Source: Candidatus Woesearchaeota archaeon
GTDB taxonomy: Archaea; Nanobdellota; Nanobdellia; Woesearchaeales; JABMPP01
DNA: 64,000 bases
Assembly (NCBI GenBank): GCA_018303405.1
Contig: JAGVYD010000011.1
Location: 15,257 to 79,256, forward strand
Direction of reading: 5' to 3'
Part shown: positions 1-64,000 of the stretch, in pieces
How the letters are laid out: every line of letters starts with the position of its first letter
Numbering within the stretch: the first letter of the stretch is position 1
The notes under the pieces: model-generated
Told to the model about the DNA's origin: nothing
Database searches by the model: none
Seen by the model: only the letters and a program-made list of their open reading frames with translations
Made by a program: the position numbers and the translations under genes

Positions 1-567
1 ATGGAAAACATCTTTTCCACATCAAGGTCATATAAAATTGTTCCATGCTGGAGCAAAATGCCGTCCCTTCGCGTCTGTGCATTGCCTGAGATTTTCTTAA
101 AGTCAGTTATAATGTCATTTATCGGCTTGAATTCGCTTTTTATTCCCAACAAGTCCAGGGATTTAACAATCCATCCGCAAATAAGGTGATAGGATTCAGT
201 GATGCCCTTTGGCATCATCTTTTCAGGCGCAATTACGCTGTAGGTTATTTCTCCACTGGAATCATGGTATACAGCGCCTCCGCCTGTCCTGCGCCTGACA
301 ACATCCACTCCAAGCTCCCTGCACTTATTGAGGTTGACCTCTTCATGAATACCCTGGAAAAAGCCTATGCTCACAGCACTTGGCTCCCAGGTGTAAAATC
401 TAATGGTTGGCACGGATTTGCTCTCAGCAACGGACTTGGAGATAGCCTCATCCAAAGCCATGTTAATAAAAGCATCATTTGCCTGAAGCCTAAGCATTCT
501 CCATTTTGCCATACTAAAACCCCCCTATGAATTACCCTGGTATTTTACTTTGGTGAATTATCCTGTC

Positions 568-909
568 TCAACTGTTTTCCTTTTTCTTTTTTTCTGCCTC
601 ATCCTGCATGCTCTTTTCTGTGCCTGCTGCAATTGCATCCTTGGCAATTTTAACAATATATTCTGGCGTGATTCCCACAAGCTTCATGTCATGCTTTTCA
701 ACAATGCCCTCAAGAAGCTTGAGCATGTCTGCTTTTTCGAAGAAAATGCTTTTTCCAATGAAAATTTCCTCCAGCTCATTGATTTTATCTTCAGGATGTA
801 TGAAGAAATCCCCTGTTATTGCAGCTGAGAATATTTTGCCATTGTCAAAATTAAGCTTTACCCTAACCAATTTTCCGCCCGGGACCTTTTCGCTTGCCGT
901 GCCTATCAT
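568..909 (-). CDS. Lipoate-protein ligase C-terminal domain protein (LplB-like)
   Basis: 113 aa. Motif pattern GKLVRVKLNFDNGKI...ITGDFF..PED matches the C-terminal accessory domain of bipartite archaeal lipoate-protein ligases. Recognised by family similarity from memory only. Confidence 0.4.
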   Translation of the reverse strand: MIGTASEKVPGGKLVRVKLNFDNGKIFSAAITGDFFIHPEDKINELEEIFIGKSIFFEKADMLKLLEGIVEKHDMKLVGITPEYIVKIAKDAIAAGTEKSMQDEAEKKKKENS

Positions 910-1034
910 AAGTCAAAATCCCCCCTATAATATCACAATATCCTACTACTAACTACTTCTGGCGGCTGATATTATAATAAGCTTTGCACTGGCCTGCCTC
1001 TTTATTATGCATCCCTGGCCATGCTGCTTAAGCC

Positions 1035-1339
1035 CAGTTGAAAATCTCGCTCACAAAGTTCGCTCGGTCAGCATCGGCTTCGTGCTTTATGATTTATGAA
1101 TGATGTCGTATCCCCGCAACGGTTTCGCCCCTTGACGACGAAATTAGCCTTGAGGGGATTTTCGTTACACTCAATCCCCTGAACTCCATGCTGATTAAAA
1201 TGCGGTTCGGGAGACTTCCAAAGGAATGTCTCCCCGGCTTCCGTGCGAACTGAGGCCGGCTTAGGGACGACCCCCTCCGGCATTGACATGCCTATGCGAG
1301 GAGCACTGCGCAACTTGATGCTGACACTATTTTCAACTG
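1035..1339. ncRNA. GC-rich highly structured intergenic element, candidate ncRNA of unknown class
   Basis: About 300 nt, much more GC-rich than its flanks. Termini are complementary (1035-1045 cagttgaaaat with 1329-1339 attttcaactg; 1067-1075 gtcagcatc with 1317-1325 gatgctgac). Multiple internal perfect hairpins, e.g. AGGGGATT...AATCCCCT, GGGAGAC...GTCTCCC and GCCGGC...GCCGGC. Contains one copy of the ~50-nt hairpin repeat also found near tRNA-Ser. The overlapping 131-aa minus-strand ORF is probably a shadow ORF. Confidence 0.3.
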
Positions 1340-1440
1340 AGCACATGCTGCTTAATAACCAATAAAAACATTTATAATGCTGAATGTTAAATACCTTCTT
1401 ATAGATATTTGTATACAACATAAAGGGAAAAAGAGGCCAC

Positions 1441-2409
1441 ATGCCAGTCTTTGAAATAACCAAGGCAGATTTCAGCAGGTTCTTGCAGGATATTATGAAA
1501 AACTATGAGCTTATAGCCCCTGTTAAGACTGACCTTGTAAGATTTCAGCCAATAAAGGACATCTCTCTCATCCACCTTGCAGAAAATTCATTTTTTCCAG
1601 TCAAAGAATTTTTTTTCAGGAAGCAGGAAACACTGTTCACTTTTAATGGCGGGAAAATTGAAGTAAAGCTTGATGCTCCAAAGAAAAGGGCTTTTTTTGG
1701 GCTGAGAAGATGCGACCTGAACGCCATAATGCACCAGGACAGGGCATTCCTGTCAAATACCCCTGACCCATATTACAAAGCGCAGCGCGATGGAGCCCTG
1801 CTTTTAGGCTATCACTGCAACGAAGCGCCAAGCATCTACTGCTTCTGCGGCAGCATGGACCTAAAGGATTTCTTTGACATCATGTTCTTTGACAGGGGGC
1901 GCTGCTACCTGGCCGAGACTGGCAGTGAAAAAGGCGAAGCAGTGATTGCGAAGTCAAAAAAAATGTTCAAGCCAAGCAATTACAGCATTACCGAGTCTGA
2001 CAAGAAAATTGAGGGCACGGACCGGCTGCTCAACAAGGATATTTCTGAACTGTACGACCACCCGGACTGGAAAAAGGGAGTGGACATGTGCATAAGCTGC
2101 GGAGCATGCACAAGCCTTTGCCCGACCTGCTACTGCTTTGAGGTGCACGACCAGACGGAGTTAAAAGACCCAAAAAAATCAAAGCGGGAAAGAACATGGT
2201 CATCATGCCAGGTGAAGGAATTTACCAAGGTTGCAGGCGGCCATGTATTCAGGGACAAGCGGGAGGACAGGTTTAAGCACCGCATCTATCACCAGCTGGA
2301 GTATTTCAGGGAACAGCACGGCATTGACTTATGCGTTGGCTGCGGAAGATGCATAACAGCATGCCCGACCAAGATTGATTTTGTAAAAATAATCAATGAG
2401 ATGAAATGA
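1441..2409 (+). CDS. hydB: Sulfhydrogenase-type [NiFe]-hydrogenase beta subunit (Fe-S protein)
   Basis: 322 aa with two ferredoxin-like Cys clusters (CISCGACTSLCPTCYC and CVGCGRCITACP). First gene of a B-G-D-A subunit order typical of group 3b sulfhydrogenase. Confidence 0.75.
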   Translation: MPVFEITKADFSRFLQDIMKNYELIAPVKTDLVRFQPIKDISLIHLAENSFFPVKEFFFRKQETLFTFNGGKIEVKLDAPKKRAFFGLRRCDLNAIMHQDRAFLSNTPDPYYKAQRDGALLLGYHCNEAPSIYCFCGSMDLKDFFDIMFFDRGRCYLAETGSEKGEAVIAKSKKMFKPSNYSITESDKKIEGTDRLLNKDISELYDHPDWKKGVDMCISCGACTSLCPTCYCFEVHDQTELKDPKKSKRERTWSSCQVKEFTKVAGGHVFRDKREDRFKHRIYHQLEYFREQHGIDLCVGCGRCITACPTKIDFVKIINEMK

Positions 2410-2481
2410 CATTTTAATTGCATATAACTGCATACTAATAAAACCCATTTTGAATGGCCAGACCAAAAAAGACCCCTAAGA

Positions 2482-3342
2482 ATGGCACCAAAAAACCAGC
2501 AAAGCCGGACTGAGCAATTCACAACAGCAATAAATGAAAACCCTTACATCCCGATTGCTGCCAAAGTAGCTGAAACCTTCAGGGAATCCCACGACAATTT
2601 CACATTGACACTTGACATTAAGATTCGGCATGGCCCCGGGCAGTTTGTCCAAATAAGCCTGCCCGGCATCGGGGAATGTCCCATCTCCATTTGCTCCCAT
2701 GAAGGAGAGGACTTGAAGCTCAATGTCCGCGAAGTCGGCAACATGACAAGGGCATTGGCTAAATTGCAGGCAGGAGACCGGGTGTTTATCAGGGGGCCTT
2801 ATGGCACGGGATATCCCATGAAATTGCTGGAAGGCAATAGCATCCTTCTGGTCGGCGGCGGGTGTGGCGTTGCACCTCTGAAAGGGATTATTGAATATCT
2901 TGAGCATAACCGGAAAAGCTACAAGGATGTGCATTTGGTATTTGGCTTCAGGAGCCCCGATGATATTCTTTTCAAAAGGGAATCGGCCAAGTGGGCAAGC
3001 AAGTATAACGTGGTTGTAAGTGTTGACAATGACCCGTACAAAGGCGATGTCGCAGCATGCTATACCGGGCCTGTTGGCTTTGTGACTGATGTGCTGAAAA
3101 AGCAGGATGTATCCCCCAATCAGACTGTTGCCTTCATCTGCGGCCCGCCAATCATGATGAAGTTCGTTATTGACATCCTCAAGTCAAAGGGCTTCCATGA
3201 CGACCAGATTTTCATATCCGCAGAGCGCCTGATGTACTGCGCAATTGGCAAGTGCTGCCATTGCATGATCCGCGGCAAATTCACCTGCATGGACGGGCCG
3301 GTTTTCAGGTATGACCGGGTAAATAAATTTACAAATGACTAG
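2482..3342 (+). CDS. hydG: Sulfhydrogenase gamma subunit (FAD/NAD(P)-binding oxidoreductase with 2Fe-2S)
   Basis: 286 aa. GGGCGVAPL nucleotide-binding motif of PyrK-like oxidoreductases. C-terminal Cys cluster CAIGKCCHCMIRGKFTCMDGP. Confidence 0.75.
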   Translation: MAPKNQQSRTEQFTTAINENPYIPIAAKVAETFRESHDNFTLTLDIKIRHGPGQFVQISLPGIGECPISICSHEGEDLKLNVREVGNMTRALAKLQAGDRVFIRGPYGTGYPMKLLEGNSILLVGGGCGVAPLKGIIEYLEHNRKSYKDVHLVFGFRSPDDILFKRESAKWASKYNVVVSVDNDPYKGDVAACYTGPVGFVTDVLKKQDVSPNQTVAFICGPPIMMKFVIDILKSKGFHDDQIFISAERLMYCAIGKCCHCMIRGKFTCMDGPVFRYDRVNKFTND

Positions 3343-3366
3343 GCAAAATGCCTGCTGAGCGAAACC

Positions 3367-4158
3367 ATGAAAAAAGAAAATAATCCAAAGCAAAAATTGA
3401 AAATAGGATTTTATGGAATTACCAGCTGCGCAGGATGCCAGCTCAGCGTGCTTTTCAATGAGGATGAAATCCTGGACCTGTTCGAGATAATTGATGTGAC
3501 TGCCTTTCCATTTGTCAGGGAAAAGAACATAGACCAGGAGTTTGACTTTGTGTTTCTGGAGGGACTTGTAGCGTCAGTTGCAGACCTGGAAGTGGCCAAG
3601 AAGCTCAGGGAAAGGGCAAAATGCCTTGTTGCCCTGGGGGCATGCGCACATACGGGCTGTGTCCCTGCCTACAGAAATTTCACCCTCAAGGAAAACTATG
3701 AGCACCTTCTTTATACCAAAAACAAAAGCATTGAAGACCTGGACCCTTCGCCGGTTGACGCGCATGTCAAAGTGGATTACACCATACCCGGCTGTCCGCC
3801 GGACAAGAAGGAGATATTGACTTTCATAAAGGACATTGTTGCAGGCAAGGAGCCAAAGGCATACAACAACCCCGTTTGCATTGAATGCAGGCGAAACAAC
3901 AACCTTTGCCTCCTGGAAATTGGGAGGCCATGCCTTGGCCCAATCACGCGCGGCGGATGCAATGCAGTCTGCATAAATGGAGGCTTTGAATGCTGGGGAT
4001 GCAGGGGCCACACCGATGATGCAAACATCCCGACAATGGTAAAGCTATTGGAAAGCAAAGGATTTGACAAGAAATTTATCCACAACAGGATGAGGAGCTT
4101 TGTAGGCTTGAAAATTTCAAAGGAAACAGAGGCGCTGCTGAATGACGGAAACCATTAG
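3367..4158 (+). CDS. hydD: [NiFe]-hydrogenase small (delta) subunit
   Basis: 263 aa. N-terminal GITSCAGCQLS motif plus further Cys ligands (GACAHTGC, PGCPP, CIEC) typical of hydrogenase small subunits. Confidence 0.8.
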   Translation: MKKENNPKQKLKIGFYGITSCAGCQLSVLFNEDEILDLFEIIDVTAFPFVREKNIDQEFDFVFLEGLVASVADLEVAKKLRERAKCLVALGACAHTGCVPAYRNFTLKENYEHLLYTKNKSIEDLDPSPVDAHVKVDYTIPGCPPDKKEILTFIKDIVAGKEPKAYNNPVCIECRRNNNLCLLEIGRPCLGPITRGGCNAVCINGGFECWGCRGHTDDANIPTMVKLLESKGFDKKFIHNRMRSFVGLKISKETEALLNDGNH

Positions 4159-5464
4159 CCTTAACCATCTGACAAAAATCGAGGGCCATGCAACATTGGC
4201 GCTTCAAATCGATGGCATGCAAATCAAGAAATGCGAGCTGAGCTCAGTCGAAGGCTCGCGCTATTTTGAGGGAATTCTGAAAGGGCATTACTATTATGAG
4301 GCCAGCGAGATTTCCTCGCGGATCTGCGGAATATGCAGCTGCGCCCATACAGTGGCTGCCATAATTGCGATCGAAAGGGCACTTGACGTGACCCCGAGCC
4401 CACAAACTGTGGCGCTGCGAAAGCTTTTGACAATAGGGGAGCGCATCAGAAGCCATGCCACGCACCTTTATTTTCTTGCCCTGCCTGATTACCTTGGCTA
4501 TGAATCAGCGCTCTCGATGCTGCCAAAGTACAAAAAAGAAATCCAGCGCGCTCTGAAAATGATGAAAGTCGGCAATGAAATCATCAAGGTTGTCGGTGGC
4601 CGCGACCTGCATCCGGTCAGCGCAACAGTCGGCGGATTCCTGAAATTCCCACCGCCTGAGCAAATTCTGGACCTCAAGACAAAGCTTGGCTCAATTGCAG
4701 GAGACGTGGAAGAGACAGCCAAATTCATAGGCTCCCTGAAAAATCCGGATTATTCGCACAAGACTGAGTATTTTTCACTTTATAACGGCAGGACATACTC
4801 AATCTTCATGGGACACATCAGGTCAAAAAGCAATGATTTCACGCAGAAGGAATACCACAAGTACATAAAGGAATACCATGAGCCATATTCAACTGCCAAC
4901 TTTGTGGTAAAAGAAGGCAAAAGCTACATGGTCGGGGCGCTGGCAAGGCTGAACAACAACCACAGCCACCTGAATCAGCCGGCAAAAAAACTGGTAAAAA
5001 GCCTTGGATTAAAATTCCCCGTCACCAACCCGTTCATGAACAACCTGGCGCAGGCAATAGAGCTGGTGCATTATGTTGACCGGGGCATGGAGATTTGTGC
5101 CAGCCTGAAGAATGTGGCGTCCGAGCCATTGAAAAAGATCCAGGTGAAGGAAGGGCACGGCATATCAGCAATAGAAGTCCCGCGCGGGACGCTCTGGCAC
5201 GAATATGTGCTCGACAAAGAGGGCAAAATCACTTATGCAAATATTGTCACACCGACTGCGCAAAACCTCAGGAACATGCAGGATGACATAAGGGACCTGC
5301 TGCCGGGCATACTCCATCTGCCCAACAACCAGCTTGTTGTGGAAATTGAGAAGCTGATAAGGAGTTATGACCCATGCTTTTCATGCTCAACTCATTTTCT
5401 GAAAGTAAAGTGGCTCAAGGGCAGCAAGAACAGGAAGATTCCAAGCCAAAAAAGTAATAAATAA
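4142..5464 (+). CDS. hydA: [NiFe]-hydrogenase large (alpha) subunit
   Basis: 440 aa. N-terminal RICGICSCAH (RxCGxCxxxH) and C-terminal DPCFSCSTH (DPCxxCxxH) Ni-Fe ligand motifs. A short tail after the His is the expected substrate for a maturation endopeptidase. Confidence 0.9.
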   Translation: MTETISLNHLTKIEGHATLALQIDGMQIKKCELSSVEGSRYFEGILKGHYYYEASEISSRICGICSCAHTVAAIIAIERALDVTPSPQTVALRKLLTIGERIRSHATHLYFLALPDYLGYESALSMLPKYKKEIQRALKMMKVGNEIIKVVGGRDLHPVSATVGGFLKFPPPEQILDLKTKLGSIAGDVEETAKFIGSLKNPDYSHKTEYFSLYNGRTYSIFMGHIRSKSNDFTQKEYHKYIKEYHEPYSTANFVVKEGKSYMVGALARLNNNHSHLNQPAKKLVKSLGLKFPVTNPFMNNLAQAIELVHYVDRGMEICASLKNVASEPLKKIQVKEGHGISAIEVPRGTLWHEYVLDKEGKITYANIVTPTAQNLRNMQDDIRDLLPGILHLPNNQLVVEIEKLIRSYDPCFSCSTHFLKVKWLKGSKNRKIPSQKSNK

Positions 5465-5478
5465 AAAAAATAATATTC

Positions 5479-6210
5479 TTATGCCAGCTTCCTGTAAACA
5501 TCGCCGTACAGGGAATAGCTGAACACTCCAACCACAAAAAACATCACTGCCAGGCCTATGAACAGCACCAGGTTGAGCAAGGCGGCAATTATGGCTGAGC
5601 ATATCAGCACAATTATCCATGTCAGGAAATAGTCTCCAGAAAAGGCCATGCCGAGCACTTTCCTGAACTGGAACGCGCTGCCAAATTTATTGGTTGCAAC
5701 GTAGTTCAGGACAGCCATCGGCAACATGTACCATGCCAAAAGCGCAAACAGGAATGCCAGCAACAGGATTGGCGCAAATGCCATTACCGCAGGAACTGCC
5801 TGGTACCAATTTTGCCTCAGGATAGCTTCAAGCGCCGCAGCATCGCCACCACCGGCAGCGAACTCCTTAACCATGTCAATCGGCACAATTGTCCCAACAT
5901 AGGTCCTGAAAAGCGAAACCAGGAAGGTTGCCGAGCCAATCATTGCGATGATCAATGCGGGAAGCATGTAAATTACAGTAATAACTGTTGAGGCAAGCCC
6001 CTTCACAAACATTTCACCCCAGTTTTCCCATTCCTGCAATTTGGCCGATGCCTTAACTTTTCCAACACCTGATGATTCCAGGATGTAACCCTTTGTAAAC
6101 CATTTAACAATTGGTATGAGGCTCAGGAGAACCCCTATAATGAACGCTTTCCAATTTGTAAATGGCTTCTTTATAGCTTTCGCAAAATCTACCATCTTTT
6201 CACCACCCAC
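5479..6210 (-). CDS. Hypothetical polytopic membrane protein
   Basis: 243 aa with several hydrophobic helices (e.g. FIIGVLLSLIPIV, LAFLFALLAWYMLPMAVL). No recognisable catalytic motif. Confidence 0.4.
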   Translation of the reverse strand: MGGEKMVDFAKAIKKPFTNWKAFIIGVLLSLIPIVKWFTKGYILESSGVGKVKASAKLQEWENWGEMFVKGLASTVITVIYMLPALIIAMIGSATFLVSLFRTYVGTIVPIDMVKEFAAGGGDAAALEAILRQNWYQAVPAVMAFAPILLLAFLFALLAWYMLPMAVLNYVATNKFGSAFQFRKVLGMAFSGDYFLTWIIVLICSAIIAALLNLVLFIGLAVMFFVVGVFSYSLYGDVYRKLA

Positions 6211-6293
6211 CTCTTTATTATCCGAATTTTATAGCCAACATGGCTATTCCTATGTGCATGCCAGGGATTTTACACTTTAAATAATTAACTATT

Positions 6294-6662
6294 TTATAGT
6301 AGTTCAAGCTTGAGGCGCTTTTCCAGCTTATCCATGGGATATTTGGCCGGTACAGCAATAAGCCTGACTTTGGACTTTGTGTTGAGCTTTTTCAGCAGCT
6401 TAAGGAAAAAAGCAAGGTCAAAGTCATGCAGGCTGACCATTTTGGAGGATTCAAGCTGTGCAAGATCGCTTATCACCTGAGCCTCCTTGATTCCCGTGGC
6501 CACATCAAGGATGGCAAAATCCTTGTCCATGTAGAACATAATCTCTTCCGGGGAGTTGCAGCTGACCATCTCAATCCCGTCCAGCTTGAGCCTTTTGGCT
6601 GTCTGCTGGGCAAGACTGTCATCCTTAACATAAGGGTTTCCGAAACATAAGACATATTTCAT
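6294..6662 (-). CDS. Hydrogenase maturation endopeptidase (HycI/FrhD-like)
   Basis: 122 aa. N-terminal VLCFGNPYVKDDSLA resembles the GNxxxxDDGxG signature of hydrogenase maturation proteases. Located immediately downstream of the hydrogenase structural genes. Confidence 0.55.
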   Translation of the reverse strand: MKYVLCFGNPYVKDDSLAQQTAKRLKLDGIEMVSCNSPEEIMFYMDKDFAILDVATGIKEAQVISDLAQLESSKMVSLHDFDLAFFLKLLKKLNTKSKVRLIAVPAKYPMDKLEKRLKLELL

Positions 6663-6668
6663 GGCTGA

Positions 6669-7637
6669 ATGGCTTCAAATGTGATAAAATATATAAATAA
6701 TGCCCTGCTTTTGGATGGCATGAAAAAAGAGATGGCACTGGCTTCTGTTCTGGCTACAGCTGTTATCAGCGGCTTTGCCATATTTGCCAATAAATTTGGA
6801 GTTACAGGAATCAATAGTTCAGTTTATACCTTTGCCAGGCTAATCATTGTGGCTGCCTTTATGTTTGCAACCATCTTTTTTTTGGGCAATTTCTCACAAT
6901 TGAAAAAGCTTTCACGTAAGCAATGGCTGTCATTGGCCGCGGTCGGGCTGGTCGGCGGGTCCATCCCATTTTTACTGTTCTTTCGCGGGCTTCAGCTTGT
7001 ATCAGGCCCTGCAGGGTCGTTTATCCAGAAGACAATGTTCATTTTTGTGGCAATTGTTGCAGTGGCATTCCTCAAGGAAAAATTAAACCTTGGTATGATA
7101 GTCGGCGGGATTCTGCTTCTCGCTGGCAATTTCATCTTCCTGCAATTATGGACACAGGATTTTGCATGGGGCACAGGCCACACCTTGGTCCTGATTGCCA
7201 CTCTGTTCTGGGCAGTCGAGAACACCTATTCAAAGTATTTGCTCAGAAACATGCCTGGCAATGTGCTTGCATTCGGGCGAATGTCCTTTGGCTCACTATT
7301 CATATTGGTTTATCTGGCCTTTACTGGCGAGATTGCCCTTATGGCATCCTTAACCCAAGACCAAATGTTGTGGATTCTTGCAACTTCAGTCATATTGTTT
7401 GGCTATGTCCTAACCTGGTACAATGGATTAAAAGACCTAAGCGTCACAGCCGCGACCAGCATACTATTGCTGGGCTCGCCAATCACAACAGCACTAAATC
7501 ATTTTTTTTCAGATGCAGCTATTATTCCCGCACAAATCCTGGGCACGGTCATGATCCTGGCAGGGATTATTATAATGCTGGTCATTGCGGAAAAAATCAC
7601 TCTGCCATTTCAACAGCAAAGCCGTGATGTATCCTGA
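6669..7637 (+). CDS. EamA/DMT-superfamily transporter
   Basis: 322 aa with about 10 TM helices in two homologous halves, typical of drug/metabolite transporter family proteins. Confidence 0.65.
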   Translation: MASNVIKYINNALLLDGMKKEMALASVLATAVISGFAIFANKFGVTGINSSVYTFARLIIVAAFMFATIFFLGNFSQLKKLSRKQWLSLAAVGLVGGSIPFLLFFRGLQLVSGPAGSFIQKTMFIFVAIVAVAFLKEKLNLGMIVGGILLLAGNFIFLQLWTQDFAWGTGHTLVLIATLFWAVENTYSKYLLRNMPGNVLAFGRMSFGSLFILVYLAFTGEIALMASLTQDQMLWILATSVILFGYVLTWYNGLKDLSVTAATSILLLGSPITTALNHFFSDAAIIPAQILGTVMILAGIIIMLVIAEKITLPFQQQSRDVS

Positions 7638-8106
7638 CCTTGTCGCCTTTCTTGGCGCCAGGCACATAGAATGAACCTACAACCCTTGTTTTTCCCCTGC
7701 CGTATTTCACAATGAAGAAATCATCCCTTTTCTCGATTATCTCTGCCGTGTGCACCTTGCACAGTTCCCTGAAAACATTTGGCGCGATTGCATAAGAGCC
7801 ATCGCCCGCTTCAATCATGGCGTTGTGCCTGTTGTGAAAATATTCTCTGATTACCTTCAAATCCCAATGGCTCCTGATGCCCATGCTTTCAGCCACGCGA
7901 TCCATCCTTTCAAATGCCTTCCTATATGTGCTTTCCAGAAGCTTCCTTCCAACTTTTCTGTTGTGCATGGCAGCGTTTTCCAGCGCCCTGAATGTCCTGT
8001 CATTTATCTCCCCGCGCTGCTTAATAACATAGGTGCACGGGAATGCGTACCTAAGAAAATAGCTTTCAACTGACACTGCCTTGGGCAGCTTAGCAGGCTT
8101 TGCCAC
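7597..8106 (-). CDS. Hypothetical protein adjacent to hypC
   Basis: 169 aa with no recognised domain. The C-terminal segment GDKVRIHHGFAVEM is reminiscent of the HypC OB-fold tail (GDYVLVHVGFAIE), but there is no MC N-terminus. Convergent overlap of 41 nt with the EamA gene. Confidence 0.3.
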   Translation of the reverse strand: MAKPAKLPKAVSVESYFLRYAFPCTYVIKQRGEINDRTFRALENAAMHNRKVGRKLLESTYRKAFERMDRVAESMGIRSHWDLKVIREYFHNRHNAMIEAGDGSYAIAPNVFRELCKVHTAEIIEKRDDFFIVKYGRGKTRVVGSFYVPGAKKGDKVRIHHGFAVEMAE

Positions 8107-8302
8107 TATGGATCATCTCCAGCCATCTCTCAGCTGCTTTTTTGTTGACTTTCTCAATCACGATTCGGCCCTGCACAATAACATAATCGCCTGGCCTGTA
8201 TTTCCTCTCCACAATTTTTGCCTTTCTTTTTTCAGTGTCGTAATCTATGGTTGCCATGTCTTTGCTGATCTTCAGGATTTTTCCAGGATAGGCCAGGCAC
8301 AT
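8090..8302 (-). CDS. hypC: Hydrogenase maturation factor HypC
   Basis: 70 aa starting MCLAYPGKI, the MCLAIP signature of HypC/HupF. Confidence 0.85.
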   Translation of the reverse strand: MCLAYPGKILKISKDMATIDYDTEKRKAKIVERKYRPGDYVIVQGRIVIEKVNKKAAERWLEMIHSGKAC

Positions 8303-8655
8303 CAGTTTTTCACCTTTTTTGCTTTTTTTACGGTTACCTGCCTTATCCTTATATCCCCACCTTCATAAAGTTTTGGGACTTTTCCGCATTTTTCGCAGAC
8401 ATAAAGGCAGAATTCATGCCCCCTTTCAAGCACTTTTGGATGGCCTGAATGGCCACAGTTGCATTTTGCCTTTGCTTTTATCTCCTTTATCTTTATTTTC
8501 CACTTTGTAAGCGTTTCAAGAATTTCCCTTAGTTCATGGTCATGTATCGGGCCAAGTTCTCCAACGTCGAGGATGATTGACTCTATTTCCCCACCTTTTC
8601 CGGCTTTTTTCTGCGCATCATCAATTATTCTTCTTGCAATGACAGTTTCGTGCAT
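8302..8655 (-). CDS. hypA: Hydrogenase nickel-incorporation protein HypA
   Basis: 117 aa starting MHE. Two CxxC pairs (CNCGH...CEKCG) forming the HypA zinc site. Confidence 0.85.
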   Translation of the reverse strand: MHETVIARRIIDDAQKKAGKGGEIESIILDVGELGPIHDHELREILETLTKWKIKIKEIKAKAKCNCGHSGHPKVLERGHEFCLYVCEKCGKVPKLYEGGDIRIRQVTVKKAKKVKN

Positions 8656-8671
8656 TTTCTTTTGCCTCTTT

Positions 8672-8950
8672 TTATATTATCTCTTTACTTGATTTTAATT
8701 GTAACGTGCCAACGATGAGAATGAGTTGTTGCCAATTTCTAAGCTCTTTTGGAATGACAAGTTCTTTTCCAATTGTTGATTTATCAATCTTATTTAATAA
8801 GCCTAATCTTCTAGTTTCTAAATCTAGCTCTTTTTCTGTTTTAGCTTTCCTAACTCTATCTGCAGTTTCTATCCTGCCATGAGAAACCTTTGTTTTTGTA
8901 ACAGAGTCACTTAGGTTTTTGTCTTTGATGTATTTCTGTTCATTTGACAT
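8672..8950 (-). CDS. Small hypothetical protein (possible AbrB/MazE-like DNA-binding fold)
   Basis: 92 aa encoded in a markedly AT-rich stretch. The C-terminal VIPKELRNW weakly resembles the swapped-hairpin IPKEIR motif. Weak call. Confidence 0.2.
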   Translation of the reverse strand: MSNEQKYIKDKNLSDSVTKTKVSHGRIETADRVRKAKTEKELDLETRRLGLLNKIDKSTIGKELVIPKELRNWQQLILIVGTLQLKSSKEII

Positions 8951-9143
8951 GATTCACTCTCCACTGGACATGTCGTCGTGAAGTATTTAAAGCTTTTCTC
9001 TCTATATTTGTCAAAAAGAGAACACGCAAAACTGCCAAATTAATCTTTTCGATTTCATCGAAAATCTTTTACGCAGTTTCGCTATACATTCCTTTTTTTC
9101 AGGCTCCAAAGTTTAAAAAAATGAAAACTTTGGAGGTGTAAAA

Positions 9144-10058
9144 GTGCCAACAACAAACGAAATAGTGAAAATTTATACAAAAATACACTCTATTAGGGCA
9201 GTTTCCCGGCAGACTCACATTTCGAGGACAAAAATTAGGAAAATTCTTATTGAAACCGGAATCAGAATTCCAGATAGCAGAACGGCCCAACTGGCTGTAG
9301 GTTATATCCAAGAAAAGAAGAAGTTCTGCCTTTCTCCTCAAGAAAAAGCCTATTTATACGGGTTAGTGATGGGTGATCTAACTCCTATCCTGAAATCTAA
9401 ATATACTTTAAAACTTATCACAACTTCTACTCATAAAACTTTCATGGAAATGCTATGTAAAACTTTTAAAAAATACGGGATAACTAATCATAAGGAAACT
9501 AAAAATAAAAATACGTTTAGGTTTCAAAGTCACATTGATCTGGAAAGTTTTTTATTTCTATTGGATACAAAAAACAAATGTATGCCTACTTGGATAAAGG
9601 CTCATAACTTTTACAATTTCCTTGGCGGGTTTATAGACTCTGATGGCAGTATTATTGTTAGGAAATCTGGCAATTACTTTCAATATGTTATTAGATTTTT
9701 TAGTCAGAATCTGGACCTTCTGCTTGAAATAAAAAGTAAACTGAAATCCATTGGATATCATCTTTCCATACACAAAAGTCATTCTAAGGGCCACATTAGT
9801 TATCATAAAAACGTAAAGTTTCAATACAACAGGAATTATTATACTCTTGAAACCTACAAAAAGGAAGAAACTTTAGATTTACTGGGAAAGATACCTATTA
9901 GACACCCCGAAAAAATTGCAAAAAAGAACCTGATATTTGATATTTATCGTCGAAAACTTGTATTGTGGAAAGATATTGAAAATCAAGTCAAAGAATTAAG
10001 AGAAAAAATAAGACAATCAGTAATACAAAGAAAGGCACTATCATCCCCAATATGTTAA
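9144..10058 (+). CDS. Free-standing LAGLIDADG homing endonuclease with N-terminal HTH domain
   Basis: 304 aa with two LAGLIDADG motifs (LYGLVMGDLTP and FLGGFIDSDGSIIV). N-terminal about 45 aa looks like a helix-turn-helix. Encoded in AT-rich DNA. The 3' end overlaps the 3' end of rtcB by 71 nt on the opposite strand. Confidence 0.8.
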   Translation: MPTTNEIVKIYTKIHSIRAVSRQTHISRTKIRKILIETGIRIPDSRTAQLAVGYIQEKKKFCLSPQEKAYLYGLVMGDLTPILKSKYTLKLITTSTHKTFMEMLCKTFKKYGITNHKETKNKNTFRFQSHIDLESFLFLLDTKNKCMPTWIKAHNFYNFLGGFIDSDGSIIVRKSGNYFQYVIRFFSQNLDLLLEIKSKLKSIGYHLSIHKSHSKGHISYHKNVKFQYNRNYYTLETYKKEETLDLLGKIPIRHPEKIAKKNLIFDIYRRKLVLWKDIENQVKELREKIRQSVIQRKALSSPIC

Positions 10059-11511
10059 CGGTGCCTTTAATATTCCCAATCGGCTTCAACCCAACTACAG
10101 CCTTGGAAATCCCGCTTTCTTCAACTGCCTCAACAACATCAGAAATATTCTTGTAGGCGAATCCTGCTTCCTCGGCCAGGCCTGACATTGAGGCAGCCTT
10201 AACATAAATCCCCCTTGCTTCCATGTCTTTCTGCAGCTTGTCTCCGCGGATGTCATGCTTTGCCTTTGCCCTGGACATTGTCCTGCCTGACCCGTGGCAT
10301 GTGCTGCCGAAAGTCTCTTCCATTGCCTTGTCGGTCCCGACAAGAAGGTATGAGCCTGTTTCCATGCTTCCTCCTATGATGACGGGCTGGCCTACTTTCC
10401 TGTAAGCAGGAATCAGTTCGGCATTTCCCGGCCCGAAGCTCCTGGTCGAGCCTTTCCTGTGTATAACCAACTTTTTCTTTTTTCCATCAACCTTGTATTC
10501 CTCAACTTTTGCAATGTTATGCGCGACATCATAGACAAGGTTCATTCCCATTTCCTCGTCTGACCTTCCAAAAACCTGGGAAAACCCCTTCCTGACCTGG
10601 TGCATTATTATCTGCCTGTTCGCAAACGCCATGTTTGCTGCGCAAGTCATGGCTGCAAAATAATCCTTGCCTTCCTTGCTGTTGAATGGCGCGCATGCAA
10701 GCTGCCTGTCCTTGACGGTTATATCATATTTTTTCATTGCATCCTCAAAAGTGTGCAAATAATCTGTCGCAACCTGATGCCCAAATCCCCTGCTGCCGCA
10801 ATGAATCATTATCACAACCTGGCCATCCTGGTCAATGCCAAAAGCCTTGGCTGTTTTTAAGTCGTAGATGCTGTTCTTATATGCCACCTGGATTTCCAGG
10901 TAATGGTTGCCGCTCCCCAATGTGCCAAGCTGGTTCATTCCTCTTGAATATGCCTTATCGCTGATTTTAGCCGGGTCAGCGCCCTTAATCGCGCCCTTCT
11001 CCTCTATCCTGTCTGTGTCCTCTTTCCAGCCGTAGCCATTGTCGACGCACCATTTTGCGCCGTCCACAATGACTTCCTTGAACTGCTGCTTGTTCAATCT
11101 CAAAAAACCCTTGCCGCCCACTCCCACTGGAACGATTTTGAACAATGTATCAACCAGCAGCTTTAATTTTGGCTTGACTTCATCATATGTCAAATTCGTG
11201 CGGATTAAGCGCATGCCACAATTTATGTCAAAGCCAATCCCTCCCGGGGATATTATCCCCTCATCCAGGTCAAATGCCGCAACACCGCCTATCGGGAAGC
11301 CATAGCCCCAGTGGCCGTCAGGCATGCACAAAGCAGCTTTCTGTATTCCTGGAAGGCATGCAACATTTGTAATCTGGTCATACACTCCCTCATCCATGCC
11401 TTTCATCAATTTGTCTGTCGCATAGATCCGGGCAGGAACATTCATGCCCTCTTTGTATGTTACCGGTATTTCCCAGACGCCCTTTCCAATGTTTTTAATG
11501 CCAGTTGCCAT
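9988..11511 (-). CDS. rtcB: tRNA-splicing ligase RtcB
   Basis: 507 aa with conserved RtcB blocks (CLPDGHWGYGFPIGG, GFDINCGMRL, HNHA-like region). Carries an unusual 24-aa hydrophobic C-terminal extension encoded antisense to the homing endonuclease. Confidence 0.9.
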   Translation of the reverse strand: MATGIKNIGKGVWEIPVTYKEGMNVPARIYATDKLMKGMDEGVYDQITNVACLPGIQKAALCMPDGHWGYGFPIGGVAAFDLDEGIISPGGIGFDINCGMRLIRTNLTYDEVKPKLKLLVDTLFKIVPVGVGGKGFLRLNKQQFKEVIVDGAKWCVDNGYGWKEDTDRIEEKGAIKGADPAKISDKAYSRGMNQLGTLGSGNHYLEIQVAYKNSIYDLKTAKAFGIDQDGQVVIMIHCGSRGFGHQVATDYLHTFEDAMKKYDITVKDRQLACAPFNSKEGKDYFAAMTCAANMAFANRQIIMHQVRKGFSQVFGRSDEEMGMNLVYDVAHNIAKVEEYKVDGKKKKLVIHRKGSTRSFGPGNAELIPAYRKVGQPVIIGGSMETGSYLLVGTDKAMEETFGSTCHGSGRTMSRAKAKHDIRGDKLQKDMEARGIYVKAASMSGLAEEAGFAYKNISDVVEAVEESGISKAVVGLKPIGNIKGTVNILGMIVPFFVLLIVLFFLLIL

Positions 11512-11558
11512 CTTGTATTTTCATTTCCTCAAAATCGTATCCTAAAAATTTTATTCCA

Positions 11559-11984
11559 TCAAATATCCAAGACAAATTTGGCTTCCCAGCCATTTTTCTT
11601 CTTCTGGAGCCTGAACATGTGCAGGGTAACTGCCTTTACATCCAGCTTTAATTTATGCTTTTTTGGGTCGATGTTTTCCCCGAGAAGCTGTGCGCGCAAA
11701 ATCATGGCATGGCCCTGCGCCAGGCTGATTTCAACAGATGAAAACACCATGTTATCAGCGTCCTTGATGTAGACAATCTCCTCCAGAAATTTCAAGAGCA
11801 GCTTTTCCGGGTCTGTTTCTTCCAAATACAGTTCTTTTACAATGGTTTTTCCCACGCTTTTTGTTTCTACAAGTGTATTGAAGACTGCTTTGGCAGAAGT
11901 CTGGAAAATATCCTTGAGATTCTTCTCCTGGACCACAAATGCAACATCTGCAGTTGCCTCGTCCTTTAGTATCATGTATGGCAT
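11559..11984 (-). CDS. Archease (RtcB activator)
   Basis: 141 aa with the N-terminal ATADVAF motif of archease. Adjacent to rtcB, as in many archaea. Confidence 0.75.
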   Translation of the reverse strand: MPYMILKDEATADVAFVVQEKNLKDIFQTSAKAVFNTLVETKSVGKTIVKELYLEETDPEKLLLKFLEEIVYIKDADNMVFSSVEISLAQGHAMILRAQLLGENIDPKKHKLKLDVKAVTLHMFRLQKKKNGWEAKFVLDI

Positions 11985-12056
11985 GTGAATAAGGCAGAAT
12001 ATCCCATTTATAACATTTATTGTACGAAATGCCCCCGCAGCCAGGCGTAGCTGAAG

Positions 12057-12746
12057 CTAAGCATCAAACTCTATTTCGCCGTCAAGGTAAACCCCTTTAT
12101 GCAGCTTGACCGGGCGCCAGTCATCCTCAACAAGCTGTGCGCCGAGCCATTCAGCAAGCTCCTTTGGATTGCCTATTGTCGCGGACAGGCCGACAATCTG
12201 GACATTTTTCAAGATCTCCTTCAGCAATGTGATTATTATTTCAAGAGTGGGCCCTCTTCCGGGGTCATTGAGAAGGTGGATTTCGTCTATGATCACTACC
12301 CTGACATATTTCAGCCAGGGCGCATGATGCCTCATAAGGGAATCCAATTTTTCGCTAGTGGTTATAATAAAGTCATAATCCAGGAGGTATTCATCTGCTG
12401 AATCCATGTCGCCAATTGAAATTGCAATCTTGAAAAGCTTGCCATACTTGCGCCTGAATTCCTTGTGTTTTTCGCTGGCCAATGCCTTGAGGGGCACAAT
12501 ATAGATAACCTTGCCTTTCCCTTCCATGATGGATTTTACTCCTGCAAGCTCTGCTATCAGGGTTTTCCCTGAAGCAGTGGGGGTGCAAACCAGCAGGCTT
12601 TTACCGTCGAGAAGTCCCTTTTTTATAGCTTTTTCCTGGGCAGGCCTTAACTCCCTGATCTCCTCCCTTTGCAATACTTCAAAAAAATCCTTGGGCAGGT
12701 TTTTTTCAAGGGCTTCCAGCTTCATAGGGTTGAGATTGGGCAACAT
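12057..12746 (-). CDS. Hel308/Ski2-like helicase N-terminal RecA1 domain fragment (truncated, possibly pseudogene or split gene)
   Basis: 229 aa with helicase motifs Q, I (TASGKT), Ia, II (DEIH) and III (SAT), then a stop. No second RecA domain, WH or ratchet domain follows; archease begins 72 bp downstream. Confidence 0.55.
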   Translation of the reverse strand: MLPNLNPMKLEALEKNLPKDFFEVLQREEIRELRPAQEKAIKKGLLDGKSLLVCTPTASGKTLIAELAGVKSIMEGKGKVIYIVPLKALASEKHKEFRRKYGKLFKIAISIGDMDSADEYLLDYDFIITTSEKLDSLMRHHAPWLKYVRVVIIDEIHLLNDPGRGPTLEIIITLLKEILKNVQIVGLSATIGNPKELAEWLGAQLVEDDWRPVKLHKGVYLDGEIEFDA

Positions 12747-12749
12747 AAT

Positions 12750-14288
12750 TTAAATGTTTACAATAAGCCCTTTGCGGTCCATTTCTTTTGGCTTTTTAAT
12801 GCTGAGAAGCCTGAGGATTGTAGGCGCTATGTCTGAAAGAATGCCGTTTCTCAGCTGATAATTGCCACTTGCAGCAAGAATAAACGGGACCTGGCTTGTT
12901 GTGTGGGCGGTGTTCGGGCTTCCGTTCTTTTCCTTCATTTTTTCGCAATTTCCATGGTCTGCAGTTATGATTAATGCGGCGCCAGCGGACTGAGCTGCCC
13001 TGTAAACGCTGCCAATGCATTTGTCAACGTGCTCGCATGCCTGTATGCCTGCCTTGAATACTCCTGTGTGGCCTACCATGTCGCCATTTGCAAAATTCGC
13101 CACAATAAGCCCATATTTTGTTGTGTCCAGTTTTTCAATAACCTTTTTTGCAATCTCATAGGCTCTCATCCTCGGCGCCAAATCATAAGTGGCAACCTTT
13201 AGGGATGGGATAAGAATCCTGTCTTCACCCCTGTTTGGCTTCTCCTGCAGGCCGTTGAAGAAATATGTCACATGGGCGTATTTTTCAGTCTCGGCAACCC
13301 TCAACTGCTTCATCCCGTGCCTGCTTATGACTTCACCCAAGGTATTTTTCAATTTCAGCGGCTGGAAAGCAATCCTTGCGCGCATGCCTTTGTAGTAATC
13401 AGTCATGCCCACAAAAAATATTTCCTTCATTTTTCTTTTGAATCCAGCAAAGCCCGGCTCAACCATTGCCATTGTTATCTGCCTTGCCCTGTCATACCTG
13501 AAGTTGTAGAATATTACCGCATCATTGTTTTTCAGTCCTTCATAACTGCCAATGGCAGTCGGCAGGATGAATTCATCTGTCTCATCTCTTCCATACGCCT
13601 GAGATACGGCGCTGTCTATGCTTTTTGCCCTCAATCCCTTTCCATTGGCAATGCACTCATATGCCTTTCTTGTCCGGTGCCACCTTTTGTCGCGGTCCAT
13701 TGAATAGTACCTTCCGGACAATGTGGCAATATTCCCAAGGCCAAGTTTCCTTATTTGCCTCTTCAGCGCAGAAATATATCGCATGCAAGATTTTGGCAGG
13801 GTGTCCCTTCCGTCGGAAAAGACATGTATTGCGACATCTTTGAATCTCCTCATTTTGCAGAGCCTCATCAGGGCGAAAAGGTGCTCCTGGCTTGCATGGA
13901 CTCCCTGGTCCTGCAGCAGGCCCATGAGGTGCAAAGTGCGCCTGTATTTCTTGCAGTGGTCTATTGCACTTACTAATCCCTTTATCCTAAAGAAAGATTT
14001 GTCCTTGAGGCTCTTGTTAATCCTGACAAGCGACTGGTCAACAATCCTGCCTGCGCCGATATTGAGGTGGCCGACCTCGCTTGTTCCCTGGTTGCCCGGC
14101 GGAAGGCCGACTGCCTCGCCAGCAGCCCTCAGGATTGCATGCGGATATCTTTTGCTGAGAAAATCAAGATTCGGCGTTTTTGCATTGGCAATTGCATTCC
14201 CTTTTTTCCCCTTAGCAATCCCCCACCCGTCAAGAATCAGCAGTACCACAGCTTGCCTTTGAAATCTTTTTCTGCTGGTATTTTTCAT
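12750..14288 (-). CDS. gpmI: 2,3-bisphosphoglycerate-independent phosphoglycerate mutase (bacterial iPGM type)
   Basis: 512 aa with metal-binding/phosphoserine region motifs, including ADHGN and the SDGRDT-like region. Adjacent to enolase. Confidence 0.85.
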   Translation of the reverse strand: MKNTSRKRFQRQAVVLLILDGWGIAKGKKGNAIANAKTPNLDFLSKRYPHAILRAAGEAVGLPPGNQGTSEVGHLNIGAGRIVDQSLVRINKSLKDKSFFRIKGLVSAIDHCKKYRRTLHLMGLLQDQGVHASQEHLFALMRLCKMRRFKDVAIHVFSDGRDTLPKSCMRYISALKRQIRKLGLGNIATLSGRYYSMDRDKRWHRTRKAYECIANGKGLRAKSIDSAVSQAYGRDETDEFILPTAIGSYEGLKNNDAVIFYNFRYDRARQITMAMVEPGFAGFKRKMKEIFFVGMTDYYKGMRARIAFQPLKLKNTLGEVISRHGMKQLRVAETEKYAHVTYFFNGLQEKPNRGEDRILIPSLKVATYDLAPRMRAYEIAKKVIEKLDTTKYGLIVANFANGDMVGHTGVFKAGIQACEHVDKCIGSVYRAAQSAGAALIITADHGNCEKMKEKNGSPNTAHTTSQVPFILAASGNYQLRNGILSDIAPTILRLLSIKKPKEMDRKGLIVNI

Positions 14289-15568
14289 ATTATCTTTCCC
14301 TGGTATATTGCCCTGCTGCCAAGCTCCTCTTCAATCCTCAAAAGCTGGTTGTATTTTGCGGTCCTTTCCCCTCTTGCAGGCGCGCCTGTTTTTATCTGCC
14401 CGCAGCCAAGCGCAACAGCCAAATCAGCAATAAAGCTGTCTTCAGTCTCCCCGCTTCTGTGGCTTACCATCACATTCCATCCGCTTTTCATGGCAAGATT
14501 TGCCGCATTAATTGCTTCTGTTACTGTCCCAATTTGGTTTACTTTTAGCAGGAGGCAGCTGCAGGATGATTTTTCAATTGCTGTGGCTATCCTTCTGGCA
14601 TTCGTAACAAGCAAATCATCGCCGACAACCTGTGCCTTTCCCCTTAACCCAGCGTTTAGGCTTGCAAATGCTTCAAACTCTTCCTGATTAAATGGATCTT
14701 CGATTGACACAAAATTGTGTTTGTCAACCAGATCTTGGTAAATCTCTATCAATCCTTTTTTGCTGACCTCTTTTCCTGCTAGCCTGTACGAAAAATTATT
14801 GTAAAATTCGCTTGCAGCGCAATCAATGCCCAATTGCACCTTATCACTGTATCCGGAATCACGCAGCGCTTCCTCAATCAGGGAAACAGCCTCGGATATT
14901 TTTTTCAATGGAGGGGCAAATCCACCCTCATCCCCTACATTAGTGGCATTCTTGCCATATTTTCCCTTTATCACATCCTTGAGCACATGGTATGTTTCAG
15001 CGCCAATCTGGACTGCCTCAGAAAAACTTGCAGCTCCAGTCGGCATTATCAAGAATTCCTGGACATCCAGGCTGTTGCCGGCATGCCTGCCGCCATTGAT
15101 GATATTCATGCACGGGACAGGCATGACCAGCTTCTTGGATTTCGATAGCTTTTGAAGGTACCTGTACAACGGGATTCCTTCAGAAACTGCCGCGGCGCGG
15201 CTTATAGCCATGCTCACGCCCAGAATTGCATTGGCGCCGAGCCTTGACTTGTCTGGCGTGCCATCAAGATTCAGCATTTCTGAGTCAATTTTTTCCTGGT
15301 CAGTCACCTTTTTGCCAGCCAATTTTTTTGCAATTACATCATTCACGTTTTTCACTGCATTAAGGACGCCCTTGCCGCCAAATCTAGCGCCGCCATCCCT
15401 CAATTCAAGCGCCTCATGGGCCCCTGTGCTCGCACCGCTCGGGACACTTGCCCTGCCAATGCCAGAATGCGTTTCAACATCAACCTCAATAGTTGGATTG
15501 CCACGTGAATCCAGAACTTCCCTGGCCCTGATCCTTCTTATCCTTGACATTGCCAGCCTCTTTTCCAA
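14285..15568 (-). CDS. eno: Enolase
   Basis: 427 aa. N-terminal IRAREVLDSRGNPTIEVDV and active-site regions (SHRSGETED, KVNQIGT) match enolase. Confidence 0.95.
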   Translation of the reverse strand: MEKRLAMSRIRRIRAREVLDSRGNPTIEVDVETHSGIGRASVPSGASTGAHEALELRDGGARFGGKGVLNAVKNVNDVIAKKLAGKKVTDQEKIDSEMLNLDGTPDKSRLGANAILGVSMAISRAAAVSEGIPLYRYLQKLSKSKKLVMPVPCMNIINGGRHAGNSLDVQEFLIMPTGAASFSEAVQIGAETYHVLKDVIKGKYGKNATNVGDEGGFAPPLKKISEAVSLIEEALRDSGYSDKVQLGIDCAASEFYNNFSYRLAGKEVSKKGLIEIYQDLVDKHNFVSIEDPFNQEEFEAFASLNAGLRGKAQVVGDDLLVTNARRIATAIEKSSCSCLLLKVNQIGTVTEAINAANLAMKSGWNVMVSHRSGETEDSFIADLAVALGCGQIKTGAPARGERTAKYNQLLRIEEELGSRAIYQGKII

Positions 15569-15613
15569 ATTGCAATGGCACCCGGGCCATTATTTATCTC
15601 AGATTATGCACAA

Positions 15614-16450
15614 TCATCCAATATAGCTTGTTTCCTTTTTTGTGAAGCTTTTCATTTTCCTGGATGCCTTCTCCAGTTCACCGCCTTTCATTATATCGGA
15701 TTCCATGTCCTTGATGTCCCTCTCCAGCTTCTTTACATCAACGCCAAGCTTCAGCTTCCTGTCAAGGACCTTGATAATTTCCTTTGCCCCCCTGATCCCA
15801 AGATACATAGGGTGGGCAAGGGTTTCAGCGAGCATTGCAATCCCGCTTATCTTCTGCCTTTCGGCCAGCCCCACAAGCAGGCCTGAAACGCCGACGATTG
15901 GCCCGACAACTCCATAGAGCTTGGGGCTTGCACCTGTGCCATCTGTGTATTTCCTGACAATTTCCTTGCTGTTTCCGGTGCAATAGACCTTTGGCGTCTT
16001 GGATATTGTTGAAAGGCCTATGCCTCCAAGAGTTATGATTTCCCTGCATTTCATCTGCCTGCACATCCCAATAACAGTCTCGCAGAATTCATATGATGAT
16101 TCCTCATTGGTTGGCTGAATGTCTCCGGCAAGCAAAAGCAGATCCCTTTTGCCTTTCCCCATTTTTTTATAATAGAGCTCTATAGTCGGAAGCTCAATAA
16201 GGCTTTCCTCATTGACAAATACAGAATTTGGAAGCCCATGGGAAAAAAACCTGCAAATTTTCACAGTCTTGGACTCTGCAATAACAAAATCAACAGCAAC
16301 TTTGCCGACATTCCCTATGCCGGGCAGTCCTTCAACCAGTATTGGGTTGTTTAGGACAGGGAATTTTTTCACAAATTTTTCGATTTTCCAGGCCATGCAA
16401 TGCAAAAAGTCATGGGCATTTAAATAACTTATTATCCCAGGATTCCACAA
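15614..16450 (-). CDS. Proteasome assembly chaperone (PAC2) family protein
   Basis: 278 aa. LVEGLPGIGNVGKVA motif of the archaeal PAC2/DUF75 family. Conserved position downstream of nop10/aIF2-alpha. The true start is probably an internal Met near 16396. Confidence 0.6.
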   Translation of the reverse strand: MWNPGIISYLNAHDFLHCMAWKIEKFVKKFPVLNNPILVEGLPGIGNVGKVAVDFVIAESKTVKICRFFSHGLPNSVFVNEESLIELPTIELYYKKMGKGKRDLLLLAGDIQPTNEESSYEFCETVIGMCRQMKCREIITLGGIGLSTISKTPKVYCTGNSKEIVRKYTDGTGASPKLYGVVGPIVGVSGLLVGLAERQKISGIAMLAETLAHPMYLGIRGAKEIIKVLDRKLKLGVDVKKLERDIKDMESDIMKGGELEKASRKMKSFTKKETSYIG

Positions 16451-16501
16451 TTCCCTCTGGCCCCAAATCCAGATGATATTAATTCGAATCCCGGCACAGA
16501 A

Positions 16502-16684
16502 TTAAAGCAGCCCTTCAGACTGCCACTTTTCCAGCTTGGCCTTTCTCCTGTATTCGCCATAATGGTCGTCGGGAGAGTATTTTGCAGGCTTTGGGTTTGC
16601 TGTTGGCACGGGCGCATGGCCGTTGCTGCAAGCATCTTCCATGGAATAATTTCCACATTCAGGGCATTTCAGGATGTGCCTCAT
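16502..16684 (-). CDS. nop10: H/ACA RNP protein Nop10
   Basis: 60 aa. CPECG...C zinc ribbon followed by the DDHYGEYRRK motif characteristic of Nop10. Confidence 0.8.
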   Translation of the reverse strand: MRHILKCPECGNYSMEDACSNGHAPVPTANPKPAKYSPDDHYGEYRRKAKLEKWQSEGLL

Positions 16685-17463
16685 TTTTCATCCCTAAAAA
16701 ATTCACCGATTCCGCCTTTTTTCTGCATCCCTTCAACAGCTGTCTCAATTGCCTTGCCCAGTATCCTTTCAGCAGTCTTGTAATCAGGCGCCTTTACAAC
16801 CAGATTGTACTTTCCGCCCCCGGCATAGCTCATGGTAATCCTATCAATATCAGTGTTTCTTGTCTCAATCAGGACTTTTTTTACAATTTCAATGCCGTTG
16901 CCTTCGAAGCTGGCCAGGCTGAGCTTTCCGCTTATCTGGACTTCAGATGGCTTTATCCTTGTTTTTACGGTTTCCACCAAGGCCAGCGCAACATCTGCCG
17001 GCAGCTCAAAAGCCCTTACAAGGCTTTCATTTTCCGAGAGATCCTCCAAAAACGCATAAAGGTTAGCGTATTTGAGGAGTATTTTCTTGCTGATAAAATC
17101 ATACAGGTCCTCTGTTTTCTTGCCAAGCCGCTTTGCAACATGCTCAACGATTTTCTCTGCCTTCTGCATCTGCTTTATCTGGTTTATCTTTGCCCTTTTT
17201 TGCGTCTCTGTAACCCTTCGCAGGGACAAGTCAATGTTTCCCCGCTCAAGATAAACCCTGAGAACCTTGCAGACTACAACCTTGCCTTCCTTGACATAGT
17301 CCCTTATATTCCTAATCCTTCCGGGCGATACTTCAGAAATATGGATCATTCCGGTCTTGCCGTATTCATCCAAATTTGCAAATACAGAATGGTGCTGAAC
17401 ACTGGTAACAGTGCAAAGGACAAGTTCGTCCTCCTGCGGGTAACCCTGCTTCTTGTACAGCAT
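16681..17463 (-). CDS. eif2a: Translation initiation factor 2 alpha subunit (aIF2-alpha)
   Basis: 260 aa with an N-terminal S1 domain (GMIHISEVSPGRIRNIRDYVKEGKVV) and eIF2-alpha helical/C-terminal domains. Confidence 0.9.
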   Translation of the reverse strand: MLYKKQGYPQEDELVLCTVTSVQHHSVFANLDEYGKTGMIHISEVSPGRIRNIRDYVKEGKVVVCKVLRVYLERGNIDLSLRRVTETQKRAKINQIKQMQKAEKIVEHVAKRLGKKTEDLYDFISKKILLKYANLYAFLEDLSENESLVRAFELPADVALALVETVKTRIKPSEVQISGKLSLASFEGNGIEIVKKVLIETRNTDIDRITMSYAGGGKYNLVVKAPDYKTAERILGKAIETAVEGMQKKGGIGEFFRDEK

Positions 17464-17700
17464 TTACTCAAGGACCTCCAGAATTCTGGCGTCAATCGAA
17501 GCCTTGCCTCCTGTTGGCCTGGCCAAAACCTTGCCACAGACCAGGCATTTTACTTCCATTGACGCTTTTCCAAACACCACTTGCTCGTTCTTGCACTTGG
17601 TGCACCTGACCTTGATGAATTTTGAGTAATGCTCCTTGATTTTCATTTTGGCACCTTCATATTTTTTTGTTTTGTCCGGCGGCGGGATGGTCGCTTCCAC
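17464..17700 (-). CDS. rps27e: Ribosomal protein S27e
   Basis: 78 aa with C4 zinc finger (CTKCKNEQVVF...CLVCG) typical of S27e. Confidence 0.9.
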   Translation of the reverse strand: MEATIPPPDKTKKYEGAKMKIKEHYSKFIKVRCTKCKNEQVVFGKASMEVKCLVCGKVLARPTGGKASIDARILEVLE

Positions 17701-17705
17701 TGGAT

Positions 17706-18014
17706 TTACTTGAACTCAACCCTTTTGGCCCTAATCCCATACCTTTGGTTGTGCATCTTGTTGCACTTAGTGCACGTGTATCTCAAATCTGTCTTCTTTG
17801 TGACTTTTTTCCCAGTCATTTTCCAGCTTGTAACTGCCGGCTTTGAATACCTTCCGAGGTTGCCAGTGCCCCTGGCCCTTCCCCTCAACCTGGCCCTCAC
17901 CTTGGAGCCATAGCTCATGCTTCTCGGGCTTTTTTTCTTTGTCAGGGTTATTTTATGCTCGGTATGCTTCTTGCAATACGGGCAGTATTTTTTCCTGGTC
18001 TTGGGCAATTTCAT
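17706..18014 (-). CDS. rpl44e: Ribosomal protein L44e
   Basis: 102 aa with CPYCKKHTEH...CTKCNK zinc ribbon. Basic composition typical of L44e. Confidence 0.9.
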   Translation of the reverse strand: MKLPKTRKKYCPYCKKHTEHKITLTKKKSPRSMSYGSKVRARLRGRARGTGNLGRYSKPAVTSWKMTGKKVTKKTDLRYTCTKCNKMHNQRYGIRAKRVEFK

Positions 18015-18098
18015 GCCCCTATGGAAAAGATGCCCATTTAAAAGCCTTTTCTTTGCTTATGCAGGGCGGAAGCCCCCCGCGGGCTGCTGTTAGAATGA

Positions 18099-18872
18099 CT
18101 AGCTATTGGACTCTATGTTCTCTGCCCTGCCTTTCCTGACAAGAATATCAGCAATTGCCTTTGGCAGGTGGGCAATATCCTCTGGCTCAAAAGGGCCATA
18201 AACTTCAAGCTCCTTTCCCACAAACTTGGGCACATGGCTTGTGAACCTGATTGTGGCCTTGATGCTTTCTATAAGCATTGCATCATTTGCCTGGCCCGGC
18301 TTTGAAATTTCAACAACATGGGTGGCTTTTATGGCTGTTTCATTAGCCTCTGCTTTGGGCATAGCTTCTTTCCTCTCGCTGGCCATTTCCTGGCCGCCCT
18401 TGCTTGCAGCCCGGGATTCAGATTGCTTTTCCACAGCAGCCGCCCTGGTCATGACCGGATAGCTCAGGCTCAGCACATTGTTCAAAACCCCGTTCCTGAA
18501 CATGTTGAACTCGCCTACCAATGAGTCAAAAAGCAGTCTTTCCTCTTTCAGCACATTTGCGGTGTTTATCAGGCTTGACCCTGTCCTGGACTTGAACATG
18601 GACATTTCGACCAGCTTTCTTTCCCGCCTTTCGTACAATTCCTTGATTATTTTCCTGACATTTTCCAGCTGGGACTTTGTCTTATCCTTTTCATCTGAGA
18701 AAAACACATTGCCGTCATCCGGCTTTTTCATGATTGCTTCCTTTTCGCGCAGGTAATTCACAATGTCCTGGTAGAAAGTCTCCTGCAACGGCTGAAGCTC
18801 TTCCCTGTTCTTTTCCCGCCTGAGAAGCTCAAAAAGCGTGTCATATGTAATATTAATTTCCTTGTCAGCCAT
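18099..18872 (-). CDS. GINS complex subunit (Gins51/Psf1-Sld5 family), putative
   Basis: 257 aa. N-terminal LQPLQETFYQDIVNYL matches the GINS A-domain LQPLPxDFY signature. Has a C-terminal B-domain-like segment and a low-complexity insert in the middle. Confidence 0.45.
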   Translation of the reverse strand: MADKEINITYDTLFELLRREKNREELQPLQETFYQDIVNYLREKEAIMKKPDDGNVFFSDEKDKTKSQLENVRKIIKELYERRERKLVEMSMFKSRTGSSLINTANVLKEERLLFDSLVGEFNMFRNGVLNNVLSLSYPVMTRAAAVEKQSESRAASKGGQEMASERKEAMPKAEANETAIKATHVVEISKPGQANDAMLIESIKATIRFTSHVPKFVGKELEVYGPFEPEDIAHLPKAIADILVRKGRAENIESNS

Positions 18873-19095
18873 TCCATAACCCCCTGATTCGAATAAACCC
18901 CTGATATATTTAAATCTTAGCTAGATGCAGGCAGCATGCCTGCCGCAATTGAATTCGCGCCCTGATTTGCCCATGTCAAATCAGGGTTTATTTTTCTCCC
19001 CCTCAGCTAGAGCATGGGAGAAAAATAAAGTCGTTGGAACAACGACCGCGAATTGCCCCAGGAATTGTCATGGCAAACTCCCATAATCCTATCTT

Positions 19096-20352
19096 TTGTC
19101 GGAAAAACTAACCTTTTTAATTGCACCTAGCCTTGTGCAACACATGGCAGAATTAAGCTTTGAAACATTGACATTCAGCGGGTCAGGGGAAAACATCGAA
19201 TGCACATTCCTCAAGCTATTTTCATTTGAAATTGCCAAAGACGATTTGAAAAGGATAGGGGATTTTTCCTTAACATCCAGCAGGTCCATCTTATTTCCCA
19301 AAACAAGCCAGGAACAGGCTGACCGAAAATTCGGGCTATTGCTGTCTGCAGGGTTTTCCAGGCTTAGGAACAAGCTTTCCAAAAAGCCGGCTGTTTACCT
19401 GCACCGGAATTCAGGCATTCCGCTGATCGGGAGCTTATTTATTGGAATATCTGACAAGAATGTGTCAACAATAGAAGTCAAGCCAATCACAAGCTGCAAC
19501 ACTGACTGCATTTTCTGTTCTGTTGACCTCACAAGGAGGGCTACAGATTTCGTGGTTGAAAAGGAATACATGCTGCAGGAAGTCAAAAAGCTGGTGGATT
19601 ACAAAGGGAGTGATTATATCGAGATAAATGTCAATCCCCATGGCGAGCCAACATTGTATGCTGACTTACCGGGCCTTGTCAAGGGCCTTCGCGCAATCCC
19701 TCAAATAAAGGACGTTTCCATGAATACCAATGCCACCCTGCTTACACAAAAGCTGATGGACGACCTAATTGATGCCGGCATGACGCGGTTCAATGTGTCT
19801 TTGCACTCCCTTAACCCTGAAAAGAGCAAATTCCTGTTCAATTCCAAGACCTATAACATCGAAAGGGTAAAGGAAAGCTGCAAATACCTTGCCAGGAGAG
19901 GCGTTTTACTATTGGCGCCAGTCTGGGTGCCCGGCCACAATGACGCAGACATGGATGAGCTTATTGAGTTTGCCAAGGTAATAAATGCGCCCATAAGGAT
20001 CCAGAACTACCAAATCCACACGTTGGGGAAAAAGGTCAAAAAGACCAAGGAAAAGCACTGGGACCAGTTTTTTGAGGAAATCAAGGCCATGGAGCAAAAG
20101 CACGGGGTTTCAATCAGCGGAGTCTTTCCTGGATTTGTCCTGAAGCCAACGAAGAAGCTTGAAATGCCGTTCAAGCTCGGGGACATTGCCACGGCAAGGC
20201 TGGCGTGCCCGGCTGAATTTAAGGGCGATATGCTGGCGGTCTGCAAGGACAGGGTCATATCTGTCCAAGGCTGCGGAAGGGCGTCAGGCACGGTTAAATT
20301 AAGGATTACAAGGGCAAAGAACAATACTTTTTTCGGTGAGCTCGTCAAATAG
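19096..20352 (+). CDS. Radical SAM domain protein
   Basis: CxxxCxxC motif SCNTDCIFC followed by radical-SAM core elements (GEPTLY, NTNATLL). C-terminal about 90 aa extra domain. The true start may be an internal Met. Subfamily not assignable. Confidence 0.55.
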   Translation: MSEKLTFLIAPSLVQHMAELSFETLTFSGSGENIECTFLKLFSFEIAKDDLKRIGDFSLTSSRSILFPKTSQEQADRKFGLLLSAGFSRLRNKLSKKPAVYLHRNSGIPLIGSLFIGISDKNVSTIEVKPITSCNTDCIFCSVDLTRRATDFVVEKEYMLQEVKKLVDYKGSDYIEINVNPHGEPTLYADLPGLVKGLRAIPQIKDVSMNTNATLLTQKLMDDLIDAGMTRFNVSLHSLNPEKSKFLFNSKTYNIERVKESCKYLARRGVLLLAPVWVPGHNDADMDELIEFAKVINAPIRIQNYQIHTLGKKVKKTKEKHWDQFFEEIKAMEQKHGVSISGVFPGFVLKPTKKLEMPFKLGDIATARLACPAEFKGDMLAVCKDRVISVQGCGRASGTVKLRITRAKNNTFFGELVK

Positions 20353-20429
20353 ATTTCTAAATAAGCTGTTTAGAATCGAGAAGAATAAGATAAAAAAAAT
20401 AAAAAATAAAGGAAATTTCATTCCCTTAT

Positions 20430-22997
20430 TTATGCGGTCTCCGTCTCGTCAACCATTGTTGTGTCTTCAGCAACAGCTTCAGGCATAGCAACAGTTGGAG
20501 TGCTGGTGACTGTTGTCACAACTACCTCTGCTCCCTTCAGGTCAGCAGCATAGTCCTTGTAATTTGCGACTACCTGTGATGCCCTTCTGGTATCAACTGC
20601 AGTTGCTCCAGCTACAACCATTGCAACCTTGCCAGGTGCATGCTCGTAAAGCTTAATCATTGCTTTACCGGGTTCGAAGCCTTCAGCGCAATTCGCTGAT
20701 GTGACTCCCATGACCTGCCTGGCCGCGCTGTTTGCGCATGGCCCACCAACCAAGATCAAATTGCTTGCGCTTGGCGTGGTGATTTCGGATGCAAGCTTAA
20801 CTGCACCGACGTCGATTTTCTGTACGACTTCTGTTACGAGGCCGCCAGAGCTTCCTTCGGTGGAGGTTGTTGCTCCGCTTGTTATGTAGACCAACACTTC
20901 AGCCTGGTTGTCCGGATATGTGAACTCGAAGGTAGGCTGGTCTGAGTTTGTGTAGTCATACTGACCCCAAACACCAAAGTAAGACCATCCTTCATAGATG
21001 TCCTTACCATCCAGCTTCTCCATGTTCGTATCCAAACTGCCAAACCTGACACCTGCTGTAATTGTGTCCAACCCATTTGTGGTCGGGGAGTTCAATTTCA
21101 GCTTATCGTTGGCTGCATCCCAAGTCAGGGTCCAGTTGATTGACTCCTGCCATGTGTTGGCACTTGATCCAGGCGGCATATTCTCTGACTTCTCTGTTAC
21201 GAAGTTTGAGAAGTTTGCTGACTGGTTCACTGTTGTGCCGTTTGGCTGAAGTTGGAGATATCCATCTGAACCAGAATATCTGGTATAGATCCTGTTGGCA
21301 ACATCTGTGCTTGTGGCAAGTGCTGACGCGGAATCTCCGTCTCCATTCAAGTCTGCCCTCATTGTGGCAGTTGAACCTGACCCGACGAAATACATTGTGT
21401 ATGCAGTTCCGTCAATGGTGACCTGTGTAGCGTTGTTGATCTCCCATGTGCTGCCGCCTGACATCATGTCCTTGACTTTCAGGGTGTTATCGTTTGTGTT
21501 AACACTCTTGAACTGCATGATGTGCGTCTTCTGCGTTGCTGATGGGCTTAACAAGAAGTAATCCTCGTCAGCAATTGTTTCTGACTCGTTGACGTGCAGC
21601 TGCTTGTAGGTTGATCCGTCCCAGTCGCCCAATAAGACATTTGGTGCTGTGTCTGACATCGCACTCCAGATTGGTATGTTATAAGCGTCACCATTCCTGT
21701 TGGTGAATCTTAAGTTGTACCTTGTTGTGCTGTCTGGCTCAACTTTCAATGTCTCTGTGGTGCCTGTTGACAGTCCCTTGAACTCAAGGTCAAAGCCATT
21801 GAAGATCACGTTTCCAGTTTCGCCTTCCTCTTCATCAGCGCTTGCTGAGAGAGAACCGCCCACTGGCACGTAAAGGTTGCTTGATGGCTCGTACTTGAAC
21901 CTCAATTCACTGACCTTTACGGTTGTGTCTCCTGTTGCAATGATGTCTGCATTGACGTTGTTCAGGTCCTCATTTCCAACCTGGACTGTTGCTCCCCAGT
22001 TTGAAGTTGTTGCAGATGCATCCACAATCTTCACTTTCTGTGCACCGAGTGAGAACTGGACCTTGTCGCCTCCAGTTGTTTCTCCTGCATAGTTCTGTGA
22101 CAGGATGTCCCTTACACCAACCTCTGTTCCATCGGCAAGCCTGTAGGTTTCGCCTTCCAGGAGCTTGTCTGTGGTTTCACCATTTACGGTGAAGAGGGCT
22201 TCAGTTGTTGAAATGTATGTCACAGTGACATCATAGTCCTTACCCTTGATGGTGTAGGTCTTTGAAGAACCTTCAGCAAGGATGTCTGTGACTGCGCCAG
22301 AGAACAGTGTCAAGGTTATTCCCGCGCTTCCGTTTGTGGCGGTTACAATGGAATAGTCCTTGCCAAACAGCTGTATGGCTTTGTCCCTGAAGTCTTTTAG
22401 ATTGTTGCTTGAGTCGTGCTCGCTTTCCATTCCAGGTGTGAATGAAACCCTGTATGTATAGGCAGGCTGGCCGCTGAAAAATTTCAGATAAAGGGCCGGA
22501 TCCTCTGACTGGTCGCTGTCCTTGTAATATACAATGGATGCGTTGTCAGCCAAGTCTACGCTCTGCGTATATGTAAAGGTTCCTCTGCTGTTCTGGAATG
22601 ATCCGTCTGCCAGAGCTGCCAAATCACCGGAATCGACTGTTGTCATTCCTGCGTCATTCAGGCCTTCTCCGAACTCCAAGAAGTTGGATGATGTGCCAAT
22701 CTTCTTAGCATCGCCTTCGACATCGACTACTACGCCGCCTGTCTCAACGACCTTTTTCTTGACGGATGCTGCCTGCAGGCTGGTTGCAATATTGGTAATA
22801 CCAATAATGTCCTCTGCGGCTGCATTGTCGCCGACACCCAACACACCATCAAATACGCCGTCCTTGATGAACAACGGACTTGGGTAGTTAGCCAAATCGG
22901 CGGCTGCCATGGCTCCGAACATTGTAGCGCCCAACATTGCAGCGCCTGTGCTCAAGGCCATGATTCGCTTTATTGCCTTTCTTACTTTCATTTGCAT
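20430..22997 (-). CDS. S-layer protein (Methanococcales-type S_layer_N / S_layer_C architecture)
   Basis: 855 aa with an N-terminal signal peptide. N-domain motif VLGVGDNAAAEDIIGITNIATSL and C-terminal LILVGGPCANSAARQV match archaeal S-layer N and C domains. Middle region is Thr/Ser/Asn/Gly-rich. Confidence 0.65.
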   Translation of the reverse strand: MQMKVRKAIKRIMALSTGAAMLGATMFGAMAAADLANYPSPLFIKDGVFDGVLGVGDNAAAEDIIGITNIATSLQAASVKKKVVETGGVVVDVEGDAKKIGTSSNFLEFGEGLNDAGMTTVDSGDLAALADGSFQNSRGTFTYTQSVDLADNASIVYYKDSDQSEDPALYLKFFSGQPAYTYRVSFTPGMESEHDSSNNLKDFRDKAIQLFGKDYSIVTATNGSAGITLTLFSGAVTDILAEGSSKTYTIKGKDYDVTVTYISTTEALFTVNGETTDKLLEGETYRLADGTEVGVRDILSQNYAGETTGGDKVQFSLGAQKVKIVDASATTSNWGATVQVGNEDLNNVNADIIATGDTTVKVSELRFKYEPSSNLYVPVGGSLSASADEEEGETGNVIFNGFDLEFKGLSTGTTETLKVEPDSTTRYNLRFTNRNGDAYNIPIWSAMSDTAPNVLLGDWDGSTYKQLHVNESETIADEDYFLLSPSATQKTHIMQFKSVNTNDNTLKVKDMMSGGSTWEINNATQVTIDGTAYTMYFVGSGSTATMRADLNGDGDSASALATSTDVANRIYTRYSGSDGYLQLQPNGTTVNQSANFSNFVTEKSENMPPGSSANTWQESINWTLTWDAANDKLKLNSPTTNGLDTITAGVRFGSLDTNMEKLDGKDIYEGWSYFGVWGQYDYTNSDQPTFEFTYPDNQAEVLVYITSGATTSTEGSSGGLVTEVVQKIDVGAVKLASEITTPSASNLILVGGPCANSAARQVMGVTSANCAEGFEPGKAMIKLYEHAPGKVAMVVAGATAVDTRRASQVVANYKDYAADLKGAEVVVTTVTSTPTVAMPEAVAEDTTMVDETETA

Positions 22998-23385
22998 AAC
23001 ACCTCCGTGTTATATCTCTTAGGCTATCCTTTTTTAGGCTATTTTTCTTATTTGGGTAGCGAACCTCTGTTCGTTCCAAATCATGTCTTTCATTCGTTAC
23101 TGCTTCAGCTCTATTGTTATCTCTAGTGACATAGCTACGTTTAGCTACGTCTTAGCACATAAATCAGATTGGGTTTATAAATGTTTCGACCGGCCATGCG
23201 TTGAATTGGCAATCCCATGTGTAGAATTGGCAAGCTGGCGCCTCCCTGGCTCAATCATGGCGCCTATCACTCCTAAATAATAAATCCAGCTATGGCATTT
23301 CTTCATATATCCCCTTCTTGTTTTTATGTATGAATATTAAGTTATATGGCAATCCAGCCCATTTGAATACTGTTTCCATATATGC

Positions 23386-24906
23386 TTATTGGGCATCTTT
23401 GGGCCCTTCCCCACACCTCAACAGGAAAAGCCTGTCTGTTGCCAGCTGTTTTGCAAAATAGCTGGGCAGGTAATATTCAAAGTTCTCAAGGATTGTGCAA
23501 TTGGCAGCATCCAGGTAATCTGCACCCGCCTGGTTGTTAAGCATGAACTCATTGCTTTTCCGCAATACAATATATACTACACCGGCCTCTTTAAGCGCTT
23601 GCATTTCCTTGGCCATTTCTATATTACCTGTTTCAAACCTCAATGGATTGGTATCAACATTGTTTCCTACGATGCGGCTGCCTTGCCGCAAGGCCAGAAT
23701 GGGGGCAAAAAGGTAATCCCCATATATTGCATCTTCTGATGAAACATGCTGTTCAAGCCTGGCCAGATCCCCCTGCCCCTTTCCGCCAAATGTATTATCC
23801 ATGGACCAATTATATTGGGATGCTGCAAACGCAATGTTTGCCAGAAACAGGATAGCCATTGCCCAAAATGCAATTTTCATGCCAGCCTTAAGCCTACTGG
23901 CAATAGCCGCAATTCCTGCCGCGCCCAGCAGTGCAAGGAACGGGAATGCACCAAAGAAGTAATATGGGAACCAGCGCTTGAGCAAAAGCAAGTAAACGGC
24001 ATATACGGCAATGAGGGTTACATATGGAAACAATCCTCTGTTTTGACTTGAGTCTGCTGATGTTTTTCTATCCCTTATGGCAATCCCCAGAGCCGCACCT
24101 ATGAAAACCAGGAAGTTGAACTTTGCCATCATCCAAAACAAGCCGAGCTTAATCCCGCTTACAGGAGCAGCTGCTTTCTGCAGGTGATAGGCAATTACCT
24201 GGTCATAGTATGAGCTTCCTGGCATTGCCAGGAAAAGCAATGAAATAAGCCCGAAAGTCGCAAGGAACCCGATTAAATAAAAGGCAAATCTCCTGACTTT
24301 CAACCTTAATTTTGAAAAAGAAATTTCTATCATGGCAACCACTGCCAGGCCAATTGCCACTGGAATGGCATGCATTGTGAAAAGAGCTGCAAGCCCAGCC
24401 AGAATCCCGGAAAGCAATGCCATATAATTGTTGCCATCAATTTTTCCCTGCAGCAGATAGTATAATCCTGCAACGCTTAGCATAACTGTCCAGGCCATGC
24501 CAATATTTCCAGCAGAAATCCTAAGGGTCTCATATGTCATCAGGAACAGGCCAGAACCCAATAGGCCAATGCCATCTCCAATATGCTTTTCCCCTATTTT
24601 GTAGATGTACCATGCACTGGCAAGCACAGCAAATAACGATAACAGCTTGAATGCCCATAACCTGAACCCAAATATGGCATAAATCAATGCATCAAGATAA
24701 ACTTCGCCAGGCGGATGCGAAAAGAAAAAATCCCTGTAAGGCATGCTGCCTTCTGTTATTAAGCGCCCCATATAAATATATATGTTCTGGTCGCTGAACT
24801 CAAGGCCAAAACCATTGATGGAAACAATAGAAAATATAAGCCCGAACACTATGAATATGTAGAATGCCAATTGATTGCCAGCCTTTCTGCCATTCCCTTT
24901 TGCCAT
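23386..24906 (-). CDS. Polytopic membrane glycosyltransferase (GT39/ArnT/PMT-like), putative
   Basis: 506 aa with about 11 N-terminal TM helices, then a soluble C-terminal domain. An early loop carries acidic residues. Sits between the S-layer gene and a GT2 gene. Confidence 0.4.
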   Translation of the reverse strand: MAKGNGRKAGNQLAFYIFIVFGLIFSIVSINGFGLEFSDQNIYIYMGRLITEGSMPYRDFFFSHPPGEVYLDALIYAIFGFRLWAFKLLSLFAVLASAWYIYKIGEKHIGDGIGLLGSGLFLMTYETLRISAGNIGMAWTVMLSVAGLYYLLQGKIDGNNYMALLSGILAGLAALFTMHAIPVAIGLAVVAMIEISFSKLRLKVRRFAFYLIGFLATFGLISLLFLAMPGSSYYDQVIAYHLQKAAAPVSGIKLGLFWMMAKFNFLVFIGAALGIAIRDRKTSADSSQNRGLFPYVTLIAVYAVYLLLLKRWFPYYFFGAFPFLALLGAAGIAAIASRLKAGMKIAFWAMAILFLANIAFAASQYNWSMDNTFGGKGQGDLARLEQHVSSEDAIYGDYLFAPILALRQGSRIVGNNVDTNPLRFETGNIEMAKEMQALKEAGVVYIVLRKSNEFMLNNQAGADYLDAANCTILENFEYYLPSYFAKQLATDRLFLLRCGEGPKDAQ

Positions 24907-24914
24907 TGCCGCGC

Positions 24915-25982
24915 CTAGCTGAATTCGATCTCATCCTTATACTTTGGATTGAGCTTGATGGCTGTTGCAAAGCACAAAGCTGCTTCTTCCTTCCTGTCAA
25001 GCTTGTCCAGGGTCAGGCCTAAATTCTTGTAAGCAGCAGCATAATCCTGCTTGAGCTCTATGGCTTTCATAAAAAGCAATATTGCATCCTCATGCTTCCC
25101 AAGCTTCCCATATATCACGCCCAGGTTATTGAAAGCATCGCAGCTTTGCGTGTTGAGGTTCACTGCCTTGGACAAAAACTTCTTGGCTTCAGCTGCCCTG
25201 CCAAGGTTTAAGAACAATGTCCCGAGGTCTGCATAAGCATCTGCATAGTCTGGCCTGGCCTTGATTGCCTGGGCAAAGCTTTCAATTGCCTTCTCATACT
25301 GCCTGTTCTGCACAAGCTGCTTCCCCAGCTCATAATGCGCTTTTGCATCTCCTTTCTTTATTTTAGCCTTGCCCAATTTTTCGTAAAGCTCAGCCTTGCC
25401 TTGTTTTCTGTCTGACCTTTCCATGCCATAATGGTGTATTGGGATTTTTGAAGGCCTGACTTTGCCCTTTATCTTTTCAATGCTGGGAAGCACTGTCTCA
25501 TGCACCTCGCCTTCAAATGCAATGCCCCTGTTGTTCCTGAACATCCTGATTATTTGGGCAGGAACCCAGCCGGAATAGCCTTTTGTTTCCTTGGTGCTTT
25601 TCTTTACTGGCGTCCAGTCCTTTAGCTTTGAATCATTTGTGTAAGTCTGCTGGGTGAAAATATACGCATCTGTTTCGCTGTCATCAGCAAGCTTCCTGAG
25701 CTTCTCCAGGTCAGGCTCTGCAATCGCCTCATCTGCGTCAAGGATTAAAATCCAGTCACCTGCAGCATGCTTAATTGACTCATTTCTTGCTTTTGAGAAA
25801 TCATCCTGCCATTTTACATCTATAACTTTGGCGCCAAGCTCTTCTGCCAGCTTTTTTGTGTTGTCTTTTGAGCCGGTGTCAGCTACAATGGCGTCGTCAA
25901 CTGCCCCAAGAACGCTGGAAATTGCTGACTCTATATATTTTTCTTCATCCTTGGCTATCATGCATAAAGATATTGATGCCAT
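24915..25982 (-). CDS. Family-2 glycosyltransferase with C-terminal TPR repeats
   Basis: 355 aa. N-terminal GT2 fold (ISLCMIAKDEE...DTGSKDNT...ILDADE) followed by at least 4 TPR-like repeats (AHYELG..., ADAYADLG..., AFNNLG..., AYKNLG...). Confidence 0.75.
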   Translation of the reverse strand: MASISLCMIAKDEEKYIESAISSVLGAVDDAIVADTGSKDNTKKLAEELGAKVIDVKWQDDFSKARNESIKHAAGDWILILDADEAIAEPDLEKLRKLADDSETDAYIFTQQTYTNDSKLKDWTPVKKSTKETKGYSGWVPAQIIRMFRNNRGIAFEGEVHETVLPSIEKIKGKVRPSKIPIHHYGMERSDRKQGKAELYEKLGKAKIKKGDAKAHYELGKQLVQNRQYEKAIESFAQAIKARPDYADAYADLGTLFLNLGRAAEAKKFLSKAVNLNTQSCDAFNNLGVIYGKLGKHEDAILLFMKAIELKQDYAAAYKNLGLTLDKLDRKEEAALCFATAIKLNPKYKDEIEFS

Positions 25983-26098
25983 GCTGCAAAAAGATTTTAC
26001 TGATATTTATAACAGTTTGCGTTGAATTTATATATGCCCAAATCATGCAATTGTAATAATTAGTCACTATAGAGTAATAAAAATACTAAGATTTATAA

Positions 26099-27895
26099 AT
26101 GGGTCTTTGGTATATCCCCAATATGGGAGAACAACGATTAGGGAATGCACTCGATGCCGGATTTCTAAAATTTGCCGAGCTAGTTGATTCCCTGGCAGTG
26201 GATCTCACCGGAAAAAGAAAAATTGTCCAAATTAAAACAGGAAAAAGCCTCAGGGAAATAGTAGGTGAGTATTTCGAGGGAACTGACAGGAACTTTGGGC
26301 CTCTGGAACTGGATCCCAATGAATACAGGACTCTACTGGATGAACTTACCAAAACAGCAGCGCACCCATTAAATGTTGTTCAAAAATCAAAAGGCAATTT
26401 TCAGGCATGGATGGCATATGAGGATAAGCATAGAGAAAAATCTGAAATGCTCAGAAGGGGAACGAAAAGAGTTGCCAAAATTACAGATGCTGTGATGGGG
26501 GGCGTTAATGCAATACAGGCAGTTTACACACTTGAATCATCTCACGGGGTAGAATTTGCGGCACCTCTTGCAATATCTGCGTATCTTCATGCCCGTGATT
26601 TTTTTAATAACCAAGGAAAGTTGTCTACAGCGGAAAGAAATTTAGGACTATTCTTTGCATCCCTGCCAGCTCTCGGGCAGGGAGTATATTATATGATAAC
26701 TGGAGATCAGCAATTCGGTGATTCTGCTCTTTTATACTCTGCCGCGCCGGTAATGATGTTGATTAATGGCACACTTATTCCATTCTTTAAGAGAAATGAA
26801 TTACTCCCGGATCATTTGTACAACAAATCAAAAAGAATAGCAAGGGCATTGATGATGCCAAAGGATATCAGGGTTCAGTCAAAGAAGTTAGAGAATGTGC
26901 TCAAGGAAATTGAAAATTTCAGAGGCATTGAAGAAATCAATTCTGTAATTTATCAGGATCATGTGGCTGATTTTGAAGCCGAGGTAATAAAATACCTGGA
27001 AGGTCGATCAGGAATTTCGGATGTCAGGAGGGTTGCAGAAAATATTCACGATGAAAAGACCATTAAGCGAATTAACGCTGCAAGAGGGCACTTTGAATAC
27101 GCGGTTGCGGAACCAGAGCCAGTGGAAAAAAAGCCAGAAGTGATTATGCATCCAGCTACCTACCAGCTTGCTTTAAATCTCGGTGCTGATGAACAACTTG
27201 CCAGAAAAATTGGAAATTCTATTCAGCAGGAAAATGCAGAGCTAACTCGCAACAAATTGCAGGGAATTGTACAATCAAGTTATGAGGCTGTGCTGCAGGC
27301 AAATCCAGCTATTCTTCTGCTGAGCGGCAAAGACAGAAAAGCATATTTCAGCTTGCTTTCTGACACATTAGGGAGGGTTCGTTCAGAATTTGGGGATTCT
27401 CCATTGGGCATATTTACCCCGGAACAAAATCCAACTGCATTTTCTACTATTGCAGGACTGGGATATCTGAATTCAAGACTAGATGACGTCAAAAGAGAAG
27501 GGCGCAGCGATGCAATTGCATCCCCTCCTGACGCAGAATGGATACAAAAACTTGCCAATGATGGCTATACAAACTTTGAATTGGTCAAGGCAATACTGAC
27601 AGAAGGGTTCAGGCTTGGGCAAAGCAGGCCGAGGATTGGGATGCAGTATTCTGACTTCATCACAATTCGCAGGCAAACAGCCAAGGCAGTAAGTTCAAGG
27701 GATATGCAAGAATACAATAATTATTTCAGAAGGTTGATATCTGATGGCGTCATTCTCATGGACAAAGATTACAAGAGTGGCGGCGGGAAGTTCGGTGCAT
27801 GCCACAGCCTTAATCCGCAGGTCAATGAAATCTTAAGGCCCGGACTGAGGGAATATGTTGCACAGCAGCTTTATGCCAAGGGCACGGCTGCATAA
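26099..27895 (+). CDS. Large hypothetical protein (598 aa), no recognisable domain
   Basis: Long uninterrupted ORF with normal composition and no motifs I can assign. One hydrophobic segment (LGLFFASLPALGQGVYYMI). Monocistronic, immediately upstream of tRNA-Leu. Confidence 0.4.
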   Translation: MGLWYIPNMGEQRLGNALDAGFLKFAELVDSLAVDLTGKRKIVQIKTGKSLREIVGEYFEGTDRNFGPLELDPNEYRTLLDELTKTAAHPLNVVQKSKGNFQAWMAYEDKHREKSEMLRRGTKRVAKITDAVMGGVNAIQAVYTLESSHGVEFAAPLAISAYLHARDFFNNQGKLSTAERNLGLFFASLPALGQGVYYMITGDQQFGDSALLYSAAPVMMLINGTLIPFFKRNELLPDHLYNKSKRIARALMMPKDIRVQSKKLENVLKEIENFRGIEEINSVIYQDHVADFEAEVIKYLEGRSGISDVRRVAENIHDEKTIKRINAARGHFEYAVAEPEPVEKKPEVIMHPATYQLALNLGADEQLARKIGNSIQQENAELTRNKLQGIVQSSYEAVLQANPAILLLSGKDRKAYFSLLSDTLGRVRSEFGDSPLGIFTPEQNPTAFSTIAGLGYLNSRLDDVKREGRSDAIASPPDAEWIQKLANDGYTNFELVKAILTEGFRLGQSRPRIGMQYSDFITIRRQTAKAVSSRDMQEYNNYFRRLISDGVILMDKDYKSGGGKFGACHSLNPQVNEILRPGLREYVAQQLYAKGTAA

Positions 27896-27994
27896 TGCAC
27901 GGGATGGATTAAGTTTTTATAGTGGCTGAATCTTTTTGCTTCTATCAATCTCGAATTGTCCCAGTTCGTACGATTGAGTGAGCTCACTGCATTC

Positions 27995-28078
27995 GCGGAG
28001 GTGCCGGAGCGGCCAAACGGGATGGGCTTAGGACCCATTGGCTTAGTGCCTACGCAGGTTCGAATCCTGTCCTCCGCA
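27995..28078 (+). tRNA. tRNA-Leu (anticodon UAG), type II with long variable arm
   Basis: Folds manually: acceptor GCGGAGG/CCTCCGC, 3-bp D-stem, anticodon stem ATGGG/CCCAT with loop CTTAGGA (anticodon TAG), about 15-nt variable arm, T-loop TTCGAAT, discriminator A. Confidence 0.8.
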
Positions 28079-28167
28079 TTCTTAATTCTCAGTTTATAGA
28101 CGAGAAAATCCAAAAGTCAGACATTAATTGACAAAGCTTTTTAAACTTTGAAGTAGTTACTTTACCG

Positions 28168-28626
28168 ATGAACCAACCTAAGTTTATTTACAAATTTGAA
28201 AATCATTTCTCACCAGTTCATCTTATCGATAGTCATGAAACTAAAATGAGATTTGACATATTTGGTTTAAGTGGCATCTGGGATTCAACGGAGTTAAGTA
28301 ACTTTATTATGGTTGATACGCCAGGACAATCAAGTCATATTGAACCTGCAAGTTTAGAATTGATTGGTTCGGTTTACCTTGGCCCAAGAAAATTTATTAT
28401 GAAACGAGCGGCCGAATATGGTAATCGGGAAGTTGTTCAGATTTCAGATTATCGTGAGATTTTATCAGAACTTATCAATGAAACATCAGAAATAGCTACA
28501 AATGGCAATTATGCTTATTACAGTTTAATGACCACTACTCAAAGATTAGGTAAAACATCAGAACAGGAAAGTCAGTTTCTTTTGCACCCTACAGCGCAGT
28601 TATATATTCAAAAAACCAATTCTTGA
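28168..28626 (+). CDS. Hypothetical protein (152 aa) in AT-rich island
   Basis: ORF in about 33 percent GC DNA immediately 3' of tRNA-Leu. No recognisable motif. Confidence 0.3.
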   Translation: MNQPKFIYKFENHFSPVHLIDSHETKMRFDIFGLSGIWDSTELSNFIMVDTPGQSSHIEPASLELIGSVYLGPRKFIMKRAAEYGNREVVQISDYREILSELINETSEIATNGNYAYYSLMTTTQRLGKTSEQESQFLLHPTAQLYIQKTNS

Positions 28627-28689
28627 TTTCATGGAGATTTCAATTCCCTTTCAGAAACATTTAAATATCAAGCTGCCTAAGAGAATAAT

Positions 28690-28827
28690 ATGTCAGACAC
28701 AATAACAATACCAAGAACTGAATATGACAATCTCAGGAAGAAGGCCGAAATAGCAGATGATATTATCTTGCAGCTTGAAAGCAGTTTAAGAGACGCTGAA
28801 GCCGGAAGAGTAAAAAGAGTTGCCTAA
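28690..28827 (+). CDS. Small ORF (45 aa), possible antitoxin-like protein
   Basis: MSDTITIPRTEYDNLRKKAEIADD... Short, charged, helical-looking peptide. Convergent with the RelE-like gene and overlapping it by 4 nt. Weak call. Confidence 0.2.
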   Translation: MSDTITIPRTEYDNLRKKAEIADDIILQLESSLRDAEAGRVKRVA

Positions 28828-29207
28828 ACAGATTCAATTATTTTTCTGTATCTATCTTTATTGGCAATTATATGATTAATAATCTGCTGCTGTTCCTTCT
28901 TTGAGCCGAAAGAGACAAGCAAGATTTTGGAGATATCTGTGTATATCAGGTAATACATTCTTTTGTTTCCAAATTTCTTCTCCCTAAACCAGTCAAACCT
29001 GAGAGGCTTCCCAGTTTTTGGATTTTCAATCAGCTGCTGCTTGATTTTATCAACCCACTCCTGCTCAGCAGTTTCCATGGCTTCATATAGCTTGGAGAAA
29101 GTCTCTGTTTCGAATATCTGATGTGCCATAAGCAAATTGTGTAAAAGGAGGTTTATTAAATTATTCATTCGCCTCTCCTTGGAGGTTACCAAACATTTTA
29201 TACTCAC
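28824..29207 (-). CDS. RelE/ParE-family toxin-like protein
   Basis: C-terminal GKPLRFDWFREKKFGNKRMYYLIYTDISKILLVSFGSKKE matches the RelE/ParE core (conserved R...R...Y, beta strand LIY). A likely real start is the internal Met near 29129 (MAHQIFETETF...). No cognate antitoxin on the same strand upstream. Confidence 0.45.
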   Translation of the reverse strand: MSIKCLVTSKERRMNNLINLLLHNLLMAHQIFETETFSKLYEAMETAEQEWVDKIKQQLIENPKTGKPLRFDWFREKKFGNKRMYYLIYTDISKILLVSFGSKKEQQQIINHIIANKDRYRKIIESV

Positions 29208-29265
29208 TATCTACTGAGTTAAGCATAAAGCTAACACAAAGTGTGTGCATAAATGAAACAACGAG

Positions 29266-29439
29266 TTAGGGATTGCTCCTAACTTTGATTTTGTTTCTTA
29301 ATGGATGACTGAAAGGTAGAACATCATAAGGGGGTAGCATATCTTGAGCATCAAATCCACATTCAGGACAAATCATGTATGCCTTTTCATCGTCTGCTTT
29401 TTGTTCCCAGCCACACTTTGGGCAAAATTGATTTGTCAT
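29266..29439 (-). CDS. Small zinc-ribbon protein (57 aa)
   Basis: Hand-translated: MTNQFCPKCGWEQKADDEKAYMICPECGFDAQ... Two CPxCG pairs. Below the ORF-track length cut-off. Confidence 0.3.
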   Translation of the reverse strand: MTNQFCPKCGWEQKADDEKAYMICPECGFDAQDMLPPYDVLPFSHPLRNKIKVRSNP

Positions 29440-29638
29440 ATGCCGTAATAAAAAGATGTCTTATTTAACTTTTTGCCCAAAAAGTCCTCATCCTGCCCAA
29501 ATAGTCGGACTTTTTATAGATTTCTTGGGCAAAGCCTATTTTTAGATAAAAAGTAACTGTATACCAACAGTGTACGCAATTGAAGAAAACAGTCAATGAC
29601 AAGCTAACCATAAACCTATACGACTTGGATTGATGCAT

Positions 29639-30274
29639 TCAATCCTTCTGACGCTTATGCTCTTCGCCCTTTTCTTCCTTTTGTTTCCTTTTCCTTGATT
29701 TTCTCCTGTAAATCAGATAGCCAATGCCTGCGAGAATGGCAATCAGGATGACCCAGTCCCATGGGATTGGGTGGGTTGTAAAGAATGAAAGCCCTTCAGG
29801 CGGGACCAGCTCTTTTTCATACGGGGCTTCGACCACGCTTGGCGTTGCCGCGAAATCAAGCGTTGCATAAAGCTTCTGCATCTCTGACTTTCCCTCAGCC
29901 AGTCTGCTTATCGGGCCGTACATTGTAAGAAGATAAGTGTGGTCCTTGTACGGGTAGCGGCTGAAAATGAAAAAGACTTCTTTGTTCGCAATGACTGCCT
30001 CCTCAATATCGCCAATCTTTCCAGTGCTTTCAATCTTGCCTTCGATCGACAGGGCGAATTCCTCAGTCCCAACCAATTGGCTCTGGCTGGCCTTTATATC
30101 CAGATACAAGTCATTTCCTTTCACAAATTGCTGGCTCGCGCTGTTCTGCTCATAGATATCCCAGCCCGGCAGCTCAAAAATAAGGTACGCCTGCTGGTAG
30201 GCTGAGGCAGGCGCCATCAGCATAACCATTGCAATTATCAGGATGTGTATTTTGCAACCCATTTTCCCACCCAC
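29639..30274 (-). CDS. Secreted, C-terminally membrane-anchored hypothetical protein
   Basis: 211 aa. Signal peptide (ILIIAMVMLMAPASA), extracellular domain, C-terminal TM helix (WVILIAILAGIGYLIY) and a lysine-rich tail. Confidence 0.4.
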   Translation of the reverse strand: MGGKMGCKIHILIIAMVMLMAPASAYQQAYLIFELPGWDIYEQNSASQQFVKGNDLYLDIKASQSQLVGTEEFALSIEGKIESTGKIGDIEEAVIANKEVFFIFSRYPYKDHTYLLTMYGPISRLAEGKSEMQKLYATLDFAATPSVVEAPYEKELVPPEGLSFFTTHPIPWDWVILIAILAGIGYLIYRRKSRKRKQKEEKGEEHKRQKD

Positions 30275-32082
30275 AGGAGCAAGTTTTCCTTTAGTCCCCC
30301 GCTCACCTCTATCTTGCCGTTGTTCCAGGCTTCCTTCAATCTCATCTCGCCTGAAGCGAGCTTAAGGAATGTTTCCTTGTCAATTGTGACTTTGTATGTC
30401 GCAGGCTTTGCTGTGCCGATATTCACGTCTGTCAAAGCGTAGCTTTCCAATGCGAAGTATGCCTTAAAGTCTGTATCCTTGTCATTGTAATTTCCAAGGC
30501 CCGGCACGATTATCTGCACTGTATTATATTTTCCATCAATCAATTTATCGAAAAAAACATATGCCCCCCTGCCCCGCAGGTCCTGCAGAAGGGTGGATAT
30601 CCAACCCTCATCCTTTGCCTCCTTTTCATTTTCCGCTTTGATTGCCTGGCCGTATGCTTCCGACTGGCCAACGGCGATATCAGCGCTCATCTGCTCAGCG
30701 CTCTTCAGGTTTTCAATGGCTATTGATTTGATTGCCTTGAGCCACTCGCCGTCCCTCTTGTCATGGTTTATCTCTTCCACAATTGCCATGAGCTTGTCCA
30801 TTGTCTCAGGCTGGCTGGCCATGTCCATGTGGCCATAATTCACAGATTCTGTGCTTGTTGCCCTGTCCCATTGGAAGCCTTTCTTGTGCACGGTCTCGTC
30901 GCCTTCAAGGGAATCGACCCTGACAAATCTCCTGGCAGTGAACTGGAATGGAAAGGCCAATGGCATGCTTAATCCATCAGGCCCTGTTATCATCTGGTCG
31001 GTGTCATAAGTCTCGTAAGATGTGAAAATCTCGTCCTTGACAACAAACTGCTGGGTCGTATTCTTATTGTCGCCATGAATTATCGCAATCCTTATGGAAT
31101 CATCAACCTTAAGATTGTCGAATTTCTGGCGAAATGCCTTTGTCTGTGCATAGATTCCCTTGCTCAGCCCTGAATATTTTTGCTCGAGGAATTTTGTGAC
31201 CTCCCCCTGGCTTGTTATTCCTGCATCCCTCATCTCAGCAAAATCCTGGCTCGGTATGTGCCTTGCCTGCTGGTAATTTATCCCTTTAAGGAATGTTTCA
31301 TCAAGCGAGACCAGGCTGCCGTCTTTTGTTGTGAACTCGTGGTTAGGCGAAAGATGGAACACACCTGGCCAGTTGTGGCCAATTTCCCAGACATGGTTGA
31401 TTGTAATTAATGCCGTTGCATCGAAATTATACCCCTCTGTCAATGACTGGAAGCCGCGGGGCGCGCCATTAAGCGGGCTTGACAGGAAAATAACACCTGC
31501 AACCTTGTCGGGATTTTCAGCTGCATACATCTTTGCCTGCAGCCCCCCCATGCTGTGCGCAACAAGAATCACCTTGTCTGATTTTGTCTCCTTCAATACC
31601 TCCTTCACTTTTTTATCAAGGCTTTTTTCAATCTTGTAGAGCTGGTCATCAGTAGGGAGCCTGAAATCATAGGGGTGGTCAAAATATGCCTTGCCCTGGT
31701 AGGTCAGGCCGCCCACGTAGCCGTTGAAAGTGTAGGGGGTCTTGGTGTTCATGTAATCGTAGAATCCTGTATAAATTTTTTTGAAGCCCCAAACAGTCCT
31801 CAGGACATACTTGGGCTCAATGTCAGAGCCCTCTATCACTGGCGTTTTCCCATCATCCTTCAATGCCAGCTCCATCCTGTCTTCCTGGGGATTTCCTGGC
31901 CAGAGATTGTCTGCCATGGTCCAGCGGTTGTTGTCATCCAGTGCTGACCCCATAATGCCAGGAACGAAAATTATCGGGGAATGGTAAGGAGCTTTTGCCT
32001 CATAGCCAAAGCCCTGCACATAGAGTGCACTGGCTCCTTGCACCATAAGAAGAAATAACACAACTAAAATTATCCCCCTCAT
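30238..32082 (-). CDS. Secreted LCAT-like alpha/beta-hydrolase lipase with C-terminal SCP2-like domain
   Basis: 614 aa with signal peptide. VPGIMGSAL and AHSMGG (GxSxG nucleophile elbow) fit the lecithin:cholesterol-acyltransferase/lipase family. The C-terminal about 100 aa (...LKLASGEMRLKEAWNNGKIEVSGGLKENLLLW) resembles the SCP2 sterol-carrier fold. Confidence 0.55.
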   Translation of the reverse strand: MRGIILVVLFLLMVQGASALYVQGFGYEAKAPYHSPIIFVPGIMGSALDDNNRWTMADNLWPGNPQEDRMELALKDDGKTPVIEGSDIEPKYVLRTVWGFKKIYTGFYDYMNTKTPYTFNGYVGGLTYQGKAYFDHPYDFRLPTDDQLYKIEKSLDKKVKEVLKETKSDKVILVAHSMGGLQAKMYAAENPDKVAGVIFLSSPLNGAPRGFQSLTEGYNFDATALITINHVWEIGHNWPGVFHLSPNHEFTTKDGSLVSLDETFLKGINYQQARHIPSQDFAEMRDAGITSQGEVTKFLEQKYSGLSKGIYAQTKAFRQKFDNLKVDDSIRIAIIHGDNKNTTQQFVVKDEIFTSYETYDTDQMITGPDGLSMPLAFPFQFTARRFVRVDSLEGDETVHKKGFQWDRATSTESVNYGHMDMASQPETMDKLMAIVEEINHDKRDGEWLKAIKSIAIENLKSAEQMSADIAVGQSEAYGQAIKAENEKEAKDEGWISTLLQDLRGRGAYVFFDKLIDGKYNTVQIIVPGLGNYNDKDTDFKAYFALESYALTDVNIGTAKPATYKVTIDKETFLKLASGEMRLKEAWNNGKIEVSGGLKENLLLWVGKWVAKYTS

Positions 32083-32166
32083 TTCAAAATCCTATACCTA
32101 ATCCTATTTAAATATTGGTTTTTCAAGAAGAGGATTTACATATATTTTGAAACATCCCCAGAAATT

Positions 32167-32352
32167 CTATTTCTGCCTGCTCCTGATTGACTTTCCTGTC
32201 TGCCAGCCCCAGCTTCTTACCCTGGCCGAATTCCCATAGCCGCAGCTTGCGCAGGTCTTCCTGTTCACATGGTAGGAATGCCTTCCGCATCTCCTGCAGC
32301 GTATATGGCTGCCAGACTTGTTGTGCTTACCCTTTGAAGGCGTTCCTTTCAT
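32167..32352 (-). CDS. rpl37e: Ribosomal protein L37e
   Basis: 61 aa with C4 zinc ribbon [20 protein letters not shown], diagnostic for L37e. Confidence 0.9.
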
Positions 32353-32398
32353 GCTTCATCACATCACGCGTAGCAGGCTGCATTTTTATAACGGCTGC

Positions 32399-32635
32399 TT
32401 AATCGGAAGATATCACTGTTATTGTGTCTCCCCTTAAGAAGACTGAGTTGAGCTTGCGTTTTATCTCGCCGTCAATTCTCTCTTCACAATCCTCAAGAAC
32501 CACATTGATATGGATGTCAAAAGCTTTTAGCTTCCCAACATACTGCCTGCCGTTCTTCAATTCAACCAATACTCTTTTGTCTCTCGCTCTGTTCAATGTG
32601 TCCAAAGGCCTTGATAATTCTGGCATATAAAACAC
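32399..32635 (-). CDS. Sm-like archaeal protein (SmAP/LSm)
   Basis: 78 aa with Sm1 (VLVELKNGRQYVGKLKAFDIHINVVL) and Sm2 (VFLRGDTITVI) motifs. Classic L37e-LSm gene pair. Confidence 0.85.
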   Translation of the reverse strand: MFYMPELSRPLDTLNRARDKRVLVELKNGRQYVGKLKAFDIHINVVLEDCEERIDGEIKRKLNSVFLRGDTITVISSD

Positions 32636-32780
32636 CCCTCATCAAATCAAAAATTTTGAATATTTCCAAGTTATTATATTTGCTTTATAAAGTTTAGCTT
32701 TCAATATTCTTCGGATTCAGGCGGACGCCCGGTGCCTCCAATCACAAACCTTTAAAAATACCCTATTTTTCCAATAGGCT

Positions 32781-33161
32781 ATGGTTATTACACAGACAAA
32801 AAGCAGGAGAACGCCGAGCGGCGGAATCTATCAAAATTATCGAAAGCTGCGGCAGTATGAAACAGGCAGCATGCCGACCCTGACCAAGATTGGAAAGACA
32901 AAGCTCAAGCAGGAAAAGACAACTGGCGGGAATGTCAGGACAAAACTGCTGACAGCAGACATTGCGAATGTCCTCGACCCAAAGACAAAGAAATTCCACA
33001 AGGCAAAGATTGAGACTGTGGTTGAGAACCCGGCGAACAGGCATTACGTCAGGCGAAACATAATCACCAAAGGCACAATTATCCAGACAGACAAGGGCAA
33101 GGCAAGGGTCACATCAAGGCCTGGCCAGACCGGGACTGTAAATGCTGTTCTTATGCAATAG
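32781..33161 (+). CDS. rps8e: Ribosomal protein S8e
   Basis: 126 aa, basic. C-terminal KARVTSRPGQTG motif typical of S8e. Confidence 0.8.
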   Translation: MVITQTKSRRTPSGGIYQNYRKLRQYETGSMPTLTKIGKTKLKQEKTTGGNVRTKLLTADIANVLDPKTKKFHKAKIETVVENPANRHYVRRNIITKGTIIQTDKGKARVTSRPGQTGTVNAVLMQ

Positions 33162-33258
33162 CCGTTCTTATGCATAAATAGGGGGCTGGGCATTCTATCA
33201 ATTTTCTATAATTTTTTCTCGACATAAGCCTGATTTCCATTCAATCCCCCCATAACTT

Positions 33259-34719
33259 TTGTCACTTTGGAATAGCTATTTAAATCAGGAACCATGGCTA
33301 CTGCCCGTGGAAGACACTCTGACCAGAAGCCATATCAGGAACTTAATTAACGGCGATAGTTTCAGGCCCATACCCATTTTTCCCATCAGCCCGCGCTATT
33401 ATGCAATGGTGTTCCCGAATCGTGCTTACCTGCTTCTATCCCATGAACTCATTTCAGATTGGCAAATTCAGTTCCCAAGCGAAAAAAAACGGCGCATTGG
33501 GCAATGGTCGCGGGGCATGACTGAGCAGGAGCATGAGCCGCTTTTCCCAATACCTGATGAGCATCTGGAAATTTTGGGCAGCCCAAAAGCCCTTGAGGAG
33601 AAAATCAGGCAGGGAATAAGGAATATGCACGGCAGCTACAAGATGTGGGACAATGCCTGGCACCAGGTTGTTTCCGAAGCCACCATCAATGGGCCCAATG
33701 TCTACGGCGTGGTGGATTCCAAGAGAAGCAGGAGCATGCGAGCAAGGAAGGAAATGAGGGGGCATATGCATGACCCTGGGTTTGCCAACGCATTCATCGA
33801 GCATGGAAAATTTCCTGACAACCTCAAGTCATTCTCAACTTCGCCTGATTTCGCATTTACAACCAGGAAAACAGGCACGACCCTGGATTACAAGGATGCC
33901 ACCCTATGCACGCTCCTGCATTATGTTGAAAAAGTGACGCAGGGCGATCCGCGCGATTATGCCCGGAACGGATTGCTGATTTCGCATCCCCCTCCAAAAA
34001 ATTCAGAGCTGGCCATACTTTATGACAACCAGAATCCTGGCAATTCTGCCTTGGCGCAGGAAGCCATTTATGCCCGGTTTGGACTCGACAAATCATTGTA
34101 CGCCCTGGACAGGAGACTGTTCAGGCACAGGGAAGCGCTGAGGGCATGGGCGCAACACTATCTGGATAACGACCCAAGCATTCATTTTGCTGTTGTCCGG
34201 CAGGCGCTGAAGGAGCGCGATGCTGTTGCACTGGCCAGGCCAGACGCAGCCAAAAAAATAGCAGAAAGGAAATACGCCTCAAGGCTGATCCACCAGCACC
34301 TTTCGGGCATGGACATGAGAAAAGTCGGCAATGTTGTGATGTTTGCCGGCACGCCGTATGAAACAGTGGGGGTAAGGTTTGAAAACAGGCTTGAATATGC
34401 AGAAGTGGCCCTTCTTGGCGCAATGGAGGACGATGTGTACCTTGTTGTCCAGGGGCAAAGGACATTTGCCAGGAGAAATCTCACTGATGACGGCCATGAG
34501 GTGTATGACGGGAAGCATCCAATTGCCTTCCTCTCCACCAGGAATTCCGATATGCCGCTCAATATCATGAATGACAGCACAAAAACAAGGTCGCCGGCGC
34601 GCATCCAGATCGTCGGCAATTTCAACTATACCACGGAACATAAAAGAATGTACAGGCAGCTTCTTGAGAAGCATGCAGGCGACAGGAAGGAACGGCTGAT
34701 TAGGGATTTAAGGCTTTGA
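33259..34719 (+). CDS. Hypothetical protein (486 aa), unknown function
   Basis: Long ORF with noticeably higher GC than its neighbours (many antisense shadow ORFs). No recognisable motif. The true start may be internal. Confidence 0.35.
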   Translation: MSLWNSYLNQEPWLLPVEDTLTRSHIRNLINGDSFRPIPIFPISPRYYAMVFPNRAYLLLSHELISDWQIQFPSEKKRRIGQWSRGMTEQEHEPLFPIPDEHLEILGSPKALEEKIRQGIRNMHGSYKMWDNAWHQVVSEATINGPNVYGVVDSKRSRSMRARKEMRGHMHDPGFANAFIEHGKFPDNLKSFSTSPDFAFTTRKTGTTLDYKDATLCTLLHYVEKVTQGDPRDYARNGLLISHPPPKNSELAILYDNQNPGNSALAQEAIYARFGLDKSLYALDRRLFRHREALRAWAQHYLDNDPSIHFAVVRQALKERDAVALARPDAAKKIAERKYASRLIHQHLSGMDMRKVGNVVMFAGTPYETVGVRFENRLEYAEVALLGAMEDDVYLVVQGQRTFARRNLTDDGHEVYDGKHPIAFLSTRNSDMPLNIMNDSTKTRSPARIQIVGNFNYTTEHKRMYRQLLEKHAGDRKERLIRDLRL

Positions 34720-35439
34720 AACAGCATTTTCTTTGGCTGAATTATTTTTCTCATCCATCATTTCCTTGAGCCTGACCTCGCCAAGCGGCTCATCATCCCT
34801 GGCAATCCTGAAGCTGGCTTTCATCTCCGGCCAAAACTCCCTGTTGTAAACCATATTTATTATTGCAATGGTCACCATCGCAATCAAGGCGCCTATGCCT
34901 GCAGCAAGCATATCCTTTTGCGCATCCCAGATGTCGCCCTGCGCGCCCAGAAACGCAATGCCTGCTGCTGAGCCAACGCTTGACGCTGCAAGCCATTCCA
35001 CGATTTCATAAATCGCTGAGAATGAAAGGGTAAGGTCAAGCGGCAGATAATACCCCCAAAATCCCCTTGCCCTTGCCAGCCTCACAAAAACTTCACGGAC
35101 TGGATAGGCCAGCAGAAAACCAAATGAGAAATGCACAAGGCGGTCATACATGTTTCTTGTTGCGCCAAACCAATTTTGCAGGACATAGCCAAAGGGCACT
35201 TCAGCATAGGTGTAATGCGAGCCAATGACGTGCAAAACCATGAAGACAGTAATCACTGTGTAGGAAACATTGGAGAGCCTGAAATATATCCCAGTAAGGA
35301 TGATTATCGGCACAAAAAAGAAAACAAGGTAATTTTCAAGGAGCCAGTCATCCGGATAAATAGGGTTGACAGCTGCCCACAGCCAAAAGCCAAAGAATAC
35401 GACAAAAAGAAATATCCTGTAGATTGTCCCTTTTTTCAT
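34708..35439 (-). CDS. Membrane protein (DUF2238/YjdF-like), putative
   Basis: 243 aa with about 5 TM helices. Overall architecture recalls DUF2238 inner-membrane proteins. Assignment from memory, not verified. Confidence 0.4.
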   Translation of the reverse strand: MKKGTIYRIFLFVVFFGFWLWAAVNPIYPDDWLLENYLVFFFVPIIILTGIYFRLSNVSYTVITVFMVLHVIGSHYTYAEVPFGYVLQNWFGATRNMYDRLVHFSFGFLLAYPVREVFVRLARARGFWGYYLPLDLTLSFSAIYEIVEWLAASSVGSAAGIAFLGAQGDIWDAQKDMLAAGIGALIAMVTIAIINMVYNREFWPEMKASFRIARDDEPLGEVRLKEMMDEKNNSAKENAVSKP

Positions 35440-35484
35440 GCCAGCAGCCTTGCCGTGGAATTTGCATAGATTATTATAAATATT

Positions 35485-36120
35485 TTGTTATTTACGCTCA
35501 TGAGGAGCAAAAGTGGCAAAATCATTGCACTATACAACTCTTTGCTGAAAAGGCATGGCAGGCAGGGCTGGTGGCCAATCAATGGAAAATACCATCCAAA
35601 TAATTATTCTCAGCCGCGAAATGAACAGGAAAGGCTGGAAATTTGCGTCGGTGCAATACTCACGCAAAATACTTCATGGAAAAATGTGGAAAAGGCGCTG
35701 AATGAGCTCAGAAAAAATAAGATTTTGTCAAGAAAGGGAATTTTGAAAGCCCCGACCAGGAAACTCGCGAAAATAATCAGGTCATCAGGATACCACAACC
35801 AAAAAGCCAGGAAATTGAAAATTTTTGCGGCATACATTGGTAGCATTAACAGGGAGAATCTTCTTTCACTGTGGGGAATTGGCCCGGAAACTGCTGATTC
35901 AATCCTGCTCTACGCATACAAGAAGCCTTTCTTTGTGATTGACAGCTACACAAAAAGGGTCATGGCTGCGCGTGGCCTGTGCAACCCGCATGCAACGTAC
36001 GATGAGATGCAGAAAATATTCCACGCCAGCCTGCCAAAGGACTACAAACTCTACAATGAGTTCCATGCATTGATTGTGGAGGAAGCGAAACTGGCAAAAA
36101 AGGCAGGCATAAAGGATTAG
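35485..36120 (+). CDS. HhH-GPD superfamily DNA glycosylase (endonuclease III-like, no Fe-S cluster)
   Basis: 211 aa. Helix-hairpin-helix LWGIGPETADSILLYA and catalytic Asp region (VIDSYTKRV). Lacks the C-terminal 4-Cys cluster, so resembles MagIII/AlkA-like members. Confidence 0.65.
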   Translation: MLFTLMRSKSGKIIALYNSLLKRHGRQGWWPINGKYHPNNYSQPRNEQERLEICVGAILTQNTSWKNVEKALNELRKNKILSRKGILKAPTRKLAKIIRSSGYHNQKARKLKIFAAYIGSINRENLLSLWGIGPETADSILLYAYKKPFFVIDSYTKRVMAARGLCNPHATYDEMQKIFHASLPKDYKLYNEFHALIVEEAKLAKKAGIKD

Positions 36121-36182
36121 TCTGAAACATAAGCATAAACCACAAGCAAAAAACATAAATAGCCAGGATTCGCCGTAATCCT

Positions 36183-37097
36183 ATGACAATTATCTTTAAA
36201 TTTTTCAAATCCCCCCGCAGGAAATTAGTGATCGAAGTTGAAAAGAAATTGATAAGCCTCGAGACTCTGCTGCACACCATTTCTGAGGAGGAGGAAGAAC
36301 TCTTTAGCCTTCGGATAATGTCTGAGCTCCCCGAGCATAACCTGAGAAAAAGAAGCCTGATTTTTCACAGGGTTCAGGCGCTGTCAAATGAAATAATAGC
36401 CTCCATCTCAAAATTGCTGATAGTGGAAACTGAATTCAAGGAAGCATTGCGGGACGAAATCAAAAAAAGCGTGTACCAGCCGTCGACCATGGAAAAATGC
36501 GAGGAGGTCTTAAGAAAGCTCTTCTTGAAGCTGCACCGGCTTAATGATATCCTAATCAAGCAGAATGAGGATCTTGGGGCGGAGGCCAAAAATTCAAAAG
36601 GCAAAAAATCACCAATAATGCCTTCTTTTCAGCTTGCGGGGAAGGATGAGCAGGGGGAATTGTACAAAGACCTGCAGGACACCTTCGAGAAAATACTTCT
36701 GAGGATAGTAATCCTGAAATCCCTCGAGGTGGAACACGAGCGCCTCATGGAAACCTGGGACTTGATCAAGAATGGGCATAAGGATGTGAAATGTTCGGCT
36801 GAGTTCAGGGCATGCCGCCTGGTCAATCATAACAATGAAAGGGAAATTGAAAAACTGCTCATAAGGGCAAGCAACAACCTGAATGACGCAAGCACCATGG
36901 GGGAATTTTTGGTATACCCTGCCAAATTAGGGGGCTATAATGCAGTTTATTATGTGGATAGAAAAATTGTGCATTTTTGTGACATTTTTCACCATAGTGA
37001 CAACTGGACAATTGCCCTGGCAATGCAGCGGGGAGACAAGCTTAGGAGGAATTACCACGATTTCAACCAGCTTAGGCTGCCCTTAGTTGAATTGTAG
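36183..37097 (+). CDS. Hypothetical protein (304 aa)
   Basis: Charged, probably helical/coiled-coil N-terminal half. No recognisable motif. Confidence 0.3.
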   Translation: MTIIFKFFKSPRRKLVIEVEKKLISLETLLHTISEEEEELFSLRIMSELPEHNLRKRSLIFHRVQALSNEIIASISKLLIVETEFKEALRDEIKKSVYQPSTMEKCEEVLRKLFLKLHRLNDILIKQNEDLGAEAKNSKGKKSPIMPSFQLAGKDEQGELYKDLQDTFEKILLRIVILKSLEVEHERLMETWDLIKNGHKDVKCSAEFRACRLVNHNNEREIEKLLIRASNNLNDASTMGEFLVYPAKLGGYNAVYYVDRKIVHFCDIFHHSDNWTIALAMQRGDKLRRNYHDFNQLRLPLVEL

Positions 37098-37137
37098 GAA
37101 AATAAGCTGAATAAGTTCCATGCCAATCATTATCCAC

Positions 37138-38457
37138 TTAATTTTGTATGATCTTAGAAATCCTGTTCTGCATCTTAAGCATCAAGTCCTTTGTGTCGGC
37201 CTCAAGATTCAGCCTCAGCAGCGGCTCTGTGTTTGACGGCCTGACATTGAACCACCAGTCACCATACTCAATCTTGATCCCGTCAAGGCGGCTAACATTC
37301 CCGTCGTAAAAAATCTTCTCCAGCTCCTTCATCTTGGCTTCCTTGTCCTTGACCTTGAAATTGATTTCGTCTGTCTTGTGGTATTTCCTGAGCGGCGCAA
37401 CAAGCTCGGAGAGCTTTTTGCCGGACTCTGACATCATCTTCATAATAATCAATGTAGACATGATGGAGCTTTCGCAATACGAATTTTCCCTGTAGTAGAA
37501 ATGGGCGCTGACTTCGCCTGCAAAGATGGCATTCTCCTTTCTCATCCTTTCCTTGATGTAGGAATGCCCAACCCTGCTCATGATTGCCCTGCCGCCTTCT
37601 GCCTCGATGACCTCCTTGACAACCCTGGATGCCCGCAGGTCGTAAAGCACTGCGCTTTTGGGATTGTCCTTGATAAGCCGTTGCGCTATGAGGGCAGTGA
37701 TAAGGTCGCCTGGCACAGTATTGCCTTTCTCGTCAAGGAACATGCACCTGTCAGCATCGCCGTCCGGCGCAACGCCCAGGTCTGCCTTCTTGATGATAAC
37801 CTCATCCCTCAAATCCTTCAGGTTTTGCGGAATAAGGGGGTTTGCCTCATGATTTGGAAAATTGCCGTCAAGCTCAGGGTAAAGGCACTGAAAATCACAG
37901 TTAATCCTGGAAAAAACAGCGGGAAAGGTAAGGCCGCCCATGCCATTGGCAGTGTCTGCAACAACCTTGAGCCTTTTGAGGCCTTTTGCATATTTTAAGT
38001 TAAATTCAATGAAAGCGTCCATAAAGTCCTTTTTGACAATCCTCCCTTTTTTTGCAGAAGGCTTGGCGAAATTATTCTTGGCCACCATCTCGCCCATTTT
38101 CTCCAGGCCATTTTCATAGGTGATTGGGCTGGCATTCCTGCCGCAGCATTTCATGCCATTGTATACTCCTGGATTGTGGGAGGCGGTTACCATAAGGGCT
38201 GCAGGGTAATCCTTTGCGCAGAAATAAAACATCGGCGTGTCTACAAGGCCGGCATGGACCACATCCGCGCCTTCGTCTGTTATGCCTTTTGCAACTGACT
38301 CAAAGAGCGACGGGGAGCTGCTGCGCATGTCGTTCCCCACAAGAACTTCCTTTGCCTTGAGCAGCTTCACAAAGGCACGGCCTATTTTATAGGCAGTTTC
38401 CTCATTAAGCTCATTTGGATATATTCCCCTGATGTCATAAGCCTTGAAAATCCCCAT
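37138..38457 (-). CDS. Phosphomannomutase/phosphoglucomutase family protein
   Basis: 439 aa. Active-site TASHNPGVYNG (phosphoserine loop) and metal-binding DGDADR motif of alpha-D-phosphohexomutases. Confidence 0.8.
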   Translation of the reverse strand: MGIFKAYDIRGIYPNELNEETAYKIGRAFVKLLKAKEVLVGNDMRSSSPSLFESVAKGITDEGADVVHAGLVDTPMFYFCAKDYPAALMVTASHNPGVYNGMKCCGRNASPITYENGLEKMGEMVAKNNFAKPSAKKGRIVKKDFMDAFIEFNLKYAKGLKRLKVVADTANGMGGLTFPAVFSRINCDFQCLYPELDGNFPNHEANPLIPQNLKDLRDEVIIKKADLGVAPDGDADRCMFLDEKGNTVPGDLITALIAQRLIKDNPKSAVLYDLRASRVVKEVIEAEGGRAIMSRVGHSYIKERMRKENAIFAGEVSAHFYYRENSYCESSIMSTLIIMKMMSESGKKLSELVAPLRKYHKTDEINFKVKDKEAKMKELEKIFYDGNVSRLDGIKIEYGDWWFNVRPSNTEPLLRLNLEADTKDLMLKMQNRISKIIQN

Positions 38458-38466
38458 GATTAAGCC

Positions 38467-39303
38467 TCACCCAATATCTTTCCATTCCTTCAGGGCTCTT
38501 TCATACCTTTCGATATTGCCAGTATCAAACCATTGCCCAGAAAACGGGTAGCCGTACAATTTTCCCTTTTGCGCCAATTTTGGAAACACATCCTTTTCCA
38601 GCATTGTAAAGCCCCTCTTGATCATGCTGATAACCTCTGGCTCAATAATGTAAAATCCTGAGTTGATAAGGTTGCTCGGCGCCTCGTGCTTTTTTGGCTT
38701 CTCCACAAACTCAAGAATCCTGGAGCCTGACAATTTCGCCACCCCGTACTGGGTGGGGTCAACCACTGTTGTCAGCGCTATTGTCACCAATGCCTTGTTC
38801 TCCTTGTGCACCTTGTACATCTCTTCGATGTTAAGGTCCTTGAGCTCATCGCCATTAGAGACAATAAACGATTCATTGAGGAGATTTTTTGCCAGCCTCA
38901 ATGGCCCTGCTGTCCCCAGCGGCCTGGTTTCCTCGACATAAGTCAGCCTTATTCCGAATTTCGAGCCGTCGCCATAATGGCTCTTGATCTTGTCCCTCAT
39001 ATGGCCAACTGCCATAACAATGTCCCTGATGTCATATTTCTTGAACAAGTCAAAAAGATGCTCAGTCAGCGTCTTGTTGTGCACCGGAATCAGGGCTTTC
39101 GGGATTTCATAAGTTATGGGCCTTAGCCTTGTTCCCTGGCCGCCAGCCAGTATAACCGCCCTGCGCGGGACATTTGCCTTCAGCGCCTTGAGTATCAAAA
39201 GCTCCACTGCATGGCTCCTGTTTTTTATCTCAAAGCCATCAACTTTTGCGTCCACATCCTTGAGGACATTCTTGTCCAGGGTAAGCGTGACTCTTTCCTT
39301 CAT
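38467..39303 (-). CDS. Sugar-1-phosphate nucleotidyltransferase with N-terminal RHH-like extension
   Basis: 278 aa. Core ILAGGQGTRLRPIT...LGTAGPL matches G1P thymidylyl-/M1P guanylyl-transferases. About 45 aa precede the usual MKAVILAGG start and look like a ribbon-helix-helix (RVTLTLDKNVLKDVD...HAVELLILKALK). Confidence 0.7.
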   Translation of the reverse strand: MKERVTLTLDKNVLKDVDAKVDGFEIKNRSHAVELLILKALKANVPRRAVILAGGQGTRLRPITYEIPKALIPVHNKTLTEHLFDLFKKYDIRDIVMAVGHMRDKIKSHYGDGSKFGIRLTYVEETRPLGTAGPLRLAKNLLNESFIVSNGDELKDLNIEEMYKVHKENKALVTIALTTVVDPTQYGVAKLSGSRILEFVEKPKKHEAPSNLINSGFYIIEPEVISMIKRGFTMLEKDVFPKLAQKGKLYGYPFSGQWFDTGNIERYERALKEWKDIG

Positions 39304-39434
39304 TTTCCTGGCGTTTCAAGAAAGCCGGGTGATATATAAAGATTTCCATTTGTATGATGATGTATGATAATGGAAAGGTATTTAAAGAAGTATCATATTT
39401 CGTGTGATATTTTGCATAGTGCCTGGAATTTAAA

Positions 39435-40409
39435 ATGGACAGAAATCTCGCGCTGGAATTTGTAAGGGTGACTGAGGAGGCTGCAATAGCCGCAGCAAGG
39501 TGGGTCGGCAAGGGCGACAAGCATTCTGCAGACCAGGCAGCGGTCAACCTGATGAGAAAAAGGTTTGATGGCATTGACATCTCGGGCAAGGTGGTCATTG
39601 GCGAAGGGGAAAGGGACGAGGCGCCTATGCTTTTTATCGGGGAGAAAGTCGGCACGGGAAATGGCCCCGGATTTGACATTGCCGTTGACCCGCTTGAATG
39701 CACGAACAGCGTTGCGTACGGAAGGCCGAATGCGATTTCAGTCCTGGCCGCAGCGCCGTCTGGAAACCTTCTTGGCGCGCCTGACACCTACATGAACAAG
39801 ATCGCAGTCGGGCCGCTGGCTGCGGGGAAAGTTGACCTGGATGCAAGGCCGTCAGAAAATATACAGGCGGTTGCCGATGCTCTTGGAAAAGATGCTGATG
39901 AGGTGACAGTTGTTGTACTGGACCGCGAAAGGCATGAAAAATTAATCAAGGACATACGCGAGACAGGGGCAAGGATTATCCTGATCCCAGATGGGGACAT
40001 CAGCGGGGCAATAGCGCCGAGCCTTGAAACGAACAATGCTGACCTTCTGCTTGGCACAGGAGCCGCGCCTGAAGGCGTGATTGCAGCTGCAGCAATAAAA
40101 TGCCTTGGCGGGGAAATCCAGGGGCGGCTTTCCTTCAGGAACGAGGATGAAAAGAGGCGCGCAAAGGAAATGGGCATCAAGGACCTGGAAAAAAAGTATT
40201 CAACAAATGAGCTGGTAAGGGGCGACAATGTCATATTTTCAGCAACGGGCATCTTATCCGGGCTGCTGCTGGACGGGGTTCAATTCACGAGCACCGGAGT
40301 CATAACGCATAGCCTTGTCACGCGCTCCAAGTCCGGGACCATAAGATTCATTAAGGCAAACCACAGGATGGACCACAAGGAGCACAAGAAAATAGCAATG
40401 CCCAGGTAA
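39435..40409 (+). CDS. glpX: Fructose-1,6-bisphosphatase class II (GlpX-type)
   Basis: 324 aa. N-terminal LALEFVRVTEEAAIAAARWVGKGDK and downstream metal-binding blocks match GlpX. Confidence 0.75.
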   Translation: MDRNLALEFVRVTEEAAIAAARWVGKGDKHSADQAAVNLMRKRFDGIDISGKVVIGEGERDEAPMLFIGEKVGTGNGPGFDIAVDPLECTNSVAYGRPNAISVLAAAPSGNLLGAPDTYMNKIAVGPLAAGKVDLDARPSENIQAVADALGKDADEVTVVVLDRERHEKLIKDIRETGARIILIPDGDISGAIAPSLETNNADLLLGTGAAPEGVIAAAAIKCLGGEIQGRLSFRNEDEKRRAKEMGIKDLEKKYSTNELVRGDNVIFSATGILSGLLLDGVQFTSTGVITHSLVTRSKSGTIRFIKANHRMDHKEHKKIAMPR

Positions 40410-40442
40410 AATTATTATACTCCCTCAAAAACTTATTGTCAG

Positions 40443-41414
40443 GTGATGATAATGGAGAAACCTACACTTGCAAGAAACGAAATAAATGTGCCAGCTGATG
40501 TTCCGGCAAAAAGCAAAAAGACATATGTGGACAATTATTATAATGCGACGCACGGCACCGGAAGGCTGATGCTGTTTGCGGGCGACCAAAAAATCGAGCA
40601 CCTGAATGATGATTTCTACGGTACAGCCGATACTGGCCAGATTCCCCCGGACGACGCGGACCCAGAGCACCTTTTCAGGATAGCATCCAGGGCCACAATA
40701 GGGATCTTTGCAAGCCAGCTCGGCCTGATTGCAAAATACGGCCCGGAATACAAGGACATCAATTACATTGTCAAGCTCAATTCAAAATCACATATGGTGA
40801 AAACTGACCAGAAGGACCCAAGAAGCATGTCAATGTGGACTGTGCAGGATGCGGTTGACCTAAGGGAAAATGCCGGGCTGAAAATTGTCGGCATTGGCTA
40901 CACCATCTACCTGGGCAGCGAATATGAAGGCGAAATGCTCAGGGAGGCAGCGCAGGCAATCAAGGCTGCGCATGAAAACGGCATGTTCTCAGTCATATGG
41001 ATGTACCCGCGCGGCAAGGCCGTGAAGGATGAAAAGGACCCGCACCTTATTGCAGGTGCAACAGGAGTGGCTGCATGCATTGGCGCTGATTTTGTCAAGG
41101 TCAATCCTCCAAAAAAAGATGGTGCTGATTCTGCGGAGCTGCTAAAGGAGGCAACACTTTCAGCAGGAAACAGGACAAGGGTTATCTGTGCAGGCGGAAG
41201 CAGCGTTGACCCCACCAAATTCCTGGAAACACTTCACAGGCAGATACATATAGGCGGCGTTATGGGCAATGCAACCGGCCGGAACATCCACCAAAAGCCC
41301 TTACTGGAGGCAATCCGGCTTTGCAATGCAATCTCGTCAATAACCCTTGGCAATTTCACAGTGGAAAAAGCAATCCAAGTTTATGAAGGCAAGGAAAAAT
41401 TCGCAATTAAATAG
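40443..41414 (+). CDS. Class I fructose-bisphosphate aldolase, DhnA/FbaB type
   Basis: 323 aa. Blocks LGSEYEGEMLREAAQAIKAAHENGMFSVIWMYPRG and IGADFVKVNPP parallel E. coli FbaB (DhnA), including the Schiff-base lysine region. Confidence 0.7.
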   Translation: MMIMEKPTLARNEINVPADVPAKSKKTYVDNYYNATHGTGRLMLFAGDQKIEHLNDDFYGTADTGQIPPDDADPEHLFRIASRATIGIFASQLGLIAKYGPEYKDINYIVKLNSKSHMVKTDQKDPRSMSMWTVQDAVDLRENAGLKIVGIGYTIYLGSEYEGEMLREAAQAIKAAHENGMFSVIWMYPRGKAVKDEKDPHLIAGATGVAACIGADFVKVNPPKKDGADSAELLKEATLSAGNRTRVICAGGSSVDPTKFLETLHRQIHIGGVMGNATGRNIHQKPLLEAIRLCNAISSITLGNFTVEKAIQVYEGKEKFAIK

Positions 41415-41477
41415 CACAACAAGTGCAACACTGCAGCGCGCAACACTGCAGCGAAAAATTCCAAACCTAGCCTGGCC

Positions 41478-42629
41478 ATGCCGGGATTTCTTTTTAACCA
41501 TGAGGGCACAATGAGAATCGGCGTAATAAAGGAAATCAAGGACAATGAGAACAGGGTAGGCCTGTCTCCCGAGGGAGCAGCCAGGCTTGTTGCAGAAAAT
41601 CATGAAGTCCTTGTCCAAGGAAGCGCTGGCGAGGGAAGCGGCTTCTCCGATGAGGATTACGAAAAGGCAGGCGCCAGGATTGCCACAGCTGACGAAGCCT
41701 GGTCTTCGGACATTATTGTCAAGGTAAAGGAGCCGATGAATTCGGAATACAAATTTTTCAGGGATGGGCTTGTAATCTACACCTATTTCCATCTTGCGGG
41801 CGTTGACCATGGGCTGAGCAACCACCTGCTCGAAAAAAAAGTCACAGCTGTTGCCTATGAGACTGTTGAAGACCACAATGGAAAATTGCCGCTGCTGGCC
41901 CCAATGAGCTCAGTCGCTGGCAGGGTCGCTGTCCAGACTGCCGCATACTATCTTGCAAAATTCAACAATGGCTCAGGAAAGCTGATTGGCGGAGTCCCTG
42001 GCGTAGACCCTGCGACTGTTGTCATAATTGGAGGCGGCGTTGTTGGCTATAATGCCGCACAAATCGCCATTGGCATGGGCGCTGAAACAATCCTGCTCGA
42101 TGTCAGTGATGAAAAACTGTATCACCTGAAGCATTCACTGCAAGGCAAGCCGCACATCCTCATCTCCAACAGGCATAACATTTCAGAGGCTGTGAAAAAG
42201 GCTGACATCCTGGTTGGGGCGGTTTTGCTTGCTGGCGCAAAGGCTCCGTTCCTGGTGACCGAGGAAATGGTCAAGTCCATGCGGCCAGGCAGTGTTATTG
42301 TCGATGTCGCAATTGACCAGGGCGGGTGCATCGAGACAATGAAGCCAACAAGCCACAGCCACCCTGTTTTCATGAAGCATGGCGTCATACACTATGGCGT
42401 CACAAACATGCCTGGCGCATTTCCAAGGACTGCGACACAGGCACTGACACATGCAACCTTGCCTTATCTTCTCAAGATAGCCAAGCACGGCCTTGCGGAA
42501 ACAGCAAGGCATGACCCCGGGTTTGCAAAAGGCATAAACACTTACCGGGGCTATTTTACTTGCAAGCCTGTGGCTGAATCCCTGGGGCAAATGGACAAAT
42601 TTATGGAGCTCAAGGACTTGCTGGAATAA
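41478..42629 (+). CDS. ald: Alanine dehydrogenase
   Basis: MRIGVIKEIKDNENRVGLSPEG... and Rossmann GGGVVGYNAA match AlaDH. The true start is likely the Met at about 41511. Confidence 0.8.
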   Translation: MPGFLFNHEGTMRIGVIKEIKDNENRVGLSPEGAARLVAENHEVLVQGSAGEGSGFSDEDYEKAGARIATADEAWSSDIIVKVKEPMNSEYKFFRDGLVIYTYFHLAGVDHGLSNHLLEKKVTAVAYETVEDHNGKLPLLAPMSSVAGRVAVQTAAYYLAKFNNGSGKLIGGVPGVDPATVVIIGGGVVGYNAAQIAIGMGAETILLDVSDEKLYHLKHSLQGKPHILISNRHNISEAVKKADILVGAVLLAGAKAPFLVTEEMVKSMRPGSVIVDVAIDQGGCIETMKPTSHSHPVFMKHGVIHYGVTNMPGAFPRTATQALTHATLPYLLKIAKHGLAETARHDPGFAKGINTYRGYFTCKPVAESLGQMDKFMELKDLLE

Positions 42630-42722
42630 TCCACTCCATCCATTAATGATAAGCTCCCGAAAGAGACAAGTGAGTTAAGATATTCTAAAAGAAATAAAAT
42701 AATAAAAACATAATAAAAATAT

Positions 42723-42980
42723 TTAGCCTACAATGTCCAATTCCTGCAATGAATCGTCCAGGCCAGTGTCGTCACTAAGTTCGGGAGGCGGAGTTGATGT
42801 GTCCCCTGTCTGGTCACTTGCTGTATCTTCAGCATTGCCAGTTGTTTGTTCCTGTGCTGAGTCTGTTGCCTGTTTTGCGCAGGCGCCCATTACAAGCAAT
42901 CCCACCAATATGGCAATCAAGATTATCCTTTTCATTGTGCGCTCACCTGTGTTCTGGCCTGTTCCTTGAATGCTTCCCAT
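42723..42980 (-). CDS. Small secreted/lipoprotein-like acidic protein
   Basis: Signal peptide MKRIILIAILVGLLVMGACA, then an acidic Thr/Asp-rich low-complexity region. Overlaps the next gene by 49 nt. Confidence 0.3.
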   Translation of the reverse strand: MGSIQGTGQNTGERTMKRIILIAILVGLLVMGACAKQATDSAQEQTTGNAEDTASDQTGDTSTPPPELSDDTGLDDSLQELDIVG

Positions 42981-43687
42981 TCATCCTTGACATCCATGAT
43001 AACCTGCCTTCTTGCTGCCAAAGATGCGGCATTGTTGAACTCCAGCTTTTTCTGCTCCAAAACAGCTATGAAATCTATCACAAGATCTTCACTGACACCC
43101 ATTTCCTTGAGCCTTTCAGCCCTCTCTTCCAAATTATAGAACCTGAATTTTATCACGCCATAGGCCTTGGCCTTCAAATTGTTAAGGCATGCATCCTTTT
43201 CGCTGTCGAGCTTTTCATCGCACGACACTTTTTCTTTTTGCAGGTCTTCAGGAGCTCCCAGGTTCTGCCGCACACAGGCAACCCTGTCCCTGGTTCCCCT
43301 CAGGTCCCAGCATGACCTGACTTTCCTGTAGTCCTCAACGCAATGGCCCCTGTCATCCCCTTCCATGGCCCTGCATTCTTCAGGCAGGTAATCATTCTCA
43401 TTTTCAGCAGCAAGCCTTGTCCTGCATCTAACCCTGTCTCTCATTGTCGCTTCTTCGCTGCACATGAAACCTGCGGGGTTTGCAGAGATAAGCATGGGCT
43501 CGCCTGGGCTGTCCCCTTGGGACGATTCCATTTCACCAGTGCCTGTGGATTCTGCACCGCCTTCTGTTGTGCCAGTGCCCCTGGTTGATGCTGTTGCTGT
43601 GTCCTCTCTTGGTCCAACTGCTGCCAAAGCCGCGCCAATAATGGCAAATGTTATTAACATTATCAAGAAATAATTTTTCGCTTTCAT
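42932..43687 (-). CDS. Secreted cysteine-rich hypothetical protein
   Basis: 251 aa. Signal peptide (LIMLITFAIIGAALAAV), Gly/Thr-rich linker, then a domain with about 10 Cys. Confidence 0.4.
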   Translation of the reverse strand: MKAKNYFLIMLITFAIIGAALAAVGPREDTATASTRGTGTTEGGAESTGTGEMESSQGDSPGEPMLISANPAGFMCSEEATMRDRVRCRTRLAAENENDYLPEECRAMEGDDRGHCVEDYRKVRSCWDLRGTRDRVACVRQNLGAPEDLQKEKVSCDEKLDSEKDACLNNLKAKAYGVIKFRFYNLEERAERLKEMGVSEDLVIDFIAVLEQKKLEFNNAASLAARRQVIMDVKDEWEAFKEQARTQVSAQ

Positions 43688-43743
43688 GCATCATGTCAAT
43701 TGAGCTGTGTATAAATATTTTTCCCCATATTTTCCCCTTATAA

Positions 43744-45024
43744 TCAGGCCATTTCTCCGATAAGATAAAAGGTAGAAGCCCCAACAATCCTGACTTTAAT
43801 CCTGCTGCCCATCTTGAAACTATCATGCTTCTTGATTATGATTTGCCTGTAAGCATAATTTCTTCCCACAAGGTCATTGTTTTTCCCGATGCTGTCAACA
43901 AGAATCTCACCTTTCCATCCAATCCATCGGTTGTTGTTTTCCCGCGCAATCCTCCTGAACAGCCTTGTCAGCTCTGTTGTCCTGGCTTTCTTTTCATTGC
44001 CGTGCACCTGCCCTTCCATCCTGAAGGCAGATGTGCCATCCCTTGCAACAAATCTTGCAATATTCACAATATCCGGCCTTGTCTGGCGCACCAGTTCCAG
44101 AGTATCATTGAACTGTCCCCTCGTTTCCCCGGGAAAGCCGCATATGATGTCAGTGCTCAAGGTAATGTCCGGGATTGCTTTCCTGAATTTTTCAACCAAC
44201 TCCACATAATCCTCGACTTTGTACCTTCGCGCCATCCTCCTAAGCACGTCATTGTTTCCCGCCTGCACTGGAATGTGTATGAATTTGTACACCTTTTCAG
44301 ACTTGAAGGCTTCAACAAGCTCATCAGCGCACTTCATTACGCCGATTGGATTGGTCATGCCCACCCTGACAAAAAAATCACCGGGAATTTCAGCAATGCG
44401 GTTTATCAGCTCGGGCAAATGGCTTTTTTTGTCCCATTCAAACCCATAGTCCCCATTGTCCTGGCTCGTCAGCCAGATTTCCTTGCATCCTTCTTCAACG
44501 CTTTGCCTGGCTTCCAGCAGGATTTTTTCCAGGGGATAGGAGAAGATATTGCCTTTCACAAGCTTGGTTGAGCAGTATGTGCAGAATGAGGTGCAGCCCT
44601 GGCTTATTGGAATAATGCTGATTATGGATTTGTGCCTGATTTTTGGCAGACTCACCTTAATCTCTTTCTTCCTGTCCATTATCTCAAGGTAAGCCGGGCT
44701 TTCCACTGCCTGAGCAACATTTTTGATATTGTCAGTGTTGATTATCGATGTATCCGGGCTTATTTGCCCAATCTTCGGCACCATGGCTTTTGTGACGCAC
44801 CCGCCGACCACAATCTTCTTTCCCGGGTTATCCCTGCTCACCCTGCTTATTTCAGCCAAGGCCTTTTTTTCACCCTTGACTGTGCAGACATTTACCAGGA
44901 TCACATCTGATTCGGTTTCGCGGCTGGCTATGCTGTTTCCCGACTCTGCCAGTATGCCGGCCATTATCTCGCTTTCTGCCAGGTTTGCCGAGCATCCAAA
45001 TGTCTTGATATAGACTGATTTCAT
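43744..45024 (-). CDS. mtaB: MiaB-like tRNA methylthiotransferase (archaeal MtaB/CDKAL1 type)
   Basis: 426 aa. N-terminal MTTase domain (KTFGCSANLAESE), radical-SAM CTSFCTYC, and C-terminal TRAM domain. Confidence 0.8.
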   Translation of the reverse strand: MKSVYIKTFGCSANLAESEIMAGILAESGNSIASRETESDVILVNVCTVKGEKKALAEISRVSRDNPGKKIVVGGCVTKAMVPKIGQISPDTSIINTDNIKNVAQAVESPAYLEIMDRKKEIKVSLPKIRHKSIISIIPISQGCTSFCTYCSTKLVKGNIFSYPLEKILLEARQSVEEGCKEIWLTSQDNGDYGFEWDKKSHLPELINRIAEIPGDFFVRVGMTNPIGVMKCADELVEAFKSEKVYKFIHIPVQAGNNDVLRRMARRYKVEDYVELVEKFRKAIPDITLSTDIICGFPGETRGQFNDTLELVRQTRPDIVNIARFVARDGTSAFRMEGQVHGNEKKARTTELTRLFRRIARENNNRWIGWKGEILVDSIGKNNDLVGRNYAYRQIIIKKHDSFKMGSRIKVRIVGASTFYLIGEMA

Positions 45025-45105
45025 GCAGATGAGCCAAATCCTGCGCTATAAAAAACTTGACATAAATTTTATATATCCAGCCAACTGATTCCAGCCTAAA
45101 AGAGG

Positions 45106-46842
45106 TTGCGCATGGAACAGATTTTTCTTGAATTGGCTGTAGCCATTATCATAGCAACGCTTCTTGCAATCCTGCTATCGCTGATAAAGCAGCCGACCAT
45201 CATCAGCTATCTCATTGCCGGAATAGTGGTGGGCCCTTTCATCCTGGATTTTGTCCATGAAAGCGCAACATTGGATGCCCTGGCAGAGATAGGCATTGCA
45301 TTCCTTTTGTTTATAGTTGGCCTGAACCTGAACATGAACACGCTGCGGGAAGTGGGCACAGTCTCGCTTATCACGGGAATTGGGCAGATTTTTTTGACTA
45401 CTGCCTTTGGCTTTTTGATTTGCCATTTCCTTTTCGGATTCTCCGTCATTGTTTCCCTCTATGTGGCGCTGGCCATATCGTTCAGCTCAACAATCATCAT
45501 TGTAAAACTGCTTTCAGACAAGAAAGACCTTGACACACTGTATGGCAAGGTGGCAGTAGGATTCCTGATAGTCCAGGACATTGTGGCGATTTTTGCCCTT
45601 ATGGCAGTATCATCCCTTGGAGGGGAAGGAGCACCGGCTCAGGTGATTGTCGCAACAATATTGAAATTGGCAGGCGTTATCTTCCTGCTTTATGTCATCA
45701 GCCAATATGTCTTTCCAAAGCTTATACACTTCCTTGCCAGGACGCAGGAATTGCTGTTCCTTTTCAGCATCAGCTGGGCCTTTCTCCTCTCGCTTCTGAC
45801 TGCTGCGGCTGGATTTTCCATTGAAATCGGCGCATTGTTCGCAGGAATAACCCTCGCGAGCACCAATTTCCATCACGAAATTTCGGGAAAGATACGCAGC
45901 CTAAGGGACTTTTTTATTGTCCTTTTTTTCATTTCGCTCGGCGCAAAGCTCACATTTTCGTCCCTGGGCACAGCCATCTTCCCTGCCTTGACGCTTTCAG
46001 CATTCATTCTGGTAGGCAATCCCCTCATAGTCATGGCACTCATGGGATTTCTGGGATATAAAAAAAGGACTGGCTTCCTGGCAGGCACTGCAGTGGCCCA
46101 AATCAGCGAATTTTCCCTTATCCTCGTAGTGCTTGGGGCAAAAGTGGGGCACCTTTCCCATGACACAATATCATTTATTACACTGGTCGGCATCTTAACC
46201 TTGGCCGGCTCAACCTATTTTATCATCTATAACCACCAGATTTACAACTTCCTCAGGAAGCACCTGGGGTCCTTTGAAAAAAAGCTGGCTTTCAGGGAGG
46301 AGCAATACAAGTTCCATGACAAGGCAACCAACTACGAAGTAATACTTTTTGGCTATAACCGGATCGGCTACAGCCTTTTGAACTCGCTTCATAAGATGCA
46401 GAAAAAATACCTTATAGTTGATTTTGACCCCGACACTATCAAGGCACTGGCCAAGCAGGGAGTCAACAGCATCTATGGCGATGCATCTGACGCTGAATTC
46501 CTGGATGACCTTGGGCTGGACCGGGCCCAGCTTGTCATCTCAACCATCCCTGACATGGAAACAAACATGATTATCCTGGAAAAGGCCAAAAACCTCAATC
46601 CGAAAATAGGGGTTATTGCCACTGCACACCAGATTGACGAAGCATTAAAGCTGTATGAGTCAGGCGCAGATTACATCATCATGCCCCATTTCCTTGGCGG
46701 CCAGCATGCTTCAATGATAATTGAGCAATCGGGTGTGGATGTCGAGAACTTTGTTGAACACAAAATCAGGCACCTGAATGAGCTGCAGCAAAGAAGGGAG
46801 CAAGGCCATGAGCATCCTGCCATGCACAGCCATGGGAGATGA
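45106..46842 (+). CDS. CPA2-family cation:proton antiporter with C-terminal TrkA-N (RCK) domain
   Basis: 578 aa. About 12 TM helices (Kef-type), then a Rossmann motif (VILFGYNRIGYSL) of the RCK/TrkA-N regulatory domain. Confidence 0.8.
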   Translation: MRMEQIFLELAVAIIIATLLAILLSLIKQPTIISYLIAGIVVGPFILDFVHESATLDALAEIGIAFLLFIVGLNLNMNTLREVGTVSLITGIGQIFLTTAFGFLICHFLFGFSVIVSLYVALAISFSSTIIIVKLLSDKKDLDTLYGKVAVGFLIVQDIVAIFALMAVSSLGGEGAPAQVIVATILKLAGVIFLLYVISQYVFPKLIHFLARTQELLFLFSISWAFLLSLLTAAAGFSIEIGALFAGITLASTNFHHEISGKIRSLRDFFIVLFFISLGAKLTFSSLGTAIFPALTLSAFILVGNPLIVMALMGFLGYKKRTGFLAGTAVAQISEFSLILVVLGAKVGHLSHDTISFITLVGILTLAGSTYFIIYNHQIYNFLRKHLGSFEKKLAFREEQYKFHDKATNYEVILFGYNRIGYSLLNSLHKMQKKYLIVDFDPDTIKALAKQGVNSIYGDASDAEFLDDLGLDRAQLVISTIPDMETNMIILEKAKNLNPKIGVIATAHQIDEALKLYESGADYIIMPHFLGGQHASMIIEQSGVDVENFVEHKIRHLNELQQRREQGHEHPAMHSHGR

Positions 46843-47982
46843 TTGGATACCCAAGCAAGCGCAAATTTTATATTGTTGGCAAAACAAGGTTTCTGGATGC
46901 TTTATATTGAAAAAAAATTCGAGTACGAGTTTGGGAAACGAAAACTGCTCATAACCTTTGACAGTGGCATGTACGGATTCATCTCCGGCATTATTGAACC
47001 AACCAACTTTCTTGAGTTCCTTCACGCTGCCTGGAGGAAATGCAAAGCTGCTGGCATGTTCCCCGCAATGGAATTTATGATAAGACGGAAAAGAAAAACG
47101 TTTATTGGCCGCGGCTCAAAAGCCGACATGAAGCCCAGTGAAACGTTCCGCGGAATTTACAGGATTTACCTTTACCCTGAGTCCATTTTTCCACTTGAGC
47201 AAAATCCAGGATTTGCATGGGCAGTTTCAAGCACACTCAACAAGTTGAGCCGATTCAAGGCCATTGGCGCATTGCTAAGGAAAACAGTGGAGCATGAAAT
47301 TGCGCATGTGAAGCATTATGCGACGGGCAAGGCCGTGAGGGCAAGAATTCTTGTGCTGGACCGGCAACGGGAAAAAATGAACAAATTCCACGAGCATCTA
47401 AATCAGCTTGCTTACAGTGGCACGGGGATATCTTGGAAGCAATCTGGATTGGCTGATGAATTCATATCCTTGAGGATGGATTTGTTTTTCTTCATTGAAA
47501 ATTTTCAAGCCGAGGGCATTGCCATGTATGCAGAGCTCTGCGTTGAAAAAAGCTCATTTGACATGTACTCAGAAGTGAAAAAGACATATCGCAAAGGCAA
47601 AAGATACGTTAAGTCCCTGAAGCTTCGCTTTGAGCCAACCAGTTCCCTTACAGAAGACAGGAAATTCATTCAGGAAATCAAGGAAGGCAGGTCAAGGAGC
47701 GCCCCCTACAGAATAGGCCTGCACATGGTTCTGGCAGTCATGCAGCATTTCCGCCTGGACATCGACAGAATAATGCAGCTTTCACCAATTGCATTCATAA
47801 AACACTATGAAACTGCTGCCATGGCATTGGATTTGAAGCCATTGGTCAGCGTCAATGGCGGGGCCGGGATTTTTGATTATGCAGAGACTCTCAGGAAAAT
47901 CATGAAATATTACAAGTCACAGGGCCTGGATGATGTTTATGAGGTATACAGGAAATGGAAACTGGATGACGGATTATCCTGA
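46843..47982 (+). CDS. Hypothetical protein with HExxH motif (possible Zn-dependent peptidase)
   Basis: 379 aa containing VEHEIAHVKHY, an HExxH signature. No other recognisable features. Confidence 0.3.
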   Translation: MDTQASANFILLAKQGFWMLYIEKKFEYEFGKRKLLITFDSGMYGFISGIIEPTNFLEFLHAAWRKCKAAGMFPAMEFMIRRKRKTFIGRGSKADMKPSETFRGIYRIYLYPESIFPLEQNPGFAWAVSSTLNKLSRFKAIGALLRKTVEHEIAHVKHYATGKAVRARILVLDRQREKMNKFHEHLNQLAYSGTGISWKQSGLADEFISLRMDLFFFIENFQAEGIAMYAELCVEKSSFDMYSEVKKTYRKGKRYVKSLKLRFEPTSSLTEDRKFIQEIKEGRSRSAPYRIGLHMVLAVMQHFRLDIDRIMQLSPIAFIKHYETAAMALDLKPLVSVNGGAGIFDYAETLRKIMKYYKSQGLDDVYEVYRKWKLDDGLS

Positions 47983-48026
47983 CTCCTTGCTAAATCTTTT
48001 TAATGCCATAACAGATTCACCTTATC

Positions 48027-50144
48027 ATGTGCGGCCTTATTGGGATATTCAACATTGAGAATGCAGCTGGCCTGGCAGCCAAAGCCCTGGAAGCCATAAG
48101 GAACAGGGGCACAGAGGCCTATGGCATTGCAACAGAGTCATGGATTGAAGTGAAAAAAAGGCCCGAGGACCTTGTCCCTATCAAATCCAGGAACGCAGTT
48201 GCCCACTGCCTGCATTCTGTTGTCTCCTATCTCCCCCAGCCACTGAAAGGCAAGGGAATTCTCATTGCCAATTGCGAGATTTACAATTGGAGGGAACTTT
48301 CGGCAAGGCACAGGATAAATGCCCAAAACGATGCAGACCTGCTCCTCCAGATGCTTGACAAGCTTGGCGTCGCCAAAACTGTGCCAGAGATTGACGGGGT
48401 ATTTGCATTCGCATACTGGCGGAATGGCAAGGTCATCCTGGCGCGGGACATTATAGGTGAAAAGCCATTGTGGTACCATTTTGGGGATTCATTCTCATTT
48501 TGCTCTGAGAAAAAGGCCCTGGAAAGCCTTGGCTTCTTGGCTTGCTTTGAGCTGAACCCAAGGCAAATCCTGACATATGACATCGGGCAAAACAGAATCT
48601 CATTTGCACAGCGAAAATTCTTTTCAATCAAGCCTGAGTCAAGGCTCAAGCCTGGCCGGATTGAAAAAGAAGTCTGCGGGCTGCTGATTAATTCTGTGGC
48701 CAAGAGGCTGCCTGACAAGAAATTCGGGCTGCTTTTTTCAGGCGGGGTTGATTCCTCGGCAATTGCGCAAATCCTGAAAAGCCTTGGCATGGACTTTACA
48801 TGCTATCTGGCAGTCCTGGACGAGCCGGGCCTGAAAACAGGAGATGACCTTGCGTCAGCAGAATATGCTGCCAAGAAAATTGGGCTCAGGCTAAAGGTCA
48901 GGCGCCTTTCACTTGATGATGTGCAAAAATACCTTAAAAAAGTTGTTCCGCTGATTGAGGACACCAATGTGACAAAAGCCGGAGTGGCTGTAACTTTTTT
49001 CGCAGCCTGTGAAATGGCAAAGGCAGATGGCATCAAGGTCATTTTTTCCGGATTAGGAAGCGAGGAAATATTTGCAGGCTATGACAGGCACAGGAAAAGC
49101 CAGAATGTGAACAATGAATGCCTTTCCGGGCTCCTCAAAATGTATGAACGGGACACTTACAGGGATGATGTCATAACCATGGCCAACAGCCTTGAGCTGA
49201 GGCTGCCGTTCCTTGACAAAAGGCTGGTTGAATATTCATTGAAGATTCCCGGCCATCTTAAGCTGAATGAGCAGGCGAACAAGATAATTCTGAGAAGAGC
49301 GATGATCAGCCTGGGAATGCCGCAGGAAATCGCTTCCAGGAAAAAAAGGGCTGCCCAGTACGGCAGCAGGGTTGATTCCGCAATTGAAAAGCTGGCAAGG
49401 AGAAACAGAATAAAGACAAAATCAGAATACCTCCGGCAATTCTATCCACAGAAAAACCTCAGGCTGGGAGTCCTGTTTTCCTCGGGCAAGGACAGCTGCT
49501 TTGCAATGCATACAATGCAGAAGCAAAATTATGGAATTTCCTGCCTTATTACAATGAAAAGCGAAAACAAGGATTCATACATGTTCCACACGCCGAATGT
49601 GCACATGGCAAGAATGCAGGCAGAGGCAATTGGGCTTCCACTGGTCGAGACGGTGACCTATGGAGAAAAAGAGGCTGAGCTTGAGGACCTTGAAAAAGCG
49701 CTTAAAATTGCGCAAAAAAACCATGCCATAGAAGGGGTTGTCACAGGCGCATTGTTCTCCAATTACCAGCGGGAAAGGATTGAGAGGGTGGCTGATTCGC
49801 TGGGGCTGAAGATTTTTTCGCCATTATGGCACATGGACCAGGAACTGGAAATGGGCGTCCTGCTGGATGCAGGATTCAAGTTCATATTCAGCAGCGTCGC
49901 CGCATTTGGCCTGGACAAGTCTTGGCTCGGCAGGGAAATAGGCCATAAGGACATCAAGAGGCTCGTGGAACTGAACAAAAGGACAGGCCTGAACATCGCC
50001 GGAGAAGGGGGAGAATTCGAGTCACTTGTCCTGGACGGCCCGATGTTTCGCAAGGCAATCCAGGTAACCGATTCTGAAATAATTGTGGAAGGGGAGCACA
50101 ATGCCAGATTTATCGTGAAGGATGCTGTGCTGGCTGAGAAATAG
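48027..50144 (+). CDS. Asparagine synthetase (glutamine-hydrolysing)-like protein fused to a Dph6/MJ0570-type ATP pyrophosphatase (diphthine-ammonia ligase-like) domain
   Basis: 705 aa. Starts MCGLIG (Ntn class-II glutamine amidotransferase). AsnB PP-loop LLFSGGVDSSAIA at about residue 235. C-terminal about 220 aa has a second PP-loop (VLFSSGKDSCFAM) and blocks (YMFHTPNVH, GALFSNYQRERIERVA, GEGGEFESLVLDGP) closely matching archaeal Dph6 (diphthamide synthase) proteins. Confidence 0.75.
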   Translation: MCGLIGIFNIENAAGLAAKALEAIRNRGTEAYGIATESWIEVKKRPEDLVPIKSRNAVAHCLHSVVSYLPQPLKGKGILIANCEIYNWRELSARHRINAQNDADLLLQMLDKLGVAKTVPEIDGVFAFAYWRNGKVILARDIIGEKPLWYHFGDSFSFCSEKKALESLGFLACFELNPRQILTYDIGQNRISFAQRKFFSIKPESRLKPGRIEKEVCGLLINSVAKRLPDKKFGLLFSGGVDSSAIAQILKSLGMDFTCYLAVLDEPGLKTGDDLASAEYAAKKIGLRLKVRRLSLDDVQKYLKKVVPLIEDTNVTKAGVAVTFFAACEMAKADGIKVIFSGLGSEEIFAGYDRHRKSQNVNNECLSGLLKMYERDTYRDDVITMANSLELRLPFLDKRLVEYSLKIPGHLKLNEQANKIILRRAMISLGMPQEIASRKKRAAQYGSRVDSAIEKLARRNRIKTKSEYLRQFYPQKNLRLGVLFSSGKDSCFAMHTMQKQNYGISCLITMKSENKDSYMFHTPNVHMARMQAEAIGLPLVETVTYGEKEAELEDLEKALKIAQKNHAIEGVVTGALFSNYQRERIERVADSLGLKIFSPLWHMDQELEMGVLLDAGFKFIFSSVAAFGLDKSWLGREIGHKDIKRLVELNKRTGLNIAGEGGEFESLVLDGPMFRKAIQVTDSEIIVEGEHNARFIVKDAVLAEK

Positions 50145-50868
50145 CATGGCCTGGCCTTTCAGGCTGGTCAAACATGAACATCCTCTGAAGGGCAAAAACA
50201 AGCTGCTCGCTGGTGAGGCTGCGGGGCAAGGTCTTTGCGGCAAGGCTGGCTATTGCGGGTGACAAATCCTGGAGCGCATGGATTTTAATATCCACTTTGC
50301 CTCCATATTTGGGGTCCGGGAAATTCATTTCTGCTGTAACGCCATATGGCAAAATCAATTCGAAATCAGCATCGCCAAAATACCCGTTCTTAGACGGGTC
50401 CCATCCCATCTCAGCTATCTTGTCAAGCGGATGGTGGCTTTTTACCTTTCGCCGCCAGTATCCGCCTTCATCCTCAAGCACAGTGTAGCTCAGGCCAGGC
50501 CTTCTGTCCCTGTCATACTTTTCCATGGCGTCTCCAAGCCACTGGTGCTCGTAAATCAGTCCAACGCTCATCTCTGAGGGCTCCAGGCTGCGCACCTCAT
50601 TTGCAAATGCAAGCAACTGCTGCAGCATTCCCTGCTTTTCCCTATTTTCAGCTTCCCATTCTAAAATAACCAGTTTTTGGCCAGGCCCTCTCCAGGCATT
50701 AATCAGGACTGCCTGGTCCCCGGGAGAATCTGCATATCTTCCGCTGGAAATCCTGACATCTTCGGCACTGCCTGGCCTGCTGTTGTAGAAGGTCATAAGA
50801 TAAATCCCATTGTCGATATCCCTTTCCCACCTGGCAATTTCATTGCTATGGTCAGTCACTATTGGCAT
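50110..50868 (-). CDS. Hypothetical protein (252 aa)
   Basis: No recognisable motifs. Overlaps the 3' end of the AsnB-Dph6 gene by 35 nt, convergent. Confidence 0.3.
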   Translation of the reverse strand: MPIVTDHSNEIARWERDIDNGIYLMTFYNSRPGSAEDVRISSGRYADSPGDQAVLINAWRGPGQKLVILEWEAENREKQGMLQQLLAFANEVRSLEPSEMSVGLIYEHQWLGDAMEKYDRDRRPGLSYTVLEDEGGYWRRKVKSHHPLDKIAEMGWDPSKNGYFGDADFELILPYGVTAEMNFPDPKYGGKVDIKIHALQDLSPAIASLAAKTLPRSLTSEQLVFALQRMFMFDQPERPGHAISQPAQHPSR

Positions 50869-50933
50869 TTTGCCTTGTTAAATCCCGATATTATTATAGC
50901 TTTGCATGAGAAATTGGAAGATTTTACTGAGAA

Positions 50934-52418
50934 TCAGCAAACATTCGTACCAATGCCCAGCGCCTTTCTTCCCAGGATAATCAGCTCATTGGATTTCTCC
51001 TCTGATTTTGAGTCTGCTATTATTCTTACGACGCCAGGCTCTGTCTTTGAGTCCCTGAACCATATCCATGAAGAATCATCGGCCCACACTTTTATTCCGC
51101 CTGTCTCGTCGCCGGTTTCTGTAACCTTGTAGCCCTTGAAATATTCCCTTATTGAATGTTTCAGGTCCTGCATCCGCTCCTTTGACAGCAGGGCCTTTGT
51201 CTGCAGGGTATAGTATTGCGGCAACTTTTCAATTATCTTTGACAGGCTTTTCTTTCCTGTTGCCATTATGCCCAATAGCATGGCCATGCCAAGAATGCCG
51301 TCCCTGGATGTCGACGGCGGCACAATCCCGCCTGAGGAGCTTCCCTCCCCTCCGAGGCAGGCCTTTCTTTTTTTCATCTCTTCCATAACATTGGCCTCTC
51401 CAACCTCGACCTCATAAATCCTGCCTTTGTGCTTTTTGACGATTTCGCCGACAACCTGGCTTGTCGCGTCATTTGTCACAACAACCCTGTTCTTTGCGCC
51501 CGGCAGCATGTAATCAGCCAAAATTGCAAGAAGGTAGTGCCCGGAAATGACCTTCCCTATATTTTCCCCGAATGGGAGCACAAATTCAGCCCTGTCCGCA
51601 TCGCAGTCAAAGCCAATGCCAAAATCCGCCTTTTCCTCCCTCACAATTTTTCCCATGTACGAAAGCGAATTTTCATTTGGCTCGATTCTCCTGTGGAACT
51701 CGCCTGGCTTTGCAGCCACAAGCCTGCCAGTGATTTTCAGGTCAGAGAGGACATCCGCTATGATTTTCCAGGAGCTTCCGCCATTGGGGTCAACAACAAG
51801 CCTGAATCCCGCCGACCTTATCCTTTTTACCATCTCCTTGCCAAGCGTGCCGAGAACAAATTCCCTGTATTTCTGCCCAATGTCCATGCTTTTGTTGACG
51901 AAATTGCAATTTCCGGCTTTTTTTGCCGGAACTTTTGCCTTTTTTGCTTTTTTGATAATCGCATGCATGGATTCAGCTTTCAGCGCAGCGCCATTGCTGC
52001 CCAGGAATTTCCAGCCATTGAACTCAGGCTCATTGTGCGAGGCAGTAATTATGATTCCCCCGTCAGCCTTGTACTTCCGCACGGCCAGCTGTATCATGGG
52101 CGTTGTGGCAATCTCCACATCAATTATTTCCTTTGCTGTTTTGCAGCAAACCTCAATCATTGCTTTTTTCAGCGCAGGCCCTGATGCCCTCGTATCCATG
52201 CCCACAACAATCCGCGGAGCGTGCTTTGACTGCTTTTTCAGCCAGCTTGCATATGCATGGGCATATCTCCTTGCAATTTCCTCTGTCAAGGCAGCGCCAT
52301 AAATCCCCCTTATCCCTGAGAATGATTCAACCAGATAGCTCATGGGGCTAATCCTTGTTTCGGGCTTTATATAATTTATCCTCTCCATTGTCTTGATCTG
52401 CCTTATTACTGGCATCAC
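50934..52418 (-). CDS. Phosphoglucosamine/phosphomannomutase family protein (second copy)
   Basis: TASHNEPEFNGWKF phosphoserine loop, FDCDADRAEF metal-binding motif and FSGIRGIYG N-terminal motif of alpha-D-phosphohexomutases. The true start is probably an internal Met at about 52340. Confidence 0.75.
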   Translation of the reverse strand: MMPVIRQIKTMERINYIKPETRISPMSYLVESFSGIRGIYGAALTEEIARRYAHAYASWLKKQSKHAPRIVVGMDTRASGPALKKAMIEVCCKTAKEIIDVEIATTPMIQLAVRKYKADGGIIITASHNEPEFNGWKFLGSNGAALKAESMHAIIKKAKKAKVPAKKAGNCNFVNKSMDIGQKYREFVLGTLGKEMVKRIRSAGFRLVVDPNGGSSWKIIADVLSDLKITGRLVAAKPGEFHRRIEPNENSLSYMGKIVREEKADFGIGFDCDADRAEFVLPFGENIGKVISGHYLLAILADYMLPGAKNRVVVTNDATSQVVGEIVKKHKGRIYEVEVGEANVMEEMKKRKACLGGEGSSSGGIVPPSTSRDGILGMAMLLGIMATGKKSLSKIIEKLPQYYTLQTKALLSKERMQDLKHSIREYFKGYKVTETGDETGGIKVWADDSSWIWFRDSKTEPGVVRIIADSKSEEKSNELIILGRKALGIGTNVC

Positions 52419-52528
52419 TGCAAAATTTATCTCTCATGGCTCGTAGCAAAGCTTTTTATACATAGAAAACAAAAGAATAAGCAGCCATATTTGCCTTTAG
52501 GTTTAAGGGCAGGCATATCGCATATCAA

Positions 52529-52864
52529 TTGAGAGGGGTGGGCGCATTGCAGGAAGAAACACAGGAACTTGGCGGCAGCATTGAGCTTACTGGCTTTAAG
52601 GACATGGATGGAGCAACCATGGTGGTTCTGAAGAAGATTGTTGGCACATATGCAAGGAAATTCAGCGAACTGTGCAGGAACTTCGAGAAGCTTTCCGTCA
52701 CCATGAAAAAGGTGCACGAGAGGGAAAAATCTGAAAAGTATGAAGTCCATGCCAAGGTGCTGGACAACGGCAAGCCGATTGTATCGGCGGTAACGGATTT
52801 CAACCTCTTTTTTGCAATTGACAGCGCCCTCAAGAAGGTCGAAAAGGAAATCCACAGCTCATGA
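52529..52864 (+). CDS. Ribosome hibernation factor-like protein (HPF/YfiA, S30AE family), putative
   Basis: 111 aa. The pattern IELTGFKDMD...KYEVHAKVLDNGKPIVSAVTDFNLFFAIDSALKKVEKEI parallels bacterial HPF (ITGHN...AEATVH..G..I.A.A...DMYAAIDLLVDKLERQL). Confidence 0.4.
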   Translation: MRGVGALQEETQELGGSIELTGFKDMDGATMVVLKKIVGTYARKFSELCRNFEKLSVTMKKVHEREKSEKYEVHAKVLDNGKPIVSAVTDFNLFFAIDSALKKVEKEIHSS

Positions 52865-53127
52865 AGAGACAATCCCCTCATCATGGAATCAAAATGGACT
52901 TTTTGCAGGATAAGGCAATCAGTGTAATAGTGCACCCGAATTCTCCAAGGAATGAGATCAAGGCCCAGGACCCTGAAACCGGAGCTTACAGGGTCAATAT
53001 ATCAGCGCCGGCAGAGAAAGGCAGGGCCAACAAAGAGCTGCTGAAATTCCTCAAGAAGGAGACAGGGAGGGAATGCAGGATAATCTCCGGGGCAGGCTCG
53101 CGGAAAAAACTACTTAGATTTCTTTAG
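52861..53127 (+). CDS. DUF167/YggU-family (UPF0235) protein
   Basis: 88 aa. ISVIVHPNSPRNEI...RVNISAPAEKGRANKELLKFL...ECRIISGAGSRKK matches the YggU signature (PxxxGKANxxL...G..SR.K). Confidence 0.6.
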   Translation: MKRQSPHHGIKMDFLQDKAISVIVHPNSPRNEIKAQDPETGAYRVNISAPAEKGRANKELLKFLKKETGRECRIISGAGSRKKLLRFL

Positions 53128-53394
53128 CTTCCAGAATTTCAATTTCGCCTTGAATGCCACGTATTCACCTGCAAACCAGCCTACACTCCTTTTTATGAAT
53201 TCGAACAAAAAGGCAAATGCCTTGGGCATAACGGACATGAAAAAGTCATAGACCCCTGTAAATAAAGTTGTAAAAAGCTTTGCAATGCCTGCCCAAAGCA
53301 CGGATATCAGCTCAATTGCCATATGGCGATGTGATTCAATGGAATTTTTAAAGCTATCCCCTTGCCAATCTTTCAGGAATTTCCTGGCTGGCAA
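53110..53394 (-). CDS. Small hypothetical membrane protein
   Basis: 94 aa with two hydrophobic helices. Weak call. Confidence 0.25.
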   Translation of the reverse strand: MPARKFLKDWQGDSFKNSIESHRHMAIELISVLWAGIAKLFTTLFTGVYDFFMSVMPKAFAFLFEFIKRSVGWFAGEYVAFKAKLKFWKLKKSK

Positions 53395-53442
53395 GTGGGT
53401 CCCAGCAAAACATATTTAAAGGAGAAGAAATGAGGCTTATTC

Positions 53443-53982
53443 ATGGCTTTGTCAGATCCTGTCCCAATGTCAAAGGTTGTGCTTTATGTGCTAGTCTACG
53501 GCACATTGATTGGCCTGGTCGGGTTTTTTGGAGGCTGGATAGCGGGCAACCTGAATGCAGAAAAGCCACTTGAATGCGCTGCCAACAATGCATCCTCAAT
53601 TTCAGATGCACTGAACGGTGCGCAAACAGCCGAATCCAGCTGCCCCCGATATGGCTGCTATCAGGTGACAAGAGAGGCTGTGTTTGAATTATTGTCAAAT
53701 GAGTCATCCGGCACTGGCAATTTATTTGGCGGCGATGCCAGCATCAGCATCCCGGTCAAAAACATGGATCCTGAAGGGGGATATTTTATTATAACCATAG
53801 GCTGCCAGACCCTGAACAAGCAAAGCGCAGACATTACATCGGAACCGATTTACATTGGGCCAAACCAGACTGGCACCTTCAGCCTTGTGTATGGCATTGA
53901 GGCAAGGGAAAACTGGAAATGCGATAATTACAGGGTAAACTCAAGCGTTGTAAAAACGTGCGAACTGACGCAGTTGCCATAA
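53443..53982 (+). CDS. Membrane-anchored extracellular hypothetical protein
   Basis: 179 aa. N-terminal TM/signal anchor (VVLYVLVYGTLIGLVGFFGGWIAG) and a Cys-containing ectodomain. Confidence 0.3.
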   Translation: MALSDPVPMSKVVLYVLVYGTLIGLVGFFGGWIAGNLNAEKPLECAANNASSISDALNGAQTAESSCPRYGCYQVTREAVFELLSNESSGTGNLFGGDASISIPVKNMDPEGGYFIITIGCQTLNKQSADITSEPIYIGPNQTGTFSLVYGIEARENWKCDNYRVNSSVVKTCELTQLP

Positions 53983-54047
53983 TCGCTTCTTATCATACTG
54001 GCCGGGGTTTTGACCTTCTCCATCCCTGCATTTGCGGCTCTGCTGCG

Positions 54048-56585
54048 TTATATCCAAAGCCACGCCAGAAGATACAACCCAAGAATTGCAAGTGCAGAAA
54101 CCATGGCAGAAACCTTTTCAAGTGCATTCAGCTCAACCTTCAAAATTATCTCATTCCCTGCCCTGGCTTTCATCAATATCAGGTACTCTGTGGATGACAG
54201 CACAGGAATCTCTTCCCCTCCCATGTACGCATGCCACCTCGGGAAATAATGTTCCTTAAACACAACCCAGTCCCCATCCTTAAAGTTGCCGGTGATTACA
54301 ATTTCGTCCTGCTTAATGCGCTTCCATGGCAATGGTTCATATGCAAAGCTTTCCGGCATTTGCTGATAGCCTCCTATGTCATACCACCCCTCTTTTGGCA
54401 GCAGGCTCACAGCCACAAAGCCGCCTTCCAGTTTTCTTAAGTCTTCAAGCATTGCCTCAGGCGCCACAATGACTTTTTCAGAATAAAAACTGTAGTTCAT
54501 CTTAAGTATGACATCACAAAGGTATTCCTTGTTCTGGTAAATCGGATAGGCCTGGCCCTGCATAAGAACCTGGACAACAGACCTGCCAAGCGGCTCGCAG
54601 GCATTGACAAAGACGTACTGGTAGCCTCCTGCCCGGAGATAATTCCCGAACTCTATGCTTGTCAAATTTTGCAGGGCAGGGGTAAACCCCCATGAATGGG
54701 AGCTGTGAATTTTCGTGTAAACTGTTTTTGACTCATCGAACTGGTTGAATTCGTACCTGGCAGTATACCTGTCTGTCAGTATGTGCACAGCTGGGTCAAA
54801 GGCGTTTGAGAATATTGCATAAGTAATCATCCTGCCATCCATCGACAGCTTGCTGATAAAATCCAGCTCAGATGAATACCTTTCACCATTTATGACACTT
54901 TCCTTATGTATCCCCGTGAAATTCTCAATCTCAAATGGCACAGTGGCAATGATTCCAATGAGCAGGATGGCCGCAAGCAAAATCCTCAGCCATTTTGATT
55001 CCTCATTGATTACAATGGCAATGACTGCTGCAAAAAATACCAGCTGGTGGAACATCAGTATCCTGTCCCCATACTCAATATTGCCAACTGTCGGGAACAG
55101 GTTTGCAAATGATGAGACAACCATGGCAATCACGAAGGTTGCCGCCAGGATGCGCGCCATTGTGAAGGAGCCTTTTTTCCAGCGCAGCAATGCCCAGAGA
55201 ATCGCAAGGGCGCCAAGGGCTGACAGGAATGGCCCCATCTTCTTGTCATCATTTCTCAGCGGGTCAGGGTGCCTGAATGAGAACGGCGTGTCGTCGACGA
55301 AAAAATGCCTGAAATATTCCACTATTTCATGGGTGTCAAACCTGACGCTCTGCCCCGCTCCCCTGTTGAAATCACGATAATACAGATTTGGCGCAAGATA
55401 GAACAGCAGGACCATGAAAGCAATCACAACCAAAAAAATTTTGATGCGCTCTTGTTTTATATGCCTGGCAAGCTCCTTTCTTCGTGACCATAAGCTGTCT
55501 TTCTGCGTCTGCAGCAGCAGCAAAATTGTCCCGGAAAAAATAATAATGCCGAGCGTATTCGCAGGGTGCGTGACTATCATAAGTGCGCCATAAAGAAACA
55601 TGAGCCCGAACTCATCAAGGCCCCTTGGATTATCCAATGCCATTGACAAGATAAGAAGGCCGATTGGCACAGAAAACATCATCTTATAGCTTTCCAGGAA
55701 CTGCAGGGACACGAAATTAATGCCAACAGCAGCCGAGGCAAGGCCGAAAATGTATGGCGTGGCAAAAGATTCCTTTTTTGTGCAGCTTGCAATGATGAGG
55801 TAAGTGCCCAGCATGATCATGAAAAGGATGAACAGCTGGAATGAATTCCAGAAAAGCACTGGCTCAATCCCGCCAAGGAACATGTACACCAGCCCGATAT
55901 GGCTGTAAGATGCAGGGGAATCTGCCAAATACGCAAACTCCCCATTTGCCATGTAAGGCTGGTAATGCGGAAATTCGCCAAACTTGCCAATGTCCTTCGG
56001 GATAACATAAAATTTCGAATACAGCCAGGTCCCGTTCGAATTGAACAGGTTTCCATCTTCAAGTATGTAGTGGCCGACTGTGAAAATTGCCAGGAAACAT
56101 ATTATCAGGGCCTTTGCTTCCTTCCCATCAACCTTTATGAGGGTTGAATATTTTTTCTGGAAAATGGCCTTGCTAAGCAGCAATGCAGCTGGAAAGAAAA
56201 ATGTGGCCAGGATAGTCCAGGATGTCAGGGGGATGCGCGCAAAAATTGTAGTAATGTAAACCAGCAGGGTCGCGAACACGGCCAAGCCCCATCCCATCAA
56301 GTACCTCTTTATGAATCCAGACTTATTCAGCAAAAGCCCAATGGCAGAAAAGGGAAGGTAGATGGCAAAAAATACAAAGAAGCTGAACACTGCTGAGCCC
56401 GCTGCCAGAACATAAAGGAAGTTGCTGATTTCCCTGTCGAGCCTGTTCCTCAAAAAAAATAATACAACCCAAGCTATTGTGGCAGGGATCAATACCGTCT
56501 TCAGAACAAAAGACAAAACAACAATATATATGGCCAATAGCCACAATGTTGCATGCTCTGTTGCCCGAATCTTGATAACTTTCAT
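54048..56585 (-). CDS. Large polytopic membrane protein (845 aa), candidate glycosyl/oligosaccharyl-transferase
   Basis: About 15 TM helices over 520 aa, then an about 300-aa C-terminal soluble domain. Lies in a cluster with two SDR epimerases and a DPM1-like GT2. No canonical STT3 WWDYG motif found. Confidence 0.45.
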   Translation of the reverse strand: MKVIKIRATEHATLWLLAIYIVVLSFVLKTVLIPATIAWVVLFFLRNRLDREISNFLYVLAAGSAVFSFFVFFAIYLPFSAIGLLLNKSGFIKRYLMGWGLAVFATLLVYITTIFARIPLTSWTILATFFFPAALLLSKAIFQKKYSTLIKVDGKEAKALIICFLAIFTVGHYILEDGNLFNSNGTWLYSKFYVIPKDIGKFGEFPHYQPYMANGEFAYLADSPASYSHIGLVYMFLGGIEPVLFWNSFQLFILFMIMLGTYLIIASCTKKESFATPYIFGLASAAVGINFVSLQFLESYKMMFSVPIGLLILSMALDNPRGLDEFGLMFLYGALMIVTHPANTLGIIIFSGTILLLLQTQKDSLWSRRKELARHIKQERIKIFLVVIAFMVLLFYLAPNLYYRDFNRGAGQSVRFDTHEIVEYFRHFFVDDTPFSFRHPDPLRNDDKKMGPFLSALGALAILWALLRWKKGSFTMARILAATFVIAMVVSSFANLFPTVGNIEYGDRILMFHQLVFFAAVIAIVINEESKWLRILLAAILLIGIIATVPFEIENFTGIHKESVINGERYSSELDFISKLSMDGRMITYAIFSNAFDPAVHILTDRYTARYEFNQFDESKTVYTKIHSSHSWGFTPALQNLTSIEFGNYLRAGGYQYVFVNACEPLGRSVVQVLMQGQAYPIYQNKEYLCDVILKMNYSFYSEKVIVAPEAMLEDLRKLEGGFVAVSLLPKEGWYDIGGYQQMPESFAYEPLPWKRIKQDEIVITGNFKDGDWVVFKEHYFPRWHAYMGGEEIPVLSSTEYLILMKARAGNEIILKVELNALEKVSAMVSALAILGLYLLAWLWI

Positions 56586-56743
56586 TTTTTAGCAGCAGCC
56601 TTCAATTTTATCCTAAGCTATCCCCTGAAAAGCCTTTGCGCAGCTAATTTTTATATCTATTCTTTTGGCGGGCTGCGAATTCAGGCAGTTTAGGCCAATT
56701 TTCGAAATATATATAAATTCGTTGCACAACCTGTCAATATTGG

Positions 56744-57874
56744 TTGGTGGGTTTAATGAAAGTTTTAGTGACCGGTGGCCTTGGACTTATTGGAAGCGCA
56801 TGCGCAAGCCTATTCCTCTCAAAAAAATGGGAGGTTGTGATTGTGGACAATGACATGCGCGGAAACATTTTCGGCAAGGACGGGAGCACCGCGAAAAACA
56901 GGCAGGAGGAATTCTCATCCGGCAAGACGCCCAGAATTGTAAGCGGTGACATCAGGGACAAGGAACTGATGTCCAAGATAATACCTGAAGTGGATGCAAT
57001 TGCGCACTGCGCGGCCCAGCCATCCCACCCGAAAAGCCTGGAGATGCCTTTGGACGACTTCAGCATCAATGCCTTTGGCACTTTGCAGCTTCTTGAACTG
57101 GCAAGGCAGCTTAATCCCAAAATACCCTTTGCATTCCTGTCCTCAAACAAGGTCTACGGGGACCAGCCCAATAATTTCAAGTACAAGGTGTGGAACAAGC
57201 GCTTTGAAAACACTGCCTTGAAAAGCTTTGATGAGACATTGTCAATAGACCACTGCGGGCACACGCCCTTTGGCGTCTCCAAAGTTGCAGCTGACCTGTA
57301 CTGCCAGGAATATGCGCACAATTACGGCCTGAAAACTGCCACTTTCCGGGGCGGCTGCCTGACCGGGAAAAATTCAAGGGCAGTTGAGATGCACGGCTAT
57401 CTTCCTTACATCATAAAATGCATTCTCTCTGGCCAGAAATACACAATCTATGGAGGGGGGCACAGGGTAAGGGACCAGATACATTCATCAGATGTCGCCA
57501 AGGCTGTTTTCCAGTTCATCGACAGCCCAAAAAAAGGCAAGAACGGCAAATACGGCCAGGCCTACAATCTTGGAGGCTGCCGGGAAAACTCAATCTCAAT
57601 CTTTGAAACAATAGATGCTGTTGAGGCAAAAACAGGCAAGAAGGCAATAACAGCTGAAGGGCCTGAAAGGGAATCTGACCATATCTGGTGGATTTCAGAC
57701 ATGTCCAAGTTCAGGTCGCATTATCCAGGCTGGAAACTGACAAAGGGCCTGGATTTTATTTTCGGGGAGATAATTGACTATTATGCTGATGCGCTTGGCA
57801 TAAAGAACAAGATCAAGCCAGGTGAGCCTGATTTTTTCAAGAGCAATTTTACTGATGAAAGGTTTCTCGCGTGA
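56744..57874 (+). CDS. NAD-dependent sugar epimerase/dehydratase (SDR family)
   Basis: MKVLVTGGLGLIGS Rossmann motif. Catalytic S...YxxxK arrangement consistent with CDP/UDP-sugar epimerases. The true start is likely the Met at 56756. Confidence 0.75.
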   Translation: MVGLMKVLVTGGLGLIGSACASLFLSKKWEVVIVDNDMRGNIFGKDGSTAKNRQEEFSSGKTPRIVSGDIRDKELMSKIIPEVDAIAHCAAQPSHPKSLEMPLDDFSINAFGTLQLLELARQLNPKIPFAFLSSNKVYGDQPNNFKYKVWNKRFENTALKSFDETLSIDHCGHTPFGVSKVAADLYCQEYAHNYGLKTATFRGGCLTGKNSRAVEMHGYLPYIIKCILSGQKYTIYGGGHRVRDQIHSSDVAKAVFQFIDSPKKGKNGKYGQAYNLGGCRENSISIFETIDAVEAKTGKKAITAEGPERESDHIWWISDMSKFRSHYPGWKLTKGLDFIFGEIIDYYADALGIKNKIKPGEPDFFKSNFTDERFLA

Positions 57875-57927
57875 AAAGGCAATGCTTTAAATATTTCAGC
57901 CCGTGGACGCATATAATCAAATAATAC

Positions 57928-59049
57928 TTGGGTCGGGGAATGAAAATACTTGTGACAGGCGGTGCAGGATTCATTGGCTCATTTCTTGTAGATTCCCTTG
58001 TCAATGCAGGCCATGATGTTGTGATTGTTGACAGCCTTGAGCCCCAGGTGCACAATGGCAAGGCACCAGAGTACCTGAACAAAAAAGCAAAATTCATGCA
58101 GGGCAATGTCAAGGACAGGAAATTCATGCTAAAGGCAATGGAAGGCGTGGAATTCATCTATCACCACGCGTCTGTTGTTGGAATAGGGCAGTCCAATTAT
58201 GAGATTGCCAGGTTTGTCAATGACAATAGCCACGGCACAGCTGTAATCCTGGATATCCTGGCAAATGAGAGGCACAATGTCAAAAAAATGGTGATACCAA
58301 GCTCGAATACATGCTATGGCGAAGGCATGTACAAATGCGAAAAATGCGGGGAGTTCAAAGGAAGGCTGAGAGCGCAGGAAGACATTACCGGCAATTCCTG
58401 GGATGTAAAATGCCCCTCGTGCCATGAGGCCGCTGGCCCAATCCCTGTGCAGGAGGACACGCCTCTTGACTGCAATTCCATCTACTCATACACCAAGCGC
58501 GACCAGGAGAACATGGCAATGCACATCGGCAGGATGTACGGCATTCCAATAACAGTTTTCCGGTACTTCAATGTCTATGGGCCAAGGCAAAGCCTGTCCA
58601 ATCCATACACTGGCGTGAGCGCAATTTTTATCTCGAGGCTCATGGCTGGAAAAGCCCCGGTCATTTATGAGGATGGATTGCAGACGCGGGATTTCATCAG
58701 CGTCCATGATGTTGTTGATGCAAGCATGCTGGCAATGAATTCCAGGGCTTCTGACTATGGGATTTTCAATGTGGGGACAGGACAGCCAATCACAATAACC
58801 CAGGTCGCCCTTGAGGCTGCAAAGCTGCTGGGGAAAAAAATCAAGCCGGAAATAAGCGGCAAGTTCAGGAAGGGGGATATCAGGCACTGCATCGCAGATA
58901 TCTCGAAAATCAAGGCCAGGCTGGGCTGGTCGCCTAAAACAGGATTCTCAAGAGGATTTGCGAGCCTGGTCAAGGGCAGTTCCGAAGCAGGGCACCATGA
59001 CAATTTCGACAAGGCAAGCAGTGAGCTTGAAAAGCGCGGGTTGGCATGA
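57928..59049 (+). CDS. NAD-dependent sugar epimerase/dehydratase with internal zinc-ribbon insertion
   Basis: MKILVTGGAGFIGS Rossmann motif and SDR catalytic YxxxK. An about 40-aa insert (YKCEKCGEFKG...DVKCPSCHEA) has two CxxC pairs. Confidence 0.75.
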   Translation: MGRGMKILVTGGAGFIGSFLVDSLVNAGHDVVIVDSLEPQVHNGKAPEYLNKKAKFMQGNVKDRKFMLKAMEGVEFIYHHASVVGIGQSNYEIARFVNDNSHGTAVILDILANERHNVKKMVIPSSNTCYGEGMYKCEKCGEFKGRLRAQEDITGNSWDVKCPSCHEAAGPIPVQEDTPLDCNSIYSYTKRDQENMAMHIGRMYGIPITVFRYFNVYGPRQSLSNPYTGVSAIFISRLMAGKAPVIYEDGLQTRDFISVHDVVDASMLAMNSRASDYGIFNVGTGQPITITQVALEAAKLLGKKIKPEISGKFRKGDIRHCIADISKIKARLGWSPKTGFSRGFASLVKGSSEAGHHDNFDKASSELEKRGLA

Positions 59050-59789
59050 TGGCTGGAAAAATCCAATTGTCGATTGTAATCCCTGCGCACAATGAGCACA
59101 GCAATCTCCCATTCCTTCTTGAGGACCTGGTAAATCTCAGGGCAAAACTGCCTGAAGCTGAAATAATAGTTGTGGATGACAATAGCCAGGACACCACGCT
59201 GAAAATCGCAACGGCATTCTCCCGCAAGCATGATTTCATCAGGGCAATACACCGTGGCAAGGGCGACAATGGCATGGGCGCTGCGCTTAAGGAAGGGACG
59301 AAAGCAGCAAAAGGAAAATACGTTGTCTGGCTCATGGGCGACAGGTCGGACAACCTTTCCGCGCTGCCGCAATTTGTAAAAAAGCTTGAGTCAGGCTTTG
59401 ACATGGTTTTTGGCTCAAGGCACATGAAAGGCGGCTCAAGGGGCGACCTTGCGGTATCCAAGGCAATCCTAAGCCATGGCTACACACTCTGCACCAGGAT
59501 TTTATTCGGGATAAGGGTGCATGACATCACAAATGCTTTCAGGGCGTTCAGGAAAGAATTATTTGACAGGATTGCGCTGGAATCAGACAACTTTGCGATA
59601 TCTCCTGAATTTGCAATCAAGGCGCAGCTTGCGGGGTATAAGCTGTGCGAGGTGCCTACAGGTTACAGGGACAGGCAGTCAGGGGTCAGCAAGTTCAAGC
59701 TGGTAAGGATGGGAGTGGATTATGTCAGCCTGTTCAAGTACAGGATAACCGGGTACAAGGCTGGAAAGGGAAAAATCAGGGTTAGGTAA
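59046..59789 (+). CDS. Family-2 glycosyltransferase, dolichyl-phosphate mannose/glucose synthase-like
   Basis: 247 aa. LSIVIPAHNE...IIVVDDNSQD...DxD-like and acceptor-loop motifs of DPM1-type GT2 enzymes. Confidence 0.8.
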   Translation: MMAGKIQLSIVIPAHNEHSNLPFLLEDLVNLRAKLPEAEIIVVDDNSQDTTLKIATAFSRKHDFIRAIHRGKGDNGMGAALKEGTKAAKGKYVVWLMGDRSDNLSALPQFVKKLESGFDMVFGSRHMKGGSRGDLAVSKAILSHGYTLCTRILFGIRVHDITNAFRAFRKELFDRIALESDNFAISPEFAIKAQLAGYKLCEVPTGYRDRQSGVSKFKLVRMGVDYVSLFKYRITGYKAGKGKIRVR

Positions 59790-59836
59790 ACTTTAGGGCA
59801 ATAGCAGCATTCTGGCTTTATTGTCCTGGAAGATAT

Positions 59837-59886
59837 TTGGCACGGAAGGCAGGGAGACGCTCGCTTTGCTCGGTCTCCCGAACTGC
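59837..59886 (+). repeat. 50-bp hairpin repeat, copy 1
   Basis: ttggcacggaaggcagggagacgctcgctttgctcggtctcccgaactgc. Identical to copy 2 and contains the GGGAGAC...GTCTCCC inverted repeat. Confidence 0.8.
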
Positions 59887-59933
59887 ATTTCTTAGGTAAG
59901 ATTTATAATGCGTCATTAAATCCAATATACTGT

Positions 59934-59950
59934 GCCGCGGTCGCTTAGCC
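59934..59950 (+). other. Duplicated 5' fragment of tRNA-Ser (17-19 nt) with its own TATA-like box
   Basis: GCCGCGGTCGCTTAGCC is identical to positions 1-17 of the tRNA-Ser at 60124. Preceded by gatttataatg at about -30, which looks like an archaeal TATA box. The sequence diverges after TAGCC. Confidence 0.6.
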
Positions 59951-59964
59951 ACAACTGGCCTCAG

Positions 59965-60014
59965 TTGGCACGGAAGGCAGGGAGACGCTCGCTTTGCTCG
60001 GTCTCCCGAACTGC
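59965..60014 (+). repeat. 50-bp hairpin repeat, copy 2
   Basis: Perfect 50/50 identity with 59837-59886. A third, diverged copy (GCACGGAAGcCgGGGAGAC...GTCTCCCGAACcGC) lies on the minus strand at 1202-1250. Confidence 0.8.
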
Positions 60015-60123
60015 GACTATCGGCAATAGGGACGGGAATCAATAGCGATTATAACTTTAAAATTACATCGCGTCGGGGAATTTTATGTTCCCCCCGTTTT
60101 TACCAGATTTTTGTTAAAAATCT

Positions 60124-60253
60124 GCCGCGGTCGCTTAGCCCGGTATAGCGCTGGATTGCTAGATACTGTATAACTAGTGTCTTAGAAACCTACTATACCA
60201 TGCAGACATCCAGTGTCCGCAAGGACTCGGGAGTTCAAATCTCCCCCGCGGCG
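60124..60253 (+). tRNA. tRNA-Ser (anticodon GCU) with 46-nt intron at canonical 37/38 position
   Basis: Manual fold: acceptor GCCGCGG/CCGCGGC, D-arm, anticodon stem CTGGA/TCCAG with loop TTGCTA-[intron 60162-60207]-A, long variable arm (GTCC GCAA GGAC), T-arm GGGAG TTCAAAT CTCCC, discriminator G. Oligo-T tract follows. Confidence 0.8.
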
Positions 60254-60290
60254 CTTTTCTTATTTTATAAGGAAGTGAAACGCCAAAAAA

Positions 60291-60560
60291 TTAGTCCTTT
60301 CCCATAAATTTACCAATATACTCCATTATTTTCTCTTTCTTTTCAATATTTATTGAAACATGCTTTCCATAGCCTGTCTTTTTCAAGTACAAAATCCCCT
60401 CTTTAATCAATTCTTCAGAGATTTCCTTAACTCTCCCTTTCAAATCGGGAGGAAAGCTCTTTGCAAGATTCTCAAAGGCAGTGTGGCTATGTTCAAACTT
60501 CCCTTTGCGCGTAAGCTTGTGCAAAATCTTTCCTTTAATCTGTGAATCATTCCACGTCAT
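60291..60560 (-). CDS. Small hypothetical protein (possible winged-helix)
   Basis: 89 aa in AT-rich DNA just 3' of tRNA-Ser. Weak wH-like pattern (GILYLKKTGYGKHVSIN). Confidence 0.25.
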   Translation of the reverse strand: MTWNDSQIKGKILHKLTRKGKFEHSHTAFENLAKSFPPDLKGRVKEISEELIKEGILYLKKTGYGKHVSINIEKKEKIMEYIGKFMGKD

Positions 60561-60632
60561 AAGTCCACCAGAATAGACTTTGAAAGGTTAAATTTATATA
60601 CTTTTCTGTTTATTCAATATCAAGGTAAAAAA

Positions 60633-60962
60633 ATGGAAGAAAAATCGTTATTGCTTAATTTGACGGGAGACTTGCCTTTATTTAGAATAATTGATTTTCT
60701 GCTTGAAAACAAAGGGATGGACTACAGCAAGACAGACATCGCCAAGGGTGCAGGGATTTCAAGGGCATCTTTGTTCAATTACTGGATAGAATTGGAAAAA
60801 CACAGGCTGATAAAAACAACAAGAAGCTTTGGCAAGACAAAGCTGTATACCCTAAACGTTAGCAATCCAATTACACAAAGGATTATTGAGCTTGAGAAAA
60901 CATTGATAAGCGAAGCCATGAACAAAGCTGTGAAGAAAAAAGAAATTTTGGTTGAAAATTGA
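60633..60962 (+). CDS. Winged helix-turn-helix transcriptional regulator, putative
   Basis: 109 aa. DIAKGAGISRASLFNYWIELEKHRLIKTTRSFGKTKLYTL is a typical HTH recognition helix plus wing. Confidence 0.5.
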   Translation: MEEKSLLLNLTGDLPLFRIIDFLLENKGMDYSKTDIAKGAGISRASLFNYWIELEKHRLIKTTRSFGKTKLYTLNVSNPITQRIIELEKTLISEAMNKAVKKKEILVEN

Positions 60963-60996
60963 GTTATTTTTCTGAAACCTTTATTTTTATATATCT

Positions 60997-61587
60997 CTAT
61001 TCTTGTTTGTCAATTTCCCATTCAATTTCTGGATAATGCCTTGGCTTAATTTTCTTGATATTTTTTAATACATACTTTTTGAGTTCTTCCCCATTTTCCT
61101 TTGAATAAGCCCGTACGTTTCCATAAAAGAAATAACTTCCTTTTTGACTCTTGACAATAAGTGCACTGATATAATCATTTACCTTCAGCAAGTTTGGAAA
61201 ATCAATTGTTTTAATTAAGTACTTTTTACTATCTATTACATTCTTAATTAGATAATCTTTTCTGTTAATATGCACAACTTGAAAAAGCGAGTCATTGTAT
61301 TCAACAAAGTTTCTTATAATCTTTCGGTCATTTTTTGTAAAGAAGTCAAGAGGGAATAGCAGTGCATATTCCATTGGCGTTGCGCCCTTAATTTTTCTTT
61401 GAAGCAGAAAATATGATAAGAATCCACTATAATAGGTTGTATCATCTTTTGCTGACTGTGCCTCTTGTGTTGCCTGAAACTCTTTGTTCGCTTTTTGTAA
61501 CTCTTTAGGGTGCAGATTGTTTATGAAACCAAGCACTTTTCTAATCACTTTTGTTTCTGGCTGTATTTTACCCCTTGTCATAATCAA
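60997..61587 (-). CDS. Hypothetical protein (196 aa), third gene of AT-rich cassette
   Basis: About 30 percent GC. Overlaps the upstream gene by 20 nt. No motif recognised. Confidence 0.3.
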   Translation of the reverse strand: MIMTRGKIQPETKVIRKVLGFINNLHPKELQKANKEFQATQEAQSAKDDTTYYSGFLSYFLLQRKIKGATPMEYALLFPLDFFTKNDRKIIRNFVEYNDSLFQVVHINRKDYLIKNVIDSKKYLIKTIDFPNLLKVNDYISALIVKSQKGSYFFYGNVRAYSKENGEELKKYVLKNIKKIKPRHYPEIEWEIDKQE

Positions 61588-61951
61588 AGCCCATTTTCTC
61601 CAAATCTATTCTCAAATACTTTTCCTGCAGGTCATAAACAGTATTATACAAATAATCATTATCCCATTTTGTAAAAATCCCGATATTTTTATGAATACTT
61701 TCTATTAGTTCCATTGGTTTGAGTGATGGCATTGTCATAAAGAAAAAGAAGAAAATTTTATCGTATATCTTTATTGTCACATCAATAAGCTTATATTTTA
61801 CAGAAATAGCTTTTAAAGCATTTCTTAGCCCTTCTTTTTCCTGTATTGTTTCATCATTCATAGTTTTATGACAGTAGAAATATCCTCCTTGGTGCACTGA
61901 GTGGCTGAATTTGTATAATTTTCTTCCTCTTTTATCAACTTCAATCTTCAT
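61568..61951 (-). CDS. Hypothetical protein (127 aa), second gene of AT-rich cassette
   Basis: Translationally coupled to flanking genes (4-nt and 20-nt overlaps). No motif recognised. Confidence 0.3.
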   Translation of the reverse strand: MKIEVDKRGRKLYKFSHSVHQGGYFYCHKTMNDETIQEKEGLRNALKAISVKYKLIDVTIKIYDKIFFFFFMTMPSLKPMELIESIHKNIGIFTKWDNDYLYNTVYDLQEKYLRIDLEKMGFDYDKG

Positions 61952-62229
61952 CTTACATCCAGCCCTTTCATTTTCTTCAGCTTGCTCTGGGGGTTAAATG
62001 TCCAGAGCACTTTATCATCGGAGAAGACTATTTTTCCGCTATATGCCAGATAATCCAATATTGCAATCACTGTCTGATGCATCACCTGCTTTGGCAGCTT
62101 TCTTTTCAATTCAGCAACCGATATCAGACTATCAGCTTTTTGCAGAGTATCCTCTACCATAAGAACTGTATTTAAGGTGGGGCTTCTTTGTTCTGCATAG
62201 TTCCTTGTCTTTAAGGTTATTGTTTGCAT
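61948..62229 (-). CDS. Hypothetical protein (93 aa), first gene of AT-rich cassette, possible wH domain
   Basis: ISVAELKRKLPKQVMHQTVIAILDYLAYSGKIV resembles a winged-helix recognition helix. Weak call. Confidence 0.3.
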   Translation of the reverse strand: MQTITLKTRNYAEQRSPTLNTVLMVEDTLQKADSLISVAELKRKLPKQVMHQTVIAILDYLAYSGKIVFSDDKVLWTFNPQSKLKKMKGLDVR

Positions 62230-62336
62230 ATCAACTGATATAATATCAACTGATATATAAACTTTTCTATTTTTATGTTAATTAAATCAGTGAGTTTAAT
62301 AAACAACTAGGCATTCTCAAGTAAAAAAGTGGTAAG

Positions 62337-62404
62337 AAAAGGGGGGGGGGCGTTATCATTGTTTATAAAGGAAAAAGATGATACCCCCCCGGCGTTCTAA
62401 CTCC
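62337..62404. other. Homopolymer G10 / C7 inverted repeat hairpin
   Basis: aaaaGGGGGGGGGGcg...43 nt...ataCCCCCCCggcg. The G-run at 62341-62350 and the C-run at 62394-62400 can pair. Intergenic between the AT-rich cassette and hicB. Confidence 0.6.
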
Positions 62405-62476
62405 AAGTCAGAAGACTACCACACTGCCTTTTCATCTTGAAATATGCAAAAATATATAAATTCATGAGCTATTTGG

Positions 62477-62707
62477 GTGACCATGCCAAAAACATTTCAC
62501 GTCCTTATCGAGCAAGACGAAGATGGAGTTTACACAGGCAAGGTGCCAGAGCTCCGGGGCTGCCTCAGCCAGGGAGACACCCTAGATGAGCTCATGAAAA
62601 ACATCAAGGAAGCGATTGAGCTATGCCTCGAGGTCCAATCTGAGAAAAACCAGAAGCTTAGCCAGGACAATATCAGATTTGTGGGTGTGCAGCAGCTCGA
62701 GGTGTGA
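62477..62707 (+). CDS. hicB: HicB-family antitoxin
   Basis: 76 aa. FHVLIEQDEDGVYTGKVPELRGCLSQGDTLDELMKNIKEAIELCLE matches the HicB/UPF0150 consensus. Confidence 0.75.
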   Translation: MTMPKTFHVLIEQDEDGVYTGKVPELRGCLSQGDTLDELMKNIKEAIELCLEVQSEKNQKLSQDNIRFVGVQQLEV

Positions 62708-62710
62708 GCC

Positions 62711-62935
62711 TTGAAGCTGCCGCTGCTTTCTTCCAGGGAACTCTGCAAATTCCTTGAAAAAGAAGGATTCAAGGCGGAAAGACAGAAGGGCAGCCACAGA
62801 TTTTACAAGCATGCGGACGGAAGAAGCACAGTTGTCCCTGTTCATGCAAACAAGGATATCAGCAGGGGATTGCTTAAGGCAATCCTTGAAGAAATTGGGA
62901 TGGAAAGGGAAGAATTCTTCAGAAAACTAAAATAG
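62711..62935 (+). CDS. hicA: HicA-family toxin (mRNA interferase)
   Basis: 74 aa. LLSSRELCKFLEKEGFKAERQKGSHRFYKH...TVVPVH matches HicA/YcfA with the catalytic GSH motif. Confidence 0.75.
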   Translation: MKLPLLSSRELCKFLEKEGFKAERQKGSHRFYKHADGRSTVVPVHANKDISRGLLKAILEEIGMEREEFFRKLK

Positions 62936-63062
62936 GAATCTGCGCCTTCATGGCCTGATGTCCCCCCCTGGCGCTTTTATTTCTTCTTTTTGCCATAGGG
63001 ATTGCTTTTCCAAAATTGGGCTGTTGTTTTTGGTTATAGGAGCCTTTATATAAGATGTTCAC

Positions 63063-63620
63063 TTGGGTTTTATCATGGACATGCCCGACCCAAACTTCCC
63101 AAAATTGACAAGGAATGAGAAAACAGTCCTAAAAAAAATCATAGAGCAGGCCAAGGTGCCGGATATGGAAATCGCCCAGAAAATGGGGCTCTCGCAGCAG
63201 GCGATCTTTAGGATAAGGCACAAGCTCGAAAAGGTCGGGATAATAAAGGGTTATATGCCAATAATAGATTTCAAGAAAATAGGTATTGAGACATTGGTTG
63301 TTCTCGGCATAAAATTCAAGGATCCCGTCTGGGAAAAATACTCCGAAGAGCAAATTGCAGAGAAGATACGAAAGATCCCGCAAGTGATAATATGCTACAG
63401 GATTCCAGAGTCGGGCGTATCACACCTTCTTATCATGGGGTTCAGGAACATGGACCACAAGGACAGGTACCTCATGTCCTTGCAGACAAAATACTCCAAG
63501 GAAATTGAAATAGTAAGCGTCTATCCATTCTCAGTGGACAGAATCATCAAGACAAACAACGTCGGGCTATTGAACATAATCCTTGACAAGGACGAGTTCG
63601 GCAGGAATGATTTTTTCTAG
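63063..63620 (+). CDS. Lrp/AsnC-family transcriptional regulator
   Basis: 185 aa. N-terminal HTH (MEIAQKMGLSQQAIFRIRHKLEKVGIIKGY) and C-terminal RAM domain. Confidence 0.75.
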   Translation: MGFIMDMPDPNFPKLTRNEKTVLKKIIEQAKVPDMEIAQKMGLSQQAIFRIRHKLEKVGIIKGYMPIIDFKKIGIETLVVLGIKFKDPVWEKYSEEQIAEKIRKIPQVIICYRIPESGVSHLLIMGFRNMDHKDRYLMSLQTKYSKEIEIVSVYPFSVDRIIKTNNVGLLNIILDKDEFGRNDFF

Positions 63621-63699
63621 GGTAATCAACAATCACCTGACCTGTTGAAGTTGATTTTTACTACCACAGTATATTATACCTTCCCTACTTAATACTGCT

Positions 63700-63960
63700 A
63701 TGGTTAAGCCAATTAAGGCATTCAGGTGTAGGCACTGCATGAGGCAGAGCAAGGGCAAGGTCAAACTTGTCGGGCTTACAATGGTATGCCCTTATTGCGG
63801 AAAACCAAGTGAGGAGATCAGTTTGGTGAGCAAACTTAGAGCAGCTGAAATCAAAAAGCCGCACAAGGCGGCCGAAATCAAAGAGCTGCTTGTAGATAAT
63901 CTCGGGGCAGGGATGGATTATCAGAAATCTGCCCTGAGGCTCTACTTTGAGGTGAATTGA
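63700..63960 (+). CDS. Small zinc-ribbon protein
   Basis: 86 aa with CRHC...CPYCG (two CxxC pairs). Confidence 0.35.
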   Translation: MVKPIKAFRCRHCMRQSKGKVKLVGLTMVCPYCGKPSEEISLVSKLRAAEIKKPHKAAEIKELLVDNLGAGMDYQKSALRLYFEVN

Positions 63961-64000
63961 GATGTGGCAGACAGATCTGGATTTTATGTACGAAAGTGAG

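Follow-up and report, generated by a model that had tools for sequence, protein, structure and literature searches.

A repeated structured hairpin in small non-coding cassettes at gene ends of a Woesearchaeota archaeon

REP/BIME sequences are imperfect palindromes of 20–40 nucleotides (nt) with a conserved GTAG tetranucleotide at the head, MITEs have terminal inverted repeats conserved between copies and fixed-length target-site duplications, and integron attC sites carry RYYYAAC ... GTTRRRY boxes with extrahelical bases. The cis-mobilizable elements (CIMEs) of streptococci are bacterial, kilobases long and decayed, keeping the attL and attR of an integrative element; we know of none that captures a host promoter for non-coding cargo. 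The genomes of DPANN archaea are tiny, and little has been mapped of the mobile elements and non-coding RNAs in them.

Genomic islands in tRNA genes (tDNAs) restore the gene that they split and leave a displaced fragment behind (PMC4383910). Of the 3919 islands in Islander, 159 leave a 5′ fragment, and the known integrase sublocations in tDNA are the anticodon loop, the T loop and the T/acceptor junction (PMC4383910). Here we analyse a 64,000-nt stretch of the genome of a Candidatus Woesearchaeota archaeon (the window; contig JAGVYD010000011.1) and describe a hairpin, E: it forms the conserved core of a structured non-coding module that recurs in the genome of this groundwater archaeon and matches no described RNA family.

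The hairpin E and its copies in the window

The window holds three copies of E, one of which is preceded by a small hairpin, hp1, and another by a degenerate form of it:

59837..59886, plus strand: E copy A, hairpin core only, without the upstream hp1 (exact 50-nt repeat; covariance model R1, 49.4 bits)
59952..59967, plus strand: hp1, CAACUG/CAGUUG with loop GCCU, the 5′ cassette edge (alignment)
59965..60014, plus strand: E copy B, GCACGGAAG, then a 7-bp stem (GGGAGAC/GUCUCCC), then GAACUGC (exact repeat; R1, 77.1 bits)
1200..1264, minus strand: E copy C, with degenerate hp1, inside large element 1 (R1, 77.5 bits; exact pattern match at 1228–1246)

A repeat search of the window recovered the pair at 59837–59886 and 59965–60014 as an exact repeat of 50 nt (100% identity), just as the original prediction had it, and the diverged minus-strand copy that it placed at 1202–1250 is real, being found both by the pattern and by the covariance model. 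A formal test of that similarity was significant: R1 scores 77.5 bits at 1200–1264(−), with an expectation value of about 1e-17, alongside 77.1 bits at 59950–60016(+) and 49.4 bits at 59803–59888(+). The predicted recurrence beyond chance also holds, in that GCACGGAAGNNNGGGAGAC has exactly three matches in the window, against 0.28 expected even with three mismatches permitted, and none of 100 shuffled windows reaches three.

The similarity between copies B and C reaches about 15 nt further 5′ than had been stated (GGCCTCAGTT; inverted repeat of 30 nt, 90% identity), and this extension is hp1, which copy A lacks. Copy A starts 48 nt past the stop codon of a glycosyltransferase gene and has a 3′ flank (ATTT) of the large-element type. 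Because the identity of copies A and B ends sharply at the 50-nt edges and their flanks are unrelated, the tandem pair is best read as a local duplication or a gene-conversion tract.

The general plan of E is a 6-bp hairpin and GCACGGAAG, then a 7-bp stem whose tip varies, and last GAAC-UGC. Of the alignment cells, 93% are paired, a share that drops to about 40% on sliding the partners; five pairs have changed on both sides, and the covariation score was reached by 0 of 500 shuffles. Stem changes on a single side yield G-U pairs on the E-sense strand, and two pairs of hp1 are compensatory relative to the GAGCUG/CAGCUC of other copies. The structure is constrained, as proposed from the window copies, with compensatory changes and covariation above all 500 shuffles, but two details of the proposal have to be given up. 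The flanks are not purely single-stranded, as GCA/UGC pairing is possible in eight of nine sequences, and instead of a free-varying inner loop there are two loop types, one of which adds 4 bp to the stem with a compensatory change from UUCC/GGAA to UUGC/GCAA. The search pattern itself accounts for part of the invariance of GCACGGAAG and CCCGAAC.

Rfam 15 gave tRNA matches only in the window and seven related loci; up to an expectation value of 10, nothing matched in the large elements or where E lies. SRP RNA, RNase P RNA, ribozymes and riboswitches were rejected as identities on the same grounds, with no match at either the gathering score or that threshold, and likenesses picked out by eye (to SRP helix 8, RNase P CR-I/II/V, the hammerhead core CGAAAC, loop C of 5S rRNA with CCGAAC...ACGGAAG, and K-turns) were superficial or misordered. 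E may act as an RNA, and the cassettes that contain it are predicted to be transcribed.

Cassettes at the ends of tRNA and protein genes

Copy B belongs to a cassette beside a tRNA-Ser(GCU) gene, where the following parts were read on the plus strand (L013, L015 and other numbers with L denote loci outside the window):

59902..59909, plus strand: TATA-like box TTTATAAT, 25–32 nt upstream of the displaced tRNA fragment (sequence read)
59934..59950, plus strand: displaced tRNA-Ser(GCU) 5′ fragment, nt 1–17, ending in the D-loop (exact direct repeat)
60015..60074, plus strand: cassette tail with a CUAU...AUAG hairpin, homologous to the tails after E2 in L015 and L013 (BLAST between cassettes)
60075..60101, plus strand: hairpin GGGGAA...UUCCCC, then a T-run (sequence read), with homologous modules in L013 and L015
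60102..60123, plus strand: A/T-rich palindromic module ACCAGATTTTTGTTAAAAATCT, adjoining tRNA position +1 and occurring once in the window
60124..60253, plus strand: intact tRNA-Ser(GCU) with a 48-nt intron, the regenerated target gene (Rfam tRNA model, 43.4 bits)

The 5′ fragment of tRNA-Ser is indeed duplicated, as originally predicted: GCCGCGGTCGCTTAGCC stands at 59934–59950 and again at 60124–60140, and with one upstream T the exact direct repeat comes to 18 nt (59933–59950 and 60123–60140). The window cassette of 173 nt, with copy B, the hairpin and T-run, and the putative replacement promoter adjoining the intact tRNA-Ser(GCU), contains no ORF, and no integrase or second att copy lies within 12 kb downstream of the tRNA gene. 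The box TTTATAAT is presumably the native tRNA-Ser promoter; AAGATTTATAAT...CAATATA is common to this promoter and the one before a displaced tRNA-Ser(UGA) fragment at L085. The hairpin and T-run at 60075–60101 are likely to be the terminator of a cassette transcript, and a terminator-like homologue, GAGAGGC...GCCUCUC plus TTGTTTTT, is present in L013 and L015. The ACCAGATTTTTGTTAAAAATCT module, with its palindrome ACCAGATTTTTnTTAAAAATCT, would be a replacement promoter supplied by the cassette; it shares 96.7% identity over 30 nt with modules before tRNA-Ser(UGA) in L015 and in L013.

Rfam detected tRNA-Ser(GCU) at 60124–60253, a gene missed by ARAGORN. A split or permuted tRNA of the Nanoarchaeum type was rejected because an intact tRNA-Ser with the same first 17 nt lies 173 nt downstream, and bulge–helix–bulge processing because inspection yielded no such motif at the fragment junctions or at the ends of the large elements.

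E is present in at least 11 copies at no fewer than seven loci of one genome. The prediction of a multi-copy element is borne out by a metagenome pattern scan, strict and non-exhaustive and without the window's own contigs among its returns, which gave nine further copies, in four additional cassette loci and a second large element; protein identity to the Woesearchaeote GW2011_AR3 and to MAG J4227 places these loci in the same genome as the window. The copies do group at tRNA genes and integration sites, a clustering that the prediction had proposed to check. A run of R1 for diverged copies covered the window plus some 200 kb, without redundancy, of this genome and of relatives, and it returned only the known copies. 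Several metagenome contigs end inside E or the tRNA-Ser region, as expected of repeats and variable sites. A viral origin was dismissed, as two IMG/VR scans gave chance matches only, and no locus has the make-up of a CRISPR array, with at most two E copies at each and one 76-nt spacer recurring at three loci.

Each cassette, 90–290 nt long, begins with hp1 and E, with a displaced fragment of a gene on one side and the regenerated gene on the other. We distinguish this E type from a three-hairpin Y type of cassette. Duplicated target ends bound every insert, with these lengths:

Window, tRNA-Ser: 18 nt
L085, tRNA-Ser(UGA): 23 nt
L012, 3′ end of an ORF: 29 nt
L016, from the ATG of a RIO kinase gene: 41 nt
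L015: 60 nt
L013, nested insert: at least 96 nt
The two large elements: 12 nt and 9 nt

The outer edge of the duplication is a gene boundary (tRNA +1, ATG or stop codon), and that of L015 lies in the promoter module, 53 nt ahead of tRNA +1. The two 41-nt copies at L016 differ only at three third-codon positions, and the insert at L012 provides a new in-frame stop codon. Junctions within tRNAs fall after nt 17 (window, L013), nt 19 (L085) or nt 7 (L015). One unit, E1–spacer–E2, recurs with 95–98% identity in three contexts, namely tRNA-Ser(UGA), tRNA-Glu and the RIO kinase gene, while at L085 tRNA-Ser(UGA) bears a different cassette on its 5′ side. Concerted evolution is indicated by tandem copies within a locus, which are more alike than copies between loci.

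Restoration of a gene end together with a displaced fragment agrees with the island principle (PMC4383910). As in Islander tDNA islands, displaced fragment and intact gene stand in direct orientation and bracket the insert (window, L085, L013 and L015), the insert provides the missing gene end, and tandem or nested arrays occur at one tRNA (L013); the same genome also holds a classical tyrosine-integrase element 3′ of tRNA-Ser(UGA), its XerA-like integrase gene (L084:10001-11224) 87 nt downstream of the tRNA and outside the cassette. Unlike these islands, E inserts are only 90–290 nt long, without integrase or any ORF, and they displace the 5′ end of the gene, which is rare among islands (159 of 3919); the insert has to bring a promoter, and apparently does. 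Their tRNA junctions lie at nt 7 or 17–19 instead of the anticodon or T loop, they also occupy the starts and ends of protein genes, and a conserved structured hairpin module stands directly at the junction. With CIMEs the cassettes share non-autonomy, att-like direct repeats at a conserved gene end, accretion at one site and a presumed status as remnants or as elements mobilized in trans, but CIMEs are not built round a conserved RNA-like hairpin.

Like REP/BIME sequences and MITEs, E is a short, dispersed, intergenic hairpin repeat with conserved stems and variable loops, sometimes paired; unlike them, it is always part of a larger ordered unit and has a low copy number (at least 11). The proposal of a stand-alone 50-nt REP or MITE does not hold as stated: no GTAG precedes the E stem in any of 11 copies, the 5′ flank being GCACGGAAG, and the cassettes lack terminal inverted repeats and are flanked by long duplications of variable length (9, 12, 18, 23, 29, 41, 60 and at least 96 nt with the large elements included). 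Some of the ORFs near E loci, within the roughly 200 kb of the genome covered, were scanned, and none of these matched a RAYT (IS200/IS605-like Y1 transposase). Integron attC sites resemble E as folded hairpin sites with conserved stem bases, a variable tip and an association with tyrosine recombinases and small cassettes. By reading, however, the reverse-strand GTTCGGG of E has C at the required purine and no 5′ box matches it, and E has no attI, intI or cassette array, its cassettes being non-coding and at gene termini.

Large structured elements

Copy C lies in a longer element that includes a segment resembling a tRNA leader and is bounded by short direct repeats:

1032..1343, minus strand: large element 1, about 310 nt (fold z-score −3.5; paralogue at L014:1235-1542)
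1112..1143, minus strand: segment like a tRNA leader, UUUCGUCGUCAAGGGGCGAAACCGUU, with GCGGGG (L030 96.7% and L038 93.3% identical over 30 nt)
1020..1031, no strand assigned: 12-nt direct repeat CATGCTGCTTAA, copy 1, flush with one end of large element 1
1344..1355, no strand assigned: 12-nt direct repeat CATGCTGCTTAA, copy 2, flush with the other end

Large element 1 is composed of a 13–14-bp terminal helix, a 9-bp second helix, E copy C, a hairpin GGGGAUUGAG...AAUCCCC, and a hairpin resembling a tRNA leader, with GCGGGG after it. The same genome has a paralogue at L014:1235-1542, with 79% identity and nine pairs changed on both sides, and the two elements fold with z-scores of −3.5 and −3.7. 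The paralogue is bounded by a different flush repeat, of 9 nt (GAAATTGCT), and the terminal inverted repeats of the two elements (13–15 nt) differ in sequence between copies while keeping their complementarity. Scanning genome contigs for a large-element motif gave mostly chance matches in GC-rich bacteria, and two informative archaeal matches; in two other DPANN genomes the UUUCGUCGUCAAGGGGCGAAACCGUU segment directly adjoins tRNA genes that start GCGGGGG. A coding reading of the 131-aa ORF at 1068–1463(−), which overlies large element 1, was discarded because the ORF is not conserved in the paralogue, where no ORF of at least 60 aa lies on the matching strand across L014:1236-1545.

Origin and meaning of the cassettes

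In the reading that we favour, to which we would give an even chance, E is the structural core of lineage-specific small non-coding cassettes, miniature or decayed integrative elements that restore split gene ends. What is observed is a repeat family and how it folds, gene ends in duplicate, and modules that resemble promoters and terminators; the arrangement at gene termini, which is typical of site-specific (Campbell-type) integration, suggests recombination as the mechanism. The order is a displaced gene end with its presumed native promoter, the cassette (hp1 and E), a putative replacement promoter or a replacement stop codon, and the intact gene. At the window locus, the native TATA box and tRNA-Ser nt 1–17 would read into a predicted transcript of about 170 nt with hp1 and copy B that stops at the hairpin and T-run, after which the A/T-rich palindromic module of the cassette would drive the intact tRNA-Ser(GCU). 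Copy A may be an older solo copy 128 nt upstream, with gene conversion having homogenized exactly the 50-nt core with copy B, and copy C sits in one of two paralogous elements of about 310 nt made of these modules too, each with flush short direct repeats. Without an integrase of their own, the cassettes would be mobilized in trans, and their cargo would be an E-containing RNA made from the captured host promoter.

Several observations count against integration. No cassette encodes a recombinase, and neither an empty site nor an excised circle was found: the search for empty sites returned only near-identical RIO kinase contigs (P0121) that end inside the E unit, and the nearest relatives of the flanking hydrogenase gene were 64% identical and not syntenic, with no unoccupied allele. 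The crossovers at tRNA nt 7 or 17–19, in the acceptor stem or D-loop, lie outside the known integrase sublocations, and a single family of elements would have to use many cores, each specific to its target. The 9–12-nt repeats round the large elements resemble target-site duplications more, and the terminal helices of these elements co-vary between paralogues, like RNA helices and unlike the binding sites of a recombinase or transposase. A bolder version, which we think rather improbable, would make the cassettes an undescribed archaeal mobile class that hijacks promoters, with the ~310-nt elements as its full-length or master form and E as the site for a trans-acting recombinase or reverse transcriptase. 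Such a cassette would insert a few nt inside the 5′ end of a highly expressed gene (tRNA-Ser, tRNA-Glu, RIO kinase) and bring a replacement promoter and gene start, so that the host gene survives, while the captured native promoter would express all that it carries, a small structured RNA built round the E hairpin.

The conserved structure with compensatory changes, the TATA-like boxes at the right distance, the hairpin and T-run terminators, the good folds of both large elements (z-scores −3.5 and −3.7) and the closer likeness of tandem copies within a locus would suit an ordinary, non-mobile family of chromosomal small-RNA genes, acting in trans or in cis, with tRNA-type promoters, copies arising by local recombination and tRNA fragments left as by-products of tandem promoter duplication. 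We rate that account as unlikely, given that one unit sits in unrelated contexts, including within the start of one protein gene and at the 3′ end of another, that every such insertion is bounded by duplicated gene ends with the gene restored, and that the strict, non-exhaustive metagenome scan gave loci from one genome only. Nor would simple tandem duplication account for the window, since what follows copy A is unrelated to what follows copy B. If the cassettes and the ~310-nt elements were instead non-autonomous transposons of MITE or REP type, with a transposase elsewhere, the flanking repeats would be target-site duplications, and the dispersed copies, the repeats flush with both large elements (12 and 9 nt) and their 13–15-nt terminal inverted repeats would fit. 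We rate this as rather improbable: repeat length varies from 9 to 60 nt or more, the duplications have edges at gene boundaries and synonymous differences, the cassettes have no terminal inverted repeats, those of the large elements differ yet stay complementary, which is unexpected of a transposase binding site, and the limited sample of ORFs scanned contained no transposase.

Target-primed insertion typically leaves duplications of variable length, in three cases the edge of a unit falls on tRNA +1 or 1–4 nt from it, and at a distance of 3.5 kb from one E locus the same genome has a gene for a reverse transcriptase (L084:13393-14685) with an RT-16 RNA. SINE-like spread through RNA, in which a transcript from tRNA +1 would be cut by RNase P at the next tRNA, reverse transcribed and re-inserted at gene starts, is nevertheless very unlikely: the internal terminators and promoter modules are unexpected in a processed RNA unless there was read-through, the copies have no common 3′ end or tail, the L085 and L015 duplications extend upstream of +1, and the reverse transcriptase, group-II-like or of a defence (DRT-like) type, has its own cognate RNA. 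Genes for 7S RNA are linked to tRNA-Ser genes in some methanogens, and this linkage, with the size (about 310 nt) and long terminal helix of the structured region, could suggest that it encodes SRP 7S or RNase P RNA, of which the copies near tRNA-Ser would be pseudogene fragments. A 650-nt search found no Rfam family there, SRP and RNase P included, even at an expectation value of 10 or below, the element occurs twice in the genome in unrelated contexts with 79% identity, and it contains a tRNA-leader module and GCGGGG, which leaves the housekeeping-RNA reading hardly credible and close to refuted.

The E cassettes show, in one DPANN genome, a structured RNA-like module absent from Rfam, tRNA genes and two protein genes that bear displaced 5′ or 3′ fragments 90–290 nt from the restored gene, and cassettes that bring putative replacement promoters. 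Island finders that need an integrase and kilobase size would be expected to miss such cassettes. Annotation of tRNAs is misled by the displaced fragments and by the intron in tRNA-Ser, the gene that ARAGORN missed, and E repeats disrupt metagenome assemblies at their sites. If the cassettes are mobile, they would represent gene-end-restoring integration at its most reduced, with host tRNA promoters put to use in expressing a selfish RNA.

Copies and fold of the hairpin element

The hairpin element E, of about 50 nt, had been predicted from sequence to occur three times in the window, and all three copies hold. The two plus-strand copies, A (59837–59886) and B (59965–60014), are identical over exactly 50 nt, and the third, copy C on the minus strand (1202–1250), is genuine, as motif count, inverted match and covariance score all agree: GCACGGAAGNNNGGGAGAC has exactly 3 occurrences in the window against 0.28 expected even with three mismatches permitted; 1228–1257 matches 59957–59986 in inverted orientation over 30 nt at 90%; and a covariance model of E (R1), made later, scores all three window sites (E value ~1e-17 for copies B and C, 3e-10 for copy A). 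Nine distinct copies can be aligned without difficulty, with the following parts.

hp1, the small hairpin preceding E: 6 bp, loop GCCU
Closing helix: 3 bp, GCA/UGC
Asymmetric internal loop: CGGAAGNNN facing GAAC
hp2: invariant 7-bp stem GGGAGAC/GUCUCCC; at the tip, the stem is extended by 4 bp or a second type of loop is present

Paired cells in the alignment amount to 93%, against ~40% with the partners slid. Five pairs are altered on both sides, and the covariation score was reached by none of 500 shuffles. Compensatory changes occur in hp1 (GAGCUG/CAGCUC to CAACUG/CAGUUG) and in the hp2 tip (UUCC/GGAA to UUGC/GCAA), and single-side changes yield G–U pairs on the E-sense strand. Pairing, covariation and G–U pairs together argue for selection on the fold; on this comparative evidence, E is selected for its hairpin, as RNA or as single-stranded DNA. 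The repeat family is real and structured, does not arise by chance and has no counterpart in Rfam.

Copies A and B lie beside tRNA-Ser(GCU) (60124–60253), whose 48-nt intron occupies the canonical position; because of this intron, ARAGORN in bacterial mode misses the gene, which the Rfam tRNA model detects. The proposed duplication of its 5′ end was confirmed, with the 5′ 17 nt at 59934–59950 and 60124–60140 and an exact repeat of 18 nt. The locus comprises:

59837–59886 (+), E copy A
59902–59909, TATA-like box TTTATAAT
59934–59950, displaced tRNA-Ser nt 1–17
59952–59967, hp1
3′ end at 60014, E copy B
After copy B, cassette tail with a small hairpin inside
Ending at 60101, hairpin GGGGAA...UUCCCC plus T-run
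60102–60123, palindromic A/T-rich module ACCAGATTTTTGTTAAAAATCT, adjoining +1 of the intact tRNA

The left promoter (AAGATTTATAAT...CAATATA) is found again on contig L085, where, in another host context, it precedes a displaced fragment of tRNA-Ser(UGA); it is therefore probably native to tRNA-Ser. Elsewhere in the genome, modules with 96.7% identity to the right one stand before tRNA-Ser(UGA) and before a fragment of tRNA-Glu, so that this module moves with cassettes, the 90–290-nt inserts between a displaced gene fragment and the regenerated gene. Archaeal promoters have TATA boxes ~25 nt upstream of starts, and archaeal terminators are T-runs. An RNA of ~170 nt is predicted from 59934 to ~60101 (fold z-score −2.2), and would be transcribed from this locus.

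The sequence after copy A (ATTTCTTAGG...) is unrelated to that after copy B (GACTATCGG...), which rules out a simple tandem duplication as their origin. On its 3′ side, copy A has a flank of the large-element type described below (GAACTGCATTT), and copy B runs on into the cassette tail. Sharp-edged 50-nt identity between differing contexts 128 nt apart has its best explanation in gene conversion. The paired copies on contig L016 (E1 and E2) are concerted likewise, both carrying a private UUGC/GCAA change.

Directly 3′ of tRNA-Ser(GCU) is a low-GC island (32–37%; 60254–64000, onward in L080:7772–12900) with small hypothetical ORFs, HTH proteins and a HicAB pair. Neither an integrase nor a second tRNA 3′ copy was found within 12 kb downstream of the gene. 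Metagenome contigs L010 and L083 end within the tRNA-Ser region, and metagenome assemblies break repeatedly in E/tRNA-Ser regions.

Family size and duplicated gene ends

Proteins encoded in the window show full identity to the proteins of "archaeon GW2011_AR3" (AR3), a Woesearchaeote of the Rifle aquifer. When JGI metagenomes were scanned with a strict pattern, six more E loci came up, all assigned to the AR3 genome by protein identity: the L014 epimerase is QS98_C0002G0019 of AR3, and the proteins of L016, L013, L012 and L015 are AR3 or MAG J4227 proteins. That genome therefore holds at least 11 E copies at at least 7 loci, a lower bound, the JGI scan not having returned the window's own contigs.

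Window, tRNA-Ser(GCU) locus: copies A and B
Window, large element 1 (~310 nt, 1032–1343, minus strand): copy C
L014, second ~310-nt element: one copy
L012: solo copy
L015 and L084, upstream of tRNA-Ser(UGA): E1/E2 pair
L013, within a tRNA-Glu array: E1/E2 pair
L016, 5′ end of the RIO kinase gene: E1/E2 pair

The invariance of the conserved motifs is partly ascertainment, because the scan pattern demanded them. R1 found no additional copies in the window and the other fetched sequence of the AR3 genome and relatives, and IMG/VR scans gave chance matches only. Further copies, which the original prediction proposed to look for, do exist, and the family is clearly associated with gene-end duplications at tRNA and other genes. 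A direct duplication of local sequence brackets every E unit.

18 nt, window tRNA-Ser
23 nt, L085 (a different cassette there)
29 nt, L012
60 nt, L015
41 nt, L016
At least 96 nt, L013 (nested insert)

The outer duplication edge coincides with a gene boundary; in tRNA cases the edge lies at +1 or within 1–4 nt of it. L015 is the exception, as its duplication reaches into the promoter module, 53 nt upstream of +1. The L016 duplication starts exactly at the RIO kinase ATG, with no similarity upstream, and its copies differ only at three third-codon positions; in L012 it enters the stop codon, and the insert provides a new in-frame Ile-stop. Beside the regenerated gene there is in each case A/T-rich sequence at the distance expected of a promoter. 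The E1–spacer–E2 unit is 95–98% identical in three unrelated contexts, and tRNA-Ser(UGA) has different 5′ cassettes in two host backgrounds. A site-specific integrative element splits a gene, rebuilds it with sequence that it brings along and leaves behind a displaced piece (PMC4383910); the E inserts show the same gene-split-and-restore logic.

A second, Y-type cassette (L085:9640–9830; L013:7740–7840 and 8215–8315, minus) follows displaced 17–19-nt fragments of tRNA-Ser(UGA) in L085 and tRNA-Glu in L013, and its three hairpins end with GGATTTGCnnnCGCAAATC. E is thus not the sole cassette in this arrangement, in which a tRNA 5′ fragment comes before a hairpin cassette, and a new promoter before the intact tRNA.

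On its 3′ side, tRNA-Ser(UGA) adjoins a classical tyrosine-integrase element. From the T arm on, the stretch covered in both backgrounds, including the L085 host context, shows no difference, which marks the element as a classical integrative one with the tRNA 3′ end as its target. In the AR3 genome (L084:9829–14685) the order is tRNA-Ser(UGA), a XerA-like tyrosine integrase, two hypothetical genes, an RT-16 RNA (Rfam match, 77.5 bits) and a reverse transcriptase (430 aa, group-II-like or DRT-like). At L084:14712–17543, a PINA-type Holliday-junction ATPase gene is split by an intein whose homing endonuclease domain is of the LAGLIDADG type.

Large elements and shared modules

Large element 1 (1343 to 1032, minus strand), the structured GC-rich region of the original prediction, has a rod-like multi-helix fold (z-score −3.5). 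The AR3 genome has a paralogue of it beside the unrelated epimerase gene (L014:1235–1542); identity between the two is 79% overall and 91% in the core. RNAalifold gave 88 pairs for the two, 9 altered on both sides, among them two A–U to U–A swaps in the 13–14-bp terminal helix. Direct repeats adjoin the helix ends without a gap: one of 12 nt, CATGCTGCTTAA, around large element 1 (1020–1031 and 1344–1355), and a different 9-nt repeat, GAAATTGCT, in L014. On the E-sense strand, each element is preceded at ~23 nt by a TATA-like box; the strand call comes mainly from the orientation of the embedded modules, because the A/T-rich flanks offer TATA-like sequences on the opposite strand too. A 131-aa ORF of the window (1068–1463, minus), called as a gene on one metagenome contig (L003), overlaps large element 1; it is probably spurious and is not conserved in the paralogue.

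In the large element, E is followed 3′ by a hairpin (GGGGAUUGAG...AAUCCCC), then UUUCGUCGUCAAGGGGCGAAACCGUU, then GCGGGG, and a matching segment directly adjoins tRNA genes beginning GCGGGGG in two other DPANN genomes. A diverged hairpin-plus-leader version forms the 76-nt E1–E2 spacer of the cassettes. Large elements and cassettes are thus mosaics of one module set.

The DPANN segment, TCGTCGTC(ct)CAAGGGGCGAAACCnTT, with a hairpin before and a tRNA after, lies at L030:1020–1104 (Nanoarchaeota MAG) and L038:2045–2127 (Iainarchaeum MAG), and is 93–97% identical over 30 nt to that inside both AR3 large elements. Its distribution looks sporadic (2 archaeal matches in 185,579 species genomes, in a scan needing the exact motif). 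The window's tRNA-Leu (27914–27994) is preceded by a TATA-like box at ~75 nt and by a structured leader, ~50 nt long, that contains GAUUGAGUG, the motif of the large element's GGGGAUUGAGUG hairpin. In a Woesearchaeote with a 64%-identical homologue, a 327-nt gap in a sulfhydrogenase-like operon (L071:5845–6172) is filled by several unrelated perfect hairpins, such as GCCAAATTTTTGCCTGCAAAAATTTGGC.

Origin of the family

Our leading interpretation, held with as much doubt as confidence, is that E is a structural module close to the junction in integrative cassettes that are miniature or decayed, and that these cassettes restore the interrupted gene end and place an E-containing RNA behind a captured host promoter. 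The cassette would interrupt a gene end and then restore it from its own sequence, and the captured promoter would drive the RNA. Several points count against an integrative origin. The cassettes contain no recombinase, and neither an empty site nor a circle was found; the crossover positions, at tRNA nt 7 or 17–19, are unusual, and it is rare for the displaced fragment to be a 5′ one (159 of 3919 islands; PMC4383910). Moreover, the short repeats of the large elements resemble target-site duplications, and their terminal helices behave as RNA helices.

E may instead be an ordinary paralogous sRNA family, which we regard as unlikely. MITE-like or REP-like transposition is a distinctly unlikely source, as a transposase is expected to give duplications of fixed length, whereas those around E vary. 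SINE-like, RNA-mediated spread would fit the unit edges near tRNA +1 and the reverse transcriptase with RT-16 RNA 3.5 kb from one E locus, and is in our judgement highly improbable. That these are fragments of SRP or RNase P RNA is scarcely credible, given that E, the cassettes and the large elements have no match in Rfam.

The E family is akin to the scars of integrative elements or to CIME-like elements (CIMEs being decayed, cis-mobilizable integrative elements of streptococci that keep attL and attR), and to hairpin repeats. On a minority reading, these would be promoter-hijacking mobile sRNA cassettes, which, if confirmed, would be of considerably greater significance.

Follow-up and report, generated by a model that had tools for sequence, protein, structure and literature searches.

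Why should the first bases of a tRNA gene stand a second time, behind what looks like a promoter, some 190 bp upstream of the complete gene? The case lies in a 64,000-nt stretch of an archaeal genome (the window, by which we mean the whole stretch of DNA analysed; features in Table 1), and the gene concerned is an intron-containing tRNA-Ser(GCU). A preliminary description, made from the letters alone, had proposed this gene with a 46-nt intron at position 37/38 and had suggested a run of ARAGORN with intron models; the gene is borne out by that run and by Rfam. Model RF00005 scores 43.4 bits over the gene on the forward strand (gathering score 29) and shows the anticodon loop to hold a large insertion; ARAGORN in intron mode calls a tRNA-Ser(gct) with a mature length of 85 nt and a 46-nt intron between TGCTA and ATCCA, a gene that the default run (intron mode off) misses. 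The two marks of an archaeal intron-containing class II tRNA-Ser, a cloverleaf above the Rfam tRNA threshold and an intron at the canonical position 37/38, are both present. By eye, a bulge-helix-bulge (BHB) can be read atop the anticodon stem, with the helix TTGC (60156-60159)/GCAG (60202-60205) and 3-nt bulges TA/G and AC/A, and since its inner helix has just 2 bp, we regard the splice motif as a relaxed BHB.

The 18-nt sequence TGCCGCGGTCGCTTAGCC occurs exactly at the start of this gene and again with an offset of 190 nt, so that the recurring tRNA 5' end of the preliminary description is indeed there, exact over 17-18 nt. The 17-mer of the tRNA start has these two matches alone in the 64 kb at up to 3 mismatches, against a chance expectation of 0.08, and ARAGORN finds nothing tRNA-like in the region of the upstream copy (hereafter the stump). 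The TATA-like box placed in front of the partial copy, and the hairpin and 50-nt repeat placed behind it, were likewise recovered. The top-scoring TATA-like 8-mer in the 60 nt upstream of the stump is TTTATAAT, which matches 7 of 8 positions of what is a crude consensus applied to AT-rich DNA; from archaeal promoter geometry, we take it to be a putative promoter element. The 50-nt repeat is exact at both of its positions (0 expected by chance), and the 172 bp between the 18-nt repeats are non-coding, without a credible ORF.

Table 1. Features of the tRNA-Ser(GCU) locus and of the third E copy, with positions in the window.
Feature	Position	Strand	Basis or remark
E copy A1, 5'-truncated, without hairpin 1	59837-59886	+	100% identical to 59965-60014
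TATA-like box TTTATAAT	59902-59909	+	starts 31 nt 5' of the left target copy
Stump: 18-nt target duplication, left copy (tRNA nt 1-17 preceded by T at -1)	59933-59950	+	exact direct repeat
Complete E (A2)	59952-60014	+	E covariance model, 78.2 bits, E-value = 5e-17, model span 59947-60019
E hairpin 1, CAACTGgcctCAGTTG	59952-59967	+	read from the sequence
E hairpin 2, GGGAGAC/GTCTCCC, then GAACTGC	59980-59986/60001-60007	+	covariation analysis
AT-rich tail of the insertion	60015-60069	+	read from the sequence
Second TATA-like box GATTATAAC, inside the tail	60047-60055	+	read from the sequence
Leader/promoter module P	60070-60122	+	likeness to L021 and L019
P hairpin	60075-60093	+	arms covary between loci
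P T5 run	60097-60101	+	hairpin plus T5 (60075-60101) flagged as terminator-like
P AT palindrome AGATTTTTgttAAAAATCT	60105-60123	+	ends at the tRNA
Right copy of the 18-nt duplication (start of the intact tRNA)	60123-60140	+	exact direct repeat
tRNA-Ser(GCU), intron-containing	60124-60253	+	Rfam RF00005, ARAGORN intron mode
Exon 1	60124-60161	+	ARAGORN intron mode
Intron, 46 nt	60162-60207	+	ARAGORN intron mode; immediately behind the base 3' to the anticodon
Exon 2	60208-60253	+	ARAGORN intron mode
Third E copy	1197-1267	-	E covariance model, 69.2 bits

Is the arrangement real? Groundwater metagenomes of the Rifle aquifer have yielded five independently assembled contigs that span the 502-nt intergenic region, in all of which it is identical base for base; two more contigs that end within it are identical up to their ends. 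The identity across five independent assemblies means that the arrangement is not an assembly artefact, and all additional contigs found via the downstream gene keep the spacing unchanged. It is therefore real, and it is fixed in the population of the window's species: the insertion is in all contigs, and an empty site was not found within the species.

To judge by its sequence, what follows the stump is one element, in which the hairpin and the 50-nt repeat belong together and which we call E. It is about 62 nt long and consists of hairpin 1, the invariant GCACGGAAG, hairpin 2 and GAACTGC (AAACTGC in the copy at locus L024, see below), the outer 7-bp stem of hairpin 2 being invariant and its inner stem covarying. 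The E hairpins are conserved through compensatory changes: in an alignment of 11 distinct copies, pairing holds for 91.3% of cells as compared with at most 43% when the partners are slid, 6 base pairs have changed on both sides, and 0 of 500 shuffles match the observed covariation score. No known RNA family was found for E, since Rfam 15 at an E-value of 10 or below returned the tRNA alone in 59700-60400 and nothing meaningful around the third copy (850-1550). A ribozyme, a K-turn and a piece of SRP RNA or RNase P RNA were each considered and set aside, with 0 Rfam matches at the same threshold and motifs that are unlike by eye.

Searches with E revealed a family. A gapped motif drawn from the window version and that of L014/L024 has 8 copies in 6 Rifle metagenome contigs and no match in viral contigs, while the exact 28-nt core of the 50-nt repeat has 0 matches in the metagenome, genome and viral collections, because the loop varies among relatives and the source contigs are absent from these collections. 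With 11 copies as its input, a covariance model recovers three members in the window, gives no match in unrelated loci, and totals 12 matches in seven sources; these amount to about 7 distinct loci in a small number of uncultivated genomes that are close relatives. By these matches, E is a family dispersed in related, Woesearchaeota-like archaea of the Rifle aquifer. The named homologues of a RIO-kinase gene that is the target of one E insertion belong to Woesearchaeota and Nanoarchaeota and those of the glycosyltransferase upstream of our locus to DPANN phyla, from which we take the hosts to be uncultivated DPANN archaea. Synteny could not be followed through that glycosyltransferase, its closest non-self homologue being 63% identical and lying on contigs without a tRNA at this place.

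Two further copies in the window show E in other settings. A1 (59.4 bits with the E model at 59819-59891) lies upstream of the TATA-like box, and the interval between it and the stump (59887-59932) does not align with the tails of the element. One single insertion leaves A1 unaccounted for, and its 100% identity to A2 suggests that a local copying or conversion event took place recently, or that an earlier insertion is nested here. The third copy lies within a conserved non-coding locus of about 290 nt (about 1040-1335, minus strand) that is 82% identical to locus L020. The possibility that this locus is a protein gene (an ORF of 131 aa) was rejected, with substitutions distributed 17/18/16 by codon position and stop codons in the orthologue. 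E and a module resembling the spacer S (an S/G-like module) form part of this locus, and derivation in either direction is possible.

A scan of reference genomes with the first 20 nt of the tRNA revealed a second case, the MAG contig L014, with two matches 116 nt apart; the longer copy of this locus, L024, was reached via a neighbouring gene (we doubt the "Methanosarcinales" label that this MAG carries). At L024, an upstream region is followed by a 25-nt copy of the tRNA start, the bases TG, an E that reads GAGCTGacctCAGCTC-GCACGG...GGGAGAC...GTCTCCC-AAACTGC, a 27-nt AT-rich tail and an intron-containing tRNA-Ser(GCU). Its hairpin 1 differs from that of the window by two compensatory pair changes, and its neighbourhood is partly syntenic with the window. 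The two E copies are of different loop subtypes and the stumps measure 17 and 25 nt, and the two insertions may go back to one old event or to two independent ones. The preliminary description had proposed a comparison with orthologous loci, and had held that its own reading would fall if related genomes showed the same arrangement without flanking variability and no transcript arose from the upstream copy. Half of this has come about, because a related species shares the same architecture at tRNA-Ser(GCU); among contigs of the window's own species there is no variation to compare. More distant relatives (L013 and L016) have a tRNA-Ser(GCU) without the insertion.

Five insertions, the two just described among them, share one layout, in which a partial copy of the target is followed by E, abutting with 0-2 extra bases, then by an AT-rich tail and then by the complete gene. 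The duplicated part is 18 nt (100% identical) in the window and 25 nt at L024/L014. At L021, a tRNA-Ser(UGA) locus, a 60-nt block made of P and GCCGCGG stands twice (100%) and flanks E-S-E-tail; at L022, the first 41 nt of a RIO-kinase gene, beginning at the exact ATG, stand twice (93%) and again flank E-S-E-tail; and at L018, at the end of another gene, a 32-nt block stands twice (97%) and flanks E-tail. A further locus, L019, has a duplication of up to about 96 nt. The 41-nt copies at L022 differ at 3 positions, all of them synonymous, an outcome not expected of duplication by a simple staggered cut. An empty site for L022 exists in another Rifle genome (L028), where a RIO-kinase orthologue of 69% identity matches the L022 upstream sequence and first 41 nt; the alignment has a single 276-nt gap that corresponds to E-S-E, the tail and one target copy, after which the gene continues. 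At L021 and L019, a composite P-GCCGCGG-E-S-E-tail-P of about 290 nt is about 99% identical, and position +1 of the tRNA that follows is the exact point at which the homology ends. We read this composite at two loci as a sign of recent spread, bearing in mind that metagenome contigs may be chimeric across 290-nt repeats, L019 being the most affected.

On this evidence, we favour, with rather more confidence than doubt, the reading that the stump is the remnant of a non-coding E-family insertion into tRNA-Ser(GCU), that the gene was rebuilt by duplication, and that the element is one that traps promoters. The shared layout at several loci and the one empty site also make it somewhat probable that the insert is a small non-autonomous insertion element. 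"Insertion element" is here a name for the pattern and not for a mechanism, because duplications of 18-60 nt are, to our knowledge, unlike those of any characterised prokaryotic transposon. E together with the tail and P would have inserted 17 nt into the gene, and the first part of the target would have been directly duplicated in the process, so that an intact gene was regenerated downstream and the original promoter was left with an 18-nt stump. Such an element would be a promoter-trapping selfish insertion, tolerated by the host because the gene is rebuilt.

Are stump and E then transcribed, and how does the tRNA mature? In four of the five insertions, 25-33 nt separate the start of the top TATA-like box from the left copy, so that the duplicated segment begins about where transcription would be expected to start. 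The TATA-like boxes before the right copies lie at -9 to -25, too near for transcription to start at the first base of the gene. Between E and the tRNA, the starts of the tails can be aligned among the window, L018 and L024, and P is 96-97% identical over 28-36 nt to sequence at L019 and to the sequence directly 5' of tRNA-Ser(UGA) at L021. The tRNA-Leu gene at 27995 has its sole TATA-like box about 80 nt upstream, and leaders and processing by RNase P are therefore to be expected in the organism of the window; a leaderless, RNase-P-free system as in Nanoarchaeum was considered and rejected on the same ground, since leaders exist. Because the duplicates start near the expected transcription start and the right-copy boxes are too close, we infer that the putative promoter of the stump would transcribe a stump-E RNA, which would stop at the hairpin and T5 run of P or run on into the tRNA. 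In the read-through RNA, a cut by RNase P at 60123/60124 would free a leader that contains E, and the splicing endonuclease would then excise the 46-nt intron.

A simpler origin, in which a tandem duplicate of tRNA-Ser decayed and its upstream copy drifted into hairpins with no mobile element involved, finds two points of support: the T-stem of this tRNA-Ser(GCU) has the same sequence, GGGAG/CTCCC, as the outermost 5 bp of hairpin 2 in E, and the L024 stump keeps the whole D-arm. E, however, has neither a T-loop nor a 7-nt anticodon loop, and nothing about it is tRNA-like according to ARAGORN and Rfam. E also stands at loci free of tRNA genes, with target duplications of its own and an empty site, which largely refutes this origin and makes it very improbable.

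The recurrence of the layout at a protein-coding gene speaks also against a second, giant intron or a split gene, in which transcription would begin at the stump and 190 nt would be spliced out at a BHB. The CCGCGG present in both copies is self-complementary, and a symmetric BHB-like pairing of 2-4-2 bp can be drawn by eye, but its outer helices have 2 bp only, and the window holds no complementary partner for the trailing sequence. Such splicing would moreover be unnecessary, because the intact gene has its own upstream module, and we consider it extremely improbable. The split tRNA genes of Nanoarchaeota are nonetheless similar in that a promoter-bearing 5' piece of a tRNA is followed by GC-rich, hairpin-forming sequence in a DPANN lineage. 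They differ in that the piece in the window has just 17 nt and a complete gene lies 190 nt downstream; as to a 3' partner, nothing else in the window matches the hairpin sequence that trails the piece.

The preliminary description had explained the repeat as an att-site duplication left by an integrative element. Its outline stands, in that 18-nt repeats flank inserted DNA and the upstream copy lies behind a promoter-like box; a private scar of an integrase, by contrast, does not agree with a non-coding insert, a dispersed E family and ten screened flanking ORFs that lack an integrase. In its classical form, the explanation would have a tyrosine-recombinase element of the pNOB8/SSV type, carrying the tRNA 5' end, decay to 172 bp between attL and attR. 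As in such elements, foreign DNA lies between exact direct repeats taken from a tRNA, the tRNA itself being reconstituted, and just 3' of the tRNA lies a region of low GC (34%) with small ORFs and HicAB that would suit this history. There is also a precedent at tRNA-Thr(GGU) of Caldiarchaeum subterraneum, where nt 1-27 of the tRNA stand as a 5' fragment ahead of a 1.87-kb insert with a gene for a putative recombinase and the reconstituted tRNA comes last, in the same order as here (Sugahara et al., 2012; PMC3293823), an arrangement that its authors explained by site-specific integration of the pNOB8 type (PMC3293823). There too the 5' fragment keeps its native upstream sequence, the 5' part of the complete tRNA came with the insert, and the inserted sequence is also present elsewhere in the genome.

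Against this, the insert of 172 bp is non-coding and has no kb-scale cargo, whereas that of Caldiarchaeum is 1.87 kb with a putative recombinase, and a screen of ten flanking ORFs found no integrase, transposase, recombinase or reverse transcriptase (RT) domain. No partial 3' copy of the tRNA exists within 10 kb downstream, and the 5' part of the gene is targeted instead of the usual 3' part. The arrangement is fixed in the species, and presence/absence polymorphism was not found among its contigs. E, tail and P recur at targets other than tRNA genes, a RIO-kinase start codon included, and this counts against the att explanation because a site-specific integrase would not be expected there; in place of one att site, tRNA-Ser(GCU), tRNA-Ser(UGA), a RIO-kinase start and a gene end have been hit, and the duplicated length, unlike at the Caldiarchaeum locus, ranges over 18-60 nt. 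We therefore consider a classical att duplication improbable.

The insertion reading must also be compared with short non-coding repeats. Like MITEs and REP/BIME sequences, E is short, non-coding, hairpin-forming, mostly intergenic and dispersed in multiple copies. Unlike in a MITE, no terminal inverted repeats bracket the insert, the hairpins of E being internal only, and the target duplications are variable (18-60 nt), whereas those of MITEs are short and fixed and REP sequences have none. E is further distinguished from both by its orientation directly behind a promoter-proximal gene stump.

A further reading is an RNA-mediated, retroposition-like route, in which an RT that switches templates copies E leader RNAs between RNA ends and the cDNA recombines into a gene. 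Template switching between RNA ends would let the duplication run from the 5' end of a transcript (its transcription start or the RNase P +1 position) to the point where a short transcript has its 3' end. On their left side, the duplications begin at tRNA -1/+1 in the window, L024 and L019, at the start of P at L021, and at the ATG of an apparently leaderless gene at L022, for which L028, the relative with the empty site, likewise shows a TATA some 30 nt upstream; the L019 composite ends exactly at the RNase P site. The extra bases at the junctions of stump and E (A in the window, TG at L024, AA at L018), the 5' truncation of A1 and the resemblance of E and the spacer S to a paralogue of part of the ~290-nt ncRNA would fit as well. 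On the other side, the ten ORFs screened hold no RT, the number of cases is about 5-6, and boundaries at functional starts could come from selection for a working gene. We know of no retroposition system of this kind in archaea, and this route seems to us rather unlikely.

Eukaryotic SINEs and retropseudogenes, and the tRNA-gene-targeting retroelements Ty3 and Dictyostelium TRE5, provide models of such behaviour: non-autonomous copies of structured RNAs, 5'-truncated ones among them, duplicate their targets over variable lengths and are associated with the starts of tRNA genes. E resembles SINEs in its variable duplications (18-60 nt), in the 5'-truncated A1 and in a possible link to a larger ncRNA, and this is a resemblance only; unlike SINEs, E displays no A-tail or internal promoter, and an RT is missing from the ten ORFs. 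The wider proposal, that E is a SINE-like, promoter-trapping mobile RNA system of DPANN archaea whose copies are retroposon-like products of processed leaders or ncRNA, with all junctions at RNA termini, is likewise one that we put forward with little confidence.

Whatever route brought E in, the stump and E may now be maintained as an exapted small RNA or leader, made from a tRNA-type promoter and released by tRNA processing, or regulating the maturation of pre-tRNA-Ser. The preliminary description had offered a transcribed RNA derived from the tRNA leader as its alternative, and the data are compatible with such an RNA. The layout is repeated at the tRNA-Ser(GCU) of a second species, where the first 17 bases of the stump are unchanged although about 15 of the 62 positions of E, and more of the intron, are different; E shows compensatory changes, and the population is fixed for the arrangement. 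In addition, GGUCGC of the stump has a pairing partner immediately behind E, which is GCGACU in the window and GCGAUC in L024. This pairing, however, comes from two sequences, and its GCG part is built into the 3' edge of E itself. The E copies of L018 and L022 have neither stump nor closing stem, no Rfam family matches E, and the two insertions at tRNA-Ser(GCU) may be independent. We are inclined to doubt an exapted function, and retain insertion by a promoter-trapping element as the preferred reading.

Were the stump merely the decayed scar of an integrase, it would be a routine observation. Our analysis also flags the conserved structured RNA locus of about 290 nt, which has modules in common with E. 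The main interest lies in the element family that has been exposed and not in the single tRNA-Ser(GCU) locus. We know of no characterised prokaryotic insertion mechanism that combines the hijacking of a promoter with a long duplication of the 5' end. If the pattern holds genome-wide, ultra-small archaea would carry tiny non-coding elements that land just within the transcribed starts of genes, hijack the resident promoter and rebuild the gene by a long duplication from the 5' end of the transcript. If true, this would be a concrete case of RNA-end-defined DNA rearrangement in archaea, and it would be relevant to the way in which tRNA genes of archaea come to be split up, the question behind split and multi-intron tRNAs.

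The stump/insert/gene logic seen at tRNA-Ser(GCU), where an 18-nt partial copy of the gene's start (the stump) lies upstream of the intact gene, is also that of the tRNA-Glu(CUC) locus in the related sequence L019, with other modules. Upstream of this gene, its own first 12 nt (GCTCCGCTAGTG) recur as nested partial copies, with a repeat module 'F' after each. Leader module 'G' occurs twice, and a complete tRNA-Ser-type composite (P-GCCGCGG-E-S-E-tail-P, with P the leader module, E the two-hairpin repeat element, S the spacer between E copies and tail an AT-rich stretch) is inserted between the two. The tRNA-Ser(GCU) locus of a more distant relative (L013:6100-6235) has no 5' stump; about 85 nt downstream of its gene is a near-copy of the gene's 3' end and trailer (CCGCGACGCTCTATTTT), which flanks a short, unrelated insert.

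Coordinates of the features described (window positions unless a related locus is named)
Feature	Location	Strand
Leader module P preceding tRNA-Ser genes	60070-60122; L021:5603-5655 and 5895-5948; L019	
tRNA-Glu(CUC) locus with nested partial self-copies	L019:7571-8390	-
Conserved non-coding locus, ~290 nt	1040-1335	-
E copy within the non-coding locus	1197-1267	
tRNA-Leu	27995-28078	
tRNA-Leu upstream region and leader	27912-27995	
Low-GC region	60260-62300	
HicB/HicA pair	62477-62935	

Within tRNA-Ser(GCU) itself, a stretch of 7-8 nt in the D-arm (GGTATAG, 60142-60148) is complementary to the intron (CTATACC, 60193-60199). This pairing recurs in two further species (L024; L013:~6005-6075), and in L013 an additional C in the D-arm (GGCTATA) has its intron counterpart (TATAGCC). 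Directly downstream of the gene, GC content is 34%, versus about 47% elsewhere, in a region of small ORFs with weak winged-helix matches, followed by the HicB/HicA pair. The low-GC region may be an island on the 3' side of tRNA-Ser; no 3' tRNA repeat was found within 10 kb of the gene, and no integrase was seen.

The repeat element E also occurs in the conserved non-coding locus, which has a TATA-like box of its own upstream and a long-range closing stem (GTCAGCATC ... GATGCTGAC), and carries hairpin module 'G' after its E copy. Its counterpart in another Rifle genome (L020/L017) is 82% identical, with different neighbouring genes. A coding signal is absent, substitutions being even across codon positions and the orthologue containing stop codons, and an Rfam search gave no match at E <= 10.

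Several independent assemblies end in or beside these repeats (the ends of L004 and L006, and the starts of CAZSAD010000030.1 (L014/L023), L026 and L027), breaking inside the tRNA intron, inside the 5'-truncated E copy A1, 9 nt upstream of the stump and inside E, which suggests coverage or strain complexity at the repeat loci.

Module P consists of a hairpin, then GTTTTTACC, then an AT palindrome reaching position -1 of the tRNA. Its hairpin arms covary across loci (GGGGAA/TTCCCC, GAGAGGC/GCCTCTC and GAGGGAC/GTCCCTC); possible roles for the module are terminator-insulator, promoter or processed leader. Since the sole TATA-like box of tRNA-Leu lies ~80 nt upstream and is followed by a hairpin-forming leader, the tRNAs of this organism seem to be made with substantial leaders.

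What the first reader, a model, noticed from the sequence alone, without database searches (positions are those of the whole stretch)
60291..62229. AT-rich three-gene cassette of unknown function next to tRNA-Ser, HicAB and regulators: candidate mobile or defence island
Immediately 3' of tRNA-Ser the GC content drops to about 30 percent for about 2 kb. Three translationally coupled minus-strand genes (93, 127 and 196 aa, with 4-nt and 20-nt overlaps) have no recognisable domains. They are flanked by two small wHTH proteins, the G10/C7 hairpin, a HicB-HicA pair, an Lrp regulator and a Zn-ribbon protein. A tRNA-proximal, compositionally foreign, tightly coupled operon of orphans beside a toxin-antitoxin pair is the typical setting for an uncharacterised anti-phage or mobile-element module.
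Basis: inference. Interest (0 to 1): 0.6.

Follow-up and report, generated by a model that had tools for sequence, protein, structure and literature searches.

The report
Inserted cassette with a dead transposase relative
The AT-rich stretch is a roughly 2.2-kb, five-gene piece of foreign DNA inserted beside a serine tRNA gene of an uncultured groundwater archaeon, and its best-conserved gene encodes a previously undescribed relative of the IS200-type transposase that has lost its catalytic histidines but is still under strong selection.

Summary
Positions 60.3-62.4 kb are the lowest-GC stretch of the window (GC3 0.30-0.44 against 0.55±0.04 in host genes). They lie just 3' of an intron-containing tRNA-Ser(GCU), and the three minus-strand genes overlap by 4 and 14/20 nt.

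The unit is five genes, not three. A syntenic relative (L055) has tRNA-Ser followed directly by hicBA with no cassette. A third genotype (L057/L058) carries the same cassette start at the same tRNA. So this is an insertion, about 60275-62440. It contains no integrase and ends in a 10/11 copy of the tRNA 3' end.

The genes are not orphans:
- C (194 aa, DUF7986-like) is a helical domain plus an OB fold.
- A (93 aa) is probably an autorepressor. Its TATCAACTGATA palindrome recurs upstream of A homologues elsewhere.

The trio is not a conserved unit. B's partners vary and sit in toxin-antitoxin and restriction-modification-rich islands. "Mobile" is supported. "Defence" is guilt by association only.

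The parts
60124..60253 (+). tRNA-Ser(GCU) with a 48-nt intron; integration target
   Evidence: Rfam RF00005, 43.4 bits; the alignment shows anticodon GCU and a long variable arm. Exons are identical in L055, L057 and L058, while the introns differ.
60275..62440 (.). Inserted AT-rich cassette (approximate limits), five genes, no integrase
   Evidence: Absent from the syntenic relative L055, where the tRNA is followed after about 70 nt by hicB. Similarity to L055 stops about 20 nt after the tRNA end and resumes at the hicB promoter ATGCAAAAATAT. Lowest-GC 2 kb of the window.
60291..60560 (-). 89-aa small putative HTH protein (wH89)
   Evidence: ORF. Only sub-threshold Pfam hits. A 45%-identical homologue is paired with a wH109 homologue near B in L032, and a related gene lies directly upstream of B in L010/L039.
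60633..60962 (+). 109-aa HTH protein (wH109), divergent from wH89
   Evidence: Sub-threshold hits to HTH_IclR, Crp and TetR_N. Homologues near B in L010/L039 (31%) and L032 (40%).
60997..61581 (-). C: 194-aa DUF7986-type protein with an N-terminal six-helix domain and a C-terminal OB fold
61568..61951 (-). B: 127-aa IS200/IS605 TnpA-fold protein that lacks the HUH histidines (I66-F67-F68)
61948..62229 (-). A: 93-aa probable winged-helix autorepressor, first gene of the operon
   Evidence: Sub-threshold winged-helix hits. The same palindrome lies between a TATA box and the ATG of A homologues in L010 and, as a variant, in L021.
62229..62261 (-). Promoter and operator of the A-B-C operon: two TATCAACTGATA palindromes (62229-62240, 62244-62255) and a TATA box (minus-strand TTTATATA, 62254-62261) about 28 nt upstream of the ATG, implying a leaderless transcript
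   Evidence: Sequence. There are two exact copies and no other exact copy in 64 kb.
62341..62394 (+). G10/C7 hairpin whose 3' arm runs into a 10/11 direct copy of the tRNA 3' end (CCCCCCCGGCG, 62384-62394); candidate distal attachment-site remnant
   Evidence: An 11-mer with at most 1 mismatch is expected 0.35 times per window, and this one lies at the compositional boundary.
62963..62974 (+). Second degenerate direct copy of the tRNA 3' end (CCCCCCTGGCGC), just after hicA
   Evidence: The Lrp-like and Zn-ribbon genes that follow, and the next genes beyond the window end, have no counterpart next to hicA in L055, where the BKACE-like gene follows directly.
62477..62935 (+). hicB-hicA pair (context, outside the insert; adjacent to the tRNA in the relative)
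   Evidence: Pfam hits above the gathering score. 73.5% nucleotide identity to the L055 pair.

Best explanation
The AT-rich segment is a horizontally acquired, integrase-less five-gene cassette of about 2.2 kb. It is inserted at the 3' end of tRNA-Ser(GCU) in the Rifle groundwater archaeon GW2011_AR3 and is drawn from a low-GC DPANN gene pool.

Its A-B-C operon is read from a leaderless promoter. Gene A, a small winged-helix protein, most likely represses that promoter through two TATCAACTGATA palindromes that cover the TATA box and the start codon.

B is an exapted IS200/IS605-type Y1 transposase. It keeps the fold and is under strong purifying selection, but both metal-binding histidines of the HUH motif are replaced by I-F-F. 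It therefore most likely binds single-stranded or hairpin DNA without cutting it.

C is translationally coupled to B, with its ATG lying inside B's conserved ...DYDKG* codons. It supplies an OB-fold domain of the type that binds single-stranded DNA.

Across DPANN genomes B is a conserved hub with interchangeable coupled partners. These are C, a Zn-ribbon protein, PRiA4_ORF3, a YgjP-like protease, NUDIX and RQC+HTH_40, the last sometimes fused to B. I infer that B and its partner form a nucleic-acid-sensing or nucleic-acid-binding module used in conflicts with mobile DNA (anti-element, addiction or regulatory role).

Shown: the insertion, the fold and homology of B, the loss of HUH, the OB fold of C, the variable partners, and the operator motif.
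Inferred: DNA binding, B-C complex formation, and any conflict or defence role.
For: Insertion.
- L055 is syntenic on both sides: 705-aa protein 67%, PGM 57%, ABC2 84%, HicBA about 70-80% at the protein level.
- L055 has tRNA-Ser followed directly by hicB.
- L057/L058 have another upstream flank and another intron but a 99-100% identical tRNA 3' half and cassette start.
- A 10/11 copy of the tRNA 3' end lies at 62384-62394.
- GC3 is 0.30-0.44 against 0.549±0.043 in host genes.
- Independent case: in L039-41 a 1.43-kb module holding two HTH genes, B and a C remnant lies between gatA and gatB, flanked by a 14/16 repeat of the gatB start.

B.
- pLDDT 94.6.
- The B profile finds P0208, P0210, P0213, P0214, P0215 and P0220 at E 3e-12 to 3e-6.
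- Five of these pass the Y1_Tnp gathering score (27.3-40.9 bits against 23; P0213 is sub-threshold at 20.5).
- P0213, P0214, P0215 and P0220 show HFH/HVH aligned to I66-F67-F68.
- dN is 0.08-0.12 with dS at or above about 1, or saturated.
- Only 49 clusters at 50% identity exist among 1.84 billion representatives. Wherever a source names the organism it is Woese-, Nano- or Aenigm(at)archaeota or an unclassified archaeon, apart from seven third-party assemblies titled 'uncultured Methanosarcinales archaeon'.
- P0200 is a fusion of B with RQC and HTH_40.

C. pLDDT 89.2 and OB-fold matches.

Coupling. The partner's ATG lies inside B's GAT-TAT-GAT codons in most loci.

A. The palindrome recurs upstream of A homologues in L010 and L021.

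Context. Toxin-antitoxin pairs (HicAB, MNT/HEPN, PIN/MazE), type I and IIG restriction-modification genes, RhuM and PD-(D/E)XK nucleases occur near B or C.
Against: - No biochemical function is shown. OB folds and ferredoxin-like folds also occur in proteins that do not bind nucleic acids.
- Neither the trio nor the two HTH genes match any PADLOC model, and only a few neighbours of B elsewhere do.
- There is no integrase, and the repeats are short and imperfect (10/11 and 10/12). A 20-mer search allowing 3 mismatches finds only the tRNA itself.
- Only about 190 nt of the cassette is seen in the third genotype, because those contigs are short.
- L055 is a related species rather than a strain, so a deletion in its lineage cannot be formally excluded.
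- The closest known B sequences are saturated at synonymous sites, so no donor is identified.
- Direct hhalign of the B profile against a real TnpA is not significant.
- A possible equivalent of the catalytic Tyr (Y112) is conserved, so a non-canonical activity cannot be excluded.
Confidence: 0.55

Rival explanations
1. A toxin-antitoxin-like addiction module. B, or A together with B, is the conserved antitoxin or regulator, and the variable, translationally coupled downstream gene (here C) is the toxin or effector. This arrangement keeps the cassette in the genome.
For: - The genes are small, overlapping and apparently autoregulated.
- One conserved gene is paired with at least eight unrelated downstream partners.
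- Partners are often decayed while B stays intact: a C remnant in L010 and a pseudogene in L023.
- The loci lie among bona fide toxin-antitoxin pairs.
Against: - Neither B nor C matches any toxin or antitoxin family.
- C and its distant relatives also occur without B.
- An OB-fold protein is not a typical toxin.
- In L061 B is the partner that was lost while C stayed intact.
Confidence: 0.15
2. A bona fide anti-virus or anti-plasmid defence system of a new type. B senses single-stranded or hairpin DNA of invaders such as rolling-circle replicons or IS200/IS605 intermediates, and the interchangeable partners execute the response.
For: - The cassette is foreign DNA inserted next to a tRNA.
- The neighbourhoods are enriched in restriction-modification and toxin-antitoxin genes. 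C relatives lie between hsdS and hsdM, and a type IIG restriction-modification gene occupies B's slot in L061.
- The partner set includes a YgjP-like protease, PD-(D/E)XK nucleases and NUDIX.
- The hub-plus-variable-effector architecture is typical of conflict systems (established knowledge).
Against: - There is no match to known defence models.
- The AR3 trio itself contains no recognisable enzyme.
- Nothing related was found in IMG/VR, so no viral counterpart is known.
- The evidence is association only.
Confidence: 0.2
3. A decaying IS200/IS605-type insertion sequence. B is simply a dead transposase pseudogene remnant with no function.
For: B has the TnpA fold and has lost HUH. The cassette is an insertion.
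Against: - More than 100 clusters at 90% identity keep the same I/L-F-F substitution and about 35 invariant or nearly invariant positions.
- dN is far below dS.
- The family keeps a constant length and intact reading frames, and fusions to RQC-HTH_40 exist.
- There is no tnpB and no paired subterminal hairpins, and the window holds a single copy.
Confidence: 0.03
4. An ordinary, vertically inherited gene cluster of this lineage, AT-rich only because of the amino-acid composition of its proteins.
For: B genes are lower in GC than their surroundings in 25 of 27 genomes, and their GC2 is very low (0.22), which reflects composition rich in K, F, I, Y and N.
Against: - GC3 is also 0.30-0.44 against 0.55 in host genes.
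- The cassette is absent from a syntenic relative.
- The family is rare and its context is variable.
- A B module is inserted inside a gatCAB operon elsewhere.
Confidence: 0.04

Closest known systems
IS200/IS605 Y1 transposase TnpA (Pfam PF01797; structures 2vhg of ISHp608 and 2ec2 of Sulfolobus tokodaii)
   Different: - The HUH histidines are replaced by I-F-F throughout the family.
- The Y[IV]ENQ signature described for archaeal subclass 1.1 (PMC6006769) is absent.
- B does not itself reach the Pfam model.
- It is single-copy in the window, with no tnpB and no paired end hairpins.
- It sits in operons with unrelated small genes.
REP-associated tyrosine transposases (RAYT/TnpAREP; 4er8)
   Different: RAYTs keep HUH and Tyr, are active nucleases and are flanked by REP repeats, and those surveyed are bacterial. 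B lacks HUH, no REP-like repeat family was seen, and it occurs in DPANN-type archaea.
tRNA-integrated genomic islets of archaea and bacteria
   Same: The cassette abuts the tRNA 3' end and the tRNA is left intact. A partial direct copy of the tRNA 3' end lies at the far junction, the composition is foreign, and an empty site exists in a relative.
   Different: There is no integrase or other recombinase with catalytic motifs. The insert is only about 2.2 kb and the repeat is only 11 nt with one mismatch. A B module elsewhere is inserted at a non-tRNA site with a 16-nt repeat.
OB-fold single-strand-DNA binders (SSB/PriB, RPA, Stn1/Ten1, RecO N-domain)
   Different: There is no sequence similarity. 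C has a unique N-terminal six-helix domain, and DNA binding has not been tested.

Membership tests
IS200/IS605 Y1 transposase (TnpA, PF01797) | Y1/HUH-type ferredoxin-like fold with a C-terminal helix | tested here: met
IS200/IS605 Y1 transposase (TnpA, PF01797) | HUH metal-binding motif (DH[VI]H in archaeal subclass 1.1, PMC6006769) | tested here: not met
   I66-F67-F68 aligns with the HFH/HVH of Y1_Tnp-positive relatives. The F positions are nearly invariant in 108 sequences.
IS200/IS605 Y1 transposase (TnpA, PF01797) | Catalytic Tyr in the last helix (Y[IV]ENQ; Y127 in IS608, PMC3597680) | tested here: inconclusive
   Y112 (conserved in at least 90% of sequences) lies at the start of the last helix, but the Q is absent and alignments disagree on the register.
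IS200/IS605 Y1 transposase (TnpA, PF01797) | Reaches the Pfam gathering score | tested here: not met
   B has no Y1_Tnp hit even at E up to 1. Only distant relatives pass, at 27.3-40.9 bits against a cut-off of 23.
IS200/IS605 insertion sequence | Subterminal hairpins at both ends, multiple copies, frequent tnpB partner | tested here: not met
   There is one hairpin at one end only, one copy in the window, and no tnpB in any of the loci examined.
RAYT / REPtron | Active HUH plus Tyr, flanked by REP palindromes that are repeated in the genome | tested here: not met
   HUH is lost. No repeated palindrome family was found in the window or in other loci.
tRNA-integrated mobile island | Insertion at the tRNA 3' end, with an empty site in relatives | tested here: met
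   L055 lacks the cassette between tRNA-Ser and hicB. L057/L058 carry it in another genomic background.
tRNA-integrated mobile island | Direct repeat of the tRNA 3' end at the distal junction | tested here: inconclusive
   A 10/11 match lies at 62384-62394, where 0.35 matches are expected per window. A 20-mer allowing 3 mismatches finds only the tRNA itself.
tRNA-integrated mobile island | Element-encoded integrase or recombinase | tested here: not met
   None of the five genes has a recombinase domain.
Known anti-phage defence systems (PADLOC-DB 2.0) | Match to a defence protein model | tested here: not met
   There are no significant hits for A, B, C or the two HTH proteins.
Type II toxin-antitoxin module | Recognised toxin or antitoxin domains; growth arrest relieved by the partner | not testable with these tools
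   No toxin or antitoxin domain is present. Only the architecture (small, coupled, autoregulated genes) is compatible. Toxicity needs an experiment.
DUF7986 (PF25948) for protein C | Match to the Pfam model | tested here: inconclusive
   Nine homologues carry a precomputed PF25948 hit, marked weak in L038 and L059. The local Pfam scan returns nothing for them or for C.
OB-fold ssDNA-binding proteins (for C) | Five-stranded OB barrel | tested here: met
OB-fold ssDNA-binding proteins (for C) | Binds single-stranded nucleic acid | not testable with these tools
   Requires EMSA or a similar assay.

The most novel reading that the evidence does not exclude
B-family proteins are a new functional class derived from Y1 transposases. 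They would be HUH-less ssDNA- or hairpin-recognition subunits serving as the conserved core of a modular DPANN conflict system with swappable effectors. Alternatively, with a non-canonical chemistry or a helper enzyme, they would direct the insertion of small integrase-less cassettes that carry 11-16-nt copies of their target, as seen at the tRNA-Ser 3' end here and at the gatB start in L039.
Probability: 0.15. Interest if true: 0.8.

Novelty: new variant of a known kind. Interest (0 to 1): 0.55.

Why it matters
DPANN archaea have tiny genomes, and very little is known about their mobile elements or their defences. This locus gives a clean natural experiment, with filled and empty sites, for a small integrase-less cassette.

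It also reveals a tightly conserved family that reuses the IS200/IS605 transposase fold without its catalytic histidines. In the library I searched I found no description of such a family, and the broad Y1 survey (PMC6006769) explicitly set aside sequences lacking the core motifs as probably non-functional.

If B is a sequence- or structure-specific ssDNA binder with swappable partners, it would be a further example of transposase exaptation. It would also be a possible source of compact ssDNA-recognition modules. If it turns out to be an ordinary accessory regulator, the result still removes three 'orphans' from the unknown list.

Tried and rejected
- Direct family searches of A, B and C in Pfam, PADLOC, PHROGs and NCBIfam gave nothing above threshold.
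- Sequence searches against PDB chains with profiles of B and C and with A, wH89 and wH109 gave nothing meaningful.
- IMG/VR scans with the B and C profiles found no relatives, so there is no evidence of a viral origin.
- BFVD fold search with C gave only generic OB and S1 matches.
- The afdb50 fold library was unavailable.
- I tested whether the commonest downstream partner (the F3 family) is a diverged C. It is not: it is a Zn-ribbon plus helical protein.
- I tested whether B loci are generally next to tRNAs. They are not: 3 of 27 loci have a tRNA within 6 kb.
- I looked for G-run/C-run hairpins or REP-like repeats near B in other loci and found none.
- A 19-20-nt attachment-site search found only the tRNA itself at 3 or fewer mismatches. 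Only the 11-12-nt core recurs.
- A 9-nt inverted repeat CTTTTCTTA/TAAGAAAAG at the cassette ends was rejected as an element terminus, because CTTTTCTT is also present in the empty site.
- An exact-protein look-up of the flanking glycosyltransferase found no AR3 strain without the cassette. It found only contigs that break at the tRNA and repeat region.
- NCBI lists the host only as unclassified Archaea. Its placement among DPANN 'Woesearchaeota' is from memory of Castelle et al. 2015 and could not be checked.
Full report
**1. Source and observation**

Exact-sequence look-ups place the window on Rifle aquifer groundwater metagenome contigs. The five AT-rich genes are NCBI proteins KHO45328-KHO45332 of 'archaeon GW2011_AR3'. 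NCBI lists this organism only as unclassified Archaea. From memory it was assigned to the DPANN 'Woesearchaeota' by Castelle et al. 2015, which I could not check.

- GC drops to 0.30-0.36 over about 60.4-62.4 kb.
- Window 60301-62300 is the lowest-GC 2-kb stretch in the 64 kb (0.330 against a mean of 0.457, sd 0.033).
- Third-position GC of the five genes is 0.30-0.44, against 0.549±0.043 for 36 host genes.
- Rfam finds a tRNA at 60124-60253 with anticodon GCU, a long variable arm and a 48-nt intron. ARAGORN misses it.
- The three minus-strand ORFs and their overlaps (4 nt; 20 nt from TTG or 14 nt from ATG) are as described.
- HicB and HicA are confirmed. The 'Lrp' and 'Zn-ribbon' labels rest on sub-threshold hits.
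- No curated family threshold is reached by A, B or C in Pfam, PADLOC, PHROGs or NCBIfam.

**2. It is an insertion, and the unit is five genes**

A metagenome scan with the exact 3' end of the tRNA returned four contigs.

L055 (20.3 kb, GC 0.42) is a syntenic relative.
- Its 705-aa, PGM, small-gene, ABC-transporter, BKACE and HicBA genes match those of AR3 at 53-84% protein identity on both sides of the tRNA.
- There, tRNA-Ser is followed after about 70 nt by hicB, with no cassette.
- Similarity between AR3 and L055 stops about 20 nt past the tRNA and resumes at the hicB promoter ATGCAAAAATAT. This bounds the insert at roughly 60275-62440.

L057 and L058 are a third genotype.
- They have a different upstream flank and a different tRNA intron.
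- They have identical exons and a 99-100% identical continuation into the cassette. Only about 190 nt of the cassette is visible because these contigs are short.

At the distal junction the C-rich arm of the G10/C7 hairpin runs into CCCCCCCGGCG (62384-62394). This is a 10/11 direct copy of the tRNA 3' end, where 0.35 such matches are expected per window. A second degenerate copy follows hicA (62963-62974). The Lrp-like and Zn-ribbon genes beyond it, and the next genes past the window end, have no counterpart next to hicA in L055. Two same-strand hits within 2.8 kb of the tRNA have a chance probability of about 1e-3 by my estimate. The repeats are short, however, and a 20-mer search finds only the tRNA.

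None of the five genes is a recombinase. Every AR3-population contig I could retrieve either carries the cassette or breaks at the tRNA and repeat region.

**3. Gene B**

B has 118 relatives at E ≤ 0.01 in the clustered database, at 46-99% identity. Wherever a source names the organism it is Woese-, Nano- or Aenigm(at)archaeota or an unclassified archaeon. The exception is seven third-party assemblies titled 'uncultured Methanosarcinales archaeon', most of them of low GC, whose labels I treat with caution.

An exhaustive HMMER search of 1.84 billion representatives finds only 49 clusters. The family is therefore compact and rare rather than universal.

- The AlphaFold model is confident (pLDDT 94.6).
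- The weakest members found by the B profile (P0208, P0210, P0214, P0215, P0220; E 3e-12 to 3e-6) pass the Pfam gathering score for Y1_Tnp.
- In the alignment, P0213, P0214, P0215 and P0220 carry H-F-H or H-V-H exactly where B has I66-F67-F68.
- The phenylalanines are nearly invariant in 108 sequences.

B therefore belongs to the Y1 superfamily but has lost the HUH metal ligands that define its chemistry (PMC3597680, PMC6006769).

It is not a pseudogene. The closest pairs have dN 0.08-0.12 with dS at or above 1 or saturated. About 35 positions are invariant or nearly so, including Y106-D-L-Q-E and Y112. Whether Y112 corresponds to the catalytic tyrosine is unresolved.

**4. Gene C**

**5. Gene A and regulation**

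A has only sub-threshold winged-helix hits. Upstream, a TATA box (TTTATATA) lies about 28 nt from the ATG, which implies a leaderless mRNA. Two exact TATCAACTGATA palindromes cover the TATA box and the start codon, and there is no other exact copy in 64 kb.

The same palindrome lies between a TATA box and the ATG of the A homologue in L010 (41% identity). A variant, TATCAATTGAT, lies before the homologue in L021 (52% identity). This co-occurrence makes A the likely autorepressor.

**6. The trio is not a conserved unit; B is a hub**

In 27 species-level genome loci holding B:
- C is adjacent once, in L008.
- An A-like gene lies directly upstream once (L024). Others lie one gene away (L021) and 5.5 kb away (L010).
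- The two-HTH pair is nearby twice.
- B+C also occurs as a bare pair, in L059.

The co-directional gene coupled to B's 3' end varies. It can be a Zn-ribbon family (5 loci), PRiA4_ORF3 (5), a YgjP-like metallopeptidase (3), RQC+HTH_40 (3, and fused to B in P0200), NUDIX, or others. In most loci the partner starts at an ATG embedded in B's conserved ...D-Y-D-K-G* codons.

There are several signs of flux.
- A C remnant follows B in L010.
- L023 carries a pseudogenised copy of the L018 partner.
- In L061 a type IIG restriction-modification gene occupies B's slot and leaves only B's last codons in front of C.
- In L039-41 a 1.43-kb module holding two HTH genes, B and a C remnant sits between gatA and gatB. 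It is flanked by a 14/16 repeat of the gatB start.

Neighbourhoods are rich in toxin-antitoxin pairs (MNT/HEPN, PIN/MazE, HicAB), type I and IIG restriction-modification genes, RhuM, PD-(D/E)XK nucleases and SWIM proteins. Only a few neighbours match PADLOC models. tRNA adjacency is not general: 3 of 27 loci have a tRNA within 6 kb.

**7. Interpretation**

Shown:
- a foreign five-gene insertion at tRNA-Ser;
- a selected, HUH-less Y1-fold protein;
- a coupled OB-fold protein;
- a probable autorepressor with a conserved operator;
- combinatorial partners in variable islands.

Inferred: B binds ssDNA or hairpin DNA without cutting it and works with its partner. Here the partner is C. Elsewhere it includes RQC/HTH_40 DNA-binding domains, for which the fusion supports physical cooperation. 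The module would act in a conflict with mobile DNA, as an addiction element, or as a regulator.

Alternatives are a toxin-antitoxin-like module and a genuine new defence system. The readings as a decaying insertion sequence or as housekeeping genes are contradicted by the selection evidence and by the empty site. How the cassette moves is unknown.

**8. Novelty**

Domesticated Y1 transposases are known (RAYTs; PMC5581495, PMC6006769), but they keep HUH and Tyr. The broad survey PMC6006769 treated sequences without the core motifs as probably non-functional. I found no paper describing this family or DUF7986. I rate it a new variant of a known kind, of moderate interest.

Noticed in passing
window 59837-60140: An exact 18-nt copy of the 5' end of tRNA-Ser (TGCCGCGGTCGCTTAGCC) lies 190 nt upstream of the gene (59933-59950), behind a TATA-like TTTATAAT. 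A perfect 50-nt direct repeat occurs twice (59837-59886 and 59965-60014). Several assemblies break their contigs here (L048, L049). This suggests an older rearrangement or integration on the 5' side of the same tRNA.
   Followed up: partly
window 60124-60253; L055 3965-4113; L057 1681-1808; L058: The tRNA-Ser(GCU) exons are identical in three genotypes, but the introns differ completely, and L057/L058 have GCCGAGG instead of GCCGCGG at the 5' end. ARAGORN does not detect the gene.
   Followed up: partly
window 7600-10100: There is a second AT-rich patch (2-kb GC about 0.35). It holds HypC (8090-8302), HypA (8302-8655) and a free-standing LAGLIDADG_3 endonuclease-like ORF of 304 aa (9144-10058; 35.9 bits against a cut-off of 22.5), next to rtcB.
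   Followed up: partly
L039 6086-7541 (same arrangement in L010, L040, L041): A 1.43-kb module (wH109-like, wH89-like, B, and an N-terminal remnant of C) is inserted between gatA and gatB of a low-GC Woesearchaeote. It is flanked by TAATAAAGGATTTTAG and TAATGAAAGATTTTAG, and the second repeat contains the gatB start codon.
   Followed up: partly
L061 2076-5588 compared with L008 4291-6958: In two syntenic genomes (FTR1 ... C, RQC-HTH_40) the slot before C holds either a 283-aa HSDR_N-like protein plus B, or a 952-aa MmeI-type type IIG restriction-modification enzyme. In the second case a 36-aa ORF ending ...IGIDYEKN... looks like the tail of B.
   Followed up: partly
proteins P0213, P0214, P0215, P0220: The HUH-bearing relatives of B that pass Pfam Y1_Tnp appear to lack a tyrosine at the position of the catalytic Tyr (they have N, A, E/L or W there in the alignment). 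They may be a second non-canonical branch.
   Followed up: no
L038 1709-7182; L036 1455-5424: Distant C relatives without B sit in long arrays of overlapping small genes, one of them between hsdS and hsdM of a type I system, together with SEC-C-motif, NYN and DUF6036 proteins.
   Followed up: no
window 62936 to the window end, and beyond it (L001 6500-9000): The block after hicA (Lrp-like 185 aa, Zn-ribbon 86 aa, and ORFs of 39, 91 and 186 aa) has no counterpart next to hicA in the syntenic relative L055. The ABC-transporter and BKACE genes are also in a different order there, so the locus varies on both sides of hicBA.
   Followed up: partly
L008-L034 record titles: Seven B-containing MAGs, most of GC 0.29-0.43 (L033 is 0.55), are titled 'uncultured Methanosarcinales archaeon' in third-party assemblies. 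This looks like a placeholder or a mislabel given their gene content and composition.
   Followed up: no
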